DNA of 64,000 nucleotides, from positions 1-64,000 of IMG/VR virus record IMGVR_UViG_2934563053_000002; one strand, 5' to 3'. Below are positions 1 to 64,000 of this stretch, piece by piece. The stretch is from a virus (lineage: Duplodnaviria > Caudoviricetes). The translations under genes were made by a program, and so were the position numbers. The number at the start of each line of letters is the position of its first letter. Positions within the stretch are counted from its first letter, which is position 1. The notes below the pieces were generated by a model, which was not told the origin of the DNA, made no database searches, and saw only the letters and a list, made by a program, of their open reading frames with translations.

Positions 1-453
1 TCACCCGACACCCCGCTCGGCGGACGGCCACGGCCACGCCTCCCCGTCGAGATCCCGCAGCCGCACACGCAACATGCGCTCGGTCACATGCAACTCGTTC
101 GCGGCGACACGAATGTCGTCAGCCCACTGGGCCACCTCGCACAGATCCGATATCGCGATCAACTTGCGGGCCGCCTCGATGTCGGCCCGACGCTCCTGAC
201 GGACCGCCACGACCCCGGACGCGCACCCGTCATGGACGGCCAGCACGTGCTCGATCTCGTGCGCCAATACGCACCGCTCCTGCACCGCGGACAGCCCCGT
301 GGCGATCACAATCTTTCGCCTGGCTGCGCACCACGCCCCCCACGTATCGCGCAACCAGGTCCGGACGACGGAGATCCCCAGCAAGTCCACCGCGTCGTGC
401 GGCGAATACTGCCTACCGGCCTCGACGTAGAAGGACTGGTGTGCAACGGACAT
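1..453 (-). CDS. ImmA/IrrE-family metallopeptidase (anti-repressor protease)
   Basis: ERCVLAHEIEH (HExxH) plus ERRADIEAARKLI; downstream of the repressor. Confidence 0.88.
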   Translation of the reverse strand: MSVAHQSFYVEAGRQYSPHDAVDLLGISVVRTWLRDTWGAWCAARRKIVIATGLSAVQERCVLAHEIEHVLAVHDGCASGVVAVRQERRADIEAARKLIAISDLCEVAQWADDIRVAANELHVTERMLRVRLRDLDGEAWPWPSAERGVG

Positions 454-678
454 GGCGCCCCCCTTGCGTTACCGCTTACACGAGGAGGCGTGGACCTACA
501 GGTCTACCTGATGGGCCGTGAGCAAGGGAAGGAAAGAACGGGAAAACGTTCAACTTTCTTCTACTTCTTGCGCGTTCGGGCATTCTCCGGACACGCGCAA
601 CCTCCCCCGCTCGCCGGGCCAGGACGAGACCACTGGGGTAGGAGATGAGACCTGCGACCGGGGCGGAGGGTTGTACGG

Positions 679-1266
679 CTACTCGCCGTCCATGGCGCTG
701 GCGATCCGCCGCGCATCATCCGCGGGGACACCTTCGCCCTCGGCGTGGGGCCGGGCCGCGGCGAGCCCGTACTCCGCGGCCGGCTCGGGCACCGCGGGGA
801 TGGACCAGGCGAGTTCGTCGGCGAGCCGATCGAACTCGGCCCGGATCTGCGGATCGCCGCCGAGTGCGACCACCTTGCGGCTGAACCCGTAGATGGACGG
901 CAGCATGCCGAGGACCTCTTCGCGGCTCGCCTCCGGGCGTGCCGCGGTGATCCGGGGCTGCTCAGTCCGGCGGGCGGCCAGGTCGTCGATGAGCGGCGCG
1001 AGCACCGCTTCGGGGTCTTCGCCGGCGAGGATGCGGTCGGCCCAGCCGGCGCGCCATCCGAGCGCCGCGACGACGGGCTCGGTGGAGGGCAGCTTGTCGC
1101 GCTTCTTGGGGGCGACGCCTTTCTCCAGGCTGAGGATGCTGCGGATGGTGACCGAGCCGCCTGCTTGTTGGACGAGGGCGACGACGTCGGGGCGGGTGAG
1201 GCCCTGGCGTTCGCGGGTGTTGCGGATGGCGGTGCCGAGGACGGCGAACGCCTCGTCTCGGTCCAT
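679..1266 (-). CDS. XRE-family HTH immunity repressor
   Basis: LGTAIRNTRERQGLTRPDV...SILSLEKG HTH; divergent from Cro-like gene; start taken at ATG 1266. Confidence 0.8.
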   Translation of the reverse strand: MDRDEAFAVLGTAIRNTRERQGLTRPDVVALVQQAGGSVTIRSILSLEKGVAPKKRDKLPSTEPVVAALGWRAGWADRILAGEDPEAVLAPLIDDLAARRTEQPRITAARPEASREEVLGMLPSIYGFSRKVVALGGDPQIRAEFDRLADELAWSIPAVPEPAAEYGLAAARPHAEGEGVPADDARRIASAMDGE

Positions 1267-1291
1267 GGGGGGTCTCCGCACTCTCCTACGC

Positions 1292-1319
1292 GCAACGAAA
1301 AGCAACGACAGGCAACAAC
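1292..1319. promoter_or_regulatory. Three GCAAC boxes at 10-bp phase in the repressor/Cro intergenic region (candidate operator)
   Basis: GCAACGAAAA-GCAACGACAG-GCAACAAC at 1292/1302/1312. Confidence 0.45.
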
Positions 1320-1445
1320 CTACCAAGGCTCGCCTCAGTCGGCATCGGCGCCTTTGAGTCTCCGACCTGCGGTTTCGTGTTCTTTCACCTGCAATTGCAG
1401 CAGAGGGCTTGCGATCTTGCTTGTTCTTTCGCTAACTTTCGTGTT

Positions 1446-1694
1446 GTGCAAGCGCGGGGACACCGGATCCGGCGCCAGCGCGAGGAGAGCGGATACGGCC
1501 TCACGGCCTTCGCCACCCGGATCGGCGTCTCCCCGTCCTGGCTCTCACGGATCGAACGAGACCAAGCCAACCCAAGCCCTGACCTGCTCAGACGCATAGC
1601 GCTCACGCTCCGCAGCGAGCGAGCAGCCAGGGCCGCGATCTCAGAGATCGCCCTCACCCAAGAGAGACGTGATGAAGACACCCCAGCGGACTGA
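1446..1694 (+). CDS. Cro-like XRE HTH protein
   Basis: IRRQREESGYGLTAFATRIGVSPSWLSRIERDQANPS; GTG start inferred. Confidence 0.85.
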   Translation: MQARGHRIRRQREESGYGLTAFATRIGVSPSWLSRIERDQANPSPDLLRRIALTLRSERAARAAISEIALTQERRDEDTPAD

Positions 1695-1917
1695 GTCCCC
1701 CCACCTCACGGCGGCCGATCTGGCGGCCCGCTGGTGCACCACGGAGAACGCGATCTACATCCGCCGCCACAAGAGGCAGCTCCCGCCGACGCTCCCTGGC
1801 CGAAAGCTGCTGTGGAAGCGGGACGTGATCGAGGCGTTCGAGGCGGCCGGCATGGCGGCCGACCCGAAGAGCCCGGCGAACGACCCGGCGGCAGCGCCGG
1901 TCGAGCGCGCCGCGTAA
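1669..1917 (+). CDS. Excisionase-like (AlpA/MerR-type) HTH protein
   Basis: LTAADLAARW...AIYIRRHKRQLPP...GRKLLWKRDVIEAF. Confidence 0.7.
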   Translation: MMKTPQRTESPHLTAADLAARWCTTENAIYIRRHKRQLPPTLPGRKLLWKRDVIEAFEAAGMAADPKSPANDPAAAPVERAA

Positions 1918-2003
1918 CCCGCCTTGTGGGCGGGGCCCCGCCACGGCCAAGCAACGGGACCCCGAGGCCCACACCCATCCAACACAGAAGACAGGAGTGG
2001 ACC

Positions 2004-2309
2004 GTGTCCACATCATCGCAGAACCGACACCCCGTTCCCGACTGGGAAGAGGCCCGGCAGCAGATCGCGGACCTGGTGTACGGCACCTACGGGCAGCACG
2101 ACCACGACCGCACCTACGCCATCGCCGACGCGGTGATGCCCGCCGTCCGCACCGCCGTCGACAGCGTGCTCGCCACGGCGGTCGACCTGGCGCGGGACGA
2201 GTACCTGACGGACAACACCGGCACCGACGAGGACGAGGCGTACAACCGGGCCGTCTCCGACGTCGCCGCCTCCATCGACAAGCTCCGCAAGGGCGGTGTG
2301 CAGCGATGA
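2004..2309 (+). CDS. Hypothetical phage protein
   Basis: AGGAG RBS, GTG start, GC3-biased frame. Confidence 0.65.
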   Translation: MSTSSQNRHPVPDWEEARQQIADLVYGTYGQHDHDRTYAIADAVMPAVRTAVDSVLATAVDLARDEYLTDNTGTDEDEAYNRAVSDVAASIDKLRKGGVQR

Positions 2310-2728
2310 CTACCCGGGAGCAGATGGGCCCCGCGATGGCCCTCGTCGAACTCGTCCAGTCCCACCCCGAACTGCCCGTCCTGGAGTGGCGGATCCACCC
2401 CACCAGCGGCACTCTCACCGGCGACCTGTACGCCTCCGACCACCCGTGCATGACGCTGCACGCCTACGCCGTCGTCCTCGGCGGCCGGCCCGAGCCGGAC
2501 GAGTCCGCCACGTTCGAGTCCAGCGGGCTGGTGCGCCGCATGTACCGGCTCACCGCCACCTGGCACGACGTTCAGGTGCAGGTGTCCGCGTCGGTCACCA
2601 TCGGCTTGACCGGCCCCCGCTGGGCCGAGGGGCTCGCCGCCGAGTGGAGGCACCAGCTCTCCGACCCGGCCGAGCCGCCGCTGCCGGGCGCGCTGCGCCC
2701 CACCGTCCAGGTGGAGGTGGCGGCATGA
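2306..2728 (+). CDS. Hypothetical phage protein
   Basis: ATGA overlap with upstream gene. Confidence 0.65.
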   Translation: MTTREQMGPAMALVELVQSHPELPVLEWRIHPTSGTLTGDLYASDHPCMTLHAYAVVLGGRPEPDESATFESSGLVRRMYRLTATWHDVQVQVSASVTIGLTGPRWAEGLAAEWRHQLSDPAEPPLPGALRPTVQVEVAA

Positions 2729-3171
2729 GCACCCGCCCTTACACCCGGACCGAACTGGACGCGCTGAGCCGCGCCTACGCGGGAGTGCGGGCCCCCTCGT
2801 CTCTGCCGCTGGTGGAGCGGGTCGTCGTGGCCCTGTCGGACGCGGGCTTGTTGCAGTCGTCGGAGACGGTGACCGAGCTGCACCGTCTGCGCCAGTGGGC
2901 CCGGGGCCGCACCGTCCCGCCGGCTCCCGCCCCGACCCGGCCGGCCGTGTTGACCGAGCAGCAGCAGCGCGTGCTGGAGCTGATGGGCGAGGGCCTGACG
3001 AACGAGTCGATCGCTCAGCGGATGTACCTCACGGTCGACTCGGTGAAGACCCACCGGCGCCGCTTGTACGAGCGGCTCGGAGTGACCTCGGGAACGCAGG
3101 CCCTCGCGGCGGGCTTCTCGCTGGGCCTGATCTCCGCGCCGGAGAGCGGCGCCGAGGCGGTGGCGTCGTGA
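2725..3171 (+). CDS. LuxR C-terminal HTH regulator
   Basis: LTEQQQRVLELMGEGLTNESIAQRMYLTVDSVKTHRRRLYERLGV. Confidence 0.85.
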   Translation: MSTRPYTRTELDALSRAYAGVRAPSSLPLVERVVVALSDAGLLQSSETVTELHRLRQWARGRTVPPAPAPTRPAVLTEQQQRVLELMGEGLTNESIAQRMYLTVDSVKTHRRRLYERLGVTSGTQALAAGFSLGLISAPESGAEAVAS

Positions 3172-3920
3172 TGTTCGACGAGACGCAGTTGGCGACGATG
3201 CCGCCCGCCGACCGGGCGCAGTGCGAGATCGCCGAGACCGACGCCCGGTTCCACGACCTGTACGGCCGCGACGAGTCGCAGTGGCTGCCGTCGCAGCGCG
3301 CCGCCTACACGCGGGCCATGACCGATGTCTGCTCCACCAGCCCCGAGGAGGGGACCACCATGTCGATGCCCGTGTCCGGGCCGCACCGTGTGTACGTCCA
3401 CCGGATCCCGTCCGGGGTGTCGGTGGATGTGTCGGCCTACTTGGAGTGGGCGCTGCGGCATCTGGCCGACGAGTGCGGCGACGACCTGGCGGAACTGGTC
3501 GAGGCCGCGGCTTCGGCGGGCGTGCAGACCTCGCAGGGCAACGACGACGGGCACGCGGTCCACGAGCGTGACGCGTTGGCGCAGACGCTGGCGGACTCGG
3601 TGCCGGAGTTGGACGTGTACGGGAAGCAGTGCGCGGCGCTGGCCGAGCAGTTGGCCCCGGAGATGGCGGCGCAGGCGGCCGAGACGCGGCGGTTGCGGCG
3701 TGAGGTGGCCCGGTTGGAGGAGCTGGCGAGCCGTCAGGCTGAGCGGCTGGACGAGTTGCAGCAGGCGAACGAGGCGTCGTATCGGGCGGATCACGATCGG
3801 AGTGGTGGTCCGCGGATGGGTGACGGGTCGCATGCGGGGTTGTGGTCGCGGCCGGCTGGTCCGGGTGCGGTACGTGCGGGGTGGCCGCTGGATCTGCACA
3901 CCACTGGCGGTGCGGCATGA
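3168..3920 (+). CDS. Hypothetical protein with coiled coil
   Basis: Coupled ORF in early operon. Confidence 0.55.
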   Translation: MMFDETQLATMPPADRAQCEIAETDARFHDLYGRDESQWLPSQRAAYTRAMTDVCSTSPEEGTTMSMPVSGPHRVYVHRIPSGVSVDVSAYLEWALRHLADECGDDLAELVEAAASAGVQTSQGNDDGHAVHERDALAQTLADSVPELDVYGKQCAALAEQLAPEMAAQAAETRRLRREVARLEELASRQAERLDELQQANEASYRADHDRSGGPRMGDGSHAGLWSRPAGPGAVRAGWPLDLHTTGGAA

Positions 3921-4723
3921 ATACCGCGACGTTGTTCGACACCCAGGTACCGCAGTCGGACCTCGCCCAGTACGACGTCATCCTGGTCGCCAGCTCGGCG
4001 GGCAAGGACTCGCAGGCGATGCTCGACTACGTCGCAGAGTGCGCTCGTGCCGCCGATGTCACCAGCAGGGTCGTCGTCCTGCACAACAACCTCGGTAGGG
4101 CTGAGTGGCCCGGTACTGAGGGGCTCGCGAAGGAACAGGCGGCTCACTACGGCTTCCGCTTCGAGGAGCGGCACCGCGCTCAGCTCCTGCTGGAGGAGAT
4201 CCGCGCGCGCGGCATGTGGCCGGATGCACGGAACCGCTACTGCACTTCGGACCAGAAGCGTGGCCCGTCCCGGAAGTTGATCACTGAGTTGGTCGCTGAA
4301 CTGGGTATACCGCGCGTGGGCTCACGGCCAGCTCGGCAGGCGCGCGTCCTGTACTGCCTGGGGCTGCGTGCCGAGGAGTCGAGCGGCCGAGCGAAGAAGC
4401 CGGTGCTCAGCGTCGATGACGCTGCGTCCTCCGGCGTGAGGGAAGTCGTCACCTGGCTGCCGATTCTGCACTGGACCGAGGCCAAGGTGTGGGCCCGGAT
4501 CAAGGAGTCCGGGGTCCGCTATCACTGGGCCTACGACAAGGGCATGAAGCGACTCTCGTGCTCCTTCTGCGTGCTCGCGAGCCGCGAGGACCTGGAGTGC
4601 GCAGCCCGCCTGCGGCCCGACCTGGCGGCCGAGTACGTGGCATTGGAAGCCGAGATGGGGCACCGCTTCAAGGCGGACCTGTCCATGGCCGAGGTCGTCG
4701 CCAGTGCTGGCGGTGCGGCATGA
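3917..4723 (+). CDS. PAPS-reductase/PP-loop family protein (DndC-like; candidate DNA modification enzyme)
   Basis: SSAGKDS PP-loop, RYCTSDQK, GLRAEES, WLPILHW, RLSCSFC. Confidence 0.88.
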   Translation: MNTATLFDTQVPQSDLAQYDVILVASSAGKDSQAMLDYVAECARAADVTSRVVVLHNNLGRAEWPGTEGLAKEQAAHYGFRFEERHRAQLLLEEIRARGMWPDARNRYCTSDQKRGPSRKLITELVAELGIPRVGSRPARQARVLYCLGLRAEESSGRAKKPVLSVDDAASSGVREVVTWLPILHWTEAKVWARIKESGVRYHWAYDKGMKRLSCSFCVLASREDLECAARLRPDLAAEYVALEAEMGHRFKADLSMAEVVASAGGAA

Positions 4724-5997
4724 ACGAGCCGATGACGCCCGAACGGCGAGCCGAGATCCGCGATCGTGCTGCCTACCTGCACGGCCACGGTGCGGATGCG
4801 GACGAGCACGAGATCGAGCTATCTGCCGGTACTGATGTGCCCGCCTTGCTGGGGGAGACGAACCGCCTGTACGCCGAGAACGAGCGCCTGCAACGCGTTG
4901 CGGACCGGGAACACCGAAACTTCGTCCACACGCACGACGGGCTCAACCGGCTCTCCGAAGAGGCCCGGCAGATGACCGAGGCCAAAGGTGCCGAGGAGCA
5001 GTGGGCGCAGGTGTGCCGCGCTGTCGCGGCGACGGAGGCGGAGAAGCGGCGGCGCAAGGACGACGGGCGGAAACTCGTCGATGCTCACCGCACCATCGAG
5101 CGTTTGCGCGCCGAGCTGGCCGCCGCCCGTACCAAGTGCGCCGACGACATCGGCAGCACGGTCGCCGCGTGGATGCAGGAGCAGCAGCGGCTCATCGCCA
5201 CGCTGCACGACCGGATCGCCGAGCTGGAGGCCCGCCCGTCCCGCGCCACCGTGCTGCGGCAGGCGGCCTCGGCCCTGCGGCGAGTCGAGCGCGAAGACAC
5301 CCCGCAGGGCGCTCTCGGTACGCGAACCGGGCTCCTGCGTGCGGCCCTCATGCTCGACGAGCGCGCCGACGCCGCCGAGCGGGACGACGCCGGGAAGGAC
5401 ACCCCCACCGGGGACGAGTCCACCCGCGCCGCCGAGATCGAGCAGCTGCACGCCGAGCTGAAGCCCCGGCCGTCCATGACGGCGGAGCAGGTGGCGATCA
5501 AGGGCGCCGTGTACTGGGAGGTGCTGGCGCACCGCGACGACCCCGACCTGTCGTCCCGGATCGCCGCCGCCGTCACCAGCGCGCTCGCCGAGGTCCGGGC
5601 CGAGGGCTGCGCGGAGCGTCACGTCGTGGCCGACGCCTCCGAGACCCCGGAGTGCATCGACGACTGCCCCGGCTGCGAGCCGACGCCGCTGCGGTGGGGC
5701 CTGGACGACACCGAGTACGGCGACGACGACAGCACCACCCTGCTCCTGTCCGGCCCGCGCGGCGAGCCCTACGTGCTGGAGCTGGACCCCGACCGGGCTG
5801 CCGCACTCCGCGACAACCTCGCCGGACCCGACGCCGTGCAGCAGGGCAACGGAGCCTGCGAGCGGTGTGGGGAGCCGCCGGAGTCCTGGTGCACGCACTG
5901 CGCCGGATGCGCCTGCCCCGACGGCCGCGCCGAGACCCACGCGCCCGGCGGCTCCTGCCCGAACGCGTCCGCAGTCAAGGCGGGTGAGCGGCAGTGA
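4720..5997 (+). CDS. Mosaic hypothetical protein (coiled coil, Cys-rich C-terminus)
   Basis: Coupled ORF; CxxC clusters near the C-terminus. Confidence 0.6.
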   Translation: MNEPMTPERRAEIRDRAAYLHGHGADADEHEIELSAGTDVPALLGETNRLYAENERLQRVADREHRNFVHTHDGLNRLSEEARQMTEAKGAEEQWAQVCRAVAATEAEKRRRKDDGRKLVDAHRTIERLRAELAAARTKCADDIGSTVAAWMQEQQRLIATLHDRIAELEARPSRATVLRQAASALRRVEREDTPQGALGTRTGLLRAALMLDERADAAERDDAGKDTPTGDESTRAAEIEQLHAELKPRPSMTAEQVAIKGAVYWEVLAHRDDPDLSSRIAAAVTSALAEVRAEGCAERHVVADASETPECIDDCPGCEPTPLRWGLDDTEYGDDDSTTLLLSGPRGEPYVLELDPDRAAALRDNLAGPDAVQQGNGACERCGEPPESWCTHCAGCACPDGRAETHAPGGSCPNASAVKAGERQ

Positions 5998-6302
5998 CTC
6001 GGCCCCGCAAGCGCACCTACCCCAGCCACGCCAAGGCCGCCGCACGCCTCCGCGAACACCCCGGCATGTGGATGCAGGTCGCCGTCTACCCGGTCGCCTA
6101 CTCCGCCCGCGGCGCGGCGCACCGTATCCGCACCGCCTACCGGCTGCCCTCCTACGAGCCGGCCGGAGCGTTCGAGGCCCGCGTCGAGCAGCTCGACGAG
6201 GGGACCGCCGTCGTCGCCCGCTGGCTCGGCGCGCAGGTGGAGGCCGACCTGCGGCAGGCCGCTGCACTCGCGGCCGTCCACGCCGGAGGTGACCCCCGGT
6301 GA
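5994..6302 (+). CDS. Hypothetical phage protein
   Basis: GTGA coupling. Confidence 0.6.
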   Translation: MTRPRKRTYPSHAKAAARLREHPGMWMQVAVYPVAYSARGAAHRIRTAYRLPSYEPAGAFEARVEQLDEGTAVVARWLGAQVEADLRQAAALAAVHAGGDPR

Positions 6303-6511
6303 ACGTCCGCCGCTGCCTGCTGCTGGCCACCATCCGCGCCGACCACGGCACCTGGACCACCAGCCGCGCATGGGACCTGTACCGCACCCAGCGCCTGGCC
6401 CCGAGCCGCCGCACGGCCCGTACCGACCTTGCCTATCTCGCCCGCACCGGACGACTCACCACCGTCACCGGCAGCCCGCGGGCCTACGTACTCCCCGGAG
6501 GAACCCGATGA
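6299..6511 (+). CDS. Small winged-helix-like protein
   Basis: WTTSRAWDLY...RRTARTDLAYLARTGRL. Confidence 0.55.
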   Translation: MNVRRCLLLATIRADHGTWTTSRAWDLYRTQRLAPSRRTARTDLAYLARTGRLTTVTGSPRAYVLPGGTR

Positions 6512-6798
6512 CCGGACCCGAGCACTACCGCGAAGCCGAACAGCTCCTGTCCGACGCTTCCTACCAGCGTGACCGCAACGGACACCCGGTACGGAAGGAC
6601 GGCACCACCTTCCAGCCCGGCGAGCATGCGGCACTGATCGCCCGCGCTCAGGTGCACGCCACCCTCGCCCTCGCCGCCGCGACCGCCGCCCAGCTCGCGG
6701 ACCGCTACGTCGGCGACGGCGCCCACATCAACAACTGGCAGCCCGCCATCGGGTGGAAGCCCGAGCTGCCCAAGGAGGAGACCCCTCATGTCTTCTGA
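6508..6798 (+). CDS. Hypothetical phage protein
   Basis: MTGPEHYREAEQLL...AQVHATLALAAAT, a recurrent actinophage motif. Confidence 0.65.
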   Translation: MTGPEHYREAEQLLSDASYQRDRNGHPVRKDGTTFQPGEHAALIARAQVHATLALAAATAAQLADRYVGDGAHINNWQPAIGWKPELPKEETPHVF

Positions 6799-7789
6799 AC
6801 TCGTCAAGTCGCAGCCCGCCACCCCGGCGACGCTGCCCGAGAAGATGCAGTACGCGCAGGCCCTCGCCCAGTCCGGCATGCTGCCCAGCCAGTACCGCCA
6901 GCAGCCCGCCAACCTCCTCTACGCCCTGGAGTTCGCCGACTCCCTCGACCTCCACCCCATGGCCGCGATCACCGGCGTGCACGTCATCGAGGGCAAGCCG
7001 AGCGCCTCATCGTCGCTGATCTCCGCGCTGGTCCGGCGGGCCGGCCACAAGCTCCGCGTCCGGGGCGACGACACCAAGGCCGTCGCGCAGATCATCCGCA
7101 GCGACGACCCGGACTTCGTCTTCGAGTGCACCTGGACGATGGACCGCGCCCAGCAGGCCGGGCTCACCGGGAAGCAGACCTGGAAGAAGTACCCGGCCGC
7201 GATGCTTAAGGCCCGCGCGATCACCGAGGTTGCCCGCGAGGCGTGCGAAGAGGCCCTGTCCGGCATGCACTACACGCCGGAAGAGCTGGGCGCCCAGGTC
7301 GACGCCGAGGGCAACCCCATGGACGCCGAGGTGCAGCAGCTCCGCTCGGTGAAGCCGGGCGAGCCGGACCAGTGGCAGCAGCCCGCACCCCAGCAGGGAG
7401 AGCCCGACCGGGACTACGTTGCCGAGGCTCGGTCCGCCGGCGAAGCCGACGCCGTCCGCCGGATCTGGCAGGAGGCCAAGGCCGCCGGGCTGGACGACGT
7501 GAAGCTGGGCCACATCGCCGCGGTCGGCAAGAGCCTCGCCGCCGGGCCCCCGCCCGCCAAGCCGACCGAGCCCGAGACGGACACCGACGACGCCGTGGAC
7601 GGCGAGGTCGTCTCCGAGGAGGAGCAGGCCGCCCGCACAGCCGAACACGAGCTGCGCGACTGGGCCCAGGCCAACGGCCTCGACGACATCGCGGGCGACT
7701 TCGAGGGCGCCACCGGCATGCCGCTGGACCAGGCCCTCGCCCCCCAGATCCGCACCTTCCTCAACCAGCTCCGCGGCTCCGCGGCCTGA
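6788..7789 (+). CDS. RecT/Bet-like single-strand annealing recombinase
   Basis: LAQSGMLPSQYRQQPANLL...VIEGKP...WKKYPAAMLKARAI. Confidence 0.8.
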   Translation: MSSELVKSQPATPATLPEKMQYAQALAQSGMLPSQYRQQPANLLYALEFADSLDLHPMAAITGVHVIEGKPSASSSLISALVRRAGHKLRVRGDDTKAVAQIIRSDDPDFVFECTWTMDRAQQAGLTGKQTWKKYPAAMLKARAITEVAREACEEALSGMHYTPEELGAQVDAEGNPMDAEVQQLRSVKPGEPDQWQQPAPQQGEPDRDYVAEARSAGEADAVRRIWQEAKAAGLDDVKLGHIAAVGKSLAAGPPPAKPTEPETDTDDAVDGEVVSEEEQAARTAEHELRDWAQANGLDDIAGDFEGATGMPLDQALAPQIRTFLNQLRGSAA

Positions 7790-7800
7790 CCACCACACAG

Positions 7801-7835
7801 GTGGGGCGTCCCCGCCCGAATCGGGGGCGCCCCAC
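7801..7835 (+). other. Intergenic GC hairpin (terminator or stabiliser)
   Basis: GTGGGGCG...CGCCCCAC inverted repeat. Confidence 0.4.
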
Positions 7836-7848
7836 CCCAGGAGACCAC

Positions 7849-8370
7849 ATGGACATGAAGCAGTTGGCACTCGCCGAGGCTGCACTCAAGACTCTCGGCG
7901 ACGCCGTCAAGGACCAGCTCGCCGAGGTGCGCGAGCAGATGCAGACCCACCTCGACGACACCGGCGCCTCCCGCGTGGACGCCACCCTGCCCGACGGTAC
8001 GAAGGTCGCCACCGTCTCCCGCAGCGAGTCCAAGCCGAAGGCGGTCGTCATCGACGAGGCGACGCTGCTGGCCTGGGTGCGCGAGCACGCCCCCGACGAG
8101 ATCACCAGCCGCGTCGTCACGGAGATTCGCCCCGCCTACATGACGGCGCTCCTGGCCAGGCTCACCGCGGCCGGCGCCGCCGAGGTTCCGGACGAGGAGA
8201 CGGGCGAGATCCGGGAGGTGCCCGGGGTGGAGATGCGCACTTCGCGGGTCACCACGCACACGGTGCGCGCTGCGAAGGGCGGGGCCGAGGCCATCGTCGC
8301 CGCGTGGCGGTCCGGGCAGCTCGCCCACCTCGACCTGCCGCAGCTCACCGCCGGAGGTGAGGCAGCATGA
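7849..8370 (+). CDS. Conserved phage protein next to the recombinase (possibly Gam/Gp157-like)
   Basis: AGGAG RBS; DEETGEIREVPGV motif. Confidence 0.6.
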   Translation: MDMKQLALAEAALKTLGDAVKDQLAEVREQMQTHLDDTGASRVDATLPDGTKVATVSRSESKPKAVVIDEATLLAWVREHAPDEITSRVVTEIRPAYMTALLARLTAAGAAEVPDEETGEIREVPGVEMRTSRVTTHTVRAAKGGAEAIVAAWRSGQLAHLDLPQLTAGGEAA

Positions 8371-8957
8371 CCGCCCTCGCCTTCACCGACGCCGAGACAA
8401 CGCACCTGGACCCGTGGTTCGGCGATGCGTGGGAGATCGCCGTCATCCGCCGCGACACCGACGGCACCGAGGCCGAGTACCTGTGGCAGGTGCGGGTGCC
8501 GCTCTACCACGCCGACCCCGAGTCGCTGTCCATCGGCCGCTACCAGGAGCGGTTCGCTGTCTCCGCCGGCTGGGATGCCGCGGAGATGAACGAGGACGGC
8601 ACCGTCCGCGCGCGGCTGACCATGCCGGAGCTGCTGTTCGACGTGCAGGAAGCCCTCTGGGACGCGGTCCTGGTCGGCTCGAACCCGGGCTTCGACGTCC
8701 GGTTTCTGACGAAGTTGCTCCAGGAGCACAACCGCAAGCTGCCGTGGCACTACCGGCCGGTCGACATCGCGCCCCTCGCCGCGGGCTACCTGGTGGGCTG
8801 CGGGCGCGGCGCCGAGGTGACGCTCCCGTACTCCTCCCGCGGTCTCTCCCGCGCGGTGGGCGTGGAGCCCCCGCAGCAGGGTGTGGCGCACACGGCGCTG
8901 GGCGACGCGCGCTGGGCCCGGGACGTGTACGACGCGGCCACCGGGAGCGGGTCGTGA
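8367..8957 (+). CDS. DEDDh 3'-5' exonuclease
   Basis: FTDAETT, VGSNPGFD, HTALGDA. Confidence 0.85.
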   Translation: MTALAFTDAETTHLDPWFGDAWEIAVIRRDTDGTEAEYLWQVRVPLYHADPESLSIGRYQERFAVSAGWDAAEMNEDGTVRARLTMPELLFDVQEALWDAVLVGSNPGFDVRFLTKLLQEHNRKLPWHYRPVDIAPLAAGYLVGCGRGAEVTLPYSSRGLSRAVGVEPPQQGVAHTALGDARWARDVYDAATGSGS

Positions 8958-9235
8958 CCGCGGTGGGCGGTGTGGCCACCGCCGCTGCTCTGGCCACCGT
9001 CTACATCGCGCTGATATGGGCCCTCCGCCGCTACGCCTTCCCGCCCGCCCCCGCCGCGGCGCCCGTCGCTGTGTCGATGCCGACCGTCGAGGACGTGCCC
9101 GACGGCTGGCTCGTCGTCGAGACCCAGTTGTGCACGGGACGGTGCCGCACGCACATGCCGCACGAGATCACCGGCGAGGTGGCCCGCTGCGTCGGCTGCA
9201 ACGCCACCCACACCCCGGAGGCCGACCGTGGTTGA
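8954..9235 (+). CDS. Membrane-anchored Zn-ribbon hypothetical protein
   Basis: N-terminal hydrophobic helix, CxxxC...CxxC. Confidence 0.55.
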   Translation: MTAVGGVATAAALATVYIALIWALRRYAFPPAPAAAPVAVSMPTVEDVPDGWLVVETQLCTGRCRTHMPHEITGEVARCVGCNATHTPEADRG

Positions 9236-9425
9236 CGTTCCCCTGCCGGTCCCGCCGACTGCTCCGACCCAGCCGCACCTCCTGGCCGCGGCCCGCCGGT
9301 CGGTCGACGCGATCGCCGCACGCGGCGGCTGGAGCACGGACGACAAGGACACCGTGCTCGCCGCCCTCGGCCTCACCTCTTCCGCCTCGGCGCCCGACGC
9401 CGACGACACCAAGGATCACTCATGA
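9228..9425 (+). CDS. Hypothetical protein
   Basis: Coupled ORF. Confidence 0.5.
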   Translation: MVDVPLPVPPTAPTQPHLLAAARRSVDAIAARGGWSTDDKDTVLAALGLTSSASAPDADDTKDHS

Positions 9426-9817
9426 GCTACCCCGAACTCCTCACGCCAGAGGAGAAGCTGGCCGACGCCAAGGAACGGCTCGGCGTCCCGACGATCGTGT
9501 GCATCTGCGGCTCCACGCGGTTCATGCCGGAGATGGCCGACGCCGACCTGGCCGAGACCGCTGCGGGCCGGATCGTCGTCAAGCCGGGCTGCAACATGAA
9601 GCAGCCGCACCCGCTGTGGGCCGATCGTGTCGAGGCGGAGCGGCTGAAGACGACGCTCGACGAGTTGCACCGGGCGAAGATCCGCCTGGCGGACGAGGTG
9701 CTCGTCGTCGGCGACTACATCGGCGCCTCGACCACCGCCGAGATCGACTACGCCCGGGAGCTGGGCAAGCCGGTGCGGTTCACCCACCCGGACGTCGACC
9801 CGGGCGAGGTGGCGTGA
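9422..9817 (+). CDS. Nucleoside 2-deoxyribosyltransferase-like fold protein
   Basis: ICGSTRF...KIRLADEVLVV..YIGAST.AEIDYARELGKPV. Confidence 0.6.
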   Translation: MSYPELLTPEEKLADAKERLGVPTIVCICGSTRFMPEMADADLAETAAGRIVVKPGCNMKQPHPLWADRVEAERLKTTLDELHRAKIRLADEVLVVGDYIGASTTAEIDYARELGKPVRFTHPDVDPGEVA

Positions 9818-10218
9818 TGATCCCCGGCGACTACGACAAGCTGTGGGACGAGTCCCGCGACGAGCCGCCCTTCGCCAACAGCGACGAGGGCTACGGCTGG
9901 ATGGCAGCGAACTGCGACACCTGCACCCACGACCAGCCCGCACGACAGGGCGACGAGGGCAACGGCTGCCCGCTGCTGCTCCTCTCCCTCGTCGGCCGCC
10001 GCCCGGCGCAGTGGCTCGACGGTCCGCGCGACGAGCACGGCCGCTACTCCCGAGCCGGCCAGTACCACTGCGTCGAGTACCGGCACGAGGACGACGGCCC
10101 GTCCGAGCCGCAGCCGATCCCGGACCCGCCCGGCCAGTTGGGGCTGGTGCCTCGTGAGGGCTACGAGGGTGTGCGGATGCTGCTGCGGCCGAACCCGGCA
10201 GAGCTGGGGGTGTCGTGA
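9814..10218 (+). CDS. Hypothetical Cys-containing protein
   Basis: PFANSDEG..W...NCDTC...GCPLL. Confidence 0.6.
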   Translation: MMIPGDYDKLWDESRDEPPFANSDEGYGWMAANCDTCTHDQPARQGDEGNGCPLLLLSLVGRRPAQWLDGPRDEHGRYSRAGQYHCVEYRHEDDGPSEPQPIPDPPGQLGLVPREGYEGVRMLLRPNPAELGVS

Positions 10219-10583
10219 TGGGTGCGCACCGGCTGGCCTCCCGCGCCACACTCCGCGCCCAGGTGAAGCGCCTCGAAGCCGAAGCCGCTGACCTCACCTG
10301 CCAGGTCATCAAGCTGACCGGCGAGTTCGATGCCGCAGCGGTCGAACTGTCCGGCGCCCTCGAAGACCGGCGTGCGGCCGACGAGCGGGCCAAGCACCTG
10401 GCCGGGCAGCTCGCCGAGGCCATGGCCGAGGTCCACCGGCTCCGGTCCGAACTCGCCGAGTCCGGCGCGGTCACCGTCCCGTCGGCCGAGCGCGACACCA
10501 GCCACCCCGCCGACATCGCCACGCACCCGATCCCCGCCGGCGACATGTGGGCCGACCCCACCCGCTGGCGCCACACCGCATAA
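10215..10583 (+). CDS. Coiled-coil hypothetical protein
   Basis: Coupled ORF. Confidence 0.55.
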   Translation: MMGAHRLASRATLRAQVKRLEAEAADLTCQVIKLTGEFDAAAVELSGALEDRRAADERAKHLAGQLAEAMAEVHRLRSELAESGAVTVPSAERDTSHPADIATHPIPAGDMWADPTRWRHTA

Positions 10584-10683
10584 CCCCGTCGACCGGCCCG
10601 CGCCCGGGGATGACAACAGGCCCCCGGCGCGGGCCACCACACCACCACTCCAGCACTAACCCGCACCGGGAGGTGACCCGCAG

Positions 10684-10902
10684 ATGAAACACCTCAACGC
10701 CTCACCGCCACACATCGCACCCGAACACCTCGCCCTCGGCACCTGCCCCACCTGCGGCAAGAAGTCCTACCTCACCCGCCGCGAAGCACGACGCGCCGCC
10801 CGCGCCATCCACCCCCACACCCACCTTCGCGCCTACAAGTGCGGCACCCACTGGCACTTCGGCCACAACCCGGACTGGCGAAAGCGAGGCGAGACCAGAT
10901 GA
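10684..10902 (+). CDS. Small Zn-finger protein
   Basis: CPTCGKKSYLTRREA...AYKC..HWH; GGAGG RBS. Confidence 0.65.
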   Translation: MKHLNASPPHIAPEHLALGTCPTCGKKSYLTRREARRAARAIHPHTHLRAYKCGTHWHFGHNPDWRKRGETR

Positions 10903-11693
10903 CCCGACCCCACGGCTACGCCCGCTACAAGCTCGACGGCTGCCGCTGCTACACCTGCGGCTTCGCCGCCGCCCAATACCGCGACGCCCGCGACCACGCC
11001 ATCCGCCGCGGAACCTGGCAGCCCTACGTCGACGCCGAACCCGCCCGCGCCCACGTGCGTGAACTCCTCGCCTGCGGACTCGGCACACGCACCATCGCCG
11101 CCCTCGCCCACCTCGACCGCAAGCAGGTGTACGTCCTCCTGCACGGCCGATCCGACCGCGGCACACCACCACCGGCACAGATCCGGCCGGCCACCGCCGC
11201 GGCGATCCTCTCCGTCGAGCCGACGTGGGAGAACCTGCCGGGCACGACCACCGTCGCCGCAGTCGGCACCGTGCGCCGTCTCCAGGCGCTGACCGCCAGA
11301 GGCTGGCCGCAGTCACGCCTCGCGGCCCGCCTGGACATGACCCCGAACAACTTCGGGGCGCTCCTCGCACGGGAGCACGTCACCGTGGCCACCGCGCGCC
11401 GCGTGCGCAGCCTCTACGACGAGCTGTGGCGCACCGACCCCCGTGACCACCGTGTCGACAACCAGGCATACAGCCGGGCACTCAACCAGGCCAAGGCCAA
11501 GCTGTGGGCCCCGGTCGGGGCGTGGGACGACGACACCATCGACGACCCGCAGGCGTACCCCGACTGGACTGGCCACTGTGGCACGTCCAGCGGCTACAAC
11601 GCCCACTTCCAAAACCGTGTCCTGCCTGCTTGCCAGCCGTGCCTCGACGCCCGCAGCGCACACCGTGCCGCAGTGAAGGCGGTGGCGGCATGA
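10899..11693 (+). CDS. Tandem-HTH DNA-binding protein with Cys motifs
   Basis: GCRCYTC, two HTH-like segments, C-terminal CGT...CQPC. Confidence 0.7.
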   Translation: MTRPHGYARYKLDGCRCYTCGFAAAQYRDARDHAIRRGTWQPYVDAEPARAHVRELLACGLGTRTIAALAHLDRKQVYVLLHGRSDRGTPPPAQIRPATAAAILSVEPTWENLPGTTTVAAVGTVRRLQALTARGWPQSRLAARLDMTPNNFGALLAREHVTVATARRVRSLYDELWRTDPRDHRVDNQAYSRALNQAKAKLWAPVGAWDDDTIDDPQAYPDWTGHCGTSSGYNAHFQNRVLPACQPCLDARSAHRAAVKAVAA

Positions 11694-12625
11694 CGAGTGC
11701 CCTGGCCTCCGACTGCTCCTGTACTCCGATCACGTCCTACGTGTGCGGGCACTGCTGGCACGACCAATGCCTCGACTGCGGCCAGTGCGCTGGACCCGGC
11801 TGCACCTGCCACTGCCTGCTCGGCTTCGAGCCCCGAGAGCAAACCGAGCAGCCGCTGTTCTGGCTGGGCGCACACCACGCCCGGTGGCTCGCCACCGCCG
11901 GGGTGCGGCTGTGCGTCTCCCGCCGCACCCTGGCCGGCCGCCGCAGCCTGCCCCGTGCCGCCGTCCCGTGGCTGTGTGACTCCGGTGGGTTCACCGAGTT
12001 GTCCCTGCACGGCACCTGGACCGTCCCAGCCGACGCATACGCGGCCGAAGTCCGACGATTCGCCAACAAGGTCGGCCTGATGGCGCACGCCGCACCGCAG
12101 GACTGGATGTGCGAGCCGTGGATGATCGCCAAGACCGGCCTGACCGTAGCCGAGCACCAGGCCCGCACCGTCGGCAACTACCTCGATCTGCGCGCTGCCG
12201 ACCCCGGCCTGCCGTTCATGCCCGTCTTGCAGGGATGGACACTCGCCGACTACGAGCACTGCATCAGCCTGTACGACAAGGCTGGCATCGATCTGGCCGC
12301 GCAGCCCCTCGTCGGAGTCGGGTCAGTGTGCAGGCGGCAGGGCAGCACCGAGGCTGCCGCGCTCCTCACGGCACTCGCCGGGCACGGGCTGAGTCTCCAC
12401 GGCTTCGGCCTGAAGATCGAGGGCCTTGCACTGGCTGCCGACTACCTGGCTTCCGCAGATTCCCTGGCCTGGTCCCGGGACGCCCGCTGGAACCCGGCCA
12501 TGCCTGGCCACGAACACGCCTCGTGCGCCAACTGCCAGCCCTACGCGCTGGCCTGGCGCGAACGGGTCCTCGACGTCCTCGATCGACCCCGGCAGCTTGC
12601 TCTGGACTTGGCGGTGGCGGCATGA
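11690..12625 (+). CDS. DpdA/queuine tRNA-ribosyltransferase (TGT)-like base-exchange protein
   Basis: CDSGGFTEL, PQDWMCEP, PVLQG, VGVGSVC, LHGFGLK, SADSLAW; 10-Cys N-terminal extension. Confidence 0.8.
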   Translation: MTSALASDCSCTPITSYVCGHCWHDQCLDCGQCAGPGCTCHCLLGFEPREQTEQPLFWLGAHHARWLATAGVRLCVSRRTLAGRRSLPRAAVPWLCDSGGFTELSLHGTWTVPADAYAAEVRRFANKVGLMAHAAPQDWMCEPWMIAKTGLTVAEHQARTVGNYLDLRAADPGLPFMPVLQGWTLADYEHCISLYDKAGIDLAAQPLVGVGSVCRRQGSTEAAALLTALAGHGLSLHGFGLKIEGLALAADYLASADSLAWSRDARWNPAMPGHEHASCANCQPYALAWRERVLDVLDRPRQLALDLAVAA

Positions 12626-13062
12626 CGCGGGAAGAGCGCGCCACCAGAGCCCGCGCCCTCCACCGAGCCGGCTGGACCGACCCGGCCATCGCCGCCCACC
12701 TCGGCGTGTCCACCCGCACCGTCCTCCGCCTCCGCCACGAACCCACCCGCACCCGGAAGGCCACAGTCATCATCGACCGGCCCAAGCCCTCTGCGAGCTG
12801 GCACCGGCACGGCGCCTGCACCCGACCCACCCCAGTCCCCGCCGACTGGGACGGCGACGGCGACACCACCGAAAGCATCGCCGCACAGAACATCTGCATG
12901 CTGCGCTGCCCCGTCCGAGCCCTCTGCCTGGCCGAGGCCATGCACGTCGAGGGCGCCATGCCGACCGGGGGCCGCAACGGCATCGCGGGCGGCCTGACCC
13001 CCGTGCAGCGGGCTTCCCTCTACCGCACGCTGCGCTCCCGCACCCAGGAGGTGCCCGCATGA
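12622..13062 (+). CDS. HTH-WhiB fusion regulator
   Basis: GWTDPAIAAHLGVSTRTVLR plus W...GAC...IC...CPVRALC...GIAGGLT. Confidence 0.75.
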   Translation: MTREERATRARALHRAGWTDPAIAAHLGVSTRTVLRLRHEPTRTRKATVIIDRPKPSASWHRHGACTRPTPVPADWDGDGDTTESIAAQNICMLRCPVRALCLAEAMHVEGAMPTGGRNGIAGGLTPVQRASLYRTLRSRTQEVPA

Positions 13063-13376
13063 GCATCACCGGCCACGCCTCCGACAACCTGCCCCGCGGT
13101 GACTGGCGGGAGCATGCCGCCTGCCGCGTGCTGGCCGACCCGGAGGTGATGTTCCCGCCGCCGGGCGAGCAGGGCTTCGTCGCCCGCAGCATCTGCGGCG
13201 ACTGCCCCGTCCGCAGGGCGTGCGCGAACTGGGCCCTCAGCAACCCGCAGGACGCGGCGTTCGGCGTGTGGGGCGGGCTGACCGAGCGGGAGCGGGCGAC
13301 CATCCTGCGCCGCCGCGTGCCCCGGGACCCGGACCACCCGCAGGCCGAGTGCGGCACGGCGGCGGCCGTCCCGTGA
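13059..13376 (+). CDS. whiB: WhiB-family transcriptional regulator
   Basis: WREHAAC...ICGDCPVRRAC...FGVWGGLTERER. Confidence 0.92.
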   Translation: MSITGHASDNLPRGDWREHAACRVLADPEVMFPPPGEQGFVARSICGDCPVRRACANWALSNPQDAAFGVWGGLTERERATILRRRVPRDPDHPQAECGTAAAVP

Positions 13377-13432
13377 CCACGCCGCGGGGCCGCCACCCCG
13401 GCGGCCCCGCACCACACCCGGCACACGACAAA

Positions 13433-13450
13433 GCCCCGCCGAAGCGGGGC
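13433..13450. terminator. Hairpin between convergent genes
   Basis: GCCCCGC-CGAA-GCGGGGC. Confidence 0.65.
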
Positions 13451-13473
13451 CCAGGGGAGAGGAGAAGCCGATG

Positions 13474-13923
13474 TCAGGAGTCGCGTTGGCGCCGGCGGTA
13501 GGCGGCGACCTCTCGCTTGATGTGCATGCGGATGTCCGCAGCGCGCGACAGGCCCTTGTCCTTGCAGGCCAGTTTGTAGGCGGCCCAGTCGTCGTCGGAC
13601 AGCAGGAAGAGGCGGGGCTGGGGAACTCCGGGCTTGCGCACCACGTGCCGGAGAACGGGCTCGTCTACATCGACGACGTTGTACGCGGGGCTCTCATGCT
13701 TGATCGCTTGCACCTCGGCGGTGAGAGCTTCGGTACGCGTCGGATGCCACTCGATGCGGCGCTCGACGACATCGTCCCACCAAGCCTTGTCTCGCGCGTG
13801 GCTTTGCCAGCGGGCCGCGGGGTCGAACGCTACACCGACGTACAGCAGCCGCCCGGCGCGGTCGAAGAGCCGGTAGAGGGCGGTCGGCCGGGCGAAGTCG
13901 ATCTGCTCTCCCCGTCGCGGCAT
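13474..13923 (-). CDS. GIY-YIG nuclease-family protein with C-terminal RHH-like domain
   Basis: ALYRLFD...LLYVGV...RWQSH...AEVQAI; C-terminal LSDDDWAAYKLACKDKGLSRAADIR. Confidence 0.8.
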   Translation of the reverse strand: MPRRGEQIDFARPTALYRLFDRAGRLLYVGVAFDPAARWQSHARDKAWWDDVVERRIEWHPTRTEALTAEVQAIKHESPAYNVVDVDEPVLRHVVRKPGVPQPRLFLLSDDDWAAYKLACKDKGLSRAADIRMHIKREVAAYRRRQRDS

Positions 13924-13938
13924 GTGGGTTCTCCTCTG

Positions 13939-14202
13939 TCAGGCAGAGGTGTCCCCCTGCTTCCTTTTGCTGGTGACGGTCGGCTCGCGCAGTCGGGGCA
14001 CGTTGTGCTCCCGCGCAATGCGACGGACGTGCTCAGCCGTGTAGCCGGTCTCTGCGGCGACATCGCGGGGCCGCATGCCGGCGCGAAGCGCAGCGGCGAT
14101 GGCTTCGCTGAGGTCCTCGCGGGCACGGGCTTCGCCCTCTTTCGCCCGCTTGTGGCTTCGCACGGCGGATCGCAGGCGGGTCACGACTTCCTCCTCGGTC
14201 AT
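13939..14202 (-). CDS. Small HTH regulator
   Basis: ALRAGMRPRDVAAETGYTAEHVRRIAR. Confidence 0.75.
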   Translation of the reverse strand: MTEEEVVTRLRSAVRSHKRAKEGEARAREDLSEAIAAALRAGMRPRDVAAETGYTAEHVRRIAREHNVPRLREPTVTSKRKQGDTSA

Positions 14203-14213
14203 GCACCGATCGT

Positions 14214-14268
14214 CCCACATCCATGTGGCCAAGTGTCATATGGCTATCTTAGCCCACATCCATGTGGC
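14214..14268. promoter_or_regulatory. Two identical 16-bp palindromic operators between the divergent HTH and rep genes
   Basis: CCCACATCCATGTGGC at 14214-14229 and 14253-14268. Confidence 0.7.
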
Positions 14269-14354
14269 AACATGGAGGTTGGCTATTTGCACGACCCGCC
14301 CTGACCGGGGCCGCACCCCCGAGCCCTGACCAGCGCGAATGAGAAGAGAGATCG

Positions 14355-15329
14355 TTGAGTAAAGAGGCGGTGAAGTGGGCCATGGACGACGCGCCCATGC
14401 TGCTCACCAAGGCGAAGAAGCCGGACACCACAGCCCGGCACGTCCTCCAGGCCCTCGCCGAGCACGCCCATGCGGACGGCTCCGGCGCACACCCCTCTGT
14501 GCTCCGACTCCAGTACCGGACCGGCTACGACAGGGTGACCGTTCAGCGGGCACTACGCCGCCTCCAGGCGGGGAAGCTGATCAGTCCTATCGGCAGCGTC
14601 AGCGGCCGCACGGAGTGGCGACTGGCCTTGGACGCGCGCCGCCCTGCTTCCGACTGGCAGCAACTCGAAGACGGCGAGGACGCGGGCCGGGCGGCGGCGG
14701 CCGAGCGGAAGAGGAAGTCCCGAGCCAAGGCCGTCACGAACTCTGAGTCCGTGACCGTCACAGACGCAGAGTCTGTGACCGACGGGGATGTCACGAACTC
14801 TGAGTCCGTCCGTCACGCATCCGAAGTGCGTGACGTCACGAACTCTGAGTCCGGACGTCACGCACTCAACGCAGCCCTAACCATCAAGGAACCACCACCT
14901 CAACCACCAACAACCAAAAACACTTCTGAGCCTGGCGGCTCAGAAGGAGATTCCCTCACCGATCCACTCGCCCTCGACAGCAGCGGCAACACCGCCCCCC
15001 AGCGCGACTACCGCCTCGACCAGTTCGGCGCGTTCTGGACCGTCTACCCCCGCAGCAAGCAGATCGAGAAGGCCAAGCGCGCATGGCGCGACGCCATCGA
15101 CCGCGGCGCCGACCCCGAACACCTCGTCGCTGCCGCCACCGCCTACGCCCACGAACGCAAGGACCAAGAGGCGAAGTTCACGCCCTACCCCGCCCGCTGG
15201 TTGGACGACGGCCGCTACGACGACGAGCCCGACCCCCAGCCCGCCAAGGGACGCCACCTCCGCGCCGTCGGCGACTGGCAGCCCTTCCAGCCGCCCACCG
15301 ACCACTCCGTCTACGAGAGCGGATTCTGA
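14355..15329 (+). CDS. Phage replication initiator (lambda O-like; N-terminal HTH)
   Basis: VLQALAEHA...HPSV..L...TG....TVQRALRRL; FWTVYPR...YPARWL; internal iterons. Confidence 0.82.
   Translation: MSKEAVKWAMDDAPMLLTKAKKPDTTARHVLQALAEHAHADGSGAHPSVLRLQYRTGYDRVTVQRALRRLQAGKLISPIGSVSGRTEWRLALDARRPASDWQQLEDGEDAGRAAAAERKRKSRAKAVTNSESVTVTDAESVTDGDVTNSESVRHASEVRDVTNSESGRHALNAALTIKEPPPQPPTTKNTSEPGGSEGDSLTDPLALDSSGNTAPQRDYRLDQFGAFWTVYPRSKQIEKAKRAWRDAIDRGADPEHLVAAATAYAHERKDQEAKFTPYPARWLDDGRYDDEPDPQPAKGRHLRAVGDWQPFQPPTDHSVYESGF
14733..14853 (+). repeat. Iterons / probable replication origin inside the rep gene
   Basis: GTCACGAACTCTGAGTCCG at 14733, 14790 and 14835, further GTCAC/GTGAC half-sites, then an A/C-rich tract. 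Confidence 0.75.
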
Positions 15330-16063
15330 TGCCCGAGCCCGAGACCCTCGCCAACAAGCGCGGCAGCATGCTCGGCCGGCTCATGGCCGAGGCCGCCGCC
15401 CGCTGCCCCGACGCCGCCACCCTCGGCCCCCTCGACGCCGACGAGCCCACCCCCGACGAACCCGGCCACCCCGAGTACCACCGCCGCCAGCGCCGCGACT
15501 TCGCCCTCAAGCGCTGGCAGACCGCCGCGCCGTACCGGTACCGCGACGCCACCACCACACACCCCCAGGTGATCGCCTGGGCCGACCGCGCCGTGAAGGA
15601 CCTCCGCGACGCCGGGTTCCTCCTGCTGACCGGCCCCTTCGGCACCGGCAAAACCCACAACGCCTACGGCGCCCTCCGTCGCATAGCCGAAGCCGGACCC
15701 GACCGCTACGAGATCATCGCGCTCACCGCCCCGGACATGTACGCCCTGCTCCGCCCCGGCGGCTCCGACCGCGGCGGCGAAGCCGAACTCAAGCGGCTCA
15801 CCCGCGTACCGCTGCTCCTCCTCGACGACCTCGGCACCGAAAAGATCAGCGAGTGGACCGAGGAAGCCACCTACCGGCTCCTCAACGAGCGGTACAACGA
15901 ATGCCGCCCCATGATCATCACGAGCAACCTGCCCCCGCACGACCCCAACGGGCCCGACCTCGTAGCGAAACTCGGCGAACGCATCACCTCCCGCCTCGCC
16001 CAGATGACCACCGTCATCCCCATGAACGGCAACGACCGACGCCGCGGGGGAGACGCAGCATGA
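15329..16063 (+). CDS. DnaC/IstB-like AAA+ helicase loader
   Basis: GPFGTGKT Walker A, LLLLDDLG Walker B, IITSNL, RITSRL. Confidence 0.9.
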   Translation: MPEPETLANKRGSMLGRLMAEAAARCPDAATLGPLDADEPTPDEPGHPEYHRRQRRDFALKRWQTAAPYRYRDATTTHPQVIAWADRAVKDLRDAGFLLLTGPFGTGKTHNAYGALRRIAEAGPDRYEIIALTAPDMYALLRPGGSDRGGEAELKRLTRVPLLLLDDLGTEKISEWTEEATYRLLNERYNECRPMIITSNLPPHDPNGPDLVAKLGERITSRLAQMTTVIPMNGNDRRRGGDAA

Positions 16064-16350
16064 ACCACGACGACCCCCGCATGGCCAACGTCGAATGCGG
16101 CATCGCCCGCCTCGGCTACCAGCACGGCAAGACCGGCATCGAGATCGCCGAACAGTGGATCGTCGCCCACCTCGACGCACTGCTCTCCGTCACCACCGGG
16201 CGGACCGCCGACCCGGCCGCCTTCCCCGACTTCGGCGACGGCTCGAAAGAGGAGACCGCGCGCCGCATCGTCGCCCGCCTCCTCGACGCCGGCTGGCGCC
16301 CCGCCGACACCGAATGCCTCGACCTCCCAGCCGAAGGAGCCCCGCAATGA
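16060..16350 (+). CDS. Hypothetical protein
   Basis: Coupled ORF. Confidence 0.6.
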   Translation: MNHDDPRMANVECGIARLGYQHGKTGIEIAEQWIVAHLDALLSVTTGRTADPAAFPDFGDGSKEETARRIVARLLDAGWRPADTECLDLPAEGAPQ

Positions 16351-16763
16351 AAGCCCTCACCATCCGCCAGCCCTGGGCCGACGCCATCACCCACGGCTCG
16401 AAGCGCGTCGAGAACCGCAGCTGGGAACTCCCGGCCAAGCACGTCGGCACCCGCATCCTCATCCACGCCGGCCAGGGCTACGACCCGATGGGCCGCTTCA
16501 TCATCGCGGACCACGACCTCGTCGCCTCCTGGCCCGACACCCGCGGCGCGATCACCGCCGCCGCCACCCTGACCGGCTCCCACTGGTCGAAGGACGGCAC
16601 ATGCTGCCGACCGTGGGGCCAGGAAGTGTCCTACCACTGGCAGCTCGCCGACGTGGTCGCTCTCCCCGCCCCGGTGCCGTGCAAGGGCCGGCTCGGCTTC
16701 TGGACGCCGCCCGCCGAGGTCCTGGCCGCCGTCGAGCAGCAGCTCGCGGAGGTGTCCGCATGA
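16347..16763 (+). CDS. ASCH-domain protein
   Basis: MKALTIRQPWA...GSKRVENRSW...LIHAG...CKGRLGFW. Confidence 0.9.
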   Translation: MKALTIRQPWADAITHGSKRVENRSWELPAKHVGTRILIHAGQGYDPMGRFIIADHDLVASWPDTRGAITAAATLTGSHWSKDGTCCRPWGQEVSYHWQLADVVALPAPVPCKGRLGFWTPPAEVLAAVEQQLAEVSA

Positions 16764-17032
16764 AGCGCAGCTTCGCCCGCCTCCTCGACGCACTCACCCA
16801 CACCGGCCCCGGCTACAACCCGCCACACCAGCCCCGCCGCGGCGACGACATCGACCGGTGGCTGAAAGCCCAGCGGGACGCGGCAGCCGACCACCCGGAG
16901 GCGTACCAGGCCGCGGACGGACTGCTCGACCTGTACCGGCTGCACGCCGACACCCGCACCCCGCTCACCGAACACGTCTGCGAGGGGCGGGTCATCGGCG
17001 ACTGCGAGTGCTTCGAAGGCGGTGCCCGATGA
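16760..17032 (+). CDS. Hypothetical protein
   Basis: Coupled ORF. Confidence 0.6.
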   Translation: MKRSFARLLDALTHTGPGYNPPHQPRRGDDIDRWLKAQRDAAADHPEAYQAADGLLDLYRLHADTRTPLTEHVCEGRVIGDCECFEGGAR

Positions 17033-17232
17033 CCGGCCAGCACTCGCTCCGCGTCCGCCTCTACGGAGGCCGGTCTGTCCACGCCGCCCGCGAGCTGCCG
17101 ATCTCCGGCGGCACCGAGACCGCCTGCGAGTACTTCATCGATGTTCTCGCCGCGAACCACTGGCTCGACGACGACACCGAGATCACCTGCCGCCGCTGCA
17201 TCCACGCCATCAACCGAGAGGCCCAGCGATGA
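17029..17232 (+). CDS. Small Cys/His protein
   Basis: VH...TAC...ITCRRC. Confidence 0.55.
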   Translation: MTGQHSLRVRLYGGRSVHAARELPISGGTETACEYFIDVLAANHWLDDDTEITCRRCIHAINREAQR

Positions 17233-17588
17233 CCGGCCAACTCCAGATCCCCGAGCCCACCCCCGGCACCATCAACGCCGCCGCCGGCGAACACGCCAAA
17301 CAGACCGGCATGGCCCGCGCCGACCAGCTCGACCCCCACTGGGCCGACGCCTGCGACCAGCGCATAGCCAAGTTCGCCGCCCGCGGCATCCCCTTCCAAG
17401 CCGCCGACCTCGTCGCCGACGGCCTCGACGAACCCCCACACCCCAACTGCTGGGGCCCCCGCTTCCGCGCCGCCTCCCACGCCGGAGTCATCCGCTTCCA
17501 CGGCTACGCCAAGTCGAAGCGCGCCACCGTCCACCGCTCCATCTGCCACGAGTGGATCGGCGCCGACACCGAGGAGCGTGCCGCGTGA
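17229..17588 (+). CDS. Hypothetical winged-helix-like phage protein
   Basis: PFQAADL...EPPHPNCWG..F. Confidence 0.6.
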   Translation: MTGQLQIPEPTPGTINAAAGEHAKQTGMARADQLDPHWADACDQRIAKFAARGIPFQAADLVADGLDEPPHPNCWGPRFRAASHAGVIRFHGYAKSKRATVHRSICHEWIGADTEERAA

Positions 17589-18193
17589 GCACCGACCGAG
17601 CACGACGCCGCACCATCACCTGCAACTCCTGCGGCCAAACCGCCGAACACCGCGGCCGCGGATACTGCGTCACCTGCTACACCCGCTGGGTCTACCACGG
17701 ACGCCCAGCCAGCGGACCCCCGAACCCCGGCGAGCGCCCACGCAAGACCCCCACCAAGCAGCACCGCCCCCTGCCCGCCTTCTGCAACCACGGCCACCGC
17801 CTCGACGACAGCAACCTGCGCTTCACCCCCGACGGCGTCCGCTACTGCCGAGCCTGCCGGTACGTCACCGACAAGACGTACACCGAGCGCCGGTTCACCA
17901 AGCGCCACGACAGCCACGACGTCATCCCCACCCGCGACGGCCGCCGCTACTGCCGCACCTGCAACCGCGGCGACCACGACATCGACGAGATGGCAGTGGA
18001 ACGCGCCGCCTCCGGAGACCGCCCCGCCCGCGTCACCCCCGCCGAACTCGAAGCCGCAGTCATCCAACTCCGCCTGTACGGACTCACCTACGAGCTGATA
18101 TCCGCCCGCACCGGATGCAGCCTCCGACAGGCATGGGGGATCTGCCACCGCAACGGGCTCAGCAGCCCCCGGGCCACGAAGGAAGCGTCATGA
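17585..18193 (+). CDS. Multi-Zn-finger protein with C-terminal HTH
   Basis: CNSC...RGYCVTCY, CNHGH, two RYCRxC, LTYELISARTGCS. Confidence 0.65.
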   Translation: MSTDRARRRTITCNSCGQTAEHRGRGYCVTCYTRWVYHGRPASGPPNPGERPRKTPTKQHRPLPAFCNHGHRLDDSNLRFTPDGVRYCRACRYVTDKTYTERRFTKRHDSHDVIPTRDGRRYCRTCNRGDHDIDEMAVERAASGDRPARVTPAELEAAVIQLRLYGLTYELISARTGCSLRQAWGICHRNGLSSPRATKEAS

Positions 18194-18531
18194 GCCACTC
18201 CTGCACCCACTGGCGCAGCGACAACCCGCCCACGGCCGACGCAACACCAGCCATCCCCCACCGGCCCATCCACCTGCCGACCAAGCCAACTGCATTCCGC
18301 GTGCACACCGAGAACGGCCGCACGCAGGACTGCACCCTGCATCCCGACGGCCGCATGACCATGCTCACCTCGGGCCAGACCTGGACATCAGCACTCAGCT
18401 TCGACGAGATGCGAGAGCTGAACTGGGCGGGCGCGCGGATCGAATGGGACCCCGCGCCGCTGCCGGGAGCCCCGCCGGTCGCGGAGCAGCCGACCCAGAT
18501 GGACATCGCCAGTCAGGGCGGCGTCTCGTGA
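18190..18531 (+). CDS. Hypothetical protein
   Basis: Coupled ORF. Confidence 0.55.
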   Translation: MSHSCTHWRSDNPPTADATPAIPHRPIHLPTKPTAFRVHTENGRTQDCTLHPDGRMTMLTSGQTWTSALSFDEMRELNWAGARIEWDPAPLPGAPPVAEQPTQMDIASQGGVS

Positions 18532-18839
18532 CGCGCCGGCCGCACAGCGTCCCCATGCCCGACGGGATCCGCGCCATGTCCCGCACCGGACAGCACCCCG
18601 CCCGCGCCGTCACTTGCCCCCACTGCGGCGCCCACGACCGCGCACCCTGCACCACCCCGTCCCGCAGGCACCAGCTCACCGAGAACCCCGTCCACCACGC
18701 CCGCATCTCCGCGTGGGTCATCGCCACCGCCGTCTGCCCCGCCTGCCAAGTCGCCCCCGGAACCCCCTGCCGGGTCGGCGGCAGGGCCATCCCCGAACCC
18801 CACCCACAGCGCGTACAGGAAGCCGAGGTCACCACATGA
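18528..18839 (+). CDS. Tandem Zn-finger protein
   Basis: Two CPxC...PC...H..R units. Confidence 0.65.
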   Translation: MTRRPHSVPMPDGIRAMSRTGQHPARAVTCPHCGAHDRAPCTTPSRRHQLTENPVHHARISAWVIATAVCPACQVAPGTPCRVGGRAIPEPHPQRVQEAEVTT

Positions 18840-19219
18840 CCAGCACCATGGAATGGATCCGCCGCCAGTACGACGTCCCCGCCCGCCACCGGATGCGCAT
18901 CGAATACGACGGCAAGCCCGCCACCATCACCGGCGCAGGCGGCGGCGGACACCTCCGCTTCCGCATCGACGGCGAGAAACGCATCACCACCGGCCACCCC
19001 TGCTACCGCATCGTCTACCCGGCCGTCCCCGAACCCACCCGACCGCGCGGCTGGTGCAAGCACTGCGGCAAGGACCGGGCCATGACCCGAGCCGGTGTCA
19101 TGGGCAACCACCACTGGGGCGGACGCACCTGGTCCAAGCCCTGCCCCGGGTCCGGAAAGCCGCCGTGGAAGCCCGTCCGCAACCAGACCCACCCCGGCGA
19201 GCAGAGGACCACACCGTGA
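18836..19219 (+). CDS. Hypothetical phage protein
   Basis: MEWIRRQYDVPA...GHLRFRIDG; C-terminal CKHC...CPGSG. Confidence 0.65.
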   Translation: MTSTMEWIRRQYDVPARHRMRIEYDGKPATITGAGGGGHLRFRIDGEKRITTGHPCYRIVYPAVPEPTRPRGWCKHCGKDRAMTRAGVMGNHHWGGRTWSKPCPGSGKPPWKPVRNQTHPGEQRTTP

Positions 19220-19608
19220 CCGCCCCGTACCGCGTACTCGTCACCGGCAGCCGCGACTGGCCCGCCTCCGCCGTGGTGTGGGCTGCGCTCAACAACGTCC
19301 GCGACGAAGCACTCATCACCGACCGGCCACTCGTCGTGGTCCACGGCGCCTGCCCGACCGGCGCCGACGCCCAAGCCCGCGACTGGTGCCTCACCGCCAC
19401 CAGCTTCGTCAACGGCGTCACCGAGGAACAACACCCCGCCAACTGGCAGATCAACGGGCGCCGGGCCGGGTTCATCCGCAACGCCCACATGGTCTACCTC
19501 GGCGCCGACCTCTGCCTCGCCTTCATCCGCAACGGCAGCCGCGGCGCCACCCACACCGCCGACCTCGCCGAGCAGGCCGGTATCCCCGTTAGGTGCTGGA
19601 CCACATGA
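19216..19608 (+). CDS. SLOG-family (DUF2493/YspA-like) protein
   Basis: RVLVTGSRDW, VVHGACPTGAD, AGFIRN..MV, SRGATHT. Confidence 0.88.
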   Translation: MTAPYRVLVTGSRDWPASAVVWAALNNVRDEALITDRPLVVVHGACPTGADAQARDWCLTATSFVNGVTEEQHPANWQINGRRAGFIRNAHMVYLGADLCLAFIRNGSRGATHTADLAEQAGIPVRCWTT

Positions 19609-19817
19609 CCACCGCCTACGACCGGCTCCTCGCCGAGGAGATACCCGTCCGCCCCGCACCCCCGCCGCACACACCCCAGCACACCCACCACCCCAGCGCC
19701 TGGACACCCGAGCAGCAGGCCCAGCACCGCGCCGACCTCCTCGCCGCACTCGACGCACACCACGCCCACCACCGCGGCCGACACCTCGCAGCCGTACCCG
19801 AACAGGACGCCGCCTAA
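19605..19817 (+). CDS. Hypothetical protein
   Basis: Coupled ORF. Confidence 0.5.
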   Translation: MTTAYDRLLAEEIPVRPAPPPHTPQHTHHPSAWTPEQQAQHRADLLAALDAHHAHHRGRHLAAVPEQDAA

Positions 19818-20170
19818 TGGCCCGCAGCCCCGCAAACCAGCCCGCACTCGGCGACCGCCACCACCCCATCCCCACCACACCCGACACCGTCCCAGCCGGC
19901 TGCTGGTGGTTCACCGACCCCGACGGCGCCCTATCCCTCCTCCCCGGATGCATGGCCCGCATCCAAGACCCAGAAGCCGAATGCACATGCGACACCCTCG
20001 GCGCCCGCCTGGAACGCACCCAACGGAAGCTCAGAGAAGAGCGAGCCGAACGGCAGTACGCCGAGGCCTGGTACCAGGCCCTGCACGCCGCCCTCGACGC
20101 CCACCCCGCCGGACCAGAAATCCGAGCCGACGCGCGCAGCAGACGAGATGCAACCCCCGCCCGACCGTAG
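19817..20170 (+). CDS. Hypothetical protein
   Basis: TAATG coupling; LPGC...CTC. Confidence 0.55.
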   Translation: MARSPANQPALGDRHHPIPTTPDTVPAGCWWFTDPDGALSLLPGCMARIQDPEAECTCDTLGARLERTQRKLREERAERQYAEAWYQALHAALDAHPAGPEIRADARSRRDATPARP

Positions 20171-20201
20171 ATCTCCGACAACCCCAGGCAGCGAGGACAC
20201 C

Positions 20202-20924
20202 ATGCCAAACCCCTGCCCCACCCCGGACAAGGTCCGCTACGCCACCCGAGCCGGCGCCGAGCAAGGCGCCCACCGCGCCCGGCTCCACTTCGACGACACC
20301 GTCTACCCGTATGCGTGCTCGTGCACGTGGTGGCACCTGTCCAAGAACCAGCCCGAGTCCACCCCGAGCCCGGAGGACGCGAGCCGTGCCGCCATCGAGC
20401 GGGTAGCCGCTCTCCCCAGCATCGCCTTCCGGGAGATCGTCGCCAACGACGCAGCCGGGAAGGGAGACCGTGATGAGCGTGGGGCACTGCGCGCTCCGGT
20501 GAACTTGACCCGTTGGCGTCGGGCGCTTGGCGAACTGCTGCACGACGTGCAAGAGCAACTGACGTCGAGCCGCTGGAACAAGACGTTGGCCGCGCAGGAC
20601 TGGCGGAAGCGGGCGACCGGCTACCAGGAGCAGCTGCTGCGACGGCAGGTGGAGTGCAAGCAGCTGCGGGCGGATGCGCACGCGGTGGGTGTGTCGAGCC
20701 GTGTGGCGTCGCGGCGGCGTGTGGTGGATGCGGCTCGGTTGTCGGGCGCTCCGGTGAAGGAGTTGCGGCGGCTGGCTGGCGAGATGGCGGTGGATCGGCT
20801 GATCGAGGCTCATCGGGGCGAGTTCGATGGACTGCTGGCTGAGGAGTACGCCGCGGTGGATCTGCCGCTGCCGGAGGGCGTCATGCAGCGGATGACGGAG
20901 GCGGAAGTGGGAGCGGCGTCGTGA
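20202..20924 (+). CDS. Hypothetical protein with N-terminal Zn finger
   Basis: CPTPDKVRY...YACSC.WWHL; GAGG RBS. Confidence 0.65.
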   Translation: MPNPCPTPDKVRYATRAGAEQGAHRARLHFDDTVYPYACSCTWWHLSKNQPESTPSPEDASRAAIERVAALPSIAFREIVANDAAGKGDRDERGALRAPVNLTRWRRALGELLHDVQEQLTSSRWNKTLAAQDWRKRATGYQEQLLRRQVECKQLRADAHAVGVSSRVASRRRVVDAARLSGAPVKELRRLAGEMAVDRLIEAHRGEFDGLLAEEYAAVDLPLPEGVMQRMTEAEVGAAS

Positions 20925-21373
20925 GCCTGCGCCTCGTGCCGGTCCGCTTCCGCCAGGCCCAAGCGTTCTGTGCGATGTGGCACCGGCACCATCCGGCGCC
21001 CCGCGGCATGGTCTTTGCCGTCGGTGTCGCCGATCAGCACGGTGTGCTTCGCGGTGTCGTTGTCGTCGGCCGGCCCGTCGCCCGGCACCTGGACAACGGG
21101 CAGACGCTGGAGGTCACCCGCACCGTCACGGACGGCACGGTCAATGCCAACTCGATGCTGTACGGCGCGGCGACAAGGGCGGCATGGGCGCTGGGCTACA
21201 CCCGGTTGATCACGTACACGCAGGCGGGAGAGAACGGTGCGAGCCTGCGCGCGGCCGGGTGGCGCGTGCTCGCTAAGCGGCCTGCCACCCCGGGCTGGGA
21301 CCGGCCGTCCCGCCCGCGTGAGCCCCGCGGTACGGAGCACATGCCGCGAACGCTGTGGGAGGCCGCCTCATGA
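20921..21373 (+). CDS. XF1762-family GNAT/Mom-like protein
   Basis: HRHH, GRPVARHLDNG.TLEVTR, NSMLYGAA, LGYTRLITYT...E.GASLRAAGW. Confidence 0.8.
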   Translation: MSLRLVPVRFRQAQAFCAMWHRHHPAPRGMVFAVGVADQHGVLRGVVVVGRPVARHLDNGQTLEVTRTVTDGTVNANSMLYGAATRAAWALGYTRLITYTQAGENGASLRAAGWRVLAKRPATPGWDRPSRPREPRGTEHMPRTLWEAAS

Positions 21374-21642
21374 CGTCCCGCCGCTGTGCCGGTTGCGGGC
21401 GCGCGTTGCGGGATCCGGTGTCGGTCTCGGCCGGTATGGGTCCGGTGTGTCGGCGTGCGGTCCGCGGGCCGGAGCCGCTGCGGATGCATGAAGGGGTGGT
21501 TCCTGCGGTGTCCGGCCAGCTCGAACTACCGGGCTGCGGTGAACTGCCAGCCACCTCCCCGCTCAACCACCGTCGTGTCCGCCGCCGCGGGCCGACCGTC
21601 GACCTGCCCGACATCGCCAACTACCCCGGAGGACTCTCATGA
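21370..21642 (+). CDS. DUF6011-like Zn-finger protein
   Basis: CAGCGRALRDPVSVSAGMGPVC. Confidence 0.75.
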   Translation: MTSRRCAGCGRALRDPVSVSAGMGPVCRRAVRGPEPLRMHEGVVPAVSGQLELPGCGELPATSPLNHRRVRRRGPTVDLPDIANYPGGLS

Positions 21643-21920
21643 CCGCCGTCCCAACGGAGCCGTTCCTGTCCGTTGCCGTGCGCTGCTTCGTCGTCGGTGC
21701 TGTCGGCACTGCGGTGGTGAACGCGGTGTGGTGGCTGATGGCCGGTGGGCCGATGCCGCCGTGGGCGTCGCTCGTCACGTCGATGGTGGTGATGGCTGCT
21801 GTTGGTCGGGTGGCTGCGTATCGGCGTGAGCGTGCGTGGCGGCGGGTGATCGCCGCCTATGACTTGCCGTCGTTCGGTGCGGATTGCGGGGACACGCCCG
21901 GTCGTCCGCCTGCTGTCTGA
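21639..21920 (+). CDS. Two-TM membrane protein
   Basis: Two hydrophobic stretches; GGAGG RBS. Confidence 0.55.
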   Translation: MTAVPTEPFLSVAVRCFVVGAVGTAVVNAVWWLMAGGPMPPWASLVTSMVVMAAVGRVAAYRRERAWRRVIAAYDLPSFGADCGDTPGRPPAV

Positions 21921-21975
21921 TCCCTTTCGTTTGCCCGGTCGCCGTGCGCGGCCGGGCCCACCCCCGGAGAACCTG

Positions 21976-22665
21976 ATGACCGAGCCCAACAGTGCTGCGC
22001 TCCTCGCTAGTAGCTGCGATGCCTGCCAGCACACTCTCAACTGGCACCGCAACGACGTCGGCTGCACCGTCCCTCGCTGCGCTTGTGGACGCTTCCAGCC
22101 CAGCATCCCCGAGACGCCTGCTGTGCGCCCGCGGGACGGCCGTACAGGCGCTCCGGCGTCTCCGTGCCCGCCGGACGCCCCGAGCGGGCCGCAGACGGGC
22201 GCACAGGACCGCGAGGCCCCAACTCATCCCGCCCGCCTCCGCGCTGTGGTGCTGTCCGCTCTCGCCGGCTGCGGTGTGCAGGTGCCCGCCGCGCGTGCGC
22301 AGGCCGCTGCGGAGACCGTGCTCGTGCACCTGGCCGACGCGCAGCAGCCCGGCGGCGGCGCAGTCCGCGTCACCACCGGCAGCAGCGAACGCCGCGACCG
22401 GTACGCGGCAGCAGTCCGCCGCCTCCACGAGACCGGCGGCCTCTACGCCCTCGACGCAGGCGAGGACACCCGCATCGCCGACGCCGTGACGCCCGTGGCC
22501 GACGCCGAGCAGCACGCGGTGTACCGGCTGCTCGCCGAGTCCCGCACCCGCGAAACCCGCCTGCGGGACGCACTCCAGCGCATCGACTCCAACATCGCGA
22601 ACGGCGGGGCATCCGACGGTCTCCTGATCCGCTCCATCCGAGACATCACAAGGAGTGCACTGTGA
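21976..22665 (+). CDS. Hypothetical protein
   Basis: N-terminal CDAC.H...C...C.C. Confidence 0.5.
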   Translation: MTEPNSAALLASSCDACQHTLNWHRNDVGCTVPRCACGRFQPSIPETPAVRPRDGRTGAPASPCPPDAPSGPQTGAQDREAPTHPARLRAVVLSALAGCGVQVPAARAQAAAETVLVHLADAQQPGGGAVRVTTGSSERRDRYAAAVRRLHETGGLYALDAGEDTRIADAVTPVADAEQHAVYRLLAESRTRETRLRDALQRIDSNIANGGASDGLLIRSIRDITRSAL

Positions 22666-23063
22666 CCACCGACGAACGACGCAAGCGGTTCCGCACGGCG
22701 GTGTACCAGGCCATCGAGCGAGGAGACGACCCCGCCGACGCCGCCAAGGCCGTATCCGACCAGGCGCAGCACGAGACGGTGACACGCCTCCGCGACGAGC
22801 GTGACCGGGCCATCCGCATCGCCGTGGCCCTGGAGAACCAGCTCGCCGCCGTGCAGGAGTACGCGCGGCACAGCGACGACACCGCACCCCGCACCCGCGA
22901 AACCATCCTCCGCCTCACCGACGGCTACCAGCCCGACGCCAGCGCCCCACAGCACCTCGCCCGCGGCAGCAACGCCGAGAAGTGCCCCGCATGCGTGAGC
23001 ACCAGACGGTCGTATGTGCCCCTCCTCCTCTGCCCCGGACCCGACGACGGAGCCGCATCGTGA
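22662..23063 (+). CDS. Hypothetical protein
   Basis: AAGGAG RBS, GTGA coupling. Confidence 0.55.
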   Translation: MTTDERRKRFRTAVYQAIERGDDPADAAKAVSDQAQHETVTRLRDERDRAIRIAVALENQLAAVQEYARHSDDTAPRTRETILRLTDGYQPDASAPQHLARGSNAEKCPACVSTRRSYVPLLLCPGPDDGAAS

Positions 23064-23509
23064 CCGTGTCCCGGGAACTAAGCGAAACCGAACTGGCAGT
23101 CCTCCGCAGAACCGCGGACGGCGACACCTACAGCGAGATCGGCCACCACATCAACCTCACCACCAAGAGCGTGGCGAACGTAGCCACCCGCGTCATGCGC
23201 AAACTCGGCGCGGTCAGCATGCCCCACGCCGTCTACCTCGCCACCCGCACCGGACTCCTCGACGCCCCCCTCGACAACCCCCTGACCGCCCGGCAGCTCG
23301 AAGCGCTCCTTTGGACCGCCCTCGGCTACACCGCGCAACACGCCGCCGACCACATGGGCGTGTCCCTCGACACCGTCCGCTGGCTCCTCCGCACAACCCA
23401 CCACCGGCTCGGCGCCCGCACCGCCACCCACGCCGTCGCCCTCGCCATGGCCGCCGGCCTCATCACCCCAGCCCACATCACCACCCGGCGACAGGAACAC
23501 GCCGCATGA
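23060..23509 (+). CDS. Tandem LuxR-HTH regulator (two HTH domains, no sensor domain)
   Basis: LSETELAVLRR.ADG.TY.EIG...KLG and LTARQLEAL...ALG.T....A..MGVS.DTVR. Confidence 0.8.
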   Translation: MTVSRELSETELAVLRRTADGDTYSEIGHHINLTTKSVANVATRVMRKLGAVSMPHAVYLATRTGLLDAPLDNPLTARQLEALLWTALGYTAQHAADHMGVSLDTVRWLLRTTHHRLGARTATHAVALAMAAGLITPAHITTRRQEHAA

Positions 23510-24606
23510 CCAGCACCCCGCTCGCCCAGACCCGGGTTGAGCCCAGCCGGGCTCTCATCCGCGCGCTGCAACACCAGATCGAGCAGCTCGCCGACAGCAT
23601 CTCCGGCAAAAACGCCCACCGCACCGCAGCCGGCTGGGTGTACATGACCTGCGTCCACGCCTGGGCCGCCGACCACCACCTCATCGACGGCCGCCTCCAC
23701 CGCGACGCGCAGCCCGCGCGGCAGCAGTTCCTCACCCAAGGCGGCACCAACCTCGCCTGGCTCACCTACGCCGTCGCCGACACCGCCGTCCACCCCTGCG
23801 CCTGGACACTCCTCGACCCCGCCTACGACAACCCCGTCCGCCACGCCTCACCCAGCGACACCGCCGCCAGCCGCCTACTCGACTGGTGGGCCGAGGACGC
23901 CCCCGCCCTCGCCTACCCCGTCGACACTGGGCCCGGCACGATCACCGGCTGGATCCTCGGCGACCTCCTCCAACTCGTCACCGACGAACGCCGTCTCGCC
24001 CACGCCCTCGCCCAATCCCCCTGGTGGCTCGCCGACGGCATCCTCGACCGCACCCTCATCCCCGCCGCCCGCGACTTCCGCGACGAGACGCTCCGCCTGA
24101 TAGACCCCACCTGCGGCACCGGCCACTTCCTCATACGCGCCATCGACATGCTCTGGGAGCTGCACACCACCGGCAGTCTCGCCCCGCGGCAGATGCGCAT
24201 GGACGGCGTCACCAGCTGGACCCCCATACCCCCCGCCGAGGCGGCCCGCCGCATCCTCGCCGGCGTCGACGGCATCGAACTCGACCCCATCACGGAGGCG
24301 GTGTGTCGCCTGCGCGTCACCGTCTACCTCGCGCACCTGCTGCACGAGGCCGGCGCCCTGCCCGGACCGCTGCGCCTGGACGCGATACCGCACCGGCTGA
24401 TGCCCCGGATCAGCGTCGGCGACAGCCTCCTCGCGGGGAAGGTGTCCCGTGCCGAGTACGCCCGGCTGCGCCCTGCCCAAGCCCGCATCGTCAACCTCGG
24501 CACCGACGCACCCGCAGATGGCGAGGCTCCGGACGGGGAGACGGCCCCGATCCCCGTCGTGCTCCCCCAGGGCACCGAGCGCGAACAACTCGCGCTCTTC
24601 TCCTGA
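23506..24606 (+). CDS. N6-adenine methyltransferase-like protein resembling the N-terminal half of BREX-2 PglX; no NPPY motif
   Basis: LGDLLQ...HALAQSPWWLADGILDRTL.PA...LIDPTCGTGHFL, GIELDP, ISVGDSL; stops without motif IV. Confidence 0.75.
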   Translation: MTSTPLAQTRVEPSRALIRALQHQIEQLADSISGKNAHRTAAGWVYMTCVHAWAADHHLIDGRLHRDAQPARQQFLTQGGTNLAWLTYAVADTAVHPCAWTLLDPAYDNPVRHASPSDTAASRLLDWWAEDAPALAYPVDTGPGTITGWILGDLLQLVTDERRLAHALAQSPWWLADGILDRTLIPAARDFRDETLRLIDPTCGTGHFLIRAIDMLWELHTTGSLAPRQMRMDGVTSWTPIPPAEAARRILAGVDGIELDPITEAVCRLRVTVYLAHLLHEAGALPGPLRLDAIPHRLMPRISVGDSLLAGKVSRAEYARLRPAQARIVNLGTDAPADGEAPDGETAPIPVVLPQGTEREQLALFS

Positions 24607-24614
24607 CCCCCTCC

Positions 24615-24689
24615 GCCCGAGTCGCGCAACCGGAAGACGCACCCGCCTTAAAAGCGGACCCAGTGCCGGTTCGAATCCGGCCTCGGGCA
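24615..24689 (+). tRNA. tRNA-Leu(UAA), short variable arm, no encoded CCA
   Basis: Acceptor GCCCGAG/CTCGGGC with A73; D arm GCG-CAACCGGAAGA-CGC; anticodon loop CT-TAA-AA; T arm GCCGG-TTCGAAT-CCGGC. Confidence 0.85.
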
Positions 24690-24717
24690 CAACCCACACG
24701 ACGCTGAAGGGAACCCG

Positions 24718-25317
24718 ATGAACAACCCCGGCCCGAGCCCCGACTGCGGCGAGGGATGGGCCTTCGCCCGACGAGTACTCACCGACCCCGCCCGGCAGCG
24801 CGAGACGCTCGCCAGCCTCGACCGGGCTCTCGACGGCATCACGCCGACCCCTGTCCCCGACACCTTCCGCGCCCGCCAAGGAGCAGCCATGACCGACCCC
24901 ACCGTGACCGACCTGCTGCGCGAGCTGTACGAGTACGCGGGGCACGGCTACCACTGCGACAACGTGGCCCCCGAGACAGCCCAGACCTACGAGGAATGGC
25001 TGTCCGACACGGCCCACGACCGGCCCGCCGTAGCCGCCGCCAAACAGGCAGCGCGCGCCCAGCAGCCCCCGCCACCCGGTTCGACCCGCGAGCAGCTCCC
25101 CGACCACCTCCTCGCACTCATCGACGTGCCGCCGTACACCAGCACCGCATGTGAGACGGCCCACGAGTGCGAGCGCGTAGTCGACGTCCACACCGAGCAC
25201 GCCGAGGAACTCCGGACAGCGGCGGCCGGCCAGCTTCACGACCGGTGCCGCCGTAACAACAAGTTCACCGGCGTCACCTGCGGCTGCGCCTGCCACCAGG
25301 CGAAGGAGCAGCCGTGA
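24718..25317 (+). CDS. Hypothetical protein
   Basis: YTSTACET...H..CR.NNKFTG..C.C.CH. Confidence 0.55.
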   Translation: MNNPGPSPDCGEGWAFARRVLTDPARQRETLASLDRALDGITPTPVPDTFRARQGAAMTDPTVTDLLRELYEYAGHGYHCDNVAPETAQTYEEWLSDTAHDRPAVAAAKQAARAQQPPPPGSTREQLPDHLLALIDVPPYTSTACETAHECERVVDVHTEHAEELRTAAAGQLHDRCRRNNKFTGVTCGCACHQAKEQP

Positions 25318-25457
25318 CCCGCGTCTACCGGTGGCTGACCACCCCAGTCGCCGTGCCCCGCTGGGTACGCATCGGGGTCCTCACCGCATCCGCCTTGCAA
25401 TGCGCCGCCTGGCTACTCCAAGGGGCGACCTGGGCCCTCGCCCACCTCACCCGCTGA
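25314..25457 (+). CDS. 47-aa hydrophobic peptide
   Basis: AAGGAG RBS, GTGA coupling, one TM segment. Confidence 0.45.
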   Translation: MTRVYRWLTTPVAVPRWVRIGVLTASALQCAAWLLQGATWALAHLTR

Positions 25458-25749
25458 CCCCCTGCCCGGCCGTTGGGGTCGGCCGGGCAGGGGGTCACGG
25501 TTCAATAACGGAAGATTTGGCCGTGAGCGCGTGAAAGCGTAGGCAGCCCGTACTCAGAGCGTAGCCACAACACGCAACAGACCTCAGTTGGCCGAAGCCC
25601 TGACGCAGACCACCACGTCGAGCCCGCAGGCGAGCGATATGCTGCTCCTGCTTGATCTCCCTCGCACCAACTTGCCGCCCAGCGCTGTAAGTCGGCGGCG
25701 GCGAGCCCCCGGCCAACCACCGGGAGGTTCACCGAGGGAGGGAGAGCAC

Positions 25750-25881
25750 ATGGACGATGAAGAAATGGGCATGCCGCCGGAGCCGCCGTGGAGCAGCTTC
25801 GAGCGGTGGTCGATCATCCTCGCGATGTTAGGCGTGCTCATGGCAACCATCTCCGTGGTGGCGCAGTTCGCGATGCGGTAA
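25750..25881 (+). CDS. 43-aa single-TM peptide with an in-frame TTA codon
   Basis: GAGGGAG RBS; MDDEEMG...WSIILAMLGVLMATISVVAQF; TTA at 25828. Confidence 0.55.
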   Translation: MDDEEMGMPPEPPWSSFERWSIILAMLGVLMATISVVAQFAMR

Positions 25882-25968
25882 CCCACCGCACGCCCGGGAG
25901 CGACCGACAGCCGCTGCACACGCAGCGAGCCCGGTCTCTTGATAGGCGACCGGGCCCGTGAACTGCAA

Positions 25969-26005
25969 GAAGGGCCTGTCCTGGTGCCCGCCAGGCGGGC
26001 CCTTC
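25969..26005. terminator. Hairpin between convergent units
   Basis: GAAGGGCCTGTCCTGG...CCAGGCGGGCCCTTC. Confidence 0.55.
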
Positions 26006-26151
26006 GCCATGCCCAGCGTTCAAGGACTGTGCTACCCGTACTTGCTCGCGAGCATGTACCCAGACCATAGCACGGGCATTTGTGGGAATCATGAAAACAG
26101 TAAGCGAAAGCCGCAGGTCAGAACCACCGAACATCCCACCGGCTGGGCCGC

Positions 26152-27528
26152 TCAAGCTGGCAGGTTCCCGGCGAGGTACTCCATCGCGCGCTCATCCAGC
26201 TCTGCCGCACACCGCAACCCCCGAGCCCGGAACCGGCCCAAATCCCGCCGCATACCCCGCACCGCCTTCACCGTCCGCGCCGACCGCACACCCTCCATGT
26301 GATCCAGGGCCTGATGCCACGTCGCGCACGCCTGCTCGATCCCACCCCGCTTGAGCTGCATCTCCGCACTCGCCACCAGATCGAGCGCCACGATCCGCGC
26401 ATACGTCCCGGACGGCCGCGCGCCGGCCGCCCGGCCGTACTGCTCAGCCGCCGCCCGGTGATCGCCCAACGTCTCGTGGACCTTCGCCGCCCGCGAATAC
26501 ACCGACGCAGCCGGCGGCCCCCACGCCATACCCCAGAACGGCACCTCATCGCCAGGCGCGTCCTCCAGCATGCGACGCGCCCGCTCGGCCTCGACCAGTG
26601 CTGTGCGCCGCTGGCCGGACTTCGCCAGCGTGTGGGCGTGGACGATGCGGAACAGCGCCTCCGTCCGCGAGTCGACCCGCCCCTTGGCCCGGTTCAGTCC
26701 CGTCTCCGCCAGCCCAAGACAGTGCTCCGGCCGACGCAACTTCAGCCCCTGCATCGCCATCGTCCGCATCACGAACCCGTCATGCCCGACCAGCCCGGAC
26801 TCCTCGGCGAGCCTGAACGACTGAAGGTAGTACCGCTGCGCAACACCCTGCTGCCCGGCGTCATACGCCTTCCAGCCCAGCAGATGCACACCACGGGAAG
26901 CCGCAGACAGCATCTGCTGGCGCGCCTCCTCAGTGCGGAACCGGGCCCGGCACAACGGCGCCACATCGTCCCGCAGATACTGCACGAGCGCCGTCCGACC
27001 GTGCTGCCCACCATGCCGCTCGTCCATATCCGAGAACATGCCGATCATGTCGCGGACCGCGGCGACCTCGACCATGCCGACAACAGTGCCGGAGCGCGCC
27101 GCGACCGTGCGCTCCGCGGCGTCTCTCACGGAGGCCAGCGGGAGAGCAGCGGCGGCCACCGAGTAGGCGGACGATGCGAGGAGGCGGCGTCGGTCCACTT
27201 CGTTCCTCCACAGCGGTAGCAGCACATCGATCGGATCGGGCCCCAACGTGAGTCCGACGTCCTCATCCTCCTCCGGCCAGTCGAGGCCGATATCGGCCGG
27301 GGCCAGCAGCCGGCCCAGCAGCCGAGACAAGGCCACCGCCAAGTACCGGGCCGTCATAGCCGACGGGAGGGTCCCGGCGACCCAGTGCGCGATCGCTGAC
27401 TTGTTCGTCCGCAGATGGTCCCCGCACTCGGCAGCCACGGCGCGTACCGCGCGAGCCACCGCATCGTAGGGCAGACCGGACTCCTCAATGACGTCTCTGA
27501 GCTGGGTGTTCGGCTTCCGCGTGGTCAT
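26152..27528 (-). CDS. Streptomyces HTH-TPR (NsdA-like) transcriptional regulator
   Basis: KPNTQLR...NKSAIAHWVAG..P, DRRRLL, DERHGGQHGR, GWKAYDAG...AQRYY. Confidence 0.85.
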   Translation of the reverse strand: MTTRKPNTQLRDVIEESGLPYDAVARAVRAVAAECGDHLRTNKSAIAHWVAGTLPSAMTARYLAVALSRLLGRLLAPADIGLDWPEEDEDVGLTLGPDPIDVLLPLWRNEVDRRRLLASSAYSVAAAALPLASVRDAAERTVAARSGTVVGMVEVAAVRDMIGMFSDMDERHGGQHGRTALVQYLRDDVAPLCRARFRTEEARQQMLSAASRGVHLLGWKAYDAGQQGVAQRYYLQSFRLAEESGLVGHDGFVMRTMAMQGLKLRRPEHCLGLAETGLNRAKGRVDSRTEALFRIVHAHTLAKSGQRRTALVEAERARRMLEDAPGDEVPFWGMAWGPPAASVYSRAAKVHETLGDHRAAAEQYGRAAGARPSGTYARIVALDLVASAEMQLKRGGIEQACATWHQALDHMEGVRSARTVKAVRGMRRDLGRFRARGLRCAAELDERAMEYLAGNLPA

Positions 27529-27658
27529 GCAGCTCCTGCCGTTAAACCGGATAAACCACGTGCCCGCTCGTAACCGTACCCACGGACAGCCCACGGGAGT
27601 TCACTGTTCGTCAGGCCCCCGCACCAGCGGGTGGCGCAACCTCAGGGAGGGAACACCC

Positions 27659-27973
27659 ATGACGACCGCGATCACCCCCACCGCGCAAGCGGACCCGCTC
27701 GCCCCGCGCCTGCTGCCGGGCGTCGGCGCGCTGTCCCACTCGACTGCCGCCCCCAGCACGGGGGCAACCCGCCCGTTCGGGCTGACCTGCACCACACCCC
27801 TCGCCGGCAACGCCGCCGCCGCGTCCCTCGACGGCCTCACCTACGACCCGCAGCGCCAGGTCAACGTCCACCACGACGGTGCCCCTCTCTCCAGGGACGA
27901 CCTGATGCTCCACGCCGGCACGAGCCAGAACACCCAGGCCGACCACCAGTGGTGGACCGACAAGGACCAGTGA
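27659..27973 (+). CDS. ATP-grasp-modified RiPP (graspetide) precursor, TgmA-like
   Basis: GGGAGG RBS; leader RPFGL and YDPQRQV; core TSQNTQADHQWWTDKDQ. Confidence 0.85.
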   Translation: MTTAITPTAQADPLAPRLLPGVGALSHSTAAPSTGATRPFGLTCTTPLAGNAAAASLDGLTYDPQRQVNVHHDGAPLSRDDLMLHAGTSQNTQADHQWWTDKDQ

Positions 27974-27979
27974 TATCCG

Positions 27980-28948
27980 ATGCCTGCTTCTGTCGCGATC
28001 ATCACCCGTGATCAGGACACAGCCGCCGACCTCGTCGTCCACGAACTACGCAAGCGCGACGCGGTCATCTACCGGTTCGACCTGGCCGACTTCCCCACCC
28101 GGATGACCCAGGCCGCCTACCTGATCCCCGGCCGCGCCCGCTGGACCGGAGCGCTCAAGGGGCAGCACCGCGACGTGGACCTCTCCGGACTGACAGCCGT
28201 CTGGTACCGCAAACCGTCCACCTTCCGGCTGCACCAGGGCATGTCTGCGACAGAGCAGGAGTGGGCGGCCACCGAAGCCCGAGCCGGCTTCGGTGGCCAG
28301 CTCGCCGCCCTCCCAGGCGTCCGCTGGATCAACCACCCGCACCGCAACGCCGAGGCCGACCACAAGCCGCTCCAGCTCGCCCGCGCCGACGCCTGCGGAC
28401 TCGCCGTCCCCGAGTCGCTGCTGACCAACGACCCCGACGCAGCCCGCGCGTTCTGCCACGCGCACCACGACACCGGGGTGATCTACAAACCGCTGCATGG
28501 TGGCCCCGCAAACGAGAACGGCCAGCCAGTCGCCCTCTGGGCAACCAGCGTCACCGCCGACGACATCACCGACGGAGTGGCCCGCAGCAGCCACCTCTTC
28601 CAGGCTCGGATCCCCTGCGCCTACGCGGTCCGACTCACCGTCGTCGGCGAGCAGATGTTCGCTGTCCGTATCGACGCCCCCGAGGACTCCGCAGCCGTCG
28701 ACTGGCGACAGGATCACGACCAGCTCCGCTACACCCCCATCGACGTGCCCGACGATGTGGCCGCGGGGACGCGCCAACTCTTGCAGTCCTTCGGCCTCAC
28801 CTACGCAGCCATCGACTGGGTCGTGACCCCCGACGGCCAGTGGACGTTTATCGGAGACCTGAACCCGAACGGGCAATGGGGCTGGATCCAGGCGCACACG
28901 GGCCTGCCGATCGCCGCTGCCATCGCCGACGAACTCGCCCGGGAGTAG
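27980..28948 (+). CDS. ATP-grasp ribosomal peptide maturase (TgmB/MvdC-like)
   Basis: D.AADLV, RFDLADFP, VWYRKP, HKPLQL..A...GL.VP.SL.TND, YKP, FQ, RLTVVG, DWR, LNPNGQW. Confidence 0.93.
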   Translation: MPASVAIITRDQDTAADLVVHELRKRDAVIYRFDLADFPTRMTQAAYLIPGRARWTGALKGQHRDVDLSGLTAVWYRKPSTFRLHQGMSATEQEWAATEARAGFGGQLAALPGVRWINHPHRNAEADHKPLQLARADACGLAVPESLLTNDPDAARAFCHAHHDTGVIYKPLHGGPANENGQPVALWATSVTADDITDGVARSSHLFQARIPCAYAVRLTVVGEQMFAVRIDAPEDSAAVDWRQDHDQLRYTPIDVPDDVAAGTRQLLQSFGLTYAAIDWVVTPDGQWTFIGDLNPNGQWGWIQAHTGLPIAAAIADELARE

Positions 28949-28950
28949 CC

Positions 28951-30075
28951 GTGACCATCGCCGCCGACCACTCCGAACAGTTGCGTCACCGCCTCGTCGA
29001 CCAGCTCGTCGACCGCGGATACCTGCACGACTCCCGCTGGATTGCTGCGTTCCGCGCGGTACCGCGGGAAGCGTTCGTGACGCGATACAAGGTGCTCTCA
29101 CCGGACGGCACCCACCAACACCACGACCTCGCCGACCCCGAACACCTCGACGACGCCTTGGCCGTCGCGTACTCCGACGCGCCCCTCATCACGCAGACCG
29201 ACGCGTGTGGCACGCCGACGTCGTCGAGTACGGCCCCCAGTCTGATGGCGCTCATGCTCGAAGCCCTCCAGGCGGAGCCCGGCATGAGGGTGCTGGAGAT
29301 CGGTACTGGTACCGGCTACAACGCGGCGTTGCTCTCACACGCTCTCGGGGCCGAGGCGGTCACCACAGTCGACATCGACCCAGCCCTCACAGCCGCGGCG
29401 GAGGAGGCGCTGCACCGAGTCGGCTACCGCCCAACGGTGGCCGGCCGAGTTGCAGGCCACCGGGAGCGGGGGCCGTATGACCGGCTGATCGCCACATGCG
29501 GAGTCGCACGAGTCCCCACGGCTTGGCTGGAGCAGTTGCGGCCCGGCGGTTTGGTCCTGGTTAACATCGGGTTCGGTCTCGTGCGCCTCACGGTCGGGGC
29601 CGACGGCACGGCGACCGGCAGGTTCCTGGACTACGCCAGCTTCATGCAGGCCCGCGAGGACACCGCCACCCAGGCGGCCACCGCTCGTGACGCACTCGCC
29701 CTCACCGACCGCTCCGCGCCCCGCACCGACGCTGTGTTCCCGGATTGCCTCGACGAGCGGCCGTTCGTGTTCCTGCGCTCGGTGATGATGCCGGGCGTCC
29801 ACCAGGTCGTCGAACATCTTCCGGACGGGCCGGAGTACGTCCTCGCGGATCACGCCAGCGGTTCATGGACACGGGCCCGACGGTGTGGCAGGGGCGCCGC
29901 TGTCGCTCAGGGCGGGCCGCGTCGGCTGTGGGATGAGCTGTGCAAGGTGGCCGCTTCCTGGAGTGCGCATCACCGGCCGCCGTTGTCTTCGTATGGACTG
30001 ACCGTGTATCCGGACGGACGGCATGTGCTCTGGCTTGGCAGCCCAGATGGGCCGTCCTGGCCGCTGTCTGGCTGA
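28951..30075 (+). CDS. PIMT-like O-methyltransferase with C-terminal extension (TgmC-like, aspartimide-forming type)
   Basis: AFRAVPRE.F, TSSSTAP, VLEIGTGTGYNAALL, PYDRLIAT, QGGPRRLWD, YGLTV. Confidence 0.92.
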   Translation: MTIAADHSEQLRHRLVDQLVDRGYLHDSRWIAAFRAVPREAFVTRYKVLSPDGTHQHHDLADPEHLDDALAVAYSDAPLITQTDACGTPTSSSTAPSLMALMLEALQAEPGMRVLEIGTGTGYNAALLSHALGAEAVTTVDIDPALTAAAEEALHRVGYRPTVAGRVAGHRERGPYDRLIATCGVARVPTAWLEQLRPGGLVLVNIGFGLVRLTVGADGTATGRFLDYASFMQAREDTATQAATARDALALTDRSAPRTDAVFPDCLDERPFVFLRSVMMPGVHQVVEHLPDGPEYVLADHASGSWTRARRCGRGAAVAQGGPRRLWDELCKVAASWSAHHRPPLSSYGLTVYPDGRHVLWLGSPDGPSWPLSG

Positions 30076-30088
30076 CCGCATACGACGA

Positions 30089-30112
30089 CGCCCCGCCCAA
30101 CCGGGCGGGGCG
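30089..30112. terminator. Terminator hairpin closing the RiPP operon
   Basis: CGCCCCGCCC-AACC-GGGCGGGGCG. Confidence 0.7.
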
Positions 30113-30139
30113 CTCACACGTGGCGCGGGACGAGCGCGG

Positions 30140-30403
30140 TCACACGGCGGACGCCAACTGCTCCCACATCCACGGCGTGTGGGTGGTGTGGCGCCGCTGG
30201 CGTCCGCAGGTGCGACAGTGCGTCGGTCGCCAGCGCGCCTGCGGGGTGAAGGTGTGGAGCGGCTTGAGCCAGTGGCCTTCGGCTTGCAGGTGGTCGCCCC
30301 GGTGCTGGCCGCAGCGGTCGCAGATCCAGTAGCCGTCCGAGCCGTCTGGCTGGACCGGGCCTTCACGGAACCAGTGGTCCGTGACCAACGGCCGGGCAGT
30401 CAC
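30140..30403 (-). CDS. Small tandem Zn-finger protein
   Basis: Two H.F...CxxCG....H units. Confidence 0.55.
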   Translation of the reverse strand: MTARPLVTDHWFREGPVQPDGSDGYWICDRCGQHRGDHLQAEGHWLKPLHTFTPQARWRPTHCRTCGRQRRHTTHTPWMWEQLASAV

Positions 30404-30810
30404 GGCCGCCACTCCTCGTAGTAGTCGGGGTGGTCCGCGTAAGCGGAGGCCAGATCGCGGCAGGCGTCCCAGTAGGCGGCGCGAAGCGAGCTGAGGGACC
30501 GGGCGGGCTCCTTTTCCGCCTCGAACGTCTCACGGTCAAGCTGCATGTGTTCCTCGCACTTGCTCACGATTCGCCGCTTGGCGTCGACCTCGGCGAGGAC
30601 CCGGGCCGGATCATGCCGGGCGATGTGGGTGGCGGCATAGGGCCAAGTGCGGCGGACGACACCCACGCCACTCGCTGCGCGGACCTCGCTACCGTCGGAG
30701 TCGGTCACGTTCCACGAAGCCCCGTGAGGTTCACGCGTGGCAGCGTGTTTCGCGGCCTGTGCGTCTTCGTCGAGCCGCTCCCGCAGGAACGCCACCAGGT
30801 CAACCGTCAT
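30400..30810 (-). CDS. DUF6221-family protein
   Basis: DLVAFLRERLDED...HIARHDPARVLAEVDAKRRI...LASAYADHPDY.EEWRP. Confidence 0.88.
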   Translation of the reverse strand: MTVDLVAFLRERLDEDAQAAKHAATREPHGASWNVTDSDGSEVRAASGVGVVRRTWPYAATHIARHDPARVLAEVDAKRRIVSKCEEHMQLDRETFEAEKEPARSLSSLRAAYWDACRDLASAYADHPDYYEEWRP

Positions 30811-30944
30811 CGGGCACCGCTCTCGTCATAGGAGGGGACGATCTCGCCGTCATCGCAGCACTCGGCGGTCTCGTCCTGGACTTCCTCACCGCACGAGTTG
30901 CACCACCAGTAGACCGGCTCCAGCTCCTCGCAGTCAGCCGTCAT
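30807..30944 (-). CDS. 45-aa acidic Cys peptide
   Basis: MTADCEELEPVYWWCNSCGEEVQDETAECCDDGEIV; coupled to both neighbours. Confidence 0.5.
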   Translation of the reverse strand: MTADCEELEPVYWWCNSCGEEVQDETAECCDDGEIVPSYDESGAR

Positions 30945-31257
30945 CCCGCTGCTCCTCTGCTTGACCCATGCGCGCGGGCCGATCCTTCCAGGCGCCGGAG
31001 TGGCCCCGCACGATGTCTTGCACCACGCCGGCCGACATGCCCAACCGCTCTGCGATCTTCCTGATGGGGACAGGGGGAGTCTCGGCCCGCATCTCCAGCA
31101 CCAGTTCGCGACGCTCCTTGTGCCACTCCTTGGTCTTCTTCGCCTGAAGTGCCAGCACCTGGTTGCGGGCGCGCACCCGCGCCTCTCGGTCCGGGATGCG
31201 GTCGACCTCGTTCAGGGCGTCTGACACCCGTTCTACCTCCTCGTCCGCGCCGTTCAC
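30934..31257 (-). CDS. HTH regulator
   Basis: GAGGAG RBS with GTG start; PIRKIAERLGMSAGVVQDIVRG. Confidence 0.75.
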   Translation of the reverse strand: MNGADEEVERVSDALNEVDRIPDREARVRARNQVLALQAKKTKEWHKERRELVLEMRAETPPVPIRKIAERLGMSAGVVQDIVRGHSGAWKDRPARMGQAEEQRDDG

Positions 31258-31302
31258 GCCCGCTCCTCTCCGGGGTCCGGGAGGCGGTCCGCTCCGACTC
31301 GC

Positions 31303-31341
31303 TTGTATGGAGACCATACGCGGTGTACGGTCTCCATACAA
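31303..31341. promoter_or_regulatory. Long inverted-repeat operator between divergent units
   Basis: TTGTATGGAGACC(ATAC)...(GTAC)GGTCTCCATACAA. Confidence 0.7.
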
Positions 31342-31446
31342 CGGAAGAGGGTTCCGCTCTCCATCCGTATGCACAACGGCCCCGGCCGGGCTCTCACACA
31401 CCGGCCGGGGCCAGCCATCCACCTGCTCTGAACAGGACGGACAGCC

Positions 31447-31749
31447 ATGCCGGATGCTATCGGCACCACCCAGCCCCCCGACAGTCCGACGCAACGCGTC
31501 GTCCAACTCCTCACCGCCACCCTCACCGGACTCGACGGCACGATCAGCCGCGCCGGTGGGCCCGGCGTCCTCGACGTGCCGCTGCTCCTCGGACTCCACG
31601 CCCGCCGTATCCACGGCAGCAACGGACCCGCCGTGAGCGACGACGTGGAGGCCGCCCTCCGCGTGATCGGCAACCCGCACGAGCCGACCAGCCCGCGCCT
31701 GCTGCGGCGCCGCATCCAGATCGCCCTCGACGAGGGAGTGACGCTGTGA
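31447..31749 (+). CDS. Hypothetical protein
   Basis: First gene of rightward accessory operon. Confidence 0.55.
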   Translation: MPDAIGTTQPPDSPTQRVVQLLTATLTGLDGTISRAGGPGVLDVPLLLGLHARRIHGSNGPAVSDDVEAALRVIGNPHEPTSPRLLRRRIQIALDEGVTL

Positions 31750-31907
31750 GCCCGCTCGCCTGGAACACGCCGCCCGCCGCGCCGATCCGCGAGGACCGCA
31801 TCGCCGCCGAGCCGGCCACCCTGGACCGCTGCCGCGAGGACTACACCGGCACCACCGACGCCCGCCGCCGAGACGAGACGTCCACCGCGGAAGGGCAGGC
31901 CGCCTGA
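31746..31907 (+). CDS. Small hypothetical protein
   Basis: GAGGGAG RBS; coupled. Confidence 0.45.
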   Translation: MSPLAWNTPPAAPIREDRIAAEPATLDRCREDYTGTTDARRRDETSTAEGQAA

Positions 31908-32107
31908 TGGCCCTCTTCCGCAGCGACCGCGAACTCGCCGACACCAAGTACAGCGGCAAGCAGTCCGCCTCCGACCGGGCCTCCGCCAAGCGGCGCGCCG
32001 ACCACCGCAAGCCCGGCGGCAGCGCCGACCGTGCGCTCCGCGCCGGCCAGGACTGGGACGACGCCCAGCGGCACGCCGACATCCGCCGCAACCGCTGGCG
32101 CAGCTAA
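31907..32107 (+). CDS. Small basic hypothetical protein
   Basis: DRELA...YSGKQSASD.A. Confidence 0.6.
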   Translation: MALFRSDRELADTKYSGKQSASDRASAKRRADHRKPGGSADRALRAGQDWDDAQRHADIRRNRWRS

Positions 32108-32183
32108 CCCCCGAACCGGCCGGGCCCGCCTACCACCCCCAAGGCGGGCCCGGCCACTCCGACGACCACCAGAGGAGCACCAC

Positions 32184-32363
32184 ATGACCCTCAGCAAGCT
32201 CGCCGACCAGGTACAGAGCGCCGTGCGCCTCGGCGACGCCATCGGCAAGACCGAGGACGAGATCCACGCCGACGTCCACGCAATCGTCGGCCACCTCCCG
32301 CAGGCCGACCTCGACGCAATCCAGCGGATCGTCGCCGACGACGTCGCCCACACCTGGCGCTGA
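32184..32363 (+). CDS. Small acidic hypothetical protein
   Basis: GAGGAG RBS. Confidence 0.5.
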   Translation: MTLSKLADQVQSAVRLGDAIGKTEDEIHADVHAIVGHLPQADLDAIQRIVADDVAHTWR

Positions 32364-32447
32364 CCGGCTGCCCGCGGCGCCCGGCCCGACCCGGGCGCCA
32401 AGGAGAACCGGCCAGCCCCCACCCCACCAGCCACCCGGAGGAACCAC

Positions 32448-33560
32448 ATGCGCTCGCTCACCCGCGGGCAAACCGTCGTACTCACCGTCGCCGCCATCCC
32501 CATGGCCGCCGTCGGTATCGGCGGTGCCATCGGCACATACGCGAACGCCCGCAGCGTCCTCCACCGCAGCGAAACCGCCCTCGGCGTCGTCTCCGCCGGC
32601 GAAGGCGCCACCCTCGTGGCGGCGTTGGTCATGCTCGGCCTGACGATGCTCGGACAGTCCGCCCCCATAACGATCCGTGCCGCGCTGTGGCTCCTCCCCG
32701 GCGCCGCCTCCGTCATGGGCCTCGCCATCGCCCCCAGCCCCCGGGAAGCGGTGGTGTTCGCCATCACGCCGCTCGCCATGACCGTCTCCGCCGAAGGGCT
32801 CGGACTCCTCGCCCGCCGCATCGTCGTGCACCACAGCGGTACGGACATGGAAGCGCAGCGCCGGAACGCCACGACCATGCGTCGAATCGCCTACCTCCAG
32901 GCCCGCGCCGAGAACCACCCGAACCCACGGGTACGGAAGCGGTCCGCGCTGGAGGCATGGCGGCTCATGTCCCGCGTCGGCGCGGGCGACACCGAACTCG
33001 GCTCAGGACTCATCTCGGTGCAGCGCCAGCGGCTCACCACTGGGGCGGACGCGGCTCTCAGCGCGATGCTCACCGGCTCACACCAGCCCACCCCCAGCGA
33101 GCCCCCGGCGCTGCCTGAGCCGAGTGAGCCGCCAGCTGAGCCGGACCATGAGCCCGCAGATGAGCCGGACTTCGACACCTTCGCCGACGGCGCGCTCCGC
33201 CTCGCCGCCCCCGAGCCCCGGCCCAAGCCACACCGGCCCGTCCTGCCCCCGCCCGATGCGGTCCTCACCCCGCTTGACCAGCACGTCTCACGTGAGCCCG
33301 TCGCGAGCCCGGCTGAGCCAGCACCCGACCTCACCACCGAGACACCCCACGAGCCCACGCCCGAGCCCACCGGTGAGCCCGAGCCCACCAGTGATCCGAT
33401 CGAAGCTCAGGTCATCGAACTCACGAGCCGACTCCGCCGCGGCGACCGGCTCACGAAAACCGCCGCCGCCGAACTCCTCGGCGTGAGCCCCGCCACCGCC
33501 GGCCGACGACTCAAGGCCGCCAAGGACCGGCTCACCGACGGCACCGGGATGTACCTGTGA
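32448..33560 (+). CDS. SpdB-like/DUF2637-like multi-TM protein with Pro-rich linker and C-terminal HTH
   Basis: About 4 TM helices, amphipathic middle, EP repeats, LTKTAAAELLGVSPATAGRRLK. Confidence 0.7.
   Translation: MRSLTRGQTVVLTVAAIPMAAVGIGGAIGTYANARSVLHRSETALGVVSAGEGATLVAALVMLGLTMLGQSAPITIRAALWLLPGAASVMGLAIAPSPREAVVFAITPLAMTVSAEGLGLLARRIVVHHSGTDMEAQRRNATTMRRIAYLQARAENHPNPRVRKRSALEAWRLMSRVGAGDTELGSGLISVQRQRLTTGADAALSAMLTGSHQPTPSEPPALPEPSEPPAEPDHEPADEPDFDTFADGALRLAAPEPRPKPHRPVLPPPDAVLTPLDQHVSREPVASPAEPAPDLTTETPHEPTPEPTGEPEPTSDPIEAQVIELTSRLRRGDRLTKTAAAELLGVSPATAGRRLKAAKDRLTDGTGMYL
32962..33380. repeat. Polarised GGCTCA/TGAGCC hexamer array inside the spdB-like gene
   Basis: GGCTCA at 32962, 33000, 33031, 33075; TGAGCC at 33116, 33125, 33137, 33149, 33161, 33293, 33314, 33374. 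Confidence 0.6.
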
Positions 33561-33793
33561 GCCCCGCCGACACGCCGCCGCTGTCCGCCCCGGTCACCAC
33601 CGTGCCCACCCGCTCCGGCACCCGCGCCGCGATACACCGCCACGACTACCACCAGCCCAGCCCCCGTGGCGGCTTCACCCGGCACGGCTACGCCTGGCGC
33701 TGCCCTACCTGCACCCACACCGCCACCGGCTACACCACCTACACCCCCGCCCACACCGACGCCTCCCACCACCACTGCCAGGAGCAGCCATGA
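33557..33793 (+). CDS. Small Zn-finger protein
   Basis: WRCPTC...A..H.C. Confidence 0.5.
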   Translation: MSPADTPPLSAPVTTVPTRSGTRAAIHRHDYHQPSPRGGFTRHGYAWRCPTCTHTATGYTTYTPAHTDASHHHCQEQP

Positions 33794-34470
33794 CCACCGG
33801 CCTCTTCATCCTCGCCGCGGCCGTAGCGCTGCTGTGGCTCCACCCCCGTGACCGCCACCGGCCCGGCCCCGGAGCGTCCGCCACCGCCCGCGCCCGCCAA
33901 CTACGCACCCCCCTCGTCCGTCTCGCCAGCCTGCTCGGTATCTCCACCCGCCGCGGCCGGGCCGCCGCCCGCTTCGAGGCGGGGGCCGTAGGCGAGCGCG
34001 CTACAGCCCGGCTCCTTGCCCCTCTGGTGGGGGAGGGGTGGTCCCTGCTCCATGACAGGGCCCTGCCCGGCAGCCGCGCCAACGTGGACCACCTGGTCAT
34101 CTCCCCGACGGGGGTGGTCCTCGTCCCGGACTCCAAGCGCTGGTCCGCCCGCTACGAGCTGGCGGTGTGGGAGGGGCGGTTGTGGCACGGCGGGCGGGAT
34201 GTCACCGACCGGCTCAACGGGCTCCGGCACGAGACCGCCGCCGTCGCCCGCCTCCTGGGCGTGCCGGTGGTGCCGCTGGTGGTGATGCACGGCGCCCCCC
34301 TGCCCGAGGCGGGCCTGCTGGTGGCCGGTATTCGCATCGTGCCTGCCAACCGTGCCGTCTCGGTGCTACGGCGTATCGGGGCCGCTCCCGGGCGGCAGAA
34401 TGCTGCGCTGCTACGACGCCGCGCTGCCCGCCTGCTGCCGCCCTACCAGGAGAGGCCGGGGCATGGCTGA
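33790..34470 (+). CDS. Membrane-anchored NERD-domain nuclease
   Basis: GAVGERAT, LHDRALPGS.ANVDHLVISPTGV...DSK. Confidence 0.85.
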   Translation: MTTGLFILAAAVALLWLHPRDRHRPGPGASATARARQLRTPLVRLASLLGISTRRGRAAARFEAGAVGERATARLLAPLVGEGWSLLHDRALPGSRANVDHLVISPTGVVLVPDSKRWSARYELAVWEGRLWHGGRDVTDRLNGLRHETAAVARLLGVPVVPLVVMHGAPLPEAGLLVAGIRIVPANRAVSVLRRIGAAPGRQNAALLRRRAARLLPPYQERPGHG

Positions 34471-35191
34471 CGACCAGCAGCGGCCGTTCGCACCGCCCTC
34501 TGCGCCTCCGCTACCGCCTGCCCCGCCCGGCACGGATCCGGTGAGCGTGCCGCCATGGCGCCGGCCCGCGCCCGCCCCCGAGCTCGCCGCACGCCACGAC
34601 GACGGCTGGTGGGACCGGCTCTACGCCGACGACACCGACACCGGCCCCGCCGAGGACTGGTGGGACAAGCCCCTGGAACCCACGCCGGGGGTGCCGGGGG
34701 TGCCGCCTGTCCCGATCCCGCAGATGTGCACCCACCCCCAGCCGCACCCGGTCCACGCCCAGCCCACCAACGAGCTGGTGGCCTACTGGTGCGCCGACTG
34801 CGGGACGCAGCTCGACGTCCCGGAACCGGCCCGCGAGCCCCGGCGGCGGCTGCCCGCCATCAAGACGGGCGCCGTCGACCAGCGGGCCGAGCAGGTCCGC
34901 CAGCACCTGCACGTCGAGCACCGCACCTGGGTCCTGCTCTACAACGGCAGCGCCGCTGGGCTCGGCTGGGCGTTCGGCCTGGTCGACCTGTTCGGCGGCT
35001 GGATCACCGGCTGCGGCCGCGACTACAGCGTCACCACCGCACTGCTCCTCGGCAGCGGCATCGTCGTCCTCCTCGGCCAGGTCCTCGACCGCCGCACCCG
35101 CGGCTGGTGGGGCCCGCTCCCGTGGATCTGCCGCGCCCCCCTCGCCTCCGCCGTACTGGCCCTGGGCCTGTACGCGCCCGCCTCCCTCTGA
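34463..35191 (+). CDS. Membrane protein with Zn ribbon and 3 C-terminal TM helices
   Basis: CTH...VAYWCADCG; hydrophobic C-terminus. Confidence 0.65.
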   Translation: MADDQQRPFAPPSAPPLPPAPPGTDPVSVPPWRRPAPAPELAARHDDGWWDRLYADDTDTGPAEDWWDKPLEPTPGVPGVPPVPIPQMCTHPQPHPVHAQPTNELVAYWCADCGTQLDVPEPAREPRRRLPAIKTGAVDQRAEQVRQHLHVEHRTWVLLYNGSAAGLGWAFGLVDLFGGWITGCGRDYSVTTALLLGSGIVVLLGQVLDRRTRGWWGPLPWICRAPLASAVLALGLYAPASL

Positions 35192-35209
35192 GTCCTGGAG
35201 TCCTCCGTC

Positions 35210-35686
35210 ATGGTCACCACCGCAGCACCGGCTGCCCAGATCGCGCCGTCCCCGGGCCTGGGGCAGGGCGAGATCCTCGGCCACCTCGGCGCCGGCGGCG
35301 CCGCCCTGGTCGTCACCGTCGTGCTCGTCCTCGGCGTCAAGGCCGCAGGCAAGGGGAAGCCGTTGCCGTGGACGCTCGCGCTGTTCCTCGGCGCGCTCGC
35401 GGCCACCCTCTACGCCGCCGCGGGCGGCATCTGGTCCACCCCCGCCGATCTGCTCGGCACCCTGCTGGCTGCGCTCGGTGTCGGCGGCAGCGGCGGCCCC
35501 CTCGGCAACGTCGGCATGGGCGCCGCGGCCTGCTGCATCGCCGCCGTCCTGTACTGGAAGAAGCTGACGTTGAAGCAGGTCGCCATCTGGGGCTTCGTCG
35601 CCGCCTACGTCGCGGGGCGTGCGGGCGGCATCTGGGGCGTCCTCGCCTCCGTCGTCGCCTCCTTCGCGAAGATCCTGGGGGTCTGA
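35210..35686 (+). CDS. Multi-TM membrane protein
   Basis: Gly/Ala-rich with 4-5 TM helices; internally repeated AxGGIW. Confidence 0.75.
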   Translation: MVTTAAPAAQIAPSPGLGQGEILGHLGAGGAALVVTVVLVLGVKAAGKGKPLPWTLALFLGALAATLYAAAGGIWSTPADLLGTLLAALGVGGSGGPLGNVGMGAAACCIAAVLYWKKLTLKQVAIWGFVAAYVAGRAGGIWGVLASVVASFAKILGV

Positions 35687-36399
35687 TGCCCGAGGAGAAG
35701 CCCCGCCCCGTGGCCCGAGCGCGGGAGGCCGCCCGCCCCTTCGTCCCCGGCCGGCACCTCGCTACGTCGCTGTGCTCGGGCAGCCGCGCCCTGCTCGAAC
35801 GGGGCGCGGCCTGGATCGCCGCAGGCGACGGCACCCAGGGAAGCGCGACCCGCCTGGGTGGGGTAGCCGCGGGCGCGGTCGGCATCGTGCTCCTGGTCGA
35901 CCAGCACCCGCCGATGATGACGCCGCTGACCGCGGCCTGGTGCGTCGCCGCGTGGACGCTGGCCCCCGCCCCCCGAAACGATCAAGACGAACCGGGGGAG
36001 CAGCCGGTCGAGGTCGTGCCACCGGCCGCGCACATCGTCGCCCGCGCCGTCCGCGAGATCACCGCCGACACCGGGCAGCGCGGCGCCCACCTCGACACCA
36101 TCGCCGACGCCCTCCCCGGAGCCACGAAACAGACCGTTCGTCAGGCCCTCGACGCGGCCGGGATCACGGTCACCGAAGCGCTCAACTTGAAGGCGCCGGG
36201 GGGACGCCAGCGGAACCGCATGGGGGTCCTCGTCCGGGACCTCCCGGACGGGCTCGGGCAGCCCGACCCGACCCCCGCTCCCGGCCCGCCCGGCAGCCCC
36301 GACCGGGGCCCCGCCTACACCCCCGTCACACCCCACCCACAGCCAGGCGCAGCGCCCGCTCCCCACGCCCCGACCAGCCCCCGCCCCGGGGCCCGGTAG
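35686..36399 (+). CDS. Membrane protein with C-terminal winged-helix-like domain
   Basis: 2 TM helices, then GAHLDTIADAL...VRQALDAAGI...GVLVRDLP. Confidence 0.65.
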   Translation: MPEEKPRPVARAREAARPFVPGRHLATSLCSGSRALLERGAAWIAAGDGTQGSATRLGGVAAGAVGIVLLVDQHPPMMTPLTAAWCVAAWTLAPAPRNDQDEPGEQPVEVVPPAAHIVARAVREITADTGQRGAHLDTIADALPGATKQTVRQALDAAGITVTEALNLKAPGGRQRNRMGVLVRDLPDGLGQPDPTPAPGPPGSPDRGPAYTPVTPHPQPGAAPAPHAPTSPRPGAR

Positions 36400-36468
36400 C
36401 CCGGTAGGAACCGCAGGTCAGCCCGCTTCCTACCCGCCGCCTACCCAGTTCCTACCTACCCGCCTACC
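36391..36468. repeat. GGTAG x2 / CTACC x5 polarised short-repeat cluster (clt-like)
   Basis: GCCCGGTAG twice, then CTACC five times within 40 bp. Confidence 0.55.
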
Positions 36469-36488
36469 GCCCCCGAGAGGACCCGCCG

Positions 36489-36725
36489 ATGGCCTACCAG
36501 TACCGGTGCGACGACTGCGGCACCACCGCAGAACCGGTGCACTCCCGCGCCGCCCTCGCCGCCGTGAAAGGCCGCCATCGGCAACTCGCCCACCACGGAC
36601 TGCGGCCCGACGGCGAACACATCGACACCGTCGGCGTCCGCCAACGACTGTCCTGGCGCACCGGCTGCGGCTTCGCCGTCCTCGCCTGGATCGCCGTCCT
36701 CGACTGGATCATCCGCCACCTCTGA
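36489..36725 (+). CDS. Zn-finger protein with C-terminal TM helix
   Basis: YRCDDC...H...H; hydrophobic tail. Confidence 0.6.
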   Translation: MAYQYRCDDCGTTAEPVHSRAALAAVKGRHRQLAHHGLRPDGEHIDTVGVRQRLSWRTGCGFAVLAWIAVLDWIIRHL

Positions 36726-36736
36726 AGGAGACACCG

Positions 36737-36832
36737 ATGCACGCCATCCGCGCGCTGGTCACCCGACTGATCCCGCCCACCTACTGCCCCGGCTGCGGCT
36801 GGTGGGTCCGCGCCTGCCCACACATGAACTGA
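36737..36832 (+). CDS. 31-aa Cys peptide
   Basis: AAGGAG RBS; YCPGCGWWVRACPH. Confidence 0.45.
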   Translation: MHAIRALVTRLIPPTYCPGCGWWVRACPHMN

Positions 36833-36926
36833 CGAGTACAACCAGACCCACACAGAGGCCACAAGACCCTCACGTACCCGACACACCCACCAGTACGATC
36901 CATCCTTCAACAACCAGGGGGGACCC

Positions 36927-37565
36927 ATGAACCCGCGCACAGCAACCTCCGCCGCTCTCATCGCCGCCGCGCTCCTCACCGCCACCGCCTGCGGCACCGA
37001 CAACAACCGCGGCATCGCCGAACGGGCCCCGAAGAAACCCGCAGCCAACGCCGAGCAGGCCAACAAGGGCTGCGGCAAGGACAGCGACCTCTCACAGTCC
37101 GACTGGGAGGAGCTGTGCGGGCCGGGCGCCGTCGGCAACGGACAGGCGCCCGACACCGAGTTGAAGGTCGGCGACACCTTCAAGTACCCCGACGGTGTCC
37201 GCGCCACCATCAGCAGCATCAGCCAGCTGACCCAGTTCGGAGAGTTCGACGACCGGCCCAAGGCGAACCAGATCGCGTTCCGCGTCAGCCTCGACGTCAA
37301 GAACGACTCGAAGAAGCCAGTGCAGCTCGACGACTTCGCCATCGACGCCTCCGGTGCCACGAACGGCGGCAACGTGGAACTCTTCATGGTCGAGGCCGGA
37401 GCCAAGCAGCTGATGGGACGTGTGGCCCCCGGCGCCACGGCGAAGGGCACCAACGAGTTCGCGATCACCAAGTCCAGCGGTCGACAGATTGTCGCCACGG
37501 TGTCCCGTATGGATGAGGACACCATCCTCGACGAGGACCCCAACTGGACCGGCCCGATTCGCTGA
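36927..37565 (+). CDS. Lipoprotein with Ig-like (DUF4352-like) domain
   Basis: Lipobox LTATAC; beta-rich domain, VAPGATAKG. Confidence 0.8.
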   Translation: MNPRTATSAALIAAALLTATACGTDNNRGIAERAPKKPAANAEQANKGCGKDSDLSQSDWEELCGPGAVGNGQAPDTELKVGDTFKYPDGVRATISSISQLTQFGEFDDRPKANQIAFRVSLDVKNDSKKPVQLDDFAIDASGATNGGNVELFMVEAGAKQLMGRVAPGATAKGTNEFAITKSSGRQIVATVSRMDEDTILDEDPNWTGPIR

Positions 37566-37766
37566 CCGCTGCCCCCCACCGCGGCCCCGCTGCCACCCCC
37601 AGTGCGGCGGGGCCGCACCACGTCCAGAAGCAGTCAGCGCGCGGACCTAGCCAGCCGGCCGCCGACTCTGCCACGGTGGAGGTGCACCGCCTGGGGGGCC
37701 ACCTCACACCGCGGGCCCTGCCGTCTCCCAAGTGGCGGCAGGGCCCGCGTCGTGCGTGCCGTCGAA

Positions 37767-38159
37767 CTACGGCCGCCACTCCATCTTGTAGCCGTCGTGA
37801 TCCGCGTACAGGGCGGCCATGCGGCGCAGCGTGCCGCAGTCCTCACCATCCACCGCGCACACATAGCCTCCGTCCCCATCGGAATGCAACGCGTGTTCGG
37901 TGAGCAGCCACTCCAATAGGTCAACCTCCGCGAAGGTCCGCGTCGGATCGTGCCGCGCGATGTGGGTCAGCTCGTCCTCGTTGAGGCTGCTCGTCCTGTC
38001 GAGGTGCTCGGTACCGAGATCGACATAGACGTTGTCCTCGTCGCGTCGGAGTTCCCAGGTTGGCTTGGCCCACGGGGCGCCGGCCGGGCGCTCGGCGAAC
38101 TCCTTGTCCTCGGCGACGCGTAGCCACAGGAAGTCGGTCAGGTCACGGTCCATGCTCAT
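37767..38159 (-). CDS. DUF6221-family protein (second copy)
   Basis: DLTDFL..RVAED...HIARHDP.R..AEV...TLRRMAALYADHDGY..EWRP. Confidence 0.85.
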   Translation of the reverse strand: MSMDRDLTDFLWLRVAEDKEFAERPAGAPWAKPTWELRRDEDNVYVDLGTEHLDRTSSLNEDELTHIARHDPTRTFAEVDLLEWLLTEHALHSDGDGGYVCAVDGEDCGTLRRMAALYADHDGYKMEWRP

Positions 38160-38338
38160 GTCCCTTCGGTCAGGTCGGGCCGCGCAGGGAGCTTGGCGCC
38201 CGGTCGACGGAGGTACCAGGCGACGAGGGCTTTGATGACGGCGGCCCGATCTCCTCCCGGTGCTTGGGCGGCGAGGTCTTTCCAGTCATCGTCGGAGATG
38301 CGCACCGACCTGTGTTTCGTCTTGGGCTTGTCTGGCAT
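38156..38338 (-). CDS. Ribbon-helix-helix-like regulator
   Basis: HRSVRISDDDWKDL...DRAAVIKALVAWYL. Confidence 0.75.
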   Translation of the reverse strand: MPDKPKTKHRSVRISDDDWKDLAAQAPGGDRAAVIKALVAWYLRRPGAKLPARPDLTEGT

Positions 38339-38352
38339 GGGGGAACAGTATC

Positions 38353-38426
38353 GCGGTGTACGTACACATGGCCATGCTTGAACCCTTGCGGTGTACGTAC
38401 AGCTTCCCCTATGGTGTACGTACACC
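38353..38426. promoter_or_regulatory. Three palindromic GTGTACGTAC(AC) operators in a divergent promoter region
   Basis: Copies at 38356, 38391 and 38414; the third lies in the perfect palindrome GGTGTACGTACACC. Confidence 0.75.
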
Positions 38427-38444
38427 AACATCGAGGGGGACCCG

Positions 38445-38774
38445 ATGGACGCGACGCACACGCACTGCCTTCGCTGCGGCCGGCTTCTTCGGTCCGTCGT
38501 CAGCCGGGCCCGCGGTTACGGCCGTACCTGCGCCGCTCGCGTTCGCCGGGCCGCCGCCGACCTCGCTGGGTTCAAGCCGCACCAGGTCGACGCGGCCCGC
38601 GAGCTGATCGAGGACGGGGCGATCGTCGCCATCCGCAACCAGGTGTTCCGTGCCGTGTCCACCGACGGCACCGCCACCTACCTGTGCCACCCCACGAACT
38701 GCGCCTGCCCCGCCGGGCTCGCGTCCCGCCGCTGCTACCACGTCCTCGCCGCACGCCTGCTGCTCGCCGCCTGA
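38445..38774 (+). CDS. DUF6011-like plus SWIM-like Zn-finger protein
   Basis: CLRCGRLL...GYGRTC; CACPAG....CYH. Confidence 0.7.
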   Translation: MDATHTHCLRCGRLLRSVVSRARGYGRTCAARVRRAAADLAGFKPHQVDAARELIEDGAIVAIRNQVFRAVSTDGTATYLCHPTNCACPAGLASRRCYHVLAARLLLAA

Positions 38775-38786
38775 AAGGGGACCGCC

Positions 38787-38978
38787 ATGAAGTTCGGGAT
38801 CACCGTCCACCAGCTCGACGAGCGGGGCCGGATCGTGGACCTCGCTCTCTACGAGCAGGCGGCCGACGCGCCGTCGATGGAAGACCGGGTGACGGAGTTG
38901 CACCGGGAGTACCCGGCGCCGCACTTCCGCACGGACGTGGAATCCCTCAAGCCCCTCTTCCCCGGCGAGGGTTTCTGA
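38787..38978 (+). CDS. Hypothetical protein
   Basis: RBS and codon bias. Confidence 0.55.
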   Translation: MKFGITVHQLDERGRIVDLALYEQAADAPSMEDRVTELHREYPAPHFRTDVESLKPLFPGEGF

Positions 38979-39058
38979 CCTGCTATCCGGGTCCGCTCCG
39001 CAGCCACCTGGCGGAGCGTGCCCCTACCGTCGACACCAACCACCAAAGGAGCGCCAGC

Positions 39059-39217
39059 ATGAGACTGGTCGACATCAAGAAGGACGGCACGACGACGGTC
39101 GAACTGACCGACGAAGAGGCGCACGCGATCCGCGACGTGCTGGGGCTGGCGCCGAGCACCGAGGCGTGGGGGCTTCACCGGCTCCTCTCCCACGCGCACG
39201 GCGACAAGGAGAACTGA
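39059..39217 (+). CDS. Hypothetical protein
   Basis: AAGGAG RBS. Confidence 0.55.
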   Translation: MRLVDIKKDGTTTVELTDEEAHAIRDVLGLAPSTEAWGLHRLLSHAHGDKEN

Positions 39218-39219
39218 CC

Positions 39220-39441
39220 ATGCCGAAGTACACGGTGCCGCTCACCGGCTACGCGAACATCGCAGTCACCGTGGAGACCGACGAGACCGACCCCGAAGCG
39301 ATCGCAGAACTCGCGCAAGAACAGGTCTACGTCTCCCTCTGCCACCAGTGCGGCGGTCACACCAACAGCTCGCTGGAGGTCGGTGACGAGTGGGAGGCCG
39401 TCCGGAGGGAGCACGGCACGCCCGAGGTCACCAAGGAGTGA
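39220..39441 (+). CDS. Hypothetical protein
   Basis: AAGGAG RBS; SLCHQC. Confidence 0.6.
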   Translation: MPKYTVPLTGYANIAVTVETDETDPEAIAELAQEQVYVSLCHQCGGHTNSSLEVGDEWEAVRREHGTPEVTKE

Positions 39442-39444
39442 TCG

Positions 39445-39633
39445 TCACGGTTCGCTGAACGCCCCAGCCCCCTCACGCGGCTGGGGCTTCGCGCGCGCCA
39501 TCCACCGCCCCGACCCCGGCAACACCTCACGCGGCAACAGACACGGCTCGATCTCCAGCGCCGCACACAACCGCTCCAGCGCAGCCTCACACACAGCCTC
39601 AGACTCCGCCTGCACCGTGAACGTCGGATCCAT
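39445..39633 (-). CDS. Hypothetical protein
   Basis: FTVQAESE..C..AL..LC...RWMARA. Confidence 0.45.
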   Translation of the reverse strand: MDPTFTVQAESEAVCEAALERLCAALEIEPCLLPREVLPGSGRWMARAKPQPREGAGAFSEP

Positions 39634-39656
39634 GCACAGCAGTCTGCCCCAGCCCG

Positions 39657-40130
39657 TCACCCAGCGGAGGCTTTCGCCTCATCCATGCCCATCTCCATCA
39701 ACAGCGCCGACGAGCCGGCCACGATATCCGCCACATGCTTCGGGCACGGCGACCCTTCCATCCCCGCGTTCGGATCACCCTTGCACTCGTGCTTGGTGTA
39801 GTCGGTCGACGCCCGGTCGATCTTCTTGATGCGTTTCACCGTCCGCGGATACCGGTCCTTGGCCCCGTCGTCCAGCTCGTCGCGCAGCCGGTACACCGCG
39901 ATCACGATGCCGGACAGGTAGTCGGCGCACTCTGTTGAGCCCACGTTCTCGCACACCGAGGTCGGTGCTTTGTCCTTCGCAGCTTGGATCTTCGGCTGCC
40001 ACTTCTCGGACAGCGGCTTCCCCGACGGCCGCGAATCGGAGTCCGTCTTGGTCGCCTCGTCGCTGCTGCCGCATCCTGCCGCGGCCAGCAGCACCGCCGC
40101 CGAGCACGCTGCAATCACCGTGCGCTTCAT
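39657..40130 (-). CDS. Lipoprotein
   Basis: GAGGAGGG RBS; MKR...LLAAAGC lipobox. Confidence 0.75.
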   Translation of the reverse strand: MKRTVIAACSAAVLLAAAGCGSSDEATKTDSDSRPSGKPLSEKWQPKIQAAKDKAPTSVCENVGSTECADYLSGIVIAVYRLRDELDDGAKDRYPRTVKRIKKIDRASTDYTKHECKGDPNAGMEGSPCPKHVADIVAGSSALLMEMGMDEAKASAG

Positions 40131-40431
40131 ACCCCGTCCCCTCCTCGAATGGGGTGACGGTACGACATGCACTGGCCGGCGGGGGAGGCGCCGGGCGGTT
40201 TCGGCGCCGCGCCAACTGTCAGCCCTTGCGCCATACTGGGGTGAGGAGCTGAACCGTCCACCGTTGGCGGTGTAGGCGCCTTCCGCCTGGTGTGGGTGGC
40301 CCCGGCCACCTCCGATCGACACCGGGCCCACGTCTGCCGGGATCAGGTCGGAACCAGGGAACTGGATCCTCCCGCACCACGCCGCGCCCGTCGGGATCAA
40401 CGCCGCAGCGGGGATAGAGACCCCCGGAGAC

Positions 40432-40464
40432 ACGACGCCCCCGCCACCACGGCGGGGGCGTCGT
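40432..40464 (-). terminator. 14-bp stem hairpin
   Basis: ACGACGCCCCCGCC-ACCAC-GGCGGGGGCGTCGT just past the stop of 40475-40660. Confidence 0.65.
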
Positions 40465-40474
40465 CGTGTGAGGC

Positions 40475-40660
40475 TCACCTGCGGCGCCGCCTGGTCTTCG
40501 CGGCCTTGCGTGCCATACGCGACCGCGCCGCGTGCGCACGCCCCGCGTTCGAGATGCGGGCCGCCCGGGTCTTCGACATGCCCTGCCGTCGCAACGCCCG
40601 GTACGTGTCCTGCCGGGACCGGTAGACGAACCCGTACCGGCCGCCCCGATCCGAGACCAT
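40475..40660 (-). CDS. Small very basic protein
   Basis: YRALRRQGMSK.RAARISNA. Confidence 0.65.
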   Translation of the reverse strand: MVSDRGGRYGFVYRSRQDTYRALRRQGMSKTRAARISNAGRAHAARSRMARKAAKTRRRRR

Positions 40661-40884
40661 CAGCGCCGGCCCTTCCCGCCGACAGCGATCGACGGGTACT
40701 TGCGGCGCACCGCGGCCCTTACCTTCGCGCGCTGTGCCGGCGTCCCGTGCTGCGCCACCCGCGCGAGCGCGTTCCGAGCCCGGGGCTTGGTGTCGATCGG
40801 ATAGGCCCGCTTCCCGGGAATCGCGAACGACCTCTTCGGAAGGGAGCGGCGGCGTTTGGCGGTCATCTTCGGGGACTTCGGCAC
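40660..40884 (-). CDS. Small very basic protein (DUF6582-like)
   Basis: RRSLP..SFA.PG.R.YPID....ARNALARV.Q; GAGG RBS. Confidence 0.7.
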   Translation of the reverse strand: MPKSPKMTAKRRRSLPKRSFAIPGKRAYPIDTKPRARNALARVAQHGTPAQRAKVRAAVRRKYPSIAVGGKGRR

Positions 40885-41004
40885 GGCTGGTCACCTCGCC
40901 TCTCGTAGCCGCAGAAGTGCAAGAGCACCCCAACACCTCACGTTTCGCCTACGATTCAAAGGTAAAACCGACCTTACGCCATGGGAACAGTGAACGGAGG
41001 AGCG

Positions 41005-41595
41005 ATGGTCAACGGCCCGCGCTCACACACCCGCACCGACCGCGCCGTCCGCGCCGACCGCGCCAGCATCATCTTCGACCTCCGCATCCAGGGCCTCACC
41101 TACAAGCAGATCGACGTCCTCACCCAGGCCCCGGACGGGCCCACGGGCGGGCACCGTATCTCCTCCACCGTCGCCAAGGAGCTGGTGTACGAGGAGTCGG
41201 CTCGCCGCGTCGACCCGCGCGTGGACGCTTGGCGGGCGCTGGAGGCCGAACGGCTGGAGGCATCGCTGCGGCGCCTCGATGACCTGGCCGCGAAGGCATA
41301 CGCCATCGTCGAGCGTGAGCACGCCTCCGTCTCGCAAGGCAAGGTCCTCGAAGTCATCGACGAGACCCCGGTGCTCCAGGCCCTGGACAAGCTCATCAAG
41401 ATCGAGGAGCAGCGGCGGAAGATCTCGGAGTCCCTGCGCAAGCTGTTCGGAGCCGATGCGCCGCAGCAGTTCGAGGCGTCCATCACCGAGACCACGCAGC
41501 AGGACCTCGAACTCCGGCAGATGATCGACGAGGCCAAGGCCAAGGTCGCCGCGGAAGAAGCTGGCATCGTCGACCGCGGGCCCGACGAGGGCTGA
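41005..41595 (+). CDS. Terminase small subunit (putative)
   Basis: GGAGG RBS; HTH LRIQGLTYKQI; KLFGADAP; directly upstream of terL. Confidence 0.75.
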   Translation: MVNGPRSHTRTDRAVRADRASIIFDLRIQGLTYKQIDVLTQAPDGPTGGHRISSTVAKELVYEESARRVDPRVDAWRALEAERLEASLRRLDDLAAKAYAIVEREHASVSQGKVLEVIDETPVLQALDKLIKIEEQRRKISESLRKLFGADAPQQFEASITETTQQDLELRQMIDEAKAKVAAEEAGIVDRGPDEG

Positions 41596-41598
41596 CCC

Positions 41599-43152
41599 GT
41601 GACCGACACCGCGGCCCGCACCCGCGGCCAATACCTAGCCGGGCACACGGCCGAAACCTTCGACCTCCACGCCTACCTCGCACAGCACCCCGACCGGCTC
41701 CTGGAGGAGCCGGAAGGCCGCCGCGTGCTCACCCGCCTGGACCCGCTGCTGTTCGGGCTGCTCTACCTCCGCCACCACCTCAAGGACAGCGAAGGTGCGA
41801 TCACGTTCTCCGACGCGCACCTCGACTGGTGCCGCGCCGCCCGCGACTGGGTCCGCCCCGTCACCGCGCCGGGCGCCGAGCGGGACGCGTGGGTCGCGCC
41901 GCGGAACACCGGCAAGAGCACATGGTGGTTCTTGATCCTGCCGATGTGGGCCGCCGCCCACGGACACGTGAAGTTCACCGCCGCGTTCGCCTCGTCGGCG
42001 ACGCAGGCGGAGACACACCTCGGCACGTTCAAGCGGGAGGTCGACACCAACGCGGCGCTCCGCCGCGACTACCCCGAACTGTGCAAGCCCGCCAAGCGGC
42101 CCTCCGGTGCGAACGTCGGCGACACCCAGTCGATCTACATCGCGTCGTCGGGCTTCGTGTTCGCGGGCAAGGGCATCGACTCCAGCAACCTCGGCATGAA
42201 GGTCGGCGAGATCCGGCCCGACCTCATCCTGTGCGACGACATCGAACCGGACGAGGCGTCGTACTCGGTCGACTTGGCGGCGAAGCGGCGGTCGACGCTG
42301 ATCGATTCGATCCTGCCGCTCAACGTGTATGCCCGGGTGGTCATCTCGGGCACCGTCACGATGCCGGGCAGCATCGTGCACCAGCTCGTGAAGCACGGCC
42401 GCGGCGTGGAGACCGCGGACTGGGTGCGGGAGGAGGGGTTCCGCGCGCACTACAGTGCGCCGATCGTGCGGCGGGACGATGGCACCGAGCGGTCACTGTG
42501 GCCGGCGAAGTGGCCGCTCGCCTACCTGAAGTCGATCGAGCACACGCGGTCGTTCGCGAAGAACTATGCCAACGACCCGCTCGGCTCCGACGGCGACCTG
42601 TGGACAGTGGACGACTTCCGCTACCCGGGCGCCGACGGGCCGGACCCGGTCACGCACATGATGCTCAGCATCGACCCCGCGGTCACCACGAAGAAGGGCT
42701 CGGACTTCACGGGGCTGGCCGTCGTGAGCTGGTCGGCGGAGCGGCGGCGCTGCACGGTGTGGGACGCGCAGGCCGTGAAGATCCCACCCGGCCCCGCGTT
42801 GCGGGAGAAGGTGTTGGCCCTGCTCGACGAGTACCCGCAGATCGGTCTCGTCCTGGTGGAGGTCAACCAGGGCGGCGACGTCTGGCAGGCGATCTTGCAT
42901 CACCTACCAGTGCGGTTGAAGACCATCGCGCAGGCCGAGAAGAAGTTCACCCGCGCCGAGGCCGTACTCAACGACTACCAGCGCGGAAGGGTCATCCACG
43001 CGCGGAAGCTCCGCGAGTTGGAGGAGCAGATGTGCGCCTTCCCCAAGGCCCCGCATGACGACCTCGTCGATGCTGCCGGGTCGGGAGTGAGAAGATTCCT
43101 CCCCACCAAACCGAAGCAGGTTTCGAAGGCGTCAAGCGCCAGTTACCTTTGA
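41599..43152 (+). CDS. terL: Terminase large subunit
   Basis: APRNTGKST Walker A, LILCDDIE Walker B, SIDPA, EVNQGG, FPKAPHDDLVDA. Confidence 0.95.
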   Translation: MTDTAARTRGQYLAGHTAETFDLHAYLAQHPDRLLEEPEGRRVLTRLDPLLFGLLYLRHHLKDSEGAITFSDAHLDWCRAARDWVRPVTAPGAERDAWVAPRNTGKSTWWFLILPMWAAAHGHVKFTAAFASSATQAETHLGTFKREVDTNAALRRDYPELCKPAKRPSGANVGDTQSIYIASSGFVFAGKGIDSSNLGMKVGEIRPDLILCDDIEPDEASYSVDLAAKRRSTLIDSILPLNVYARVVISGTVTMPGSIVHQLVKHGRGVETADWVREEGFRAHYSAPIVRRDDGTERSLWPAKWPLAYLKSIEHTRSFAKNYANDPLGSDGDLWTVDDFRYPGADGPDPVTHMMLSIDPAVTTKKGSDFTGLAVVSWSAERRRCTVWDAQAVKIPPGPALREKVLALLDEYPQIGLVLVEVNQGGDVWQAILHHLPVRLKTIAQAEKKFTRAEAVLNDYQRGRVIHARKLRELEEQMCAFPKAPHDDLVDAAGSGVRRFLPTKPKQVSKASSASYL

Positions 43153-43200
43153 ATCGAAGGTCACGCGCTACTCTGGTGATACGACAGGAAGGCGGGGACC

Positions 43201-44751
43201 GTGGGCTCACCAGACCTCATGCACGGCATAGCCGAACTCGAAGCCGCTCGCGCCCCCTACGTCGAAGCCGAGAACATGTACCGCGGCACCGTCGAGGAGG
43301 TCTTCGCTTCCGCCCGCCTCCAACGCGCGCTGGAGCAGTCCGGCATCAACTTCCGGCTGAACTTCGCCAAGACCCCCGTCAACGCCGTCGTGGACCGCTT
43401 GGAGATCGCGTCGATCACCGGGACCGACGACGCACACACACGGCTGATCAGCCAGGTGTGGAAAGACAACGAACTAGACCTCGAAGCTCCAGACCTCCAC
43501 CGGAAGGCGTGCTACTTCGGCGACGCCTACCTAATCGAAGTCCCAGTCGAGGACGACAACGGCCAGGTCATCGGCGTCGAGATGCACTACAACTCGCCGC
43601 TCACCGTGCGGGCCATCTACTCGCAGGAGAACCCCCGCGTCGTCGACTACTACATCAAGCACTGGACCGAGCGCACCAGCCTCGGCCAGATCCAGCGAGC
43701 CGAGCTGTACTACGACGACCGCACCGAACGCTGGACCACCAAGCCCGGCGCGAAAGGCGAGCAAGCGGCCGACTGGGTGCACTGGACCGCGGCCCCCGAG
43801 GACGACGAACCCGAGGACGAGGACTCGTGGACAATCCCGAACCCCCACGGGCAGATGGTCTTCCACTTCCGCACCGAGCGCCCATTCGGAGTCCCCGAGC
43901 ACTTCGACGCCTACGGCCCGCAGAACGCGATCAACAAGCTGGCCATCTCCCAGATGTCGACCATCGACTTCCAGATCGCACCCCAGCGCTACGCCATCAC
44001 GGACTCCGCCACCACCGACACCAGCGATGTGGAGCCCGGAGACTTCGACGACTTCCCCCCAGACGATGCCACCGACGGGCCCACCGACACCGGCGACGAC
44101 TCCAGCCTCAAGGCCGGGCCTGGAGAAGTGTGGCTGCTCCGCGGCTATAAGGCGGTCGGCCAGCTCGACCCGGCGAAACCCGAGGTGTTCCTGAACCCGT
44201 TGACGTTCGAGGTCCGCGCCATGTCGCAGATCACCACCACCCCCCTGTACCTCTTCGACACCGAGGGCGGGCAGGAGATCAGCGGCGAGTCGCGGCGACA
44301 GAAGGACGCCGCGTTCGTCAAGAAGATCCGCAACCGGCAGATGTCGTTCGGCGCGACCTGGCGGGCAGTGTTCACCTTCGCGCTCAAGCTCCTCGGCTAC
44401 CCCGACGCCACAGTCGACGTGCGCTGGGCGCCTGCCGCCACCGTCGAGGACAAGACCGGGTGGGAGACCACCGGCCTCAAGGTCGAGAACGGAGTGCCCC
44501 GGCGGCAGGCTCTGCTGGAGGCGGGCTACCGGGAGGAGCAGGTCGACGACTGGCTTACTGGTGTGGACGAGGCCGAGCTGGAGCGCCGCGTCACGATCCT
44601 CGCCACTTTGGCGGACAGCGCCCAGAAGCTCGGCAGCGCGGCTGCGCTCGGCGTCGTCACCACCGGCCAGGTCCAGGGCTTGCTGGCCGGGGCGCTGTCC
44701 GATGTGGAGCTGCTGGCGCCGGAGACGGAGACGGAGACGGCTGATGCCTGA
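43201..44751 (+). CDS. Portal protein (SPP1 gp6-like)
   Basis: NFAKTPVNAVVDRL, FGDAY, FG.PE, SGESRR; follows terL. Confidence 0.9.
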   Translation: MGSPDLMHGIAELEAARAPYVEAENMYRGTVEEVFASARLQRALEQSGINFRLNFAKTPVNAVVDRLEIASITGTDDAHTRLISQVWKDNELDLEAPDLHRKACYFGDAYLIEVPVEDDNGQVIGVEMHYNSPLTVRAIYSQENPRVVDYYIKHWTERTSLGQIQRAELYYDDRTERWTTKPGAKGEQAADWVHWTAAPEDDEPEDEDSWTIPNPHGQMVFHFRTERPFGVPEHFDAYGPQNAINKLAISQMSTIDFQIAPQRYAITDSATTDTSDVEPGDFDDFPPDDATDGPTDTGDDSSLKAGPGEVWLLRGYKAVGQLDPAKPEVFLNPLTFEVRAMSQITTTPLYLFDTEGGQEISGESRRQKDAAFVKKIRNRQMSFGATWRAVFTFALKLLGYPDATVDVRWAPAATVEDKTGWETTGLKVENGVPRRQALLEAGYREEQVDDWLTGVDEAELERRVTILATLADSAQKLGSAAALGVVTTGQVQGLLAGALSDVELLAPETETETADA

Positions 44752-45763
44752 CCCGCAGCAGCTCGCCGACCTCGCCCAAGGTCCGCACACCGCCGCCGTG
44801 CAGGAGCTGGAGGACGCCACCGCGCAGGCCGCAGTGGCGGACGCTGACGACCAGTTCGGCGACCTGGTGGTCAAGGCCCTGGCGGCGTGGACCGCGGCTT
44901 CCGCTGGGCTGGGCGCTGCCGCGGTGTCGGTCGAGGCGCTGCGTCGTCTTCTCGCCACGGTGCGGGCCGCGGTGCGCCGCATCCTCGCGCCGCTCGGGCC
45001 GCGTGCGCAGCGGGCCCTCGACGGCGCCCTGGGTGATGCGCTGCGGCTGGGCTCGGGCCAGCTCGCCGAGTTCACCCGGGAGGCGTCCGGCCGGCGCGCA
45101 TCCACCCCGCCGGTGGGCAGGCCCGGCCGTGGCCTGCGCCAACTCGCCGACCGCGTGGAGACCATCGTCACCGAGCGGCGCGACCGGGCACTGGGCCTGC
45201 TGCACGCGCGGCGGGCCCGCACCTGGCAGGACATCCTCACCGGCATCGGGGCCGCCCGCGGCGCAGTGTCAGCGGTGCGGGCGCACGTGTCATGGGTCAT
45301 CAACACCGCCGTCAACGAGGGCCTGGTCGCGGGTATCGCAGCGATCGGCGCGCAGAAACTGTGGCTGGCCGAGCGGGATGCTTGCACCGCCTGTCTGGCC
45401 TACGCGGGCCGTGTCATCGACGTGCGCGACACGTTCCCGGGCGGCCTGAACTGGGACCCCAACCAGCAGCGCGCGGGCGCCGACGAAATTGCCGGGCCGC
45501 CGCGGCATCCGAACTGCCGCTGCCGCCTCGTGCCGTGGCGTGACCGCTGGGCCGGCGGCGGCCAGTCGCTGCCGGACTTCCTCCACGGCCAGGCGGTCGA
45601 CGCCCTCGCCAACGGCCGGGCCCGGCCCACCGAGTCCCGCGCCGCACGCATCCGAGCAGCCCGCGCACTCCTCGCCAGCACCGAACCCCTCACCGCAGCC
45701 CAGCGCCGCACCGCACGCCAGGCGGTACACCGCGGACGTTGGCCGCACCCCCGAGCCGCGTAG
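44744..45763 (+). CDS. Head morphogenesis / MuF-like minor capsid protein
   Basis: WLAERDACTAC...PPRHPNCRC. Confidence 0.82.
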   Translation: MPDPQQLADLAQGPHTAAVQELEDATAQAAVADADDQFGDLVVKALAAWTAASAGLGAAAVSVEALRRLLATVRAAVRRILAPLGPRAQRALDGALGDALRLGSGQLAEFTREASGRRASTPPVGRPGRGLRQLADRVETIVTERRDRALGLLHARRARTWQDILTGIGAARGAVSAVRAHVSWVINTAVNEGLVAGIAAIGAQKLWLAERDACTACLAYAGRVIDVRDTFPGGLNWDPNQQRAGADEIAGPPRHPNCRCRLVPWRDRWAGGGQSLPDFLHGQAVDALANGRARPTESRAARIRAARALLASTEPLTAAQRRTARQAVHRGRWPHPRAA

Positions 45764-45812
45764 CCCGCCGATGGGCCACGCACACACCCGCCACCCCCGT
45801 GATGGAGGAACC

Positions 45813-46565
45813 ATGGACAGCATCGAGCAGACCACCGGCATCAGCCTGCCCCCGGGCACGATCCTCGGGATCGTCGGCGGCCGGCCCGTGTACAACATCG
45901 CGGGCGGCGCCGACGACGACGGCTCCGGCATGGACATCGATGACGGCAGCACGGACGACAGCGGCTACAGCAGCGACGACGACACGGACGACAGCTCGGA
46001 CACCGACCCCGGCGACGACAGCGCAGCGGACGACACCGAGCCGGCGCCGAAGCCCAAGCCCCCCGCCGCGAAGAAGGACGAGCCCGAGTTCAAGCCGCCG
46101 ACCGAGGCCGAGTGGCGCAAGACGCAGCAGGCGCTGAAGAAGGCCAACGAGGACGGGAAGAGGCACCGGCTCCGCAACAAGGAGCTGGAGGAGAAGCAGC
46201 GGGAGAATGAGTCCGAGTCGGAGCGGGCCATACGGGAGGCGCGCGAGGAAGGCGAGAAGCGCTACCGTGCGCCGCTCGTCAAGGCCGCCGCCCGCGCCGC
46301 CCTCGCCGAGGCCGGGGTCAACGGCAGCGCGGAGCGCGTGCTGCGGCTGGTCGACACGGACGGCCTGTCGGTCGACGACGACGGCGACGTCATCGGCCTC
46401 GACGCGGAGATCGACCGGGTCAAGCAGGAGTACCCCGAGTTCTTCCAGACGGCGAAGCCCAAGCCCAAGGCCCGGCCGACGGCGGCGGGTCGGGAGCCCG
46501 CGCCGGAGAAGCCCAAGTCCAGCGCCGAGATGCACGCGATGAAGGTGCTCCGCCGCGCTGGTTGA
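45813..46565 (+). CDS. Capsid scaffolding protein
   Basis: Acidic N-terminus, coiled coil, IDRVKQEYPEFF. Confidence 0.8.
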   Translation: MDSIEQTTGISLPPGTILGIVGGRPVYNIAGGADDDGSGMDIDDGSTDDSGYSSDDDTDDSSDTDPGDDSAADDTEPAPKPKPPAAKKDEPEFKPPTEAEWRKTQQALKKANEDGKRHRLRNKELEEKQRENESESERAIREAREEGEKRYRAPLVKAAARAALAEAGVNGSAERVLRLVDTDGLSVDDDGDVIGLDAEIDRVKQEYPEFFQTAKPKPKARPTAAGREPAPEKPKSSAEMHAMKVLRRAG

Positions 46566-46701
46566 CAACCCGAGGTATATTCATCACTAGGTGAATTGAT
46601 TCGGTGATCGAATCAGGACACCGCCCGATCTTGCGAAGGCGCCCGTGATGGGGCCCGAGCCTCAACCGCTTGTCCCCATCACACGCCCGCAGGAGGGCAC
46701 C

Positions 46702-47619
46702 GTGGCACGCAACACCTTCGAGTCCTGGATCCCGGAAGAGTACGACTCCCAGGTCATCCAGCGCGTCACCCAGATGTCCGCGGTCGAGGCGCTCGCCTCC
46801 CCGGTACCGATGTCGTCCGACTCCAAGTCGATCCCGCGGTCCGCGGGCGTCGGCGTCAGCCTCGTCGACAAGGGCGGCGCCTACTCCGAGGACACGTCCT
46901 CCAACGACGACATCACCCTGACGGCCAAGAAGTTCGGCAAGGCCATCCGCATCGCCGAGGAGGACATCGACGACTCCCTCGCGAACATCATCTCGACCAA
47001 GCAGGTCGACTGGGCCACGTCATACGCCAAGTTCATCGACAACGCCACCCTGGCGGTCAACGCCGCGCCGGGCTCGGGCGTGCCGTTCACCTCGGTGTAC
47101 TACCAGCTCACGCAGGCCGCCTCCGGTCTCGGGTACGGCGCCAACGACAACGTGACCGTAGCCGCCTCTGCGGGCGTCACCTACGACGACCTGTCCGACG
47201 TGATGTCCGCCGTCGAGGGCGGCGACTACTTCGACCTGTCCCGCACCGTCGTCATCGCGCACCCCTCCTTCCGCGGCACCCTGCGGAAGATCAAGGACGA
47301 CCAGAGCATGCCCGTCTTCGTCCGCGGCCAGCAGGGCGACGCCGGCAGCCCCGACACCCTGTTCGACCTGCCGGTCCAGTGGAGCCTCGGCGCGAAGGCA
47401 CACGCCACCGCGACGGACGCACCCACGGGTGCACCGCTGCTGTTCGTCATCAACCGCGACTTCCTCCGGCTCGGCATCCGGTCCGGCCCCGAGAGCATCT
47501 TCATCGACGGCCGCGACGGACTGTCCGCGCTGACGGACGAGTCGATCCTCAAGATGCGCTCGCGCAGGGGCTTCGCCCTCGGCCACCCCAAGGCCGCGGC
47601 TGTCCTGGTCGGTGTCTGA
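46702..47619 (+). CDS. Major capsid protein (HK97 fold)
   Basis: WIPEEY, ITLTAKKFG.A..IAEEDIDDS, R.RRGFA; AGGAGG RBS. Confidence 0.9.
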   Translation: MARNTFESWIPEEYDSQVIQRVTQMSAVEALASPVPMSSDSKSIPRSAGVGVSLVDKGGAYSEDTSSNDDITLTAKKFGKAIRIAEEDIDDSLANIISTKQVDWATSYAKFIDNATLAVNAAPGSGVPFTSVYYQLTQAASGLGYGANDNVTVAASAGVTYDDLSDVMSAVEGGDYFDLSRTVVIAHPSFRGTLRKIKDDQSMPVFVRGQQGDAGSPDTLFDLPVQWSLGAKAHATATDAPTGAPLLFVINRDFLRLGIRSGPESIFIDGRDGLSALTDESILKMRSRRGFALGHPKAAAVLVGV

Positions 47620-47990
47620 TGGCGGCGGCGAAGAAGGCCGCCGCACAGCCTGCCCGTGACGACAAGCGGGAGACCCGGGCTGCGGAGGTCACCCGACGCA
47701 GCGCCGACGGCGCCACCGGCACCCGCCACGAGAAGACATTCGTCGTCGCCCGACCCACCCTGCCCACGCAGGACGGACCCGAGCACGACGACAACAAGAC
47801 GGCCTGCGTGCAAGAGGCCATCCAGCGCGGCCTCCACCCCCGCGGCGAGCCGCGCCTGGACGGCGTCGACGACCACGACGACGGCGTCACCAAGGCGTTC
47901 ACCTACTCGGTGGAGGTCGTCCCGGCCGCTGTCGACAGCGAGCCGGAGCGCACCACCACCCCGCGGACTGTCGTCGAGGGCGGCGACTGA
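47619..47990 (+). CDS. Virion-associated hypothetical protein
   Basis: TGATG coupling to the capsid gene. Confidence 0.6.
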   Translation: MAAAKKAAAQPARDDKRETRAAEVTRRSADGATGTRHEKTFVVARPTLPTQDGPEHDDNKTACVQEAIQRGLHPRGEPRLDGVDDHDDGVTKAFTYSVEVVPAAVDSEPERTTTPRTVVEGGD

Positions 47991-48439
47991 TGGCCGGCGC
48001 CTGGGCAACACCGCAGCAGGTCATCGACGTGACGGGTGTGTCGGTGACCGGACCGCAGCTTGCCCAGGCGCAGGCCAGCATCGAGATGTTCTGCAACCGG
48101 ATCTACGACGACACCGAACGGATCAGGCCGCGGGACCTGCACTGGCTCGGCCAAGCCGTCGCCTACCAGGCGGCGTGGGAAGCCGGACAGTACGACCTCA
48201 ACACGAGGCTCGACACGACGAACGTCCAGCAGGACGGCGTGGTAGCCACCCTCGACACGCGCGCGGTGACCCTCGGCCCCCGGGCCAAGCAGGCGTTGCA
48301 GCGGGTGTCGTGGATGCGGTCCCGCACCGTGCACCTGCGCACCGCGTTCGAAGCGGGTGCCGGGCGAGGCACCAATCCGCTCGCCGACTCCTCAGACGAC
48401 GACTACACCTGGCAGCCGATGGACGGGGGCGCGGCATGA
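47990..48439 (+). CDS. Head-tail adaptor
   Basis: Position; AVAYQAAW...LGPRA...L. Confidence 0.7.
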   Translation: MAGAWATPQQVIDVTGVSVTGPQLAQAQASIEMFCNRIYDDTERIRPRDLHWLGQAVAYQAAWEAGQYDLNTRLDTTNVQQDGVVATLDTRAVTLGPRAKQALQRVSWMRSRTVHLRTAFEAGAGRGTNPLADSSDDDYTWQPMDGGAA

Positions 48440-48786
48440 TCCTCGCGACCACCACCATCAGCGTCCTCGGCGGCACCAACACGGACGAGTTCGGCGACGA
48501 AACCGACGGCACCACTGTCCTGGCGTCGCGTATCCCCGCGTCGCTGATCGAAGCGACGAAGCAGACCTACGAGCCGGTGTCCGGCACACCGCGGATCATC
48601 CGCACCCACGCGGCCCGACTCCAGCCCGCCCTGATCCCCGACGGCGTGACGGTCGACGAGACCGTCCGGCTCCGGGACGACCAGACCGGCGAGACGTACA
48701 TCGTCGTCGCCACCACCCGCAACGCCAACCCCGTCCTCGCGCAGCCGCTGCGCGTGGACCTGAAACGCACAGGACGAGCCGCCTGA
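48436..48786 (+). CDS. Head-closure/stopper protein
   Basis: Position; TDEFGDE; beta-rich. Confidence 0.65.
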   Translation: MILATTTISVLGGTNTDEFGDETDGTTVLASRIPASLIEATKQTYEPVSGTPRIIRTHAARLQPALIPDGVTVDETVRLRDDQTGETYIVVATTRNANPVLAQPLRVDLKRTGRAA

Positions 48787-48887
48787 CGGCTCCGACATAG
48801 ACCACCGCCCGACGGCACCTGCGGCCCGTAAACGGCCAGCCCGACGGCACCAGTACGACCCCGCCGACGTAGAGGAGGTGCAGGGCC

Positions 48888-49262
48888 ATGAGCGTCACGT
48901 TCACGCTGACCGTCAACCCCGCGTGGCCGCAGGCCCTGCACAGCGAGATCGGCCGCTACCTCGACAAGCTCGCCGTCGCCATCGAGGCCGACGCCTCCCG
49001 CTACGCCGCAGTCAAGACCGGATACATGCGCGGCTCCCTGTACCGCGAGGTGGACGGCCTGACCCTGCGCGTCGGCGTCCGCAACGTCGACTACTGGATG
49101 GCGCAGGAGTACGGCGCCGGCCCGCACATCATCCGCCCCGTCAACAAGAAGGCGTTGCACTGGCCGGGGGCGCAGCATCCGGTGGCGAAGGTCAACCACC
49201 CCGGCAACCCGCCCAGGCCGTTCCTTCGGCCGGCGCTCTACACGCGGCGGGGGGCGCTATGA
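48888..49262 (+). CDS. HK97 gp10-like tail completion protein
   Basis: A.VKTG.MR.S, Y...QEYG..PH.IRP..KKAL.W, HPG..P.PFLRPAL. Confidence 0.85.
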   Translation: MSVTFTLTVNPAWPQALHSEIGRYLDKLAVAIEADASRYAAVKTGYMRGSLYREVDGLTLRVGVRNVDYWMAQEYGAGPHIIRPVNKKALHWPGAQHPVAKVNHPGNPPRPFLRPALYTRRGAL

Positions 49263-49714
49263 CCACGGTGACCCCGCGCGCCAACTCGGAGTTGGTGGCA
49301 GTCGCCTGGCTTGGCTCGGCCGCCGGCATCGACCCGGGCCAGGTCGCCACCACCCTCCCATCCGATGCCAGCACATGGGCCGACGACGGGTTCCTTCAGG
49401 TGACGCCCGGCATCGGCGGCAGCATGCAGCTCCACTACGCGCTGCGCGAGCCCGTCGTCCAGGTCGAGGCATACGCGGTCAACGTCAACTCCGGCAAGCC
49501 CCCTTGGGGCAAGGCCGCGTCGCTGATGGAGGCCGTCGTTGCCGCGACCTACGACGAGGCCGGTATGCAGCGCACCCTCACCCTCCGGCCCGGCTTCCCG
49601 CAGGCGCGGGTGCTCACCGCGCACCTGCTGACCGAGCCGCGCCGGATGCCGGACGACGCCGCCTCATACGCGAGGTACGTCACCGACCTCGCCCTCCACT
49701 GGATCGAACTCTAG
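49259..49714 (+). CDS. Tail terminator protein
   Basis: Position; PVVQVEAYA...ARY..DL. Confidence 0.7.
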   Translation: MTTVTPRANSELVAVAWLGSAAGIDPGQVATTLPSDASTWADDGFLQVTPGIGGSMQLHYALREPVVQVEAYAVNVNSGKPPWGKAASLMEAVVAATYDEAGMQRTLTLRPGFPQARVLTAHLLTEPRRMPDDAASYARYVTDLALHWIEL

Positions 49715-49722
49715 GAGCCCGC

Positions 49723-49920
49723 ATGCCCAAGGTCCGCACCACGATGCAACCGCACCTCGACATCGAGGTGTCCGACGCCGCCTACCTGGACCTCAAGCGC
49801 CAGGGCCTCCTCTTGGAGGAGCGCCCCTCGCGGGCGTCCGAGCCCACCACCTCTCCTGCCGCCGCACCGGCCAAGACCCCTCCCGCCCCCGCCCCCGCCG
49901 GTAAGAGCAGCAAGGAGTAG
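49723..49920 (+). CDS. Small hypothetical protein
   Basis: AGGAG RBS; VRTTMQP...EV...Y.DL..QGLL. Confidence 0.6.
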   Translation: MPKVRTTMQPHLDIEVSDAAYLDLKRQGLLLEERPSRASEPTTSPAAAPAKTPPAPAPAGKSSKE

Positions 49921-49925
49921 TCACC

Positions 49926-50486
49926 ATGGCCGTAACCACGACGAATTTGATCCAAGGCCCGGCGACCCTGTATTTGGGGGATTTCGGTGCGACCGAGCCG
50001 GCCGACGCCGACGTCAACACCGCCCCCGCGGCCAGCGCGTTTCCGGACCTGGGCGGCACGCAGGACGGCGTGAAGCTGACGATCGACCAGACCTACAGCA
50101 ACCTGGAGGTCGACCAGATCGTCGATGTGCCGGGTTCTCGCCTGACCGGCCGCATGTTCACGATCGAGACGAACCTCGCGGAGCCGACGCTCCAGAACCT
50201 CAAGTACCTGCTGAACGACGGCACGTCGGCGTCGGGCGCGGGCTTCGAGTCGCTGGAGCCGATCTACGCGGACTCGGCGACGCAGCCGACGTACCGGGCT
50301 GTCCTGCTGGATGGGTGGGGCCCGGATCAGAAGCGGCGCCGGGTGATTCTCCGCAAGGTGCTGTCCAACGACAAGGTGGAGAGCACGTACAAGAAGGATG
50401 CGCAGACGCTGTTCACCGTGAAGTGGACCGGGTTCTACGTATCCGAGGGCATCGCCCCCTTCAAGGTCATCGACGAGAAGAGCTAG
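49926..50486 (+). CDS. Major tail tube protein
   Basis: NLIQGPATLY, DLGGTQDGV.L, VDQ, TNLAE.TL.NL. Confidence 0.88.
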   Translation: MAVTTTNLIQGPATLYLGDFGATEPADADVNTAPAASAFPDLGGTQDGVKLTIDQTYSNLEVDQIVDVPGSRLTGRMFTIETNLAEPTLQNLKYLLNDGTSASGAGFESLEPIYADSATQPTYRAVLLDGWGPDQKRRRVILRKVLSNDKVESTYKKDAQTLFTVKWTGFYVSEGIAPFKVIDEKS

Positions 50487-50495
50487 GAGCCGACC

Positions 50496-50927
50496 GTGGC
50501 CACAACCCGCACGCCCCGCACCAAGAAGCCCGCCGACGAGACCGGGACCACCACAGAGGTTCCGGCCGTCCCCGACTTCGCCACCACCAGCGAACCCCCC
50601 GAGGAGAAACGGCGCCCGCTGTTCTCCATCGACGGGGAGCAGTTCACCGTCCCCGAGGAGATCGGTCCCCGCATCGTCTACCTCGGTCTCGACCGGGTTC
50701 GTTCTGAGGGCGCGGTGCTCGCCACCATGTACCTCAACGAACTGGTCCTCGGCCGCGACCAGTACTCCCGACTCATGGGACACGTCGAGGCCCGGCGCCT
50801 CACCGACGCCCAGTTCGACCAGATCGGCGACATGATCTCCGACCTGTTCTTCAAGGCCGTGCGAGGAAAGAAGGAGGAGGGAAAAGACGAGACGACGGAC
50901 TCGGACCAGGCTGGGGCCACTTCGTAG
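50496..50927 (+). CDS. Tail assembly chaperone (G)
   Basis: Between major tail and tape measure genes; LFSIDGEQFTVP. Confidence 0.8.
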   Translation: MATTRTPRTKKPADETGTTTEVPAVPDFATTSEPPEEKRRPLFSIDGEQFTVPEEIGPRIVYLGLDRVRSEGAVLATMYLNELVLGRDQYSRLMGHVEARRLTDAQFDQIGDMISDLFFKAVRGKKEEGKDETTDSDQAGATS

Positions 50928-51289
50928 ACCAGCTCAGCGCCGCTGGCAAGGCCCTTAAGCCGCACTTGCTGGGCAGGTGGGGCCACTTCGTAGACCAGTT
51001 CGACGCACACGCATGGATGGCCGACCACCAGGACGACATCGACGCCGACTGGCTCGCGATCTACGGCATCGACCTCGACGCCCAGCACGTGCCCGCCCGC
51101 AGGTTCATCGCCCTCACTGACCGGCTCCCCGCCTACCAGTCCGCCATCGCAGCCCGCATAGCAGCAGAACAACAGGACCAGCAGCAAGAGCAGGCCCCCG
51201 CCTCCGCCGCACCGGACGCACCGCAAGAAGTCTCAGTCGAGGCCATGAACCTGATCATGCCTGGGCTGATCGAAACGGTGGAGGTGTAA
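50879..51289 (+). CDS. Tail assembly chaperone GT extension via -1 frameshift
   Basis: G GGA AAA slippery heptamer at 50879-50885; -1 frame open to 51289 (DIDADWLAIYGID...RLPAY.SAI). Confidence 0.8.
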   Translation, partial: GKRRDDGLGPGWGHFVDQLSAAGKALKPHLLGRWGHFVDQFDAHAWMADHQDDIDADWLAIYGIDLDAQHVPARRFIALTDRLPAYQSAIAARIAAEQQDQQQEQAPASAAPDAPQEVSVEAMNLIMPGLIETVEV

Positions 51290-51293
51290 CCGG

Positions 51294-54200
51294 ATGTCGT
51301 TCCTCGTCGCCGACGGACACGTCGAAGTCACCGCCAAGACGGGCGACGCCGAGCGCGACATCCGCAACCTCGTCACCCAGATGCAGGGCCTCGGCCCCGC
51401 AGCACAGGCAGCCTCCAACGGGTTGAAGGACCTCCGCAACCGGGCCGCTGCTGGGGGGGCCGCGCTCGGTGCCATGGGGCGGCAGGCCAAGGACGCGGAG
51501 AAGGCCCTCATCCGGCTCAAGGCGTCGGCCGGCGACATCCGGGTCAGTGCGACGCTGGCGGACGAGACCCGCACCGGCGTCACCGCAGTCAAAGCGGCGC
51601 TCCGCGACCTCAAGGCCGAATCCCCGGTGCGGCTGTCCGCCAGGATGGACGACGACACCACCAGCAGCATCACCCGCGTCCGTGCCGCCATCCGCGACCT
51701 GAAGGCCGAGTCGCCGGTACGTCTCTCCGCGCGGCTGGAAGCGGAGAGCACCGCCAGCGTCGCCACGATGCGCGCCGCCATCCGGGCGCTGAAAGCGGAG
51801 TCCCCGATCCGCCTGGCTGCACGCGTGGAGACCGAGGGCACGGCAAGCGTCACCTCCCTGCGCGCAGCGATCCGCGACCTCAAAGCGCAGTCCCCGATCC
51901 GGCTGTCCGCCAGGCTGGACACCGAGGGGGCCGCCCGGGTCGCCGCCCTGCGCGCCGCTGTCCGTGATCTCAAGGCTCAGTCACCCATCCAGCTCACGGC
52001 CCGCGTGGACGACAGCACGGGCAGCAGTCTGGCCCGCGTGCTCGCCTCGGTCCGCTCCCTCAAAGGCGAGTCGCCGATCAGGCTGCGTACCGAGGTGGAC
52101 AGCGACACTGCGGGCATCGCGGCGACACGGCGGGCGCTTCGCGATCTGCGGGCTGCGAGCCCTGTCCGTATCCGGGCGACCTTCGATGGGGACGGGGCGG
52201 CCATCGTCTCCACCGCCCGGGCGGTGGGCAGCCTCCGGGATCGGGCCGAGGCCACCAGCCGCGCTCTGACCGCCCTCGCGACGCGGTCTGCCGCGGCTGC
52301 CGCCGCCCTGCACGCCGTGAAGGAAGCGGCGCAGGAGGCGGGCCGTGCGCTGCGGACTCTCCGTGGCAGGGCCCAGGCTGCCGCGGACGCGATGGGTAAC
52401 CTGCGCACCAGCTCTGTTGCTGCGGCTGCCGCGCTCCGCGCCATCAACACCGCCACCCGCAACGCCAATACGCGCCTCGGCACCCTCGGCGACAGCACCC
52501 GCACCCTGCGCCGAGACCTGGACGACCTCGACGGGAGCCTCACCCGCGTCGGCGGCAGCCTCAACGGGCTGCGGGGACGGCTGGGCAGCCTCAGCGGATC
52601 GAGTGGCCGCGTGAACCGCCTCTCGGCGGCGCTGCTCTCTCTGGCTACCGCGGCGATTCCGGTGGCGGCGTCGCTGGCTCCGATCGTGCCGCTGGCCCTG
52701 TCGGCGGGCACGGCGATGGGCGTGCTGGGTGTGGCGGCGGCCGGGCAGATCGTGCACCTCGCGCACGCCTCGGAGGCCGAGAGCAAGTACCAGGACGCCG
52801 TGAAGGAGCATGGCCGCACTTCGGCGGAGGCGGCGCAGGCGTCGGCCGACTACGCCCGCGTGGTCGAGCAGATGCCCGCCCCCACACGGCAGGCCGCCGC
52901 CGCGTTCAGTTCCCTCAAGGACCAGTACAAGAGCTGGTCGGATGCGCTGGCGGGCGACACCATGCCCGTCTTCACCCGCGGGTTGGAGACTCTGAGCGGC
53001 ACGCTGCCGAAGATCTCGCCGCTGGCACGGACTGCGAGCGACGGCTTGCAGCGGCTCATCACGATCGCTGCCGGGGGAATCGAGAGCCCCGGCTTCGACC
53101 AGTTGATCAGCAAGGTGGACGCGTTGGCGGGGACGGCGCTGCGCCGGGCGACGGACGGATTGTTGACGTTCATCCGTAGCGCGCAGACCGGCAGTGTCGG
53201 CGGCGGCGTGAGCAGCTTCATGGACTATGCGCGGGCCCACGGGCCGTTGGCCGGGGAGACCATGCGCAACCTGGGGCAGGTCCTCCTCAAGCTGCTGGAG
53301 GCGGCGTCGGACGTGGGCGTGGGCATGCTGACGGTGGTCAACGCGTTCGCGTCGCTGGCCAGCTCGGTGCCGACAGGACTGATCAGCAACCTGTTGCAGG
53401 TGTACGCCGCGTTCAAGCTGATCAAGCTGGCGGCTGTCGGTATGACCGCGGTCAACGCGGGCGTCGCCGCGATGGTCACCCAGATCACGGCTATGCGCAC
53501 GGCGGCGGCTGGGGCGGCGACCCGCATGGCGGGGCTGCGCGCAGCGATGGCGGCGATCCCCGCGGGTGGCCAGCTTGCTCTGGCTGCGGCTGCGGCGGCG
53601 GTGTTGACGGTCGGTGTCTCGAAGCTGATCAGCAAGATGGACGAGGCGCCGCCGAGCGCGGAGCGCCTGTCCCGGTCGATGATTGCGTTCGCGCGTAGCG
53701 GGAAGATCGGCGGCGAAGCAGCGAGAGTCTTCGGCAAGGACCTGGGCGGGTTCGGGGACGCGGTCGCCCGCATCGCTCACCCCGCGGTGACCGAGCGTCT
53801 GAAAGACGTGGGCCACGAACTCGTCACGTTGGGCTTCGGTACGGAGCACAGTCTCGACAAGGCGCAGAAGGCCACCAAGAGCGTCGACAAGGCGCTGGCT
53901 GACCTGGTGTCCAAGGGGCACTCCGACATCGCGGCGACGGCGTTCCAGCGGTATGCGGCTGCCGCGGAGAAGGGCGGCACGTCGACCGCCAAGCTCCGTG
54001 GGATGCTGCCGAAGTACAAGGAGGCGCTGGCCAACGCGAAGGCCGAGCAGGAGCTGGTGGCCCAGAGCATGGGCCTGTTCGGTGCGCAGGCCCTCAAGAC
54101 CAAGTCGAAGCTGGATGCGCAGAAGGCGTCGGCTGACGGGCTGCGGCAGGCGATCCAGGCCCTCAACGACGTGAACCGCGCTGGGCTCGGCGGGATGATC

Positions 54201-56531
54201 GCGTTCGAGCAGGCCATTGACGACGCCGCCAAGGCAGCGAAGAAGTCCGCGGGCGCCCTGTCGATGACGCACGGCGAACTGGACTTGAACTCGCAGAAGG
54301 CGCGCGACGGGGCGTCGGCGCTGCAAGACCTGGCCACCAAGACGGACGAAGCTGCGGGGGCAGCCCGCGAGTCCGGGGCGTCGTGGCAGAAGATCAGCGG
54401 CATCTACCAGCGGGGCCGGGCGGCGTTCATGCAGTCGGCGCAGGCCATGGGCCTCACGAAGAAGGAGGCCAGCCAGCTCGCCGACCAGATGCTGAAGATC
54501 CCCAGCAGCAAGACGATGAAGGTCCGGATGGAGACGGAGGACGCGGTCCGCGGACTGACGTCCGTGGTCAACGCGATCCGGAAGACCCCGGACCGGAAGT
54601 CGATCACGGTGAAGGCGCTGTCGGCGGGCGCGATTCTCGCGTTGCAGGATCTCGGCTTCAAGGTGAAGCGGCTGCCCAACGGCAGCTTCAAGGTGACGGC
54701 GAAGACCGGGGACGTGGGCAACAAGCTCGCCGCGGTGAAGAAACTGCGGGACGGGCTGCGGGACAAGACGATCACCCTGTCGGCGAAGGCGGTCAGCGCG
54801 CTCAAGGGCCTGGACTCCGTGATCGCGAAGATCAAGAAGACGCCCGGCAGCAAGACCATTACCGTCAAGTCCCTCACCGGGACCGCGATCAGCGCACTGG
54901 AAGCCGTCGGTTTCAAGGTGAAGCGACTGCCCGACGGCCGCATCTCCGTGACCGCCAGCACCGGTTCGGCCCGCGCGAACATCGCCGCAGTTCAGTCGGC
55001 CCGTGACCGGCTCTCGTCGAAGTCCATCACGATTACGACGAACCGTGTCACAAACATCATGACCAACTACATCACCCGCAAGCGCAGCGGCGGCACGTTC
55101 GCGCAGAACGGCTCCTACTGGCGCGCCTCGGGCGGTCTCGCTCCGGGCTTCGCGGATGGCGGTTCCACGAACACCATCGTCAGCGACATGCAGGTGTTCC
55201 CGGAAGGCGGCTTTGTCCGCGGCCCCGGCACCGGCCGGTCCGACAGCATCATGGCCATCTCGATGGCGGGCATGCCGTATCGGATCTCGAACACCGAGTA
55301 CGTGATCCGTGCCGACTCGGTGGACAAGTACGGCGTGCGCATGCTCGACGCCATCAACCAGGGCACGTTCGAGCTGCCGCGTTTCGCGTCCGGAGGGCAG
55401 GCCGCGAAGGACGCCCGCAGGCAGCTCACGTCGGACACGACGTTCACGTCGGCCGGGTCCATGGCCCGCTACAAGTACGTCGAGGTCGTCCACGATCTCG
55501 GGATGCCTGACTCGGTCGGGTCGATGGTCACCTCCATCAACACCTACCTGCGCAACATCAAGGCCGCGTTCAGCGGTAGCACCGAGTCGCGGCTGGTGAG
55601 CCAGCTCAACCGCGTCGGCCCTGCCCTGTTCAACTACCAGCGGCAGATCGAAGACGTGGACAAGCGCATGGAGGACGCCAAGAGCAGCCTGGAGAACCTG
55701 AAGGGCGAGTTCGACAACCTCCGCTCCTCGGTGAAGGGCAGCCTCGTCGCGTTCGGCAACATCACCAAGATCGGCAAGTGGGGCACCAGCCCGCAGACCC
55801 TCATCACCCAGTTGCAGCAGGACGCCGGGCGCACCGGCCAGTTCGCCAGCCAGCTCGACCAGCTACGGGCCATGGGCCTCGACCCGGCCATCCTCAAGGA
55901 CATCGCCGAGGCCGGGCTGACCGGCGGCGGCATGGCCACCGCCACGAGCCTGCTACGCGCCAGCCCCGAGCAGATCGCCGAGATCAACCGGTTGCAGAAG
56001 CAGCTCACCGACTCCGCCGACGCGGCCGGCCGCACCACCGCGGACGCCATGTACGGCGCCGGGATCCGCGCAGGCGAGGGCCTCGTCGCCGGGCTGGAGG
56101 CGCAGCACGACAACATCCGCACCGCCATGATGAACATCGCCAAGAGCATGGAGGACTCCATCAAGCGGGCGCTCGGGATCCGGTCCCCGGCCAAGCGGAT
56201 GGAGCCCATCGGTGACTACGCGGCGCAGGGTGTCGAGGTGGGTTGGGCGCGCCGTATGGGCCGCGGCCGGACGCTCATCTCGCGCGCCGAGCCGGCCCGG
56301 ATCAGCGCGCCCTCCAGCTCGGCGCTCCAGCCCGCACAGCCGGCGCCCGTACCCGCATCGGTGCCGGTGCCTGCGGGGGACTGCATCAAGGTCCAGAGCC
56401 TCACCGTCAACGTGTCCGGCACGTTCGACTTCGCCACACCGGCCGAGCGCCGTGCCGCAGCCAAGGCCCTGGTGCGGGACATGAACGACGAGCTGAGGGC
56501 CTACCAGCGGGAGAGGGCGGGGCGACGCTGA
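51294..56531 (+). CDS. Tape measure protein (1745 aa)
   Basis: Length, Ala-rich helical repeats, FADGG, GPGTGRSDSI, LGIRSPA. Confidence 0.93.
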   Translation: MSFLVADGHVEVTAKTGDAERDIRNLVTQMQGLGPAAQAASNGLKDLRNRAAAGGAALGAMGRQAKDAEKALIRLKASAGDIRVSATLADETRTGVTAVKAALRDLKAESPVRLSARMDDDTTSSITRVRAAIRDLKAESPVRLSARLEAESTASVATMRAAIRALKAESPIRLAARVETEGTASVTSLRAAIRDLKAQSPIRLSARLDTEGAARVAALRAAVRDLKAQSPIQLTARVDDSTGSSLARVLASVRSLKGESPIRLRTEVDSDTAGIAATRRALRDLRAASPVRIRATFDGDGAAIVSTARAVGSLRDRAEATSRALTALATRSAAAAAALHAVKEAAQEAGRALRTLRGRAQAAADAMGNLRTSSVAAAAALRAINTATRNANTRLGTLGDSTRTLRRDLDDLDGSLTRVGGSLNGLRGRLGSLSGSSGRVNRLSAALLSLATAAIPVAASLAPIVPLALSAGTAMGVLGVAAAGQIVHLAHASEAESKYQDAVKEHGRTSAEAAQASADYARVVEQMPAPTRQAAAAFSSLKDQYKSWSDALAGDTMPVFTRGLETLSGTLPKISPLARTASDGLQRLITIAAGGIESPGFDQLISKVDALAGTALRRATDGLLTFIRSAQTGSVGGGVSSFMDYARAHGPLAGETMRNLGQVLLKLLEAASDVGVGMLTVVNAFASLASSVPTGLISNLLQVYAAFKLIKLAAVGMTAVNAGVAAMVTQITAMRTAAAGAATRMAGLRAAMAAIPAGGQLALAAAAAAVLTVGVSKLISKMDEAPPSAERLSRSMIAFARSGKIGGEAARVFGKDLGGFGDAVARIAHPAVTERLKDVGHELVTLGFGTEHSLDKAQKATKSVDKALADLVSKGHSDIAATAFQRYAAAAEKGGTSTAKLRGMLPKYKEALANAKAEQELVAQSMGLFGAQALKTKSKLDAQKASADGLRQAIQALNDVNRAGLGGMIAFEQAIDDAAKAAKKSAGALSMTHGELDLNSQKARDGASALQDLATKTDEAAGAARESGASWQKISGIYQRGRAAFMQSAQAMGLTKKEASQLADQMLKIPSSKTMKVRMETEDAVRGLTSVVNAIRKTPDRKSITVKALSAGAILALQDLGFKVKRLPNGSFKVTAKTGDVGNKLAAVKKLRDGLRDKTITLSAKAVSALKGLDSVIAKIKKTPGSKTITVKSLTGTAISALEAVGFKVKRLPDGRISVTASTGSARANIAAVQSARDRLSSKSITITTNRVTNIMTNYITRKRSGGTFAQNGSYWRASGGLAPGFADGGSTNTIVSDMQVFPEGGFVRGPGTGRSDSIMAISMAGMPYRISNTEYVIRADSVDKYGVRMLDAINQGTFELPRFASGGQAAKDARRQLTSDTTFTSAGSMARYKYVEVVHDLGMPDSVGSMVTSINTYLRNIKAAFSGSTESRLVSQLNRVGPALFNYQRQIEDVDKRMEDAKSSLENLKGEFDNLRSSVKGSLVAFGNITKIGKWGTSPQTLITQLQQDAGRTGQFASQLDQLRAMGLDPAILKDIAEAGLTGGGMATATSLLRASPEQIAEINRLQKQLTDSADAAGRTTADAMYGAGIRAGEGLVAGLEAQHDNIRTAMMNIAKSMEDSIKRALGIRSPAKRMEPIGDYAAQGVEVGWARRMGRGRTLISRAEPARISAPSSSALQPAQPAPVPASVPVPAGDCIKVQSLTVNVSGTFDFATPAERRAAAKALVRDMNDELRAYQRERAGRR
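51595..52190 (+). repeat. About 7 x 90-bp (30-aa) tandem repeat in the tape measure N-terminus
   Basis: RDLKA(E/Q)SP(V/I)RL.AR units at 51601, 51691, 51781, 51871, 51961, 52051, 52141. Confidence 0.85.
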
Positions 56532-57733
56532 TGCCACAGGGAAACTACGGCGATCTCATGGTCGGCCGGCTGTTGTTGCGGGAGACGTTCAAGGCGGCCG
56601 AGTCGTCCGGCGAGACGTCCCGCGGGCTCGACATCGAGGGGCAGGAGTCCAGCCCGCCGCGCACCCGGGACGAGGTGGTGTGGCGGCACGACAACCTCCT
56701 CGCCCTGGACCGGGCCTGCGTCATGCCGATCACGTTCACGGACAAGCCGGAACGCAACTGCTACGCGCGGGTGTCGACGCTGTCCGCGGACTACACCGAG
56801 TGGAGCGGCGACGTCGTCACCTCCGACTGGCGCCTCGGCCTCGACCGGTTGGGCTCGGAGACGGAGTCGGACTTGCAGAGCAGGTTGACGGGCGTGGCTC
56901 GGGCCAATGATCACGGCCTGTCTGGGGAGCGGTGGCATGCTCCGCCGATCGGCCACTACGGCTACTACACCGGCACCTCCAACGCCACCGTCATGACGCG
57001 CACGGGCGCGGCCGGGGCGATGACCGTGTACCGCAGCATTCCGGCTGGGGCGTATCCGCGGTGGGGCTGCGCGCCTACGGACTACCTGGCGGGCCGGGCG
57101 CGGCTCACCTCGGGCGGGGTGGAGTTGTGCGGTACGGAGCAGCGGCTCCCGGCGACGGGCTGGGCGCTGTCGAACGACCTGGTCAACGTCACGGCGTCGG
57201 CGTCCGCGTCGCTGGATGTGCAGGCGTACACCGGCGGCGGCTGGCACTCCAAGGAGTGGAACGTCTCAGTCGCGGGCTCCGCATCGTCCATCGCCGGGTG
57301 GGATGGGGCGACGCTCCTGCGGAACGACCCCGAGCACGTCGTGCTGCGTCTCTTCCACAGCCTCGGGCCTGGCCGGGCGACCCTCGACCTCGCACTCCGC
57401 CGGGGCTCCCGCTTCGTGGAGTGCTACCTCCAGACCAGCACGAGCTCCACCCTCGCCGTGTACCGAGCGGGCGCAGAGGCAGGCACGGCCGGCACCGGGT
57501 ATGTGGCCGCGACCGCGGACGACGCCGACGGCAACCGGTACGTGGTGGGTTCGGCCCGCTCACTCACGGCCCACGCCAGTGGCGGCATCCAGAAGGCTGC
57601 GGTCACCGCGCTCGACTTCTGGCTGGGCGTGGCCGCGGGCGGCGGCAGCGCGGTGTCCGGCGACGCGCCTGAGGACCTGCGCGACCAGTACATCGGCGCC
57701 CTGCCGGAGTCCACCTACTGCGTGAGGCGATGA
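56531..57733 (+). CDS. Minor tail protein (distal tail-like)
   Basis: Directly after the tape measure gene; beta-rich. Confidence 0.7.
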   Translation: MPQGNYGDLMVGRLLLRETFKAAESSGETSRGLDIEGQESSPPRTRDEVVWRHDNLLALDRACVMPITFTDKPERNCYARVSTLSADYTEWSGDVVTSDWRLGLDRLGSETESDLQSRLTGVARANDHGLSGERWHAPPIGHYGYYTGTSNATVMTRTGAAGAMTVYRSIPAGAYPRWGCAPTDYLAGRARLTSGGVELCGTEQRLPATGWALSNDLVNVTASASASLDVQAYTGGGWHSKEWNVSVAGSASSIAGWDGATLLRNDPEHVVLRLFHSLGPGRATLDLALRRGSRFVECYLQTSTSSTLAVYRAGAEAGTAGTGYVAATADDADGNRYVVGSARSLTAHASGGIQKAAVTALDFWLGVAAGGGSAVSGDAPEDLRDQYIGALPESTYCVRR

Positions 57734-57734
57734 C

Positions 57735-60647
57735 GTGGCCATCACCGAGGTATTCGAGTCCTACGGAAGCTGGGATCTGCGGCTCAAGCCGACAGCTCCG
57801 CCGGAGCTGTGGGACCGCGTCCAGTACTTCGGGCACATTGCCGTCGTCCCGGGCCGCGTCGATCCCGTCCAGTACGGTGACAGCCTCCTCAACGCTGCCG
57901 CCTACGTCGGCGTCATCCGCCGCCGGGAGACCACCGGCGACGACCGCCGCACCAAGGTCGTCGAACAGGGCTACACCATCGGTGGCGTCGGCATGGAGGT
58001 GTGGCTCGGCGACGAAGACGACAAGGGCTCCGTCTTCGAGACGCCCGTGGACCTGGCCGACGCAACGTTCTCCGACGCGGTCCGGGCGCTGCTGCCCGCG
58101 TCCGGCGCGGTCACCGAGGGCACTCTGTACTCGGTGCCGGGCGACCCCGGCTACGGCGGCCGGCACCACTACGAGACGCCCCGCACGGCCATCTCCTATG
58201 TGTGCGACACCGTCGGCTCCGCGGCCGGGGTGCGGGTGTCGCACCGCGTCAACGGGAACGGCACCCTGGATGCGGGCCCGGAGGCGGACCTGTACGTCAC
58301 GGATCCGCGGTGTGTGATCTCGCGTATCCCCGCGGGTGTGGATGCCGGGGTGGAGTCGATCCCGGGCGGGTTCGCGGTGGCGCGGGACTCGGAGGACTAC
58401 AGCACGCGGGTGGTGCTCCTCGCCGAGGGGGAGGGCGAGTCGATCGCGACGGCCAGCGCCGACCTGGATCCCGGGGAGATCCCGTACAAAGACATCCACG
58501 GGAACGCGCTGGCGATGACTCGCATGGTGTCGGAGTCGGACACCACGGTGGCCAACGCAGATGCGCGGGCCGAGCTGGCGTTGGGGCAGTACACGACGAC
58601 GCAGAACGAGCTGAAGGTCGAGACCGACAACTACTACATCGAGGGCAGCTTCAACCCGGGTGACTACGTGTGGGCCTACGACCCGGACTCCGGCATCGTC
58701 GACACGTCGAACGAGCTGATCTTCCGCGGCGAGCGCATCAACCCCATGCGGTTGCAGGTGACGGAGAAGCAGTGGCCCGTGACCGCGGACTACACGGTCG
58801 CCTACCGGGCGCCGGACGGCTCCTGGTGGGACCTGACGGACCACATGGAGTGGGACGGCTCGGAGACGGTCTACGCCACGATTGGTGACTTCGCCCGCTC
58901 GCTGACGGGTGCGGGCACGGAGCCGGTGGGGACGCGGCCCTCGTCGGACACCAGCACCCCCGCCGCGCCGCAGTTGGTCGAGCCGTTCGTGGGCTCGGCC
59001 TACCTCGACGCCCGTGGCTTCACGCGGGCTCGGGTCATCCTCGCCTGGCAGGCACCCAACAACGAAGACGGCAGCACGGTCCTGGACGGGGATCACTTCG
59101 AGATCCGGTGGGCCATCGACACCGACATGATCTACCCGGCCACCTGGACGCAGGTCTCCCAGGTCCGGTGGATGGATCTCCAGATCTGGGCGCAGCCGTT
59201 CGCCGCGCCGGACGACGACTGGCAGACCATGTACGTCGCATGGGGCGAGTCCACCGCGCAGCTTCAGGACCTGTCCCCGGGCGTCGGCTACGACGTGCAG
59301 ATCCGCGCGGTCGACAAGGCGGGCAACATCGGCGCGTGGAGCCCGGTCACCACGTTCGTCGCGTCCGAGGACAACGTGCCGCCGTCGACGCCGGCGCCGC
59401 CGCAGGTGGCCGCGTCCCGGATCGCCGTGCAGGTGACGCACGAACTGGGCAAGTCGTCGGGCGGCACGTTCAACCTGGAGCGGGACCTCCACCACCTGGA
59501 GGTCCACGTCTCCTACGAGCCCGGCTTCACGCCGGACGAGACGACGCTGCTGACGAAGGTCTCCGCTACCGCGGGGATGCTCCAGGGCCAGGTGCCGGTC
59601 GTCGTGACCGTGCAGGTGGAGGAGACGTCCGAGCGGTACGTGCGGGTCATCGCCGTGGACGAGACCGGCAACAAGAGTGGCCCGTCGGACGCCGCCTCGG
59701 CGACGGCTCTGCTGATCGACGATGCGCACATCTCCGACCTCACCGTCTCCAAGGTCACCGCGGGCACCATCACCGCGAGCTGGGTCCTCGCCGGGGAGAT
59801 CAAGACCGCCGACAGCGGCGCCCGCGCCCGCATGTCGATGGACGGCTACGAGCTGTACAACGCAGGCGGCACACGCACGTTCTTCGCGGAGGCGGAGACC
59901 GGCAACGTCGAGATCATCGGACAGCTCGCGTCCGGCACGACCGGGCAGCGCATGGTCATCAACCCCATGGGCATCGCCGACCCGCAGATCCGCTTCTACC
60001 CGGTGACCGGCACCGAGTACGGGTTGATCCGCTCCTACAACAGCCTGGACGTGCCCGGCGACCCGAGCGTCATGATGCGCTCCGGCGCGGCCGACGACGG
60101 CACCTACGGCCTCTCGGTCTGCGCCTCCGACCGGGCGTTCATCGGGCAGCACACCTACAACGTGTTCACCCAGCTGTGGGATCCGCAGGGCGGCTCCCTC
60201 TTCACCAACGCGGATTCCGCGCGGCTCTCCTATTACGACACGCTGGGCACGGACGATTACGGCGGGGCCGTCTACCTCGATGCACAGCAGGCCACCATCG
60301 GTGTGCGGCAGGCTGATTTCGAGGAGGCGTTCATCGCGATCGACAACGTCTACGGCAGCATCACTGCGGTGGGTGAGATCGAGACCCGCGTCGACCCGCA
60401 GACGGCGCTGATCGTCGGCAACATGACTGTGTCCGGCGGCCCCTACACCAGCTTCATTCGCACCTACGGGCCGACGTATACGGGCATACCGCGGGTGATC
60501 CCTTACGTGTGGGACGGTGACGCGTCCGGGTCGACGATCCGTCCCCACATGCTCACCGCGAACAGCAGCACTGGCTTCACGGGAACGTTCAGCGGCAACA
60601 GCACCAGCAGCTTCACCTGCTACTGGTGGGCCTGGAGGATCAACTGA
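57735..60647 (+). CDS. Minor tail / tail tip protein with FnIII-like domains
   Basis: LSPGVGYDVQIRAVDKAGN.GAWS; VRVIAVDETGNKS; ISDLTVSKVTAGTI. Confidence 0.85.
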   Translation: MAITEVFESYGSWDLRLKPTAPPELWDRVQYFGHIAVVPGRVDPVQYGDSLLNAAAYVGVIRRRETTGDDRRTKVVEQGYTIGGVGMEVWLGDEDDKGSVFETPVDLADATFSDAVRALLPASGAVTEGTLYSVPGDPGYGGRHHYETPRTAISYVCDTVGSAAGVRVSHRVNGNGTLDAGPEADLYVTDPRCVISRIPAGVDAGVESIPGGFAVARDSEDYSTRVVLLAEGEGESIATASADLDPGEIPYKDIHGNALAMTRMVSESDTTVANADARAELALGQYTTTQNELKVETDNYYIEGSFNPGDYVWAYDPDSGIVDTSNELIFRGERINPMRLQVTEKQWPVTADYTVAYRAPDGSWWDLTDHMEWDGSETVYATIGDFARSLTGAGTEPVGTRPSSDTSTPAAPQLVEPFVGSAYLDARGFTRARVILAWQAPNNEDGSTVLDGDHFEIRWAIDTDMIYPATWTQVSQVRWMDLQIWAQPFAAPDDDWQTMYVAWGESTAQLQDLSPGVGYDVQIRAVDKAGNIGAWSPVTTFVASEDNVPPSTPAPPQVAASRIAVQVTHELGKSSGGTFNLERDLHHLEVHVSYEPGFTPDETTLLTKVSATAGMLQGQVPVVVTVQVEETSERYVRVIAVDETGNKSGPSDAASATALLIDDAHISDLTVSKVTAGTITASWVLAGEIKTADSGARARMSMDGYELYNAGGTRTFFAEAETGNVEIIGQLASGTTGQRMVINPMGIADPQIRFYPVTGTEYGLIRSYNSLDVPGDPSVMMRSGAADDGTYGLSVCASDRAFIGQHTYNVFTQLWDPQGGSLFTNADSARLSYYDTLGTDDYGGAVYLDAQQATIGVRQADFEEAFIAIDNVYGSITAVGEIETRVDPQTALIVGNMTVSGGPYTSFIRTYGPTYTGIPRVIPYVWDGDASGSTIRPHMLTANSSTGFTGTFSGNSTSSFTCYWWAWRIN

Positions 60648-61291
60648 TGGCAAGCGAGATCGCCGAGGACTGGACCATCACGGAGTCCGGGACGAAGGAG
60701 ACCACGCACGGCACCGAGGTCTACCTCGTCAAGGAGGACAGCCTGGGTGAGAGGCAGTACCACAGCTTTCCGATGGAGACTCTGGAGTGGCGCGCCGCCG
60801 AGTACGGCATCGACCCGACGGACTTCGACACGCTGATCGACGTCATCGCCCACGAGCCCTACCTGGATGACCCGTCCGACCCGGCGGCCGTCCTCGCTGA
60901 CCCGGCCACGGCCCGTGGCTTTGTGTCCCCGGCGGTCGAGCCCCGGGCCGGGATCGCTCCGCTGGAGCTGGTGCCCACCACGCTGCTGAACGCGGAATCT
61001 GTCGAGCTTGCCCGCGGCGCGCACCTGGAGCGCATCGCCCACGTCAAGCAGACGCGGGCCCGCGTCACCCGCGGCAAGGCCAAGGCCAAGGGGAAGACCG
61101 CCGATCCGTGTGCCCCGGTGGCGGCGGCGTGGGCCGAGTTCATGGACCGTGGCGAGATCGACGCCAAGCGGGCCATCGTCGACCGCACCCGCCGCAAGGC
61201 CGCGGCCTCGGCGCGCCGCCGGGCAGACCGCGGCGAGACCGGACTCCCCAAGCGCGCCCGCACACCCCGGACACCCATGGAGACGCCGTGA
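60647..61291 (+). CDS. Conserved phage tail-region protein
   Basis: FP.ETLEWRAAEYGIDP.D.DTL.DVI.HEP. Confidence 0.65.
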   Translation: MASEIAEDWTITESGTKETTHGTEVYLVKEDSLGERQYHSFPMETLEWRAAEYGIDPTDFDTLIDVIAHEPYLDDPSDPAAVLADPATARGFVSPAVEPRAGIAPLELVPTTLLNAESVELARGAHLERIAHVKQTRARVTRGKAKAKGKTADPCAPVAAAWAEFMDRGEIDAKRAIVDRTRRKAAASARRRADRGETGLPKRARTPRTPMETP

Positions 61292-62283
61292 GCACCACCA
61301 CCAGCAGACTCGCCCTGCACAAGCCCGAAGACGACGGGTCGGAGTACGTCAACGTCCAGACCGACCTCAACCAAAACCTGGACAAGATCGACGCCGCGGT
61401 CGGGTTCGGCGTCGTCACCTCCACCACCCGGCCGTCCTCGCCCTACCCGGGCAAACCGATCCTGGAGTCGGACACCGGCCGCGCCTACATCCACAATGGC
61501 ACCGTCCCGGCGTCCGCCGGCTGGGTCGAGATCCCCACCAGCGACGGCGAGTACGACAGCGACCTCACGCTCGCCCCGGGCCGCAGCATCGCCCTCGGCG
61601 ACAACAGCGCGACCGCGATGGTGGCGGTCGCGACCCCGGGCGCCAACGACGACGTGCTCAACCTCCAGGTCGAGGGCGACACACAGCCGCGACTCCTGAT
61701 GGAGACATCGGGGGCGATGGCCTGGGGCCCCGGCGGATCCACGAACGTGGACGTCGCCCTCTACCGCACTTCCGCTGCGACGCTCACCCTGTCGGGCAAC
61801 CTGCTCGTCACCGGCATCGGGCAGCGGTTGTTCGCCACCAAGACGGTGTCGCAGTTCCTGGCGTCGTCCACCACGCTCCAGAACGACGACCACCTGTCCC
61901 TCGCGGTGTCCGCGAACTCGACCTACACCTTCGACGTGCTGCTGTTCTCCTCGTCCGACGCGAACAGCGCAGGCGACCTGAAGGTGGGCTTCAGCTTCCC
62001 CAGCGGCGCGGAGTGTCACTTCGCCGGGTCCGGGCCCGTCACATCCCTGTCGTCCGGCACGTCGTCGTCGGCGGAGATGCAGGCCCGCCGAGAGGCCACC
62101 TCGGGCAGCTCGTCCATCAGCTACGGCGTGTCGACGACCAGCGTCGGTATCCGCCTGTCCGGGGTCCTCACCACGGCGGGTACCGGGGGCACGCTGCGGC
62201 TGATGTGGGCGCAGGACTCCAGCAGCTCGAACGTGACGTGGGTGTCGCTGGGGTCGTACATGGTGGCTACCCGCGTGGCTTAG
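61288..62283 (+). CDS. Tail fibre / receptor-binding-like minor tail protein
   Basis: TT.RL.L.KP...V..DLNQNLDKIDAAVG; C-terminal GTLRLMWAQ. Confidence 0.75.
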   Translation: MSTTTSRLALHKPEDDGSEYVNVQTDLNQNLDKIDAAVGFGVVTSTTRPSSPYPGKPILESDTGRAYIHNGTVPASAGWVEIPTSDGEYDSDLTLAPGRSIALGDNSATAMVAVATPGANDDVLNLQVEGDTQPRLLMETSGAMAWGPGGSTNVDVALYRTSAATLTLSGNLLVTGIGQRLFATKTVSQFLASSTTLQNDDHLSLAVSANSTYTFDVLLFSSSDANSAGDLKVGFSFPSGAECHFAGSGPVTSLSSGTSSSAEMQARREATSGSSSISYGVSTTSVGIRLSGVLTTAGTGGTLRLMWAQDSSSSNVTWVSLGSYMVATRVA

Positions 62284-62462
62284 TCGTCGGTGGTCGCCCT
62301 GCCGCCGAAGGTGCCCGGCGGCGGGCTCGGCTGCTCGCGGGCTGCCGCCACCTCCGCCTCCAGCTCGACGATCCGCGCTTCGAGGATCACCTTCTCCCAG
62401 GCGAGCCGGCCGACGGCGGCCTGCGCGGCGTCGAGGGCTTTCTCCATGCTGATCTGCGCCAT
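62280..62462 (-). CDS. Small coiled-coil protein
   Basis: Coupled to upstream GT; LEARIVELEAEV. Confidence 0.55.
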   Translation of the reverse strand: MAQISMEKALDAAQAAVGRLAWEKVILEARIVELEAEVAAAREQPSPPPGTFGGRATTDD

Positions 62463-63316
62463 CACGCCACCGCCTTGGTCGCGAGGTCCCGGTACCGGTC
62501 CAGCAGCCCGGAGTCCTGGAGGAACGGCCGCTGTGGGAAGAAGCTCCAGTGCGACACGAGGGCGTTGCCCGCGAGGATGTTGGGCTGCCCGGTGACCCGG
62601 GGCCAATGCACGGTGTGGAAGTGCTCCTCCTCATCCGGCACGAGGACGCCCGGCGTATCGAGCGCAGCGTAATCCGCGCCGGCTGAGGCGAAGCAACTCA
62701 CCGAGAACTGGTCGCCGAGCTTGATGGGAAAGTCCTGGTACATGTACAGGCTCTCGACGGTGCCTGCCGCGATGTGCTCCAGCAGCAGGGTGTGGAGCTT
62801 CACGGCGAATGGCCCGTTCGCCCAGCCGACTGGGTCCATGCAGTAGGGCGACACCTCGCCCCATTCGCGGGGCACGATCCCACACTGTTGGAGATACCAG
62901 GAGACGAGGGCGTTGTTCCAGATGATCGGGAAGATGGCTTTCGAGTCGCCCATCTCGATCTTCTTGCGGACCAGAGTCTCGACCGTTCCGTCGTGCACGT
63001 ACACCACGTCGTCATCGAACCGCACGTACACCGTGTCCGGGTCGACGAAGCTGCGGTAGGCGTAGCCGGTGGAGCGCTGCTTCGGCCCGGGGTGCCGCTG
63101 CGGGCGTTCCAGGATGCGGATCCAGTCGTGCTCGGCGGCAAGCTGCTCGCCGTACATGCGGTCCGCGGCCTGCTTGTCCTCGTCGAGGTTCATGTAGAGG
63201 ATCCACTCGTCGACGACGCCGGCGTCGTGGTCGCGGGCCATGTACCGGGCGAGGATGCTCACGGTGGCTTCTCGGCCGAACGGAGTCCAGGCCACCACCC
63301 TCTTGTCGTCGATCAC
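62462..63316 (-). CDS. GT-A fold glycosyltransferase
   Basis: WTPFGR, YVRFDDDVVYV (DxD), VSHWSF..Q. Confidence 0.75.
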   Translation of the reverse strand: MIDDKRVVAWTPFGREATVSILARYMARDHDAGVVDEWILYMNLDEDKQAADRMYGEQLAAEHDWIRILERPQRHPGPKQRSTGYAYRSFVDPDTVYVRFDDDVVYVHDGTVETLVRKKIEMGDSKAIFPIIWNNALVSWYLQQCGIVPREWGEVSPYCMDPVGWANGPFAVKLHTLLLEHIAAGTVESLYMYQDFPIKLGDQFSVSCFASAGADYAALDTPGVLVPDEEEHFHTVHWPRVTGQPNILAGNALVSHWSFFPQRPFLQDSGLLDRYRDLATKAVA

Positions 63317-63504
63317 GCTGCGGTCCTCTCTTCTGCAATCCACCACCACGCGGTGGGTTCGATGATCGGTTCGTCATCGGCCTGGTCGAACCACGAGTCG
63401 AGACAGACCTGGCACACCACGACCGTGTTTCCTGCCGCGGTGCGGATGAGGGCCACGGGCTCGGTGCAGGACGCAAGTGCACAGTGGCAGGTGCTCACGT
63501 TCAC
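63313..63504 (-). CDS. 63-aa Cys-containing hypothetical protein
   Basis: GTGA coupled at both ends; flanked by 19-bp direct repeats. Confidence 0.5.
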   Translation of the reverse strand: MNVSTCHCALASCTEPVALIRTAAGNTVVVCQVCLDSWFDQADDEPIIEPTAWWWIAEERTAA

Positions 63505-64000
63505 GCTGCGGTCCTCTCTCTGGCGGGCTGGAGCGCCTGCTGCCACTGCTGGTTGATGGCCTGGAGGATGGAGCCGGACGCCTCCGCGCGGGCGGCCATG
63601 CCGATGCGCTTGCGCAGCTCGGGGTCGTCGGCGAGCTGCTTGAGGTAGTGGCCCCACTGGTGCTCGCGGCGGACGAGGAACCCGGTCTCGCCGTGCCGGA
63701 TCACGGCGCGGTAGGGCTCGATGTCGGACGCGATCAGCGGGATGCCGAGCGTCGAAGCCTCCAAGAACTTGGTCGGGTACTTGGCCTGGTTGAAGGCGGT
63801 GTCGCGGTACGGCGCGCACCAGATGTCGAAGCCGCTGACGGCCGCGAGGTAGCGGCCGAAGTCGCGCACCCAGCCGAGCGCGCCGAGCCCGGCGCCGCGG
63901 AGGCCCGTGGCGATGGCCTGCTGCGGGCTGATGCCGACGAGCCGCACCACCGTGCTGCCACCGGGCCGCGGATAGTGCACGATCCGGTTGAGCGCCCGCA
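63501..64000 (-). CDS. GT-B (GT4-like) glycosyltransferase, 5'-truncated by the window edge
   Basis: DIWCAP....FN.AKY.TKFLEA..LGIP.IASD..PY...I.HGETGFLV. Confidence 0.88.
   Translation of the reverse strand, partial: RALNRIVHYPRPGGSTVVRLVGISPQQAIATGLRGAGLGALGWVRDFGRYLAAVSGFDIWCAPYRDTAFNQAKYPTKFLEASTLGIPLIASDIEPYRAVIRHGETGFLVRREHQWGHYLKQLADDPELRKRIGMAARAEASGSILQAINQQWQQALQPARERTAA

Follow-up and report, generated by a model that had tools for sequence, protein, structure and literature searches.

Analysis of a 64,000-nt stretch of prophage DNA (the window), part of a 78,454-bp contig that constitutes the whole of its source virus record, revealed a tRNA gene that combines the anticodon of bldA and a leucine-type D arm with a short variable loop; we consider it probable that this gene is a functional phage-encoded type I tRNA-Leu(UAA) that would decode UUA independently of bldA. 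In Streptomyces, bldA is the only chromosomal UUA reader; it is developmentally timed, and about 2% of the genes are gated by it, among them master regulators that govern sporulation and the production of antibiotics. A first-pass annotation of this DNA had described a prophage tRNA that has the anticodon of bldA and a Leu-type D arm but lacks a long arm, and our results support that description. The same annotation had offered three roles (bypass of bldA timing, replacement of a tRNA cut by an anticodon nuclease, and mis-decoding of TTA with another amino acid), and bypass of bldA timing appears to be the best supported of the three. We infer the expression, processing, and charging of the tRNA, as well as its role in bypassing bldA, from its sequence, its relatives, and its genomic setting.

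Structure of the tRNA gene

ARAGORN, one of the checks that had been suggested in the first-pass annotation, called one tRNA in the whole contig, a tRNA-Leu with anticodon taa at 24615-24690 on the + strand. The Rfam model RF00005 matched 24615-24689 from end to end (model positions 1-71) with 49 bits (E 1.9e-07), against a gathering score of 29, so that the complete cloverleaf with anticodon TAA claimed previously is borne out by both programs. The gene and its two distinctive parts are as follows:

24615..24689, + strand: type I (short variable loop) tRNA-Leu(UAA), tRNA positions 1-73 (ARAGORN, Rfam RF00005, Leu signature)
24648..24650, + strand: anticodon TAA (UAA) in the loop CUUAAAA, predicted to read UUA and possibly UUG (ARAGORN, anticodon at tRNA position 35; cmscan alignment)
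24659..24664, + strand: 6-nt variable region CCCAGU, last nucleotide U48 (cmscan and ARAGORN structures)

The four-arm cloverleaf, to which the full-length RF00005 match corresponds, consists of a 7-bp acceptor stem followed by U8, a D arm with a 3-bp stem (GCG/CGC) and an 11-nt loop (CAACCGGAAGA), an anticodon stem of 4 bp with C27·A43 unpaired on top, and a T arm of GCCGG/UUCGAAU/CCGGC; the discriminator A73 lies at 24689, and CCA is not encoded. The long variable arm of class II tRNAs is absent, the variable loop being only 6 nt long. The features that had been read from the letters before (A73, the 3-bp D stem, the C-A mismatch, and the 6-nt variable region) are thus all present in the sequence. 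The minimum free energy (MFE) fold (-32.0 kcal/mol, z -2.55) differs from the cloverleaf, which at -30.1 kcal/mol lies 1.9 kcal/mol above it in a model that does not include tertiary pairs and modifications.

Leucine identity

A bacterial tRNA-Leu can be recognized by its synthetase with neither the anticodon nor the long arm as a principal feature. LeuRS does not recognize the anticodon; in Escherichia coli the leucine determinants are A73, A15-U48, G18G19, and A20a, and the long arm is not crucial, since truncated tRNAs that have no arm are still charged (PMC9976931). In Aquifex aeolicus, A73, U8-A14, G18, and G19 are critical, and removal of the arm chiefly lowers affinity (PMC2377443). The tRNA in the window has U8-A14, A15-U48, G18G19, A20a, A73, and at least five variable nucleotides, including nt 48. 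Its primary sequence contains all of the leucine identity elements that have been published for bacteria (E. coli, A. aeolicus, and Streptomyces coelicolor).

This is supported by comparison with the tRNAs of S. qinglanensis, the host of a close relative of the prophage, for which 52 of the 60 Rfam rows were used (8 rows with duplicate scores were omitted). Among 53 tRNAs parsed, the combination of A15, U48, A73, and a 3-bp D stem was found in 6/6 host tRNA-Leu and in two phage tRNAs, and in 0/45 other host tRNAs. The best matches to the D arm were host Leu tRNAs, and the best host match to the acceptor stem and T arm was tRNA-Leu(UAA) (27/32 positions), followed by tRNA-Glu(CUC) (26/32). Host Leu tRNAs score 49 to 55 bits in Rfam, compared with 49 for the window tRNA.

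These findings bear on the proposal, made in the first-pass annotation, that the tRNA might accept some other amino acid in place of leucine and mis-decode UUA. The class II arm of a textbook bacterial tRNA-Leu is indeed missing, and A35 and A36 are shared with tRNA-Phe, but the arm and the anticodon are the parts that LeuRS does not use (PMC9976931), and the full leucine signature occurs in no non-Leu host tRNA. GenBank annotators and ARAGORN also label the tRNA class to which this gene belongs as Leu, a label that follows the anticodon only. Other synthetases depend on features such as G34 and G20 (PheRS), U35 (LysRS and TyrRS), G3·U70 (AlaRS), or G73 with a long arm (SerRS), and none of these is found in the window tRNA. 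Given the full set of leucine determinants and the precedent for charging by LeuRS described below, the mis-decoding claim does not hold up well, and we regard recoding as very improbable.

Precedents for charging a short-arm tRNA-Leu

S. coelicolor naturally possesses a type I tRNA-Leu(CAA) whose loop is 5 nt long, and the single LeuRS of this organism (ScoLeuRS) charges both types of tRNA, with kcat/Km values of 6.25 for type I and 14.2 for the bldA tRNA (Fan et al. 2019, PMC6614811). According to the same report, a bldA tRNA from which all five arm base pairs had been removed kept its accepting capacity, a 5-nt loop placed on the bldA tRNA left 14% of the efficiency, and the minimum loop was 5 nt including nt 48; the 6-nt loop of the window tRNA is therefore within the tolerated range. 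Type I charging is a property of particular enzymes, in that the LeuRS of E. coli and that of Streptomyces purpurogeneiscleroticus did not charge the type I tRNA (PMC6614811). Pettersson and Kirsebom (2011), as cited in PMC6614811, found that a tRNA-Leu(CAA) given a UAA anticodon replaces bldA. The efficiency of charging is also lower for type I forms than for type II forms (PMC6614811).

The host of the relative does not have a type I tRNA-Leu(CAA), its CAA tRNA being long-armed. Its LeuRS is 79 to 83% identical to the LeuRS proteins of four genomes that do encode a type I tRNA-Leu(CAA), and it shares with those four an LLG-KMGKS junction before the KMSKS-type motif. These similarities are compatible with, rather than proof of, a competence of this LeuRS for type I charging.

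Several known tRNAs resemble the window tRNA in part. The S. coelicolor type I tRNA-Leu(CAA) (PMC6614811) shares with it the short loop, the 3-bp D stem, A14, A73, a CCAAY..GG.AGAG-type D loop, and a UUCGAAU-type T loop; however, it is chromosomal, apparently essential, and reads through a CAA anticodon, and its 5-nt loop ends in C48, whereas the window tRNA is prophage-borne, has the anticodon UAA, and has a 6-nt loop ending in U48. Overall identity between the two is about 65 to 75%. The engineered tRNA-Leu(CAA) with a UAA anticodon (as cited in PMC6614811) is likewise a short-arm Leu tRNA with UAA, but it was engineered in the laboratory and its expression was chosen, while the window gene is natural. 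Animal mitochondrial tRNA-Leu(UUR) is also a natural tRNA-Leu with UAA and no long arm, and its identity is conferred by A73 and A14 (PMC9976931); unlike the window tRNA, it has a floppy structure and a dedicated LeuRS, and it is not charged by ScoLeuRS (PMC6614811).

The window tRNA shares with bldA the anticodon UAA and the codon UUA and would serve an equal decoding job. With the bldA-type tRNA of S. qinglanensis it has in common the T stem, the first five acceptor pairs, and A73 within the 27/32 positions noted above, but the host tRNA is of type II and 87 nt long, with a long arm, a 9-nt D loop, the anticodon loop CUUAAAC, and an encoded CCA. A search of five genomes for a host bldA by the pattern of a CTTAAAA loop and a long arm gave 0 matches, and the reason is that the host loop is CUUAAAC. 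The bldA gene is located on the chromosome and has a promoter and a developmental timing of its own; the window gene lies in a prophage and is not an orthologue. Descent from bldA by deletion of the arm was also considered and is not demonstrable, since tRNA-Glu is nearly as similar (26/32, barely below the 27/32 of tRNA-Leu(UAA)) and since a tRNA from a low-GC phage (locus L015) looks closer still, with about 30/32 matches as counted by eye and with a T arm fixed by the search pattern.

A class of short-arm tRNA-Leu(UAA) in phages

Our results place the gene within a large class. A search pattern that joins the anticodon loop and the T arm of the window tRNA through a short spacer (pattern 1) matched 46 viral contigs with 33 to 72% GC, and in 45 of the 46 ARAGORN called a tRNA-Leu(taa) of 74 to 78 nt. 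A second pattern, in which the D loop and anticodon loop were fixed and the T stem was left free (pattern 2), matched at least 119 viral contigs. All 76 pattern-2 loci analyzed had a short-arm taa tRNA (71 unique sequences); the D stem was of 3 bp in 74/76, U48 was present in 74/76, and ARAGORN delimited a variable loop of 5 nt in 68 loci and of 4 nt in the other 8. The Ser, Tyr, and other Leu tRNAs in these loci are long-armed, so shortness is specific to the UAA isoacceptor.

An alignment of the family was built from 28 of 38 unique sequences, after omission of 7 sequences from a lineage with a 4-bp D stem and of 3 to which ARAGORN had added an extra 5' base. In this alignment, 95.9% of the cloverleaf cells are paired, and 18 of 20 pairs have changed on both sides; none of 500 shuffles scored as high, and no slid register came close. 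A14, G18, and A73 are invariant, and U8, A15, G19, A20a, and U48 are at least 90% conserved. The window tRNA has the traits of the class (the loop CUUAAAA, the 3-bp D stem, a CAAY..GG.AGA loop, U48, and A73) and departs from its norm in two respects, C27·A43 and the 6-nt variable loop, the latter a one-base insertion relative to most family members. The window tRNA belongs to a covarying phage tRNA class that is under selection.

Members of the class are also found in cultured phages: one family member matched 21 records, of which 19 give the site as tRNA-Leu, and short-arm UAA tRNAs of 73 to 77 nt were confirmed in Rhodococcus phage Trina, Prochlorococcus phage P-SSM7, Serratia phage Kamaji, and Lactobacillus phage LP65. 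In Trina, the short-arm tRNA adjoins an 86-nt tRNA-Leu(caa). These four share with the window tRNA the anticodon UAA, the 3-bp D stem, A73, and, in GenBank, the label tRNA-Leu, and the Kamaji tRNA in addition shares the mismatch at 27·43; they differ from it in having a 5-nt loop ending in U. Their hosts are of low to medium GC and use UUA commonly, so plain codon supply explains these tRNAs, whereas in the setting of the window no codon is rarer than UUA, which bldA gates. A blastn search with the window tRNA alone gave four weak records, none from Streptomyces, and a blastn search with the host bldA-type tRNA matched no Streptomyces phage.

Short-arm Leu tRNAs are not confined to phages. A type I tRNA-Leu(CAA) was confirmed by ARAGORN in 17 of 61 sampled Streptomyces genomes, with 6 further genomes matched by string only; these chromosomal tRNAs are 73 to 76 nt long, with a 3-bp D stem and a loop of nCAGU or nCAGC, a design like that of the phage class. 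The short-arm UAA pattern was found in 10 of 401 sampled Streptomyces genomes, compared with a single control match; two of the ten proved to be tRNA-Ser arms, which leaves eight genomes from at least two lineages. A narrower scan of the genomes of all species found 7 loci, all in Streptomyces. The implication of the first-pass annotation that a short arm is rare in a tRNA-Leu is therefore not supported, since it is standard in a large phage tRNA-Leu(UAA) class and in the chromosomal tRNA-Leu(CAA) of many Streptomyces.

Membership in a widespread class could also mean that the gene is a decaying or silent passenger inherited from it, with no further use in this high-GC phage. The mismatched top pair of the anticodon stem, the extra loop base, and the MFE fold that differs from the cloverleaf point in this direction, as does the near absence of TTA from the phage. 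Yet the score of 49 bits falls in the range of host Leu tRNAs, none of the other 19 stem pairs and none of the tertiary or identity positions is disrupted, and the mismatch at 27·43 recurs in the relative, in two viral loci (L047 and L119), and in Kamaji, which marks it as a trait of lineages and not as damage. The gene has also been kept in the relative although 4.8 kb of neighboring DNA was replaced (see below). Together, these observations make a passenger quite unlikely.

Genomic setting and prophage ends

The tRNA gene lies among the following genes. Except for the second entry, these were identified by PHROG, Pfam, and PADLOC scans, and the last two are given in contig coordinates.

23509..24606, + strand: stand-alone N-terminal PglX fragment with SAM motif I (PADLOC PDLC02529 PglX, E 1.2e-31, profile 56-328 of 1189)
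24718..25317, + strand: 199-aa ORF of no family (ORF list, GC3 0.88), starting 28 nt past the tRNA
6788-7789, + strand: RecT
8367-8957, + strand: exonuclease subunit
11504-12625, + strand: DpdA (E 1e-83)
14.3-16.1 kb, + strand: replication initiator and DnaC-like loader
20921-21373, + strand: Mom-like protein
41.6-44.8 kb, + strand: terminase and portal
66994-68220, + strand: endolysin
77057-78454, + strand: tyrosine integrase

The upstream gene had been called PglX-like. The PglX match stands (E 1.2e-31), but it covers only positions 56-328 of the 1,189 in the profile, so that the gene is a stand-alone N-terminal fragment. The 530-aa ORF that can be read from 23014 opens with about 165 residues of R/P/H-rich low-complexity sequence, and its start is probably over-extended, the likely product being encoded by 23509-24606; the fragment is 87% identical at the amino acid level in the relative. 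Its stop at 24606 places the tRNA 8 nt downstream, as had been stated. Pfam, PHROG, and PADLOC scans of the ORF at 24718..25317 gave no match. Since both flanking ORFs are on the + strand and the downstream start is 28 nt away, the tRNA lies between two same-strand genes, in agreement with the mid-operon location claimed before. A sigma-70 scan of 19000-28500 found no promoter, and a terminator scan of the same interval found 3 terminator-like sites, against 2.4 expected, none of them at the tRNA; the sigma-70 consensus and the terminator scan are both uninformative for Streptomyces. A look-up of sequencing runs for the locus listed two DNA entries and no RNA run. Adjacency of the PglX fragment and the tRNA is not a general trait, as none of eight other high-GC short-arm loci encodes any of five neighbor proteins. 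A megablast search of cultured phages with positions 22000-27000 gave no match.

A close comparison is provided by an S. qinglanensis prophage (locus L054 in genome G004), which, together with two viral-contig loci (L001 and L023), aligns identically to the window. Positions 1 to 39.6 kb of the window are shared with this relative as a mosaic of about 90% identity, with the tRNA at the corresponding place; 4.8 kb neighboring the tRNA have been replaced, and the tRNA has been kept. The tRNA of the relative has a 5-nt variable loop and C·C at 27·43.

The lysogen of the relative also revealed the prophage ends. Its integrase (97.9% identity over 466 aa) is separated by about 110 bp from a tRNA-Pro(GGG) gene that is intact, and its other prophage end carries 46 bp that repeat the 3' portion of this tRNA without a mismatch. 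By this comparison, the contig of the window begins about 150 bp inside the left prophage end and stops within the integrase gene, which means that the entire contig is prophage DNA, and the Leu tRNA lies about 24.6 kb from one prophage end and about 53 kb from the other. We therefore agree with the first-pass annotation that the gene is not an att-site remnant: judging from the relative's lysogen, the att site is the 46-bp tRNA-Pro(GGG) repeat beside the integrase, about 53 kb away, and the Leu tRNA is deep inside the prophage.

The same evidence bears on tRNA-dependent lysogeny, in which integration would destroy the host tRNA-Leu(UAA) and the phage would bring a replacement. This arrangement is known in temperate actinophages (PMC10865867), and the phage does encode a tyrosine integrase; in the relative's lysogen, however, the att site is the tRNA-Pro(GGG) repeat, the tRNA-Pro is intact, and the tRNA-Leu(UAA) of S. 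qinglanensis is intact on a contig other than that of the prophage. Such a role for the window tRNA is extremely improbable.

TTA codons in the phage and the proposed role

The phage contains 3 TTA in 19,397 codons (83 crudely called genes); the corresponding counts are 4 in 19,209 for the relative and 1 in 9,980 for the host flank. The codon is equally rare in phage and host, and it is not enriched. As TTA is almost absent from the phage, bulk codon supply is excluded as the role of the tRNA. One of the three codons, at codon 8 of a 480-aa regulator ORF (26152-27594, minus strand), was rejected as coding, as an ATG with AGGAG occurs at residue 23 and the PHROG match begins at residue 26, which places the TTA in the leader. 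Another lies in a doubtful gene:

25588..25881, + strand: small ORF with an in-frame TTA at codon 81 of 97, of no family (codon census, translation)

This ORF is possibly a gene for a 43-aa membrane peptide, and the region is missing from the relative. The remaining codon is codon 36 of a 131-aa gene with no assigned function (contig 74535-74930, GC3 0.90), and it is conserved in the relative. With one TTA probably in a leader and one in a doubtful ORF, no more than one or two codons call for the tRNA.

Consistent with so few codons, the role of the tRNA is likely that of freeing one or a few TTA genes from dependence on bldA. The location of the gene suggests an early or middle lytic operon and thereby expression on infection or induction. 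The tRNA would be transcribed with the + strand genes of this operon, flanked by the PglX-fragment gene and the ORF that follows, and released by RNase P and 3' processing; a host enzyme would add CCA, and the host LeuRS would attach leucine. The charged tRNA would then read UUA, and possibly UUG, so that phage genes containing TTA could be translated without bldA during infection or induction, and host TTA genes might be translated incidentally. Since bldA is the only chromosomal UUA reader in Streptomyces, a second reader supplied by the phage would free TTA genes from it.

A different role, also raised in the first-pass annotation, is that of a spare part in counter-defense: a UUA reader resistant to a host nuclease that targets tRNAs, with the short arm and A38 (C38 in the host) as the features of escape. 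Such a reader would sustain translation once the bldA-type tRNA of the host, or its type II tRNAs at large, had been destroyed. Evasion of tRNA-cutting defenses by phage tRNAs has general precedents (PMC10264068), and SLFN11 cleaves type II tRNAs (cited in PMC13056530). Consistent with such a role, only the UAA isoacceptor is short in the viral loci, the window tRNA lies amid genes of anti-restriction type (DpdA, the Mom-like protein, and the PglX fragment), and the P-SSM7 member of the class adjoins a gene annotated "tRNA ligase". However, no bacterial nuclease directed against tRNA-Leu(UAA) or against the type II arm was found in the literature consulted, and bacterial Schlafen, in the account given in PMC13056530, cuts the anticodon arm, with Leu not mentioned there. 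The chromosomal type I tRNA-Leu(CAA) of many Streptomyces, moreover, indicates that the short arm exists without phage conflict. As Streptomyces can grow without bldA, cleavage of this tRNA would offer little defense there. Counter-defense is in our view unlikely, and we return to bypass of bldA as the preferred role.

A broader possibility, which we consider rather unlikely, is that the tRNA acts at induction as a developmental override, unlocking off schedule the TTA-gated genes of the phage and those of the host, such as developmental and antibiotic regulators, or that it serves as an escape variant, the arm-less design of hundreds of phages having its cause in bacterial defenses that recognize and cut type II tRNA-Leu(UAA). 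If either were true, the type I tRNA-Leu(UAA) class would be a phage-specific adaptation and not a neutral variant.

Significance for Streptomyces phages

Parts of this picture are already known: phage tRNA-Leu(UAA) genes of the design seen in the window are present in GenBank, and the charging of a Streptomyces type I tRNA-Leu has been published. TTA codons in Streptomyces phages have been taken to indicate dependence on the bldA of the host (PMC10732093 and PMC13350457). In a literature search that covered few subscription journals and supplements, we found neither a discussion of the phage short-arm class nor a report of a Streptomyces phage with its own UUA reader.

Short-arm Leu tRNAs occur in at least 119 viral contigs and in many Streptomyces chromosomes. 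A UUA reader carried by a prophage would constitute a natural bypass of bldA, and it might find use in the expression of gene clusters that contain TTA.

Short-arm tRNAs in phages and Streptomyces

In the alignment of 28 viral short-arm tRNA-Leu(UAA) sequences to which the window tRNA belongs, the first acceptor pair was most often G1·U72 (14 sequences), a pair that is unusual for an elongator tRNA. A similar tRNA is found in a cultured phage: in Prochlorococcus phage P-SSM7 (L239), a short-arm tRNA-Leu(UUA), clustered with tRNA-Ile(AUA) and tRNA-Arg(AGA), immediately precedes a gene annotated as "tRNA ligase".

Ten loci in Streptomyces genomes and one plasmid (L048-L053, L114, L116, L118, and L122) hold short-arm tRNA(UAA) genes that form a second lineage. 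Its members have a 4-bp D stem, a loop of 6 to 8 nt and, from reading the sequences by eye, G15/C48. A tRNA-Ile(UAU) gene lies about 300 to 450 bp away at 8 of the 10 loci, while one of the other two adjoins a tRNA(CAU) and one (L114) is solitary. ARAGORN called two copies tRNA-Phe(aaa), and the amino acid identity of this lineage is less clear than that of the window type.

Short arms also occur among chromosomal tRNA-Leu(CAA) genes (L243-L272): not every Streptomyces has the type I form, but it is common, confirmed in 17 of 61 genomes and located by matched string in 6 more. The lysogen S. qinglanensis carries a long-armed CAA tRNA in its place.

Gene content of the phage and its relative

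The relative prophage in S. qinglanensis is about 89 kb and is bounded by a perfect 46-bp att repeat corresponding to the 3' part of tRNA-Pro(GGG). It shares the early region and integrase with the window phage, whereas the structural modules differ. Features in the window include the following.

23509-24606, +, N-terminal PglX fragment standing alone (positions 56-328 of 1189 in the PADLOC profile, E 1.2e-31)
27571-27573, -, TTA triplet, in frame with a GTG farther upstream
27980-28948, +, MvdD-type ATP-grasp
about 28.9-30.08 kb, +, PCMT-type O-methyltransferase, after the ATP-grasp

The PglX fragment, 87% conserved in the relative, has SAM motif I, and its C-terminal end falls short of the catalytic motif; the fragment may serve to decoy host Pgl/BREX, or may be a truncated remnant. 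An HTH/TPR-like regulator (phrog_10886, E 3e-69) probably has this TTA in its 5' leader. The ATP-grasp and methyltransferase genes, within a 4.8-kb segment absent from the related prophage, form a pair reminiscent of graspetide-type peptide maturation.

Two further genes are probably linked to DNA modification.

11504-12625, +, DpdA (PF23859, E 1e-83)
20921-21373, +, Mom-like protein (phrog_1384, E 2e-36)

The DNA of the window phage is probably hypermodified.

Follow-up and report, generated by a model that had tools for sequence, protein, structure and literature searches.

Graspimiditides, which form Group 13 of the graspetides and include albusimiditide of S. albus J1074, amycolimiditide and fuscimiditide, arise from biosynthetic gene clusters (BGCs) with three adjacent genes, for a precursor, a SAV_5884-type ATP-grasp ligase and a PIMT-type methyltransferase. 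According to Choi et al., the core of the class consists of a Thr/Ser stem, a loop with a conserved Asp-Xaa and a second stem with Asp/Glu; the n+1 residues reported include His, and donors and acceptors are equally spaced in fuscimiditide and amycolimiditide. PIMT-type aspartimidylation of a RiPP is also common to the lassimiditides (cellulonodin-2 and lihuanodin type), which differ in scaffold and maturases. The window analysed here, a stretch of 64,000 nt covering positions 1 to 64,000 of the IMG/VR record IMGVR_UViG_2934563053_000002, carries the same three-gene set as the graspimiditide BGCs, on a prophage and next to the gene of an NsdA-family regulator. The chemistry of the cluster is of a known kind; phage carriage and the link to a regulator are without mention for graspimiditides in the literature that we searched. 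With a probability of roughly 0.7, the locus belongs to a temperate Streptomyces siphovirus-type prophage and is a variable-slot island in which a RiPP operon and a regulator that gates it are exchanged as cargo.

The precursor gene (27659-27973, plus strand) encodes 104 residues and is recognized by TIGR04186 (30.4 bits, cut-off 25); PF14404 matches at 18.7 bits, below its cut-off. The ribosome-binding site AGGGAGGG at 27644-27651 lies 8 nt before the ATG, and alignment with 17 homologues confirms this start. The leader contains the motifs RPFGL and YDPxxQ, and by eye the N-terminus has no charged-hydrophobic signal sequence. In the alignment of 18 precursors, G41, G74, P76 and D95 (18/18) are invariant and Q67, T92 and Q97 nearly so, the latter two being conserved in at least 90% of the sequences; T88/T92 and D101/D103 are conserved as well. 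Like the graspimiditides described so far, the precursor has a donor-rich Thr/Ser stem on the N-terminal side, a conserved loop Asp-Xaa and an acceptor-rich, Asp-rich stem on the C-terminal side. Residue roles taken from the class description of Choi et al. place the predicted core at about residues 85-104 (27911-27970), with T88 and T92 as putative donors and D101 and D103 as putative acceptors; the aspartimide is predicted to form at the invariant D95, next to H96. Two esters are predicted for this short core, compared with the four reported for albusimiditide. It differs from known graspimiditides in the predicted Asp-His imide site and in its unequal spacing, 3 residues for the donors and 1 residue for the acceptors; the cross-link map is therefore uncertain, as judged against the equal spacing described for fuscimiditide and amycolimiditide.

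Six nucleotides after the precursor gene begins the gene for an ATP-grasp peptide maturase of the SAV_5884 subfamily (27980-28948, plus strand; TIGR04187, 396 bits, cut-off 350), which also carries the PF21068 pre-ATP-grasp domain. A search retrieved 400 homologues, and the top match from outside the window has 80% identity; the ligase shares 40-47% identity with most Streptomyces loci and 57-66% with a small group that includes Pseudonocardiales. The GTG start of the PIMT-type O-methyltransferase gene (28951-30075, plus strand) follows 2 nt after the ligase stop, which makes the operon compact. The 374-residue enzyme shows a GTGTG glycine motif in its translation and a RiPP-specific C-terminal extension, and it matches PF01135 (PCMT; 102.6 bits, cut-off 20.3) and phrog_13505 (289 bits). 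On TIGR04188 it scores 340 bits with all positions aligned (1-363/363), below the curated cut-off of 380, in contrast to 96-110 bits for the lasso-linked methyltransferases. Full-length PHROG families exist for both the PIMT-type methyltransferase and the NsdA-type regulator. The BGC is thus very probably of graspimiditide type, and the complete cluster called in the original prediction stands, with all genes intact, the precursor and ligase above their cut-offs and the methyltransferase assigned by PF01135.

Profile matches identified RecT, the large terminase, the portal and the major head protein in the prophage; a tape-measure gene is also present, and a tyrosine integrase gene lies at 77708-78211 of the source record, which is a 78-kb record of provirus class (CheckV 87%). 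As predicted, the cassette lies within a prophage, with early genes on one side of it and late genes on the other. A sister prophage, L107, is syntenic on both sides of the cassette with 74-94% nucleotide identity (blastn/tblastn), 88-94% being the figure for the two flanks, and 1.13 kb of unrelated sequence takes the place of 4.76 kb (25318-30077) of the window. In boundary alignments both edges are sharp: homology to L107 runs to the end of the gene at 24718-25317, breaks off at its stop codon and restarts at about 30078, and flanking repeats longer than 10 nt were not found at either edge. The four cassette proteins had zero blastn/tblastn matches in the 21-kb locus of L107, and the ATP-grasp family model TIGR04187 had none throughout the 90-kb L107 record. 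L107 misses exactly 25318-30077, and the regulator and the operon therefore make up a single cargo island that fills a variable slot between conserved backbone genes, in the manner of a moron. The island contains the four genes and two small unannotated ORFs; no protease or transporter gene was found in it, as predicted. That it is a cargo island of a genuine prophage is highly probable.

At the right edge of the slot, between the convergent methyltransferase gene and a minus-strand gene (30140-30412), lies a GC-rich hairpin with a 12-bp stem (30087-30115; -36.6 kcal/mol for 61 nt, z -3.57, none of 200 shuffles as good). A simple scan reported no terminator 3' of the operon, since the hairpin is not followed by a T-run. 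About 44 nt at the hairpin are identical in L107, which has no island, and the element therefore belongs to the phage backbone and not to the cassette. Of the proposed terminator closing the operon, the stable structure directly 3' of it holds; the T-run is missing, and the hairpin is not the operon's own.

The regulator gene (26152-27528, minus strand) encodes 458 residues and matches NF053720 over the whole model (377 bits, cut-off 75; 1-432/432) as well as phrog_10886 (235 bits), in agreement with the divergent NsdA-like HTH-TPR regulator proposed to adjoin the operon; the end at 27594 proposed with it corresponds to an upstream GTG in the same frame, the called end being 27528. In Streptomyces coelicolor, NsdA represses both differentiation and the production of antibiotics. 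The regulator shares with NsdA and NsdB of that species the superfamily model and an HTH followed by TPR-like repeats, but it reaches only 71 bits on the NsdA equivalog model (cut-off 830) and 75 bits on that of NsdB (cut-off 700) and is not an equivalog of either. Between the two transcription units lies a divergent control region of 130 bp (27529-27658), which is mostly the regulator's own conserved upstream region. It contains a tandem repeat (27541-27557), a TACGGT-type element (27573-27580) and a conserved box of 17 nt (27599-27615), found in the same order upstream of the 12 homologous regulators displayed, regardless of the adjoining gene. These conserved elements may act as promoter or operator; a consensus scan found no sigma-70-like promoter. 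As both promoter regions overlap in the 130-bp space, the regulator may well gate the operon, and we rate the odds of such control slightly better than even.

The association extends beyond this window. Of the 65 genomic loci that include the methyltransferase and extend far enough upstream, 26 contain an NsdA-like ORF in the 3.5 kb upstream of the ATP-grasp gene, 17 of them in divergent and 9 in co-directional orientation, and so do 3/8 IMG/VR loci and 3/10 metagenome loci; 31 of these 32 linked ORFs, the window's regulator included, match NF053720. Against a background of 27-47 matches to this family per genome of 6.1-9.3 Mb (five genomes), where 1.6% would be expected per 3.5 kb, NsdA-family genes are about 26-fold enriched beside graspimiditide loci (binomial tail 6e-30). 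By similarity, the 32 linked regulators divide into 21 groups, so that the link does not go back to a single inherited event. Together with the single indel that separates the window from L107, the enrichment strengthens the originally predicted association of the regulator with the operon.

Regulator and operon could instead be unrelated passengers, the regulator acting on host genes, as NsdA-type regulators do in development and antibiotic production, and the RiPP operon having merely come to lie beside it as cargo that is silent or under separate control. Several observations point this way. None of the 30 closest regulator homologues (58-77% identity, from 401 Streptomyces genomes) has, in the 1.5 kb around it, a homologue of the precursor, the ligase or the methyltransferase, a count that becomes 0/29 when one locus from an unpublished genome (L197, G140) is left out, and these homologues keep their upstream motifs whichever gene adjoins. 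Other phages of Streptomyces, namely SV1, ToastyFinz, Raleigh, Ponzi, Tubberson and SoJo, have an NsdA-family gene but lack graspetide genes altogether, and regulator and ligase distances are only weakly correlated (Spearman 0.12, a value reached in 102 of 2000 permutations). It also speaks against a gated cargo operon that about 60% of graspimiditide loci are without such a regulator and that no NsdA-like gene adjoins the nearest ATP-grasp relatives for which 10 kb upstream are covered (L007, L008, L011, L012 and L014); the pairing in the island may therefore be recent. On the other hand, the 26-fold enrichment spans many regulator subgroups, only 130 bp separate the divergent pair, and the two were gained or lost jointly relative to L107. 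We consider independent passengers unlikely.

We favor the reading of a gated cargo operon, and a sequence of steps can be proposed for it. The ATP-grasp ligase would bind the leader of the 104-residue precursor and join side chains of the C-terminal core through ester cross-links, with T92-D101 and T88-D103 as the predicted pairs. The PIMT-type methyltransferase would then methylate the invariant loop residue D95, whose methyl ester would collapse into an aspartimide with H96, the site that we infer. The divergent NsdA-family regulator, carrying along its own conserved promoter/leader region, would gate the operon as a cluster-situated regulator, and the operon would presumably be expressed in the lysogen. 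The island itself would be a moron, swapped by recombination at conserved backbone edges and serving no core phage function. We lean towards a lysogen-benefit peptide as the product, kept intracellular or released on lysis.

A rival explanation is lysogenic conversion, in which the product hits proteins and not the regulator, as a protease inhibitor or an electrophilic trap, and protects the lysogen against superinfecting phages or competitors or alters host proteolysis. Other graspetides include protease inhibitors, and a variable cargo slot is a typical place for conversion or defence genes. Comparable systems are the imiditides and type I pamtides, together with a methyltransferase-peptide cassette of cultured phages that also speaks for this reading. 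The Austintatiousvirus phages Alderaan, PapayaSalad, Bioscum, Ididsumtinwong and Austintatious, temperate phages of Streptomyces, encode methyltransferases 37-45% identical to that of the window (329-337 bits on TIGR04188), directly downstream of the gene for a small peptide that is rich in Gly, Ser and Asp and has an Asp-Gly site, in a cargo slot between the lysis genes and the immunity/integrase region. Unlike the window, they have no ATP-grasp gene and no leader-bearing precursor, and the divergent regulator of PapayaSalad (gp52) is an XRE HTH protein with a weak NsdA-like C-terminus only (21.9 bits, cut-off 75). A 2026 review counts covalent trapping and immunity-type roles among the hypotheses still open for aspartimides and, in its accessible part, reports no bioactivity for the class. 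The island has no target gene, immunity gene or exporter. None of the PADLOC 2.0 profiles matches the regulator, precursor or ligase, and the methyltransferase matches mad2 only (47 bits, residues 94-206), via its generic SAM domain, so that the defence effector originally suggested loses ground. An effector of this kind appears quite improbable.

The arbitrium pair AimR-AimP of temperate phages consists of an HTH-TPR protein and the product of an adjoining peptide gene, and the window likewise holds an HTH-TPR protein gene directly beside a peptide gene on a temperate phage. In an AlphaFold2 model (mean pLDDT 91.6, pTM 0.87), the regulator is predicted with high confidence to fold into an N-terminal XRE-type HTH and an all-helical, TPR-like solenoid, an architecture that resembles a receptor. 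Foldseek searches with this model returned designed consensus TPRs first, with kinesin light chain also at the top; peptide-binding TPR proteins among the matches include kinesin light chain with cargo peptides, RapH (rank 19, E 4.3e-3) and Rap of pLS20 with Phr* (rank 48), and query-normalised TM-scores among the matches range from 0.24 to 0.39. PDB sequence profiles gave only separate matches to HTH_XRE and to TPR proteins. Adjacent propeptide and receptor genes define RRNPP systems in the abstract of PMC10075063, and these systems are described for Firmicutes. NsdA-family genes pair repeatedly with two aspartimide-RiPP scaffolds: beside the graspimiditides, 5 of the 30 closest regulator homologues adjoin lasso precursors with the DTAD motif that marks aspartimidylated lasso peptides (core positions 6-9), and the nearest of all (73-77% identity) are divergent from operons that encode a DTAD core, a cyclase, B1, B2 and a PIMT-like methyltransferase. 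An intracellular receptor for the mature or precursor peptide, as the original prediction suggested, in an arbitrium- or RRNPP-like module tuning lysogeny, induction or host development, is nevertheless very improbable, given that the structural matches are generic and show no clear specific affinity to AimR or RRNPP proteins in sequence or fold, that the peptide is predicted to be heavily modified and has neither an obvious secretion signal nor an exporter in the island, that about 60% of graspimiditide loci are without an NsdA-like regulator, that 7 of the 30 closest homologues stand beside ordinary catabolic-looking genes, and that the number of family matches per genome suggests general regulators.

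A wider proposal makes NsdA-type HTH-TPR regulators sensors or controllers dedicated to aspartimide RiPPs across graspimiditides, lassimiditides and phage methyltransferase-only peptides; temperate actinophages would have captured modules of regulator and peptide with which a peptide signal governing lysogeny or host development is read or set. We regard it as a long shot; if true, aspartimidylated RiPPs would gain a first biological role. A swappable prophage island with the full gene set and a regulator offers a practical handle on the natural role of this peptide class.

The left part of the island holds a further strong hairpin with an 18-bp perfect stem (25451-25500, plus strand; -49.6 kcal/mol, z -4.77, none of 200 shuffles as good), a possible terminator of the upstream early genes. 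It appeared in the Rfam scan as a palindromic weak match on both strands. Downstream lies a putative small hydrophobic ORF (25750-25881, plus strand; 43 residues, or 97 from a TTG start at 25588) with a codon-model score of 13.6 and no PHROG or PADLOC match. This ORF contains the sole TTA codon among the 88 called genes of the window.

Codon-model gene calling, trained on the window's own long ORFs, placed four intact genes in the region. The minus-strand gene at 26152-27528 encodes a 458-aa protein that gave an end-to-end match to the NCBIfam NsdA-family TPR-like regulator model NF053720 (377 bits against a cut-off of 75), fell far under the NCBIfam equivalog cut-offs for NsdA and NsdB, and also matched the phage regulator family phrog_10886 (PHROG). 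Across a 130-bp spacer (27529-27658) lies a plus-strand operon of three genes with intergenic gaps of 6 and 2 nt. The precursor gene (27659-27973; 104 aa), with AGGGAGGG standing 5' of its ORF, cleared the cut-off of TIGR04186, the model for RiPP precursors that ATP-grasp enzymes modify. It is followed by the ATP-grasp maturase gene (27980-28948; TIGR04187, 396 bits against a cut-off of 350) and by a PIMT-type methyltransferase gene (28951-30075; PF01135, 102.6 bits), which aligned with the whole of TIGR04188 but, at 340 bits, stayed below the cut-off of 380. Judged by these family assignments, the three operon genes match the three-gene signature of graspimiditides (aspartimide-bearing graspetides) defined in the available text of Choi et al. 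(bioRxiv 10.1101/2023.06.21.545981). The original prediction of a complete graspimiditide-type cluster was borne out by the family assignments; the cluster is a genuine and full member of a known RiPP class.

The precursor was aligned with 17 precursors from loci whose ATP-grasp ligases are 45-61% identical. The leader motifs RPFGL and YDPxxQ are common to the aligned precursors. Across the 17 precursors and the window's own, D95 of the C-terminal core never varies and T92 and Q97 hardly do; T88, D101 and D103 recur among the closest precursors. Under the class scheme, T88 and T92 are the predicted donors, D101 and D103 the predicted acceptors, and D95-H96 the predicted aspartimide site; His is among the n+1 residues reported in the available text of Choi et al. 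(bioRxiv 10.1101/2023.06.21.545981). The spacing in the window core is unequal (three residues for the donors and one for the acceptors), whereas the characterised graspimiditides are described in that text with equal spacing; because of this difference, the cross-link map is a prediction rather than a finding.

The cluster is embedded in a prophage. The window comprises bases 1-64000 of a 78,454-bp IMG/VR provirus record (CheckV 87%). PHROG profiles identified RecT (6788-7789), the large terminase (41599-43152), the portal (43201-44751) and the major head protein (46702-47619); gene calling found a 1745-aa ORF at the tape-measure position, and a tyrosine integrase is encoded at record positions 77708-78211. 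Megablast gave no match to cultured phages for 15500-40400, and the portal is just 32-39% identical to cultured Streptomyces phage portals among the 12 matches listed, so that no cultured sister phage is available. When the upstream phage gene at 23506-24606 was used as query, IMG/VR yielded one related provirus, L107 (88% protein identity to the query product). Between 11.9 and 36.7 kb, twenty window proteins have collinear homologues in L107; identity is 82-98% for 13 of these and 40-77% for the rest. No homologue of the regulator, precursor, ligase or methyltransferase occurs at the compared L107 locus. The stop codon of gene 24718-25317 marks the end of nucleotide homology, which restarts at ~30078; the slot contains 4.76 kb in the window, as opposed to 1.13 kb of unrelated small ORFs in L107. 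No TIGR04187 match was present in the entire 90-kb L107 record, and its one NsdA-family gene lies elsewhere, near one end of the record. The cluster is a swap-in cargo island of the prophage, carried together with an NsdA-family regulator, and this setting is new.

The hairpin at 30087-30115 had been proposed to close the operon as the terminator of the cassette. It does fold (-36.6 kcal/mol for 61 nt, z -3.57), but it falls within a stretch of ~44 nt that is identical in L107; since that phage is island-less, the hairpin belongs to the phage backbone at the right edge of the variable slot and not to the cassette. The left part of the island contains another hairpin, which is the stronger of the two (25451-25500; -49.6 kcal/mol, z -4.77). 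Direct or inverted repeats flanking the island edges reach just 9-10 nt, with no transposon-like signature, and the island has a slightly lower G+C content (0.690) than its flanks (0.713-0.714). Phage carriage shows the graspimiditide class moving horizontally as cargo. A complete cluster with its own regulator and a natural island-less sister also constitutes a clean genetic system, in which differences between island-bearing and island-free lysogens in induction, superinfection, development and competition can be scored.

Among cultured phages, no actinophage had a related ATP-grasp; the two matches were to a Leptospira phage and a faecal phage, at 28-31% identity. NsdA-family genes are present in the cultured temperate Streptomyces phages SV1, ToastyFinz, Raleigh, Ponzi, Tubberson and SoJo. 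SV1 gp24 scored 422 bits on NF053720 over its full length and, in the one locus examined, directly follows the lysis genes. The gp24-gp25 pair of SV1 (L003 3440-5344) consists of this NsdA-family regulator divergent from a protein that weakly resembles RsbA-type anti-sigma factors (37 bits, below cut-off). TIGR04188-type methyltransferases, scoring 329-337 bits and sharing 37-45% identity with that of the window, are encoded by the cultured temperate Streptomyces phages Alderaan, PapayaSalad, Bioscum, Ididsumtinwong and Austintatious. In the Alderaan and PapayaSalad loci, a Gly/Ser/Asp-rich ORF of 48-69 aa, with an Asp-Gly site and no leader, stands directly 5' of the methyltransferase gene. 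These Austintatiousvirus cassettes (L001 3747-5149 in Alderaan; L002 3810-5149 in PapayaSalad) have the lysis genes on one side and the integrase/immunity region on the other, and contain no ATP-grasp. They look like methyltransferase-only (imiditide-like) derivatives and may encode a candidate aspartimide peptide of phage origin.

A single-protein scan of IMG/VR with the ligase returned no close relatives; the IMG/VR ligase relatives came from an alignment-based scan. In 13 of 15 such records (L086-L100; ligase 39-57% identical) the ligase lies no more than 5 kb from an end of the record, five more distant matches (27-29%) being outside this count. These record-end ligases could be host flank: either graspimiditide clusters are often at prophage borders, or provirus boundaries have been drawn through them. 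One 'linear' IMG/VR contig, L089 (51.6 kb, CheckV 100%), has an interior graspimiditide cassette, and its scanned ORFs included polynucleotide kinase, phosphoesterase, HNH, primase, helicase, exonuclease, DNA methyltransferase and ParB matches. None of the 20 scanned ORFs was structural and no phrog_38 terminase was detected, and L089 was not counted as a proven second phage example.

The link between regulator and operon was assessed in both directions. For the forward test, the best 80 of 561 ligase relatives, one genome per species, were taken as genomic loci together with 20 IMG/VR and 80 metagenome loci, and their ORFs were searched with a profile iterated from the window regulator at a threshold of 100 bits. 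Loci with a methyltransferase and at least 3.5 kb of upstream sequence were counted, and scored for an NsdA-like ORF ending no more than 3.5 kb upstream of the ligase; those dropped had no methyltransferase match (7 genomic, 8 IMG/VR and 34 metagenome) or too little upstream sequence. An NsdA-like ORF was present at 26 of 65 genomic loci (17 divergent, 9 co-directional), 3 of 8 IMG/VR loci and 3 of 10 metagenome loci, and NF053720 (NCBIfam) was confirmed for 31 of these 32 ORFs, the window's own among them. The NsdA family is large, with 27-47 matches per genome in five genomes of 6.1-9.3 Mb, which sets the chance expectation at ~1.6% per 3.5 kb. The 40% observed in genomic loci is a 26-fold excess (binomial tail 6e-30, relatedness ignored). 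As the 32 linked regulators fall into 21 similarity groups, many lineages contribute to the link. A mirror-tree comparison of regulator and ligase gave no useful support for co-evolution (rho 0.12; 102 of 2000 permutations as high). The NsdA family is strongly enriched beside graspimiditide operons in the sampled loci.

The reverse test points in the opposite direction. Of 401 Streptomyces genomes (the genus of homologous locus L029), 214 had a regulator match at E <= 1e-50. At the 30 best regulator loci (58-77% identity), no precursor, ligase or methyltransferase homologue occurred in the 1.5-kb flanks (0/30; 0/29 without L197, which is from the unpublished genome G140). Seven of the 30 adjoin hydratase- and aldehyde-dehydrogenase-like ORFs, named by eye from translations, and five have a small divergent ORF matching the lasso leader model NF033521. 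Three of these five were extended. L222 and L224 each contain a complete lasso operon made up of a precursor, a macrolactam cyclase (NF033561, 343-363 bits), PqqD-type B1, B2 and a PIMT-like methyltransferase; at L223 the precursor-like ORF alone remains of the lasso operon. The predicted lasso core has Asp-Thr-Ala-Asp (DTAD) at positions 6-9, the motif described as the hallmark of aspartimidylated lasso peptides in the available text of a 2026 review (PMC13001092). Going by these gene assignments, the nearest relatives of the window regulator are associated with a different predicted aspartimide RiPP scaffold, the lasso. The closest graspimiditide-linked regulator in the sample, at L023, is just 45% identical to the window's. 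The lasso operons of the two Streptomyces genomes (L224 139-4379; L222 5835-9854) are divergent from regulators 73-77% identical to the window's.

Within the regulator clade (loci L192-L219 and the window), the upstream region is conserved whatever gene adjoins. It contains three elements: a 17-nt box (27599-27615), a TACGGT-type element (27573-27580) and a tandem 8-9-nt repeat just 5' of the regulator RBS (27541-27557). This architecture (27541-27615) is a candidate autoregulatory operator. With these elements in it, the 130-bp spacer is mostly the regulator's own control region, and the operon promoter must overlap it. Intergenic inverted repeats have arms of 9 nt at most and were not taken as operators. 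Taken together, the regulator is likely a cluster-situated regulator of the operon, and its pairing with the operon in the window may be evolutionarily recent. With NsdA-family genes by 40% of sampled graspimiditide operons, and DTAD-type lasso operons adjoining the nearest relatives of the window regulator, the link could guide the activation of silent clusters.

The AlphaFold2 model of the regulator (61 sequences) is of high confidence (mean pLDDT 91.6, pTM 0.87); its N-terminus forms a helical DNA-binding part, and helical repeats make up a long solenoid. In a Foldseek search of the PDB the top ranks went to generic TPR proteins, namely designed consensus TPRs, kinesin light chain and OGT, with RapH at rank 19 and the pLS20 Rap-Phr* complex at rank 48, both at low TM-scores; a PDB sequence profile gave just separate HTH and TPR matches. 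The modelled architecture is compatible with ligand sensing, with no specific support for it. PADLOC profiles had no match for the regulator, precursor or ligase, and matched the methyltransferase solely through its generic SAM domain. The signalling and defence roles raised in the original prediction for the peptide are hypotheses, and biological function is named as the main open challenge for aspartimidylated RiPPs in the available text of the 2026 review (PMC13001092).

Literature on graspetides and prophages, NsdA and RiPPs, and phage-encoded RiPP clusters yielded no description of a phage-borne graspetide cluster, and 'NsdA' was absent from the 12 best-ranked of 147 papers on NsdA in combination with ATP-grasp, graspetides or RiPPs. 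The available parts of Choi et al. (bioRxiv 10.1101/2023.06.21.545981) nowhere use the terms phage, regulator, transcription, TPR or helix-turn-helix, and phage and regulator are absent from those of the 2026 review (PMC13001092), the pamtide paper (PMC10787088) and the imiditide preprint. The accessible portions of Makarova et al. (PMC8939145) describe HTH-DUF5753 regulators, most of which go with the actinobacterial branch of ATP-grasps; the families that they associate with ATP-grasp include a 'TPR-repeats containing protein' cluster, given no explanation, and the word 'phage' does not appear. The survey by Dragos et al., in its accessible part, records a type 3 PKS in one Streptomyces phage. 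The RiPP class is known; the prophage cargo setting, the NsdA-family enrichment and the lasso-flanking regulator relatives are new.

Several neighbours of the island were also recorded. A minus-strand gene at 30400-30810, which runs convergently to the operon, encodes a DUF6221 protein (phrog_6326). In the early region, a plus-strand gene at 23060-23509 encodes a LuxR/GerE-type HTH protein. The prophage has a plus-strand tRNA-Leu (24615-24690) of bldA type, with anticodon UAA, reading the rare TTA codon. It lies within a 90%-identical alignment to the sister prophage, and was the only significant hit in an Rfam scan of 24500-30500. Just one TTA codon occurs among the 88 called window genes, in a doubtful small ORF of the island (25750-25881). 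Directly 5' of the tRNA, the plus-strand gene 23506-24606 encodes a 366-aa phage protein kept at 88% in the sister prophage. Its match to PglX, the BREX methyltransferase, covers the N-terminal quarter of that protein (PDLC02529, positions 56-328 of the 1189 in the profile, 107 bits), and it weakly matched a family of phage DNA methyltransferases; a truncated methyltransferase and a decoy are both possible readings.
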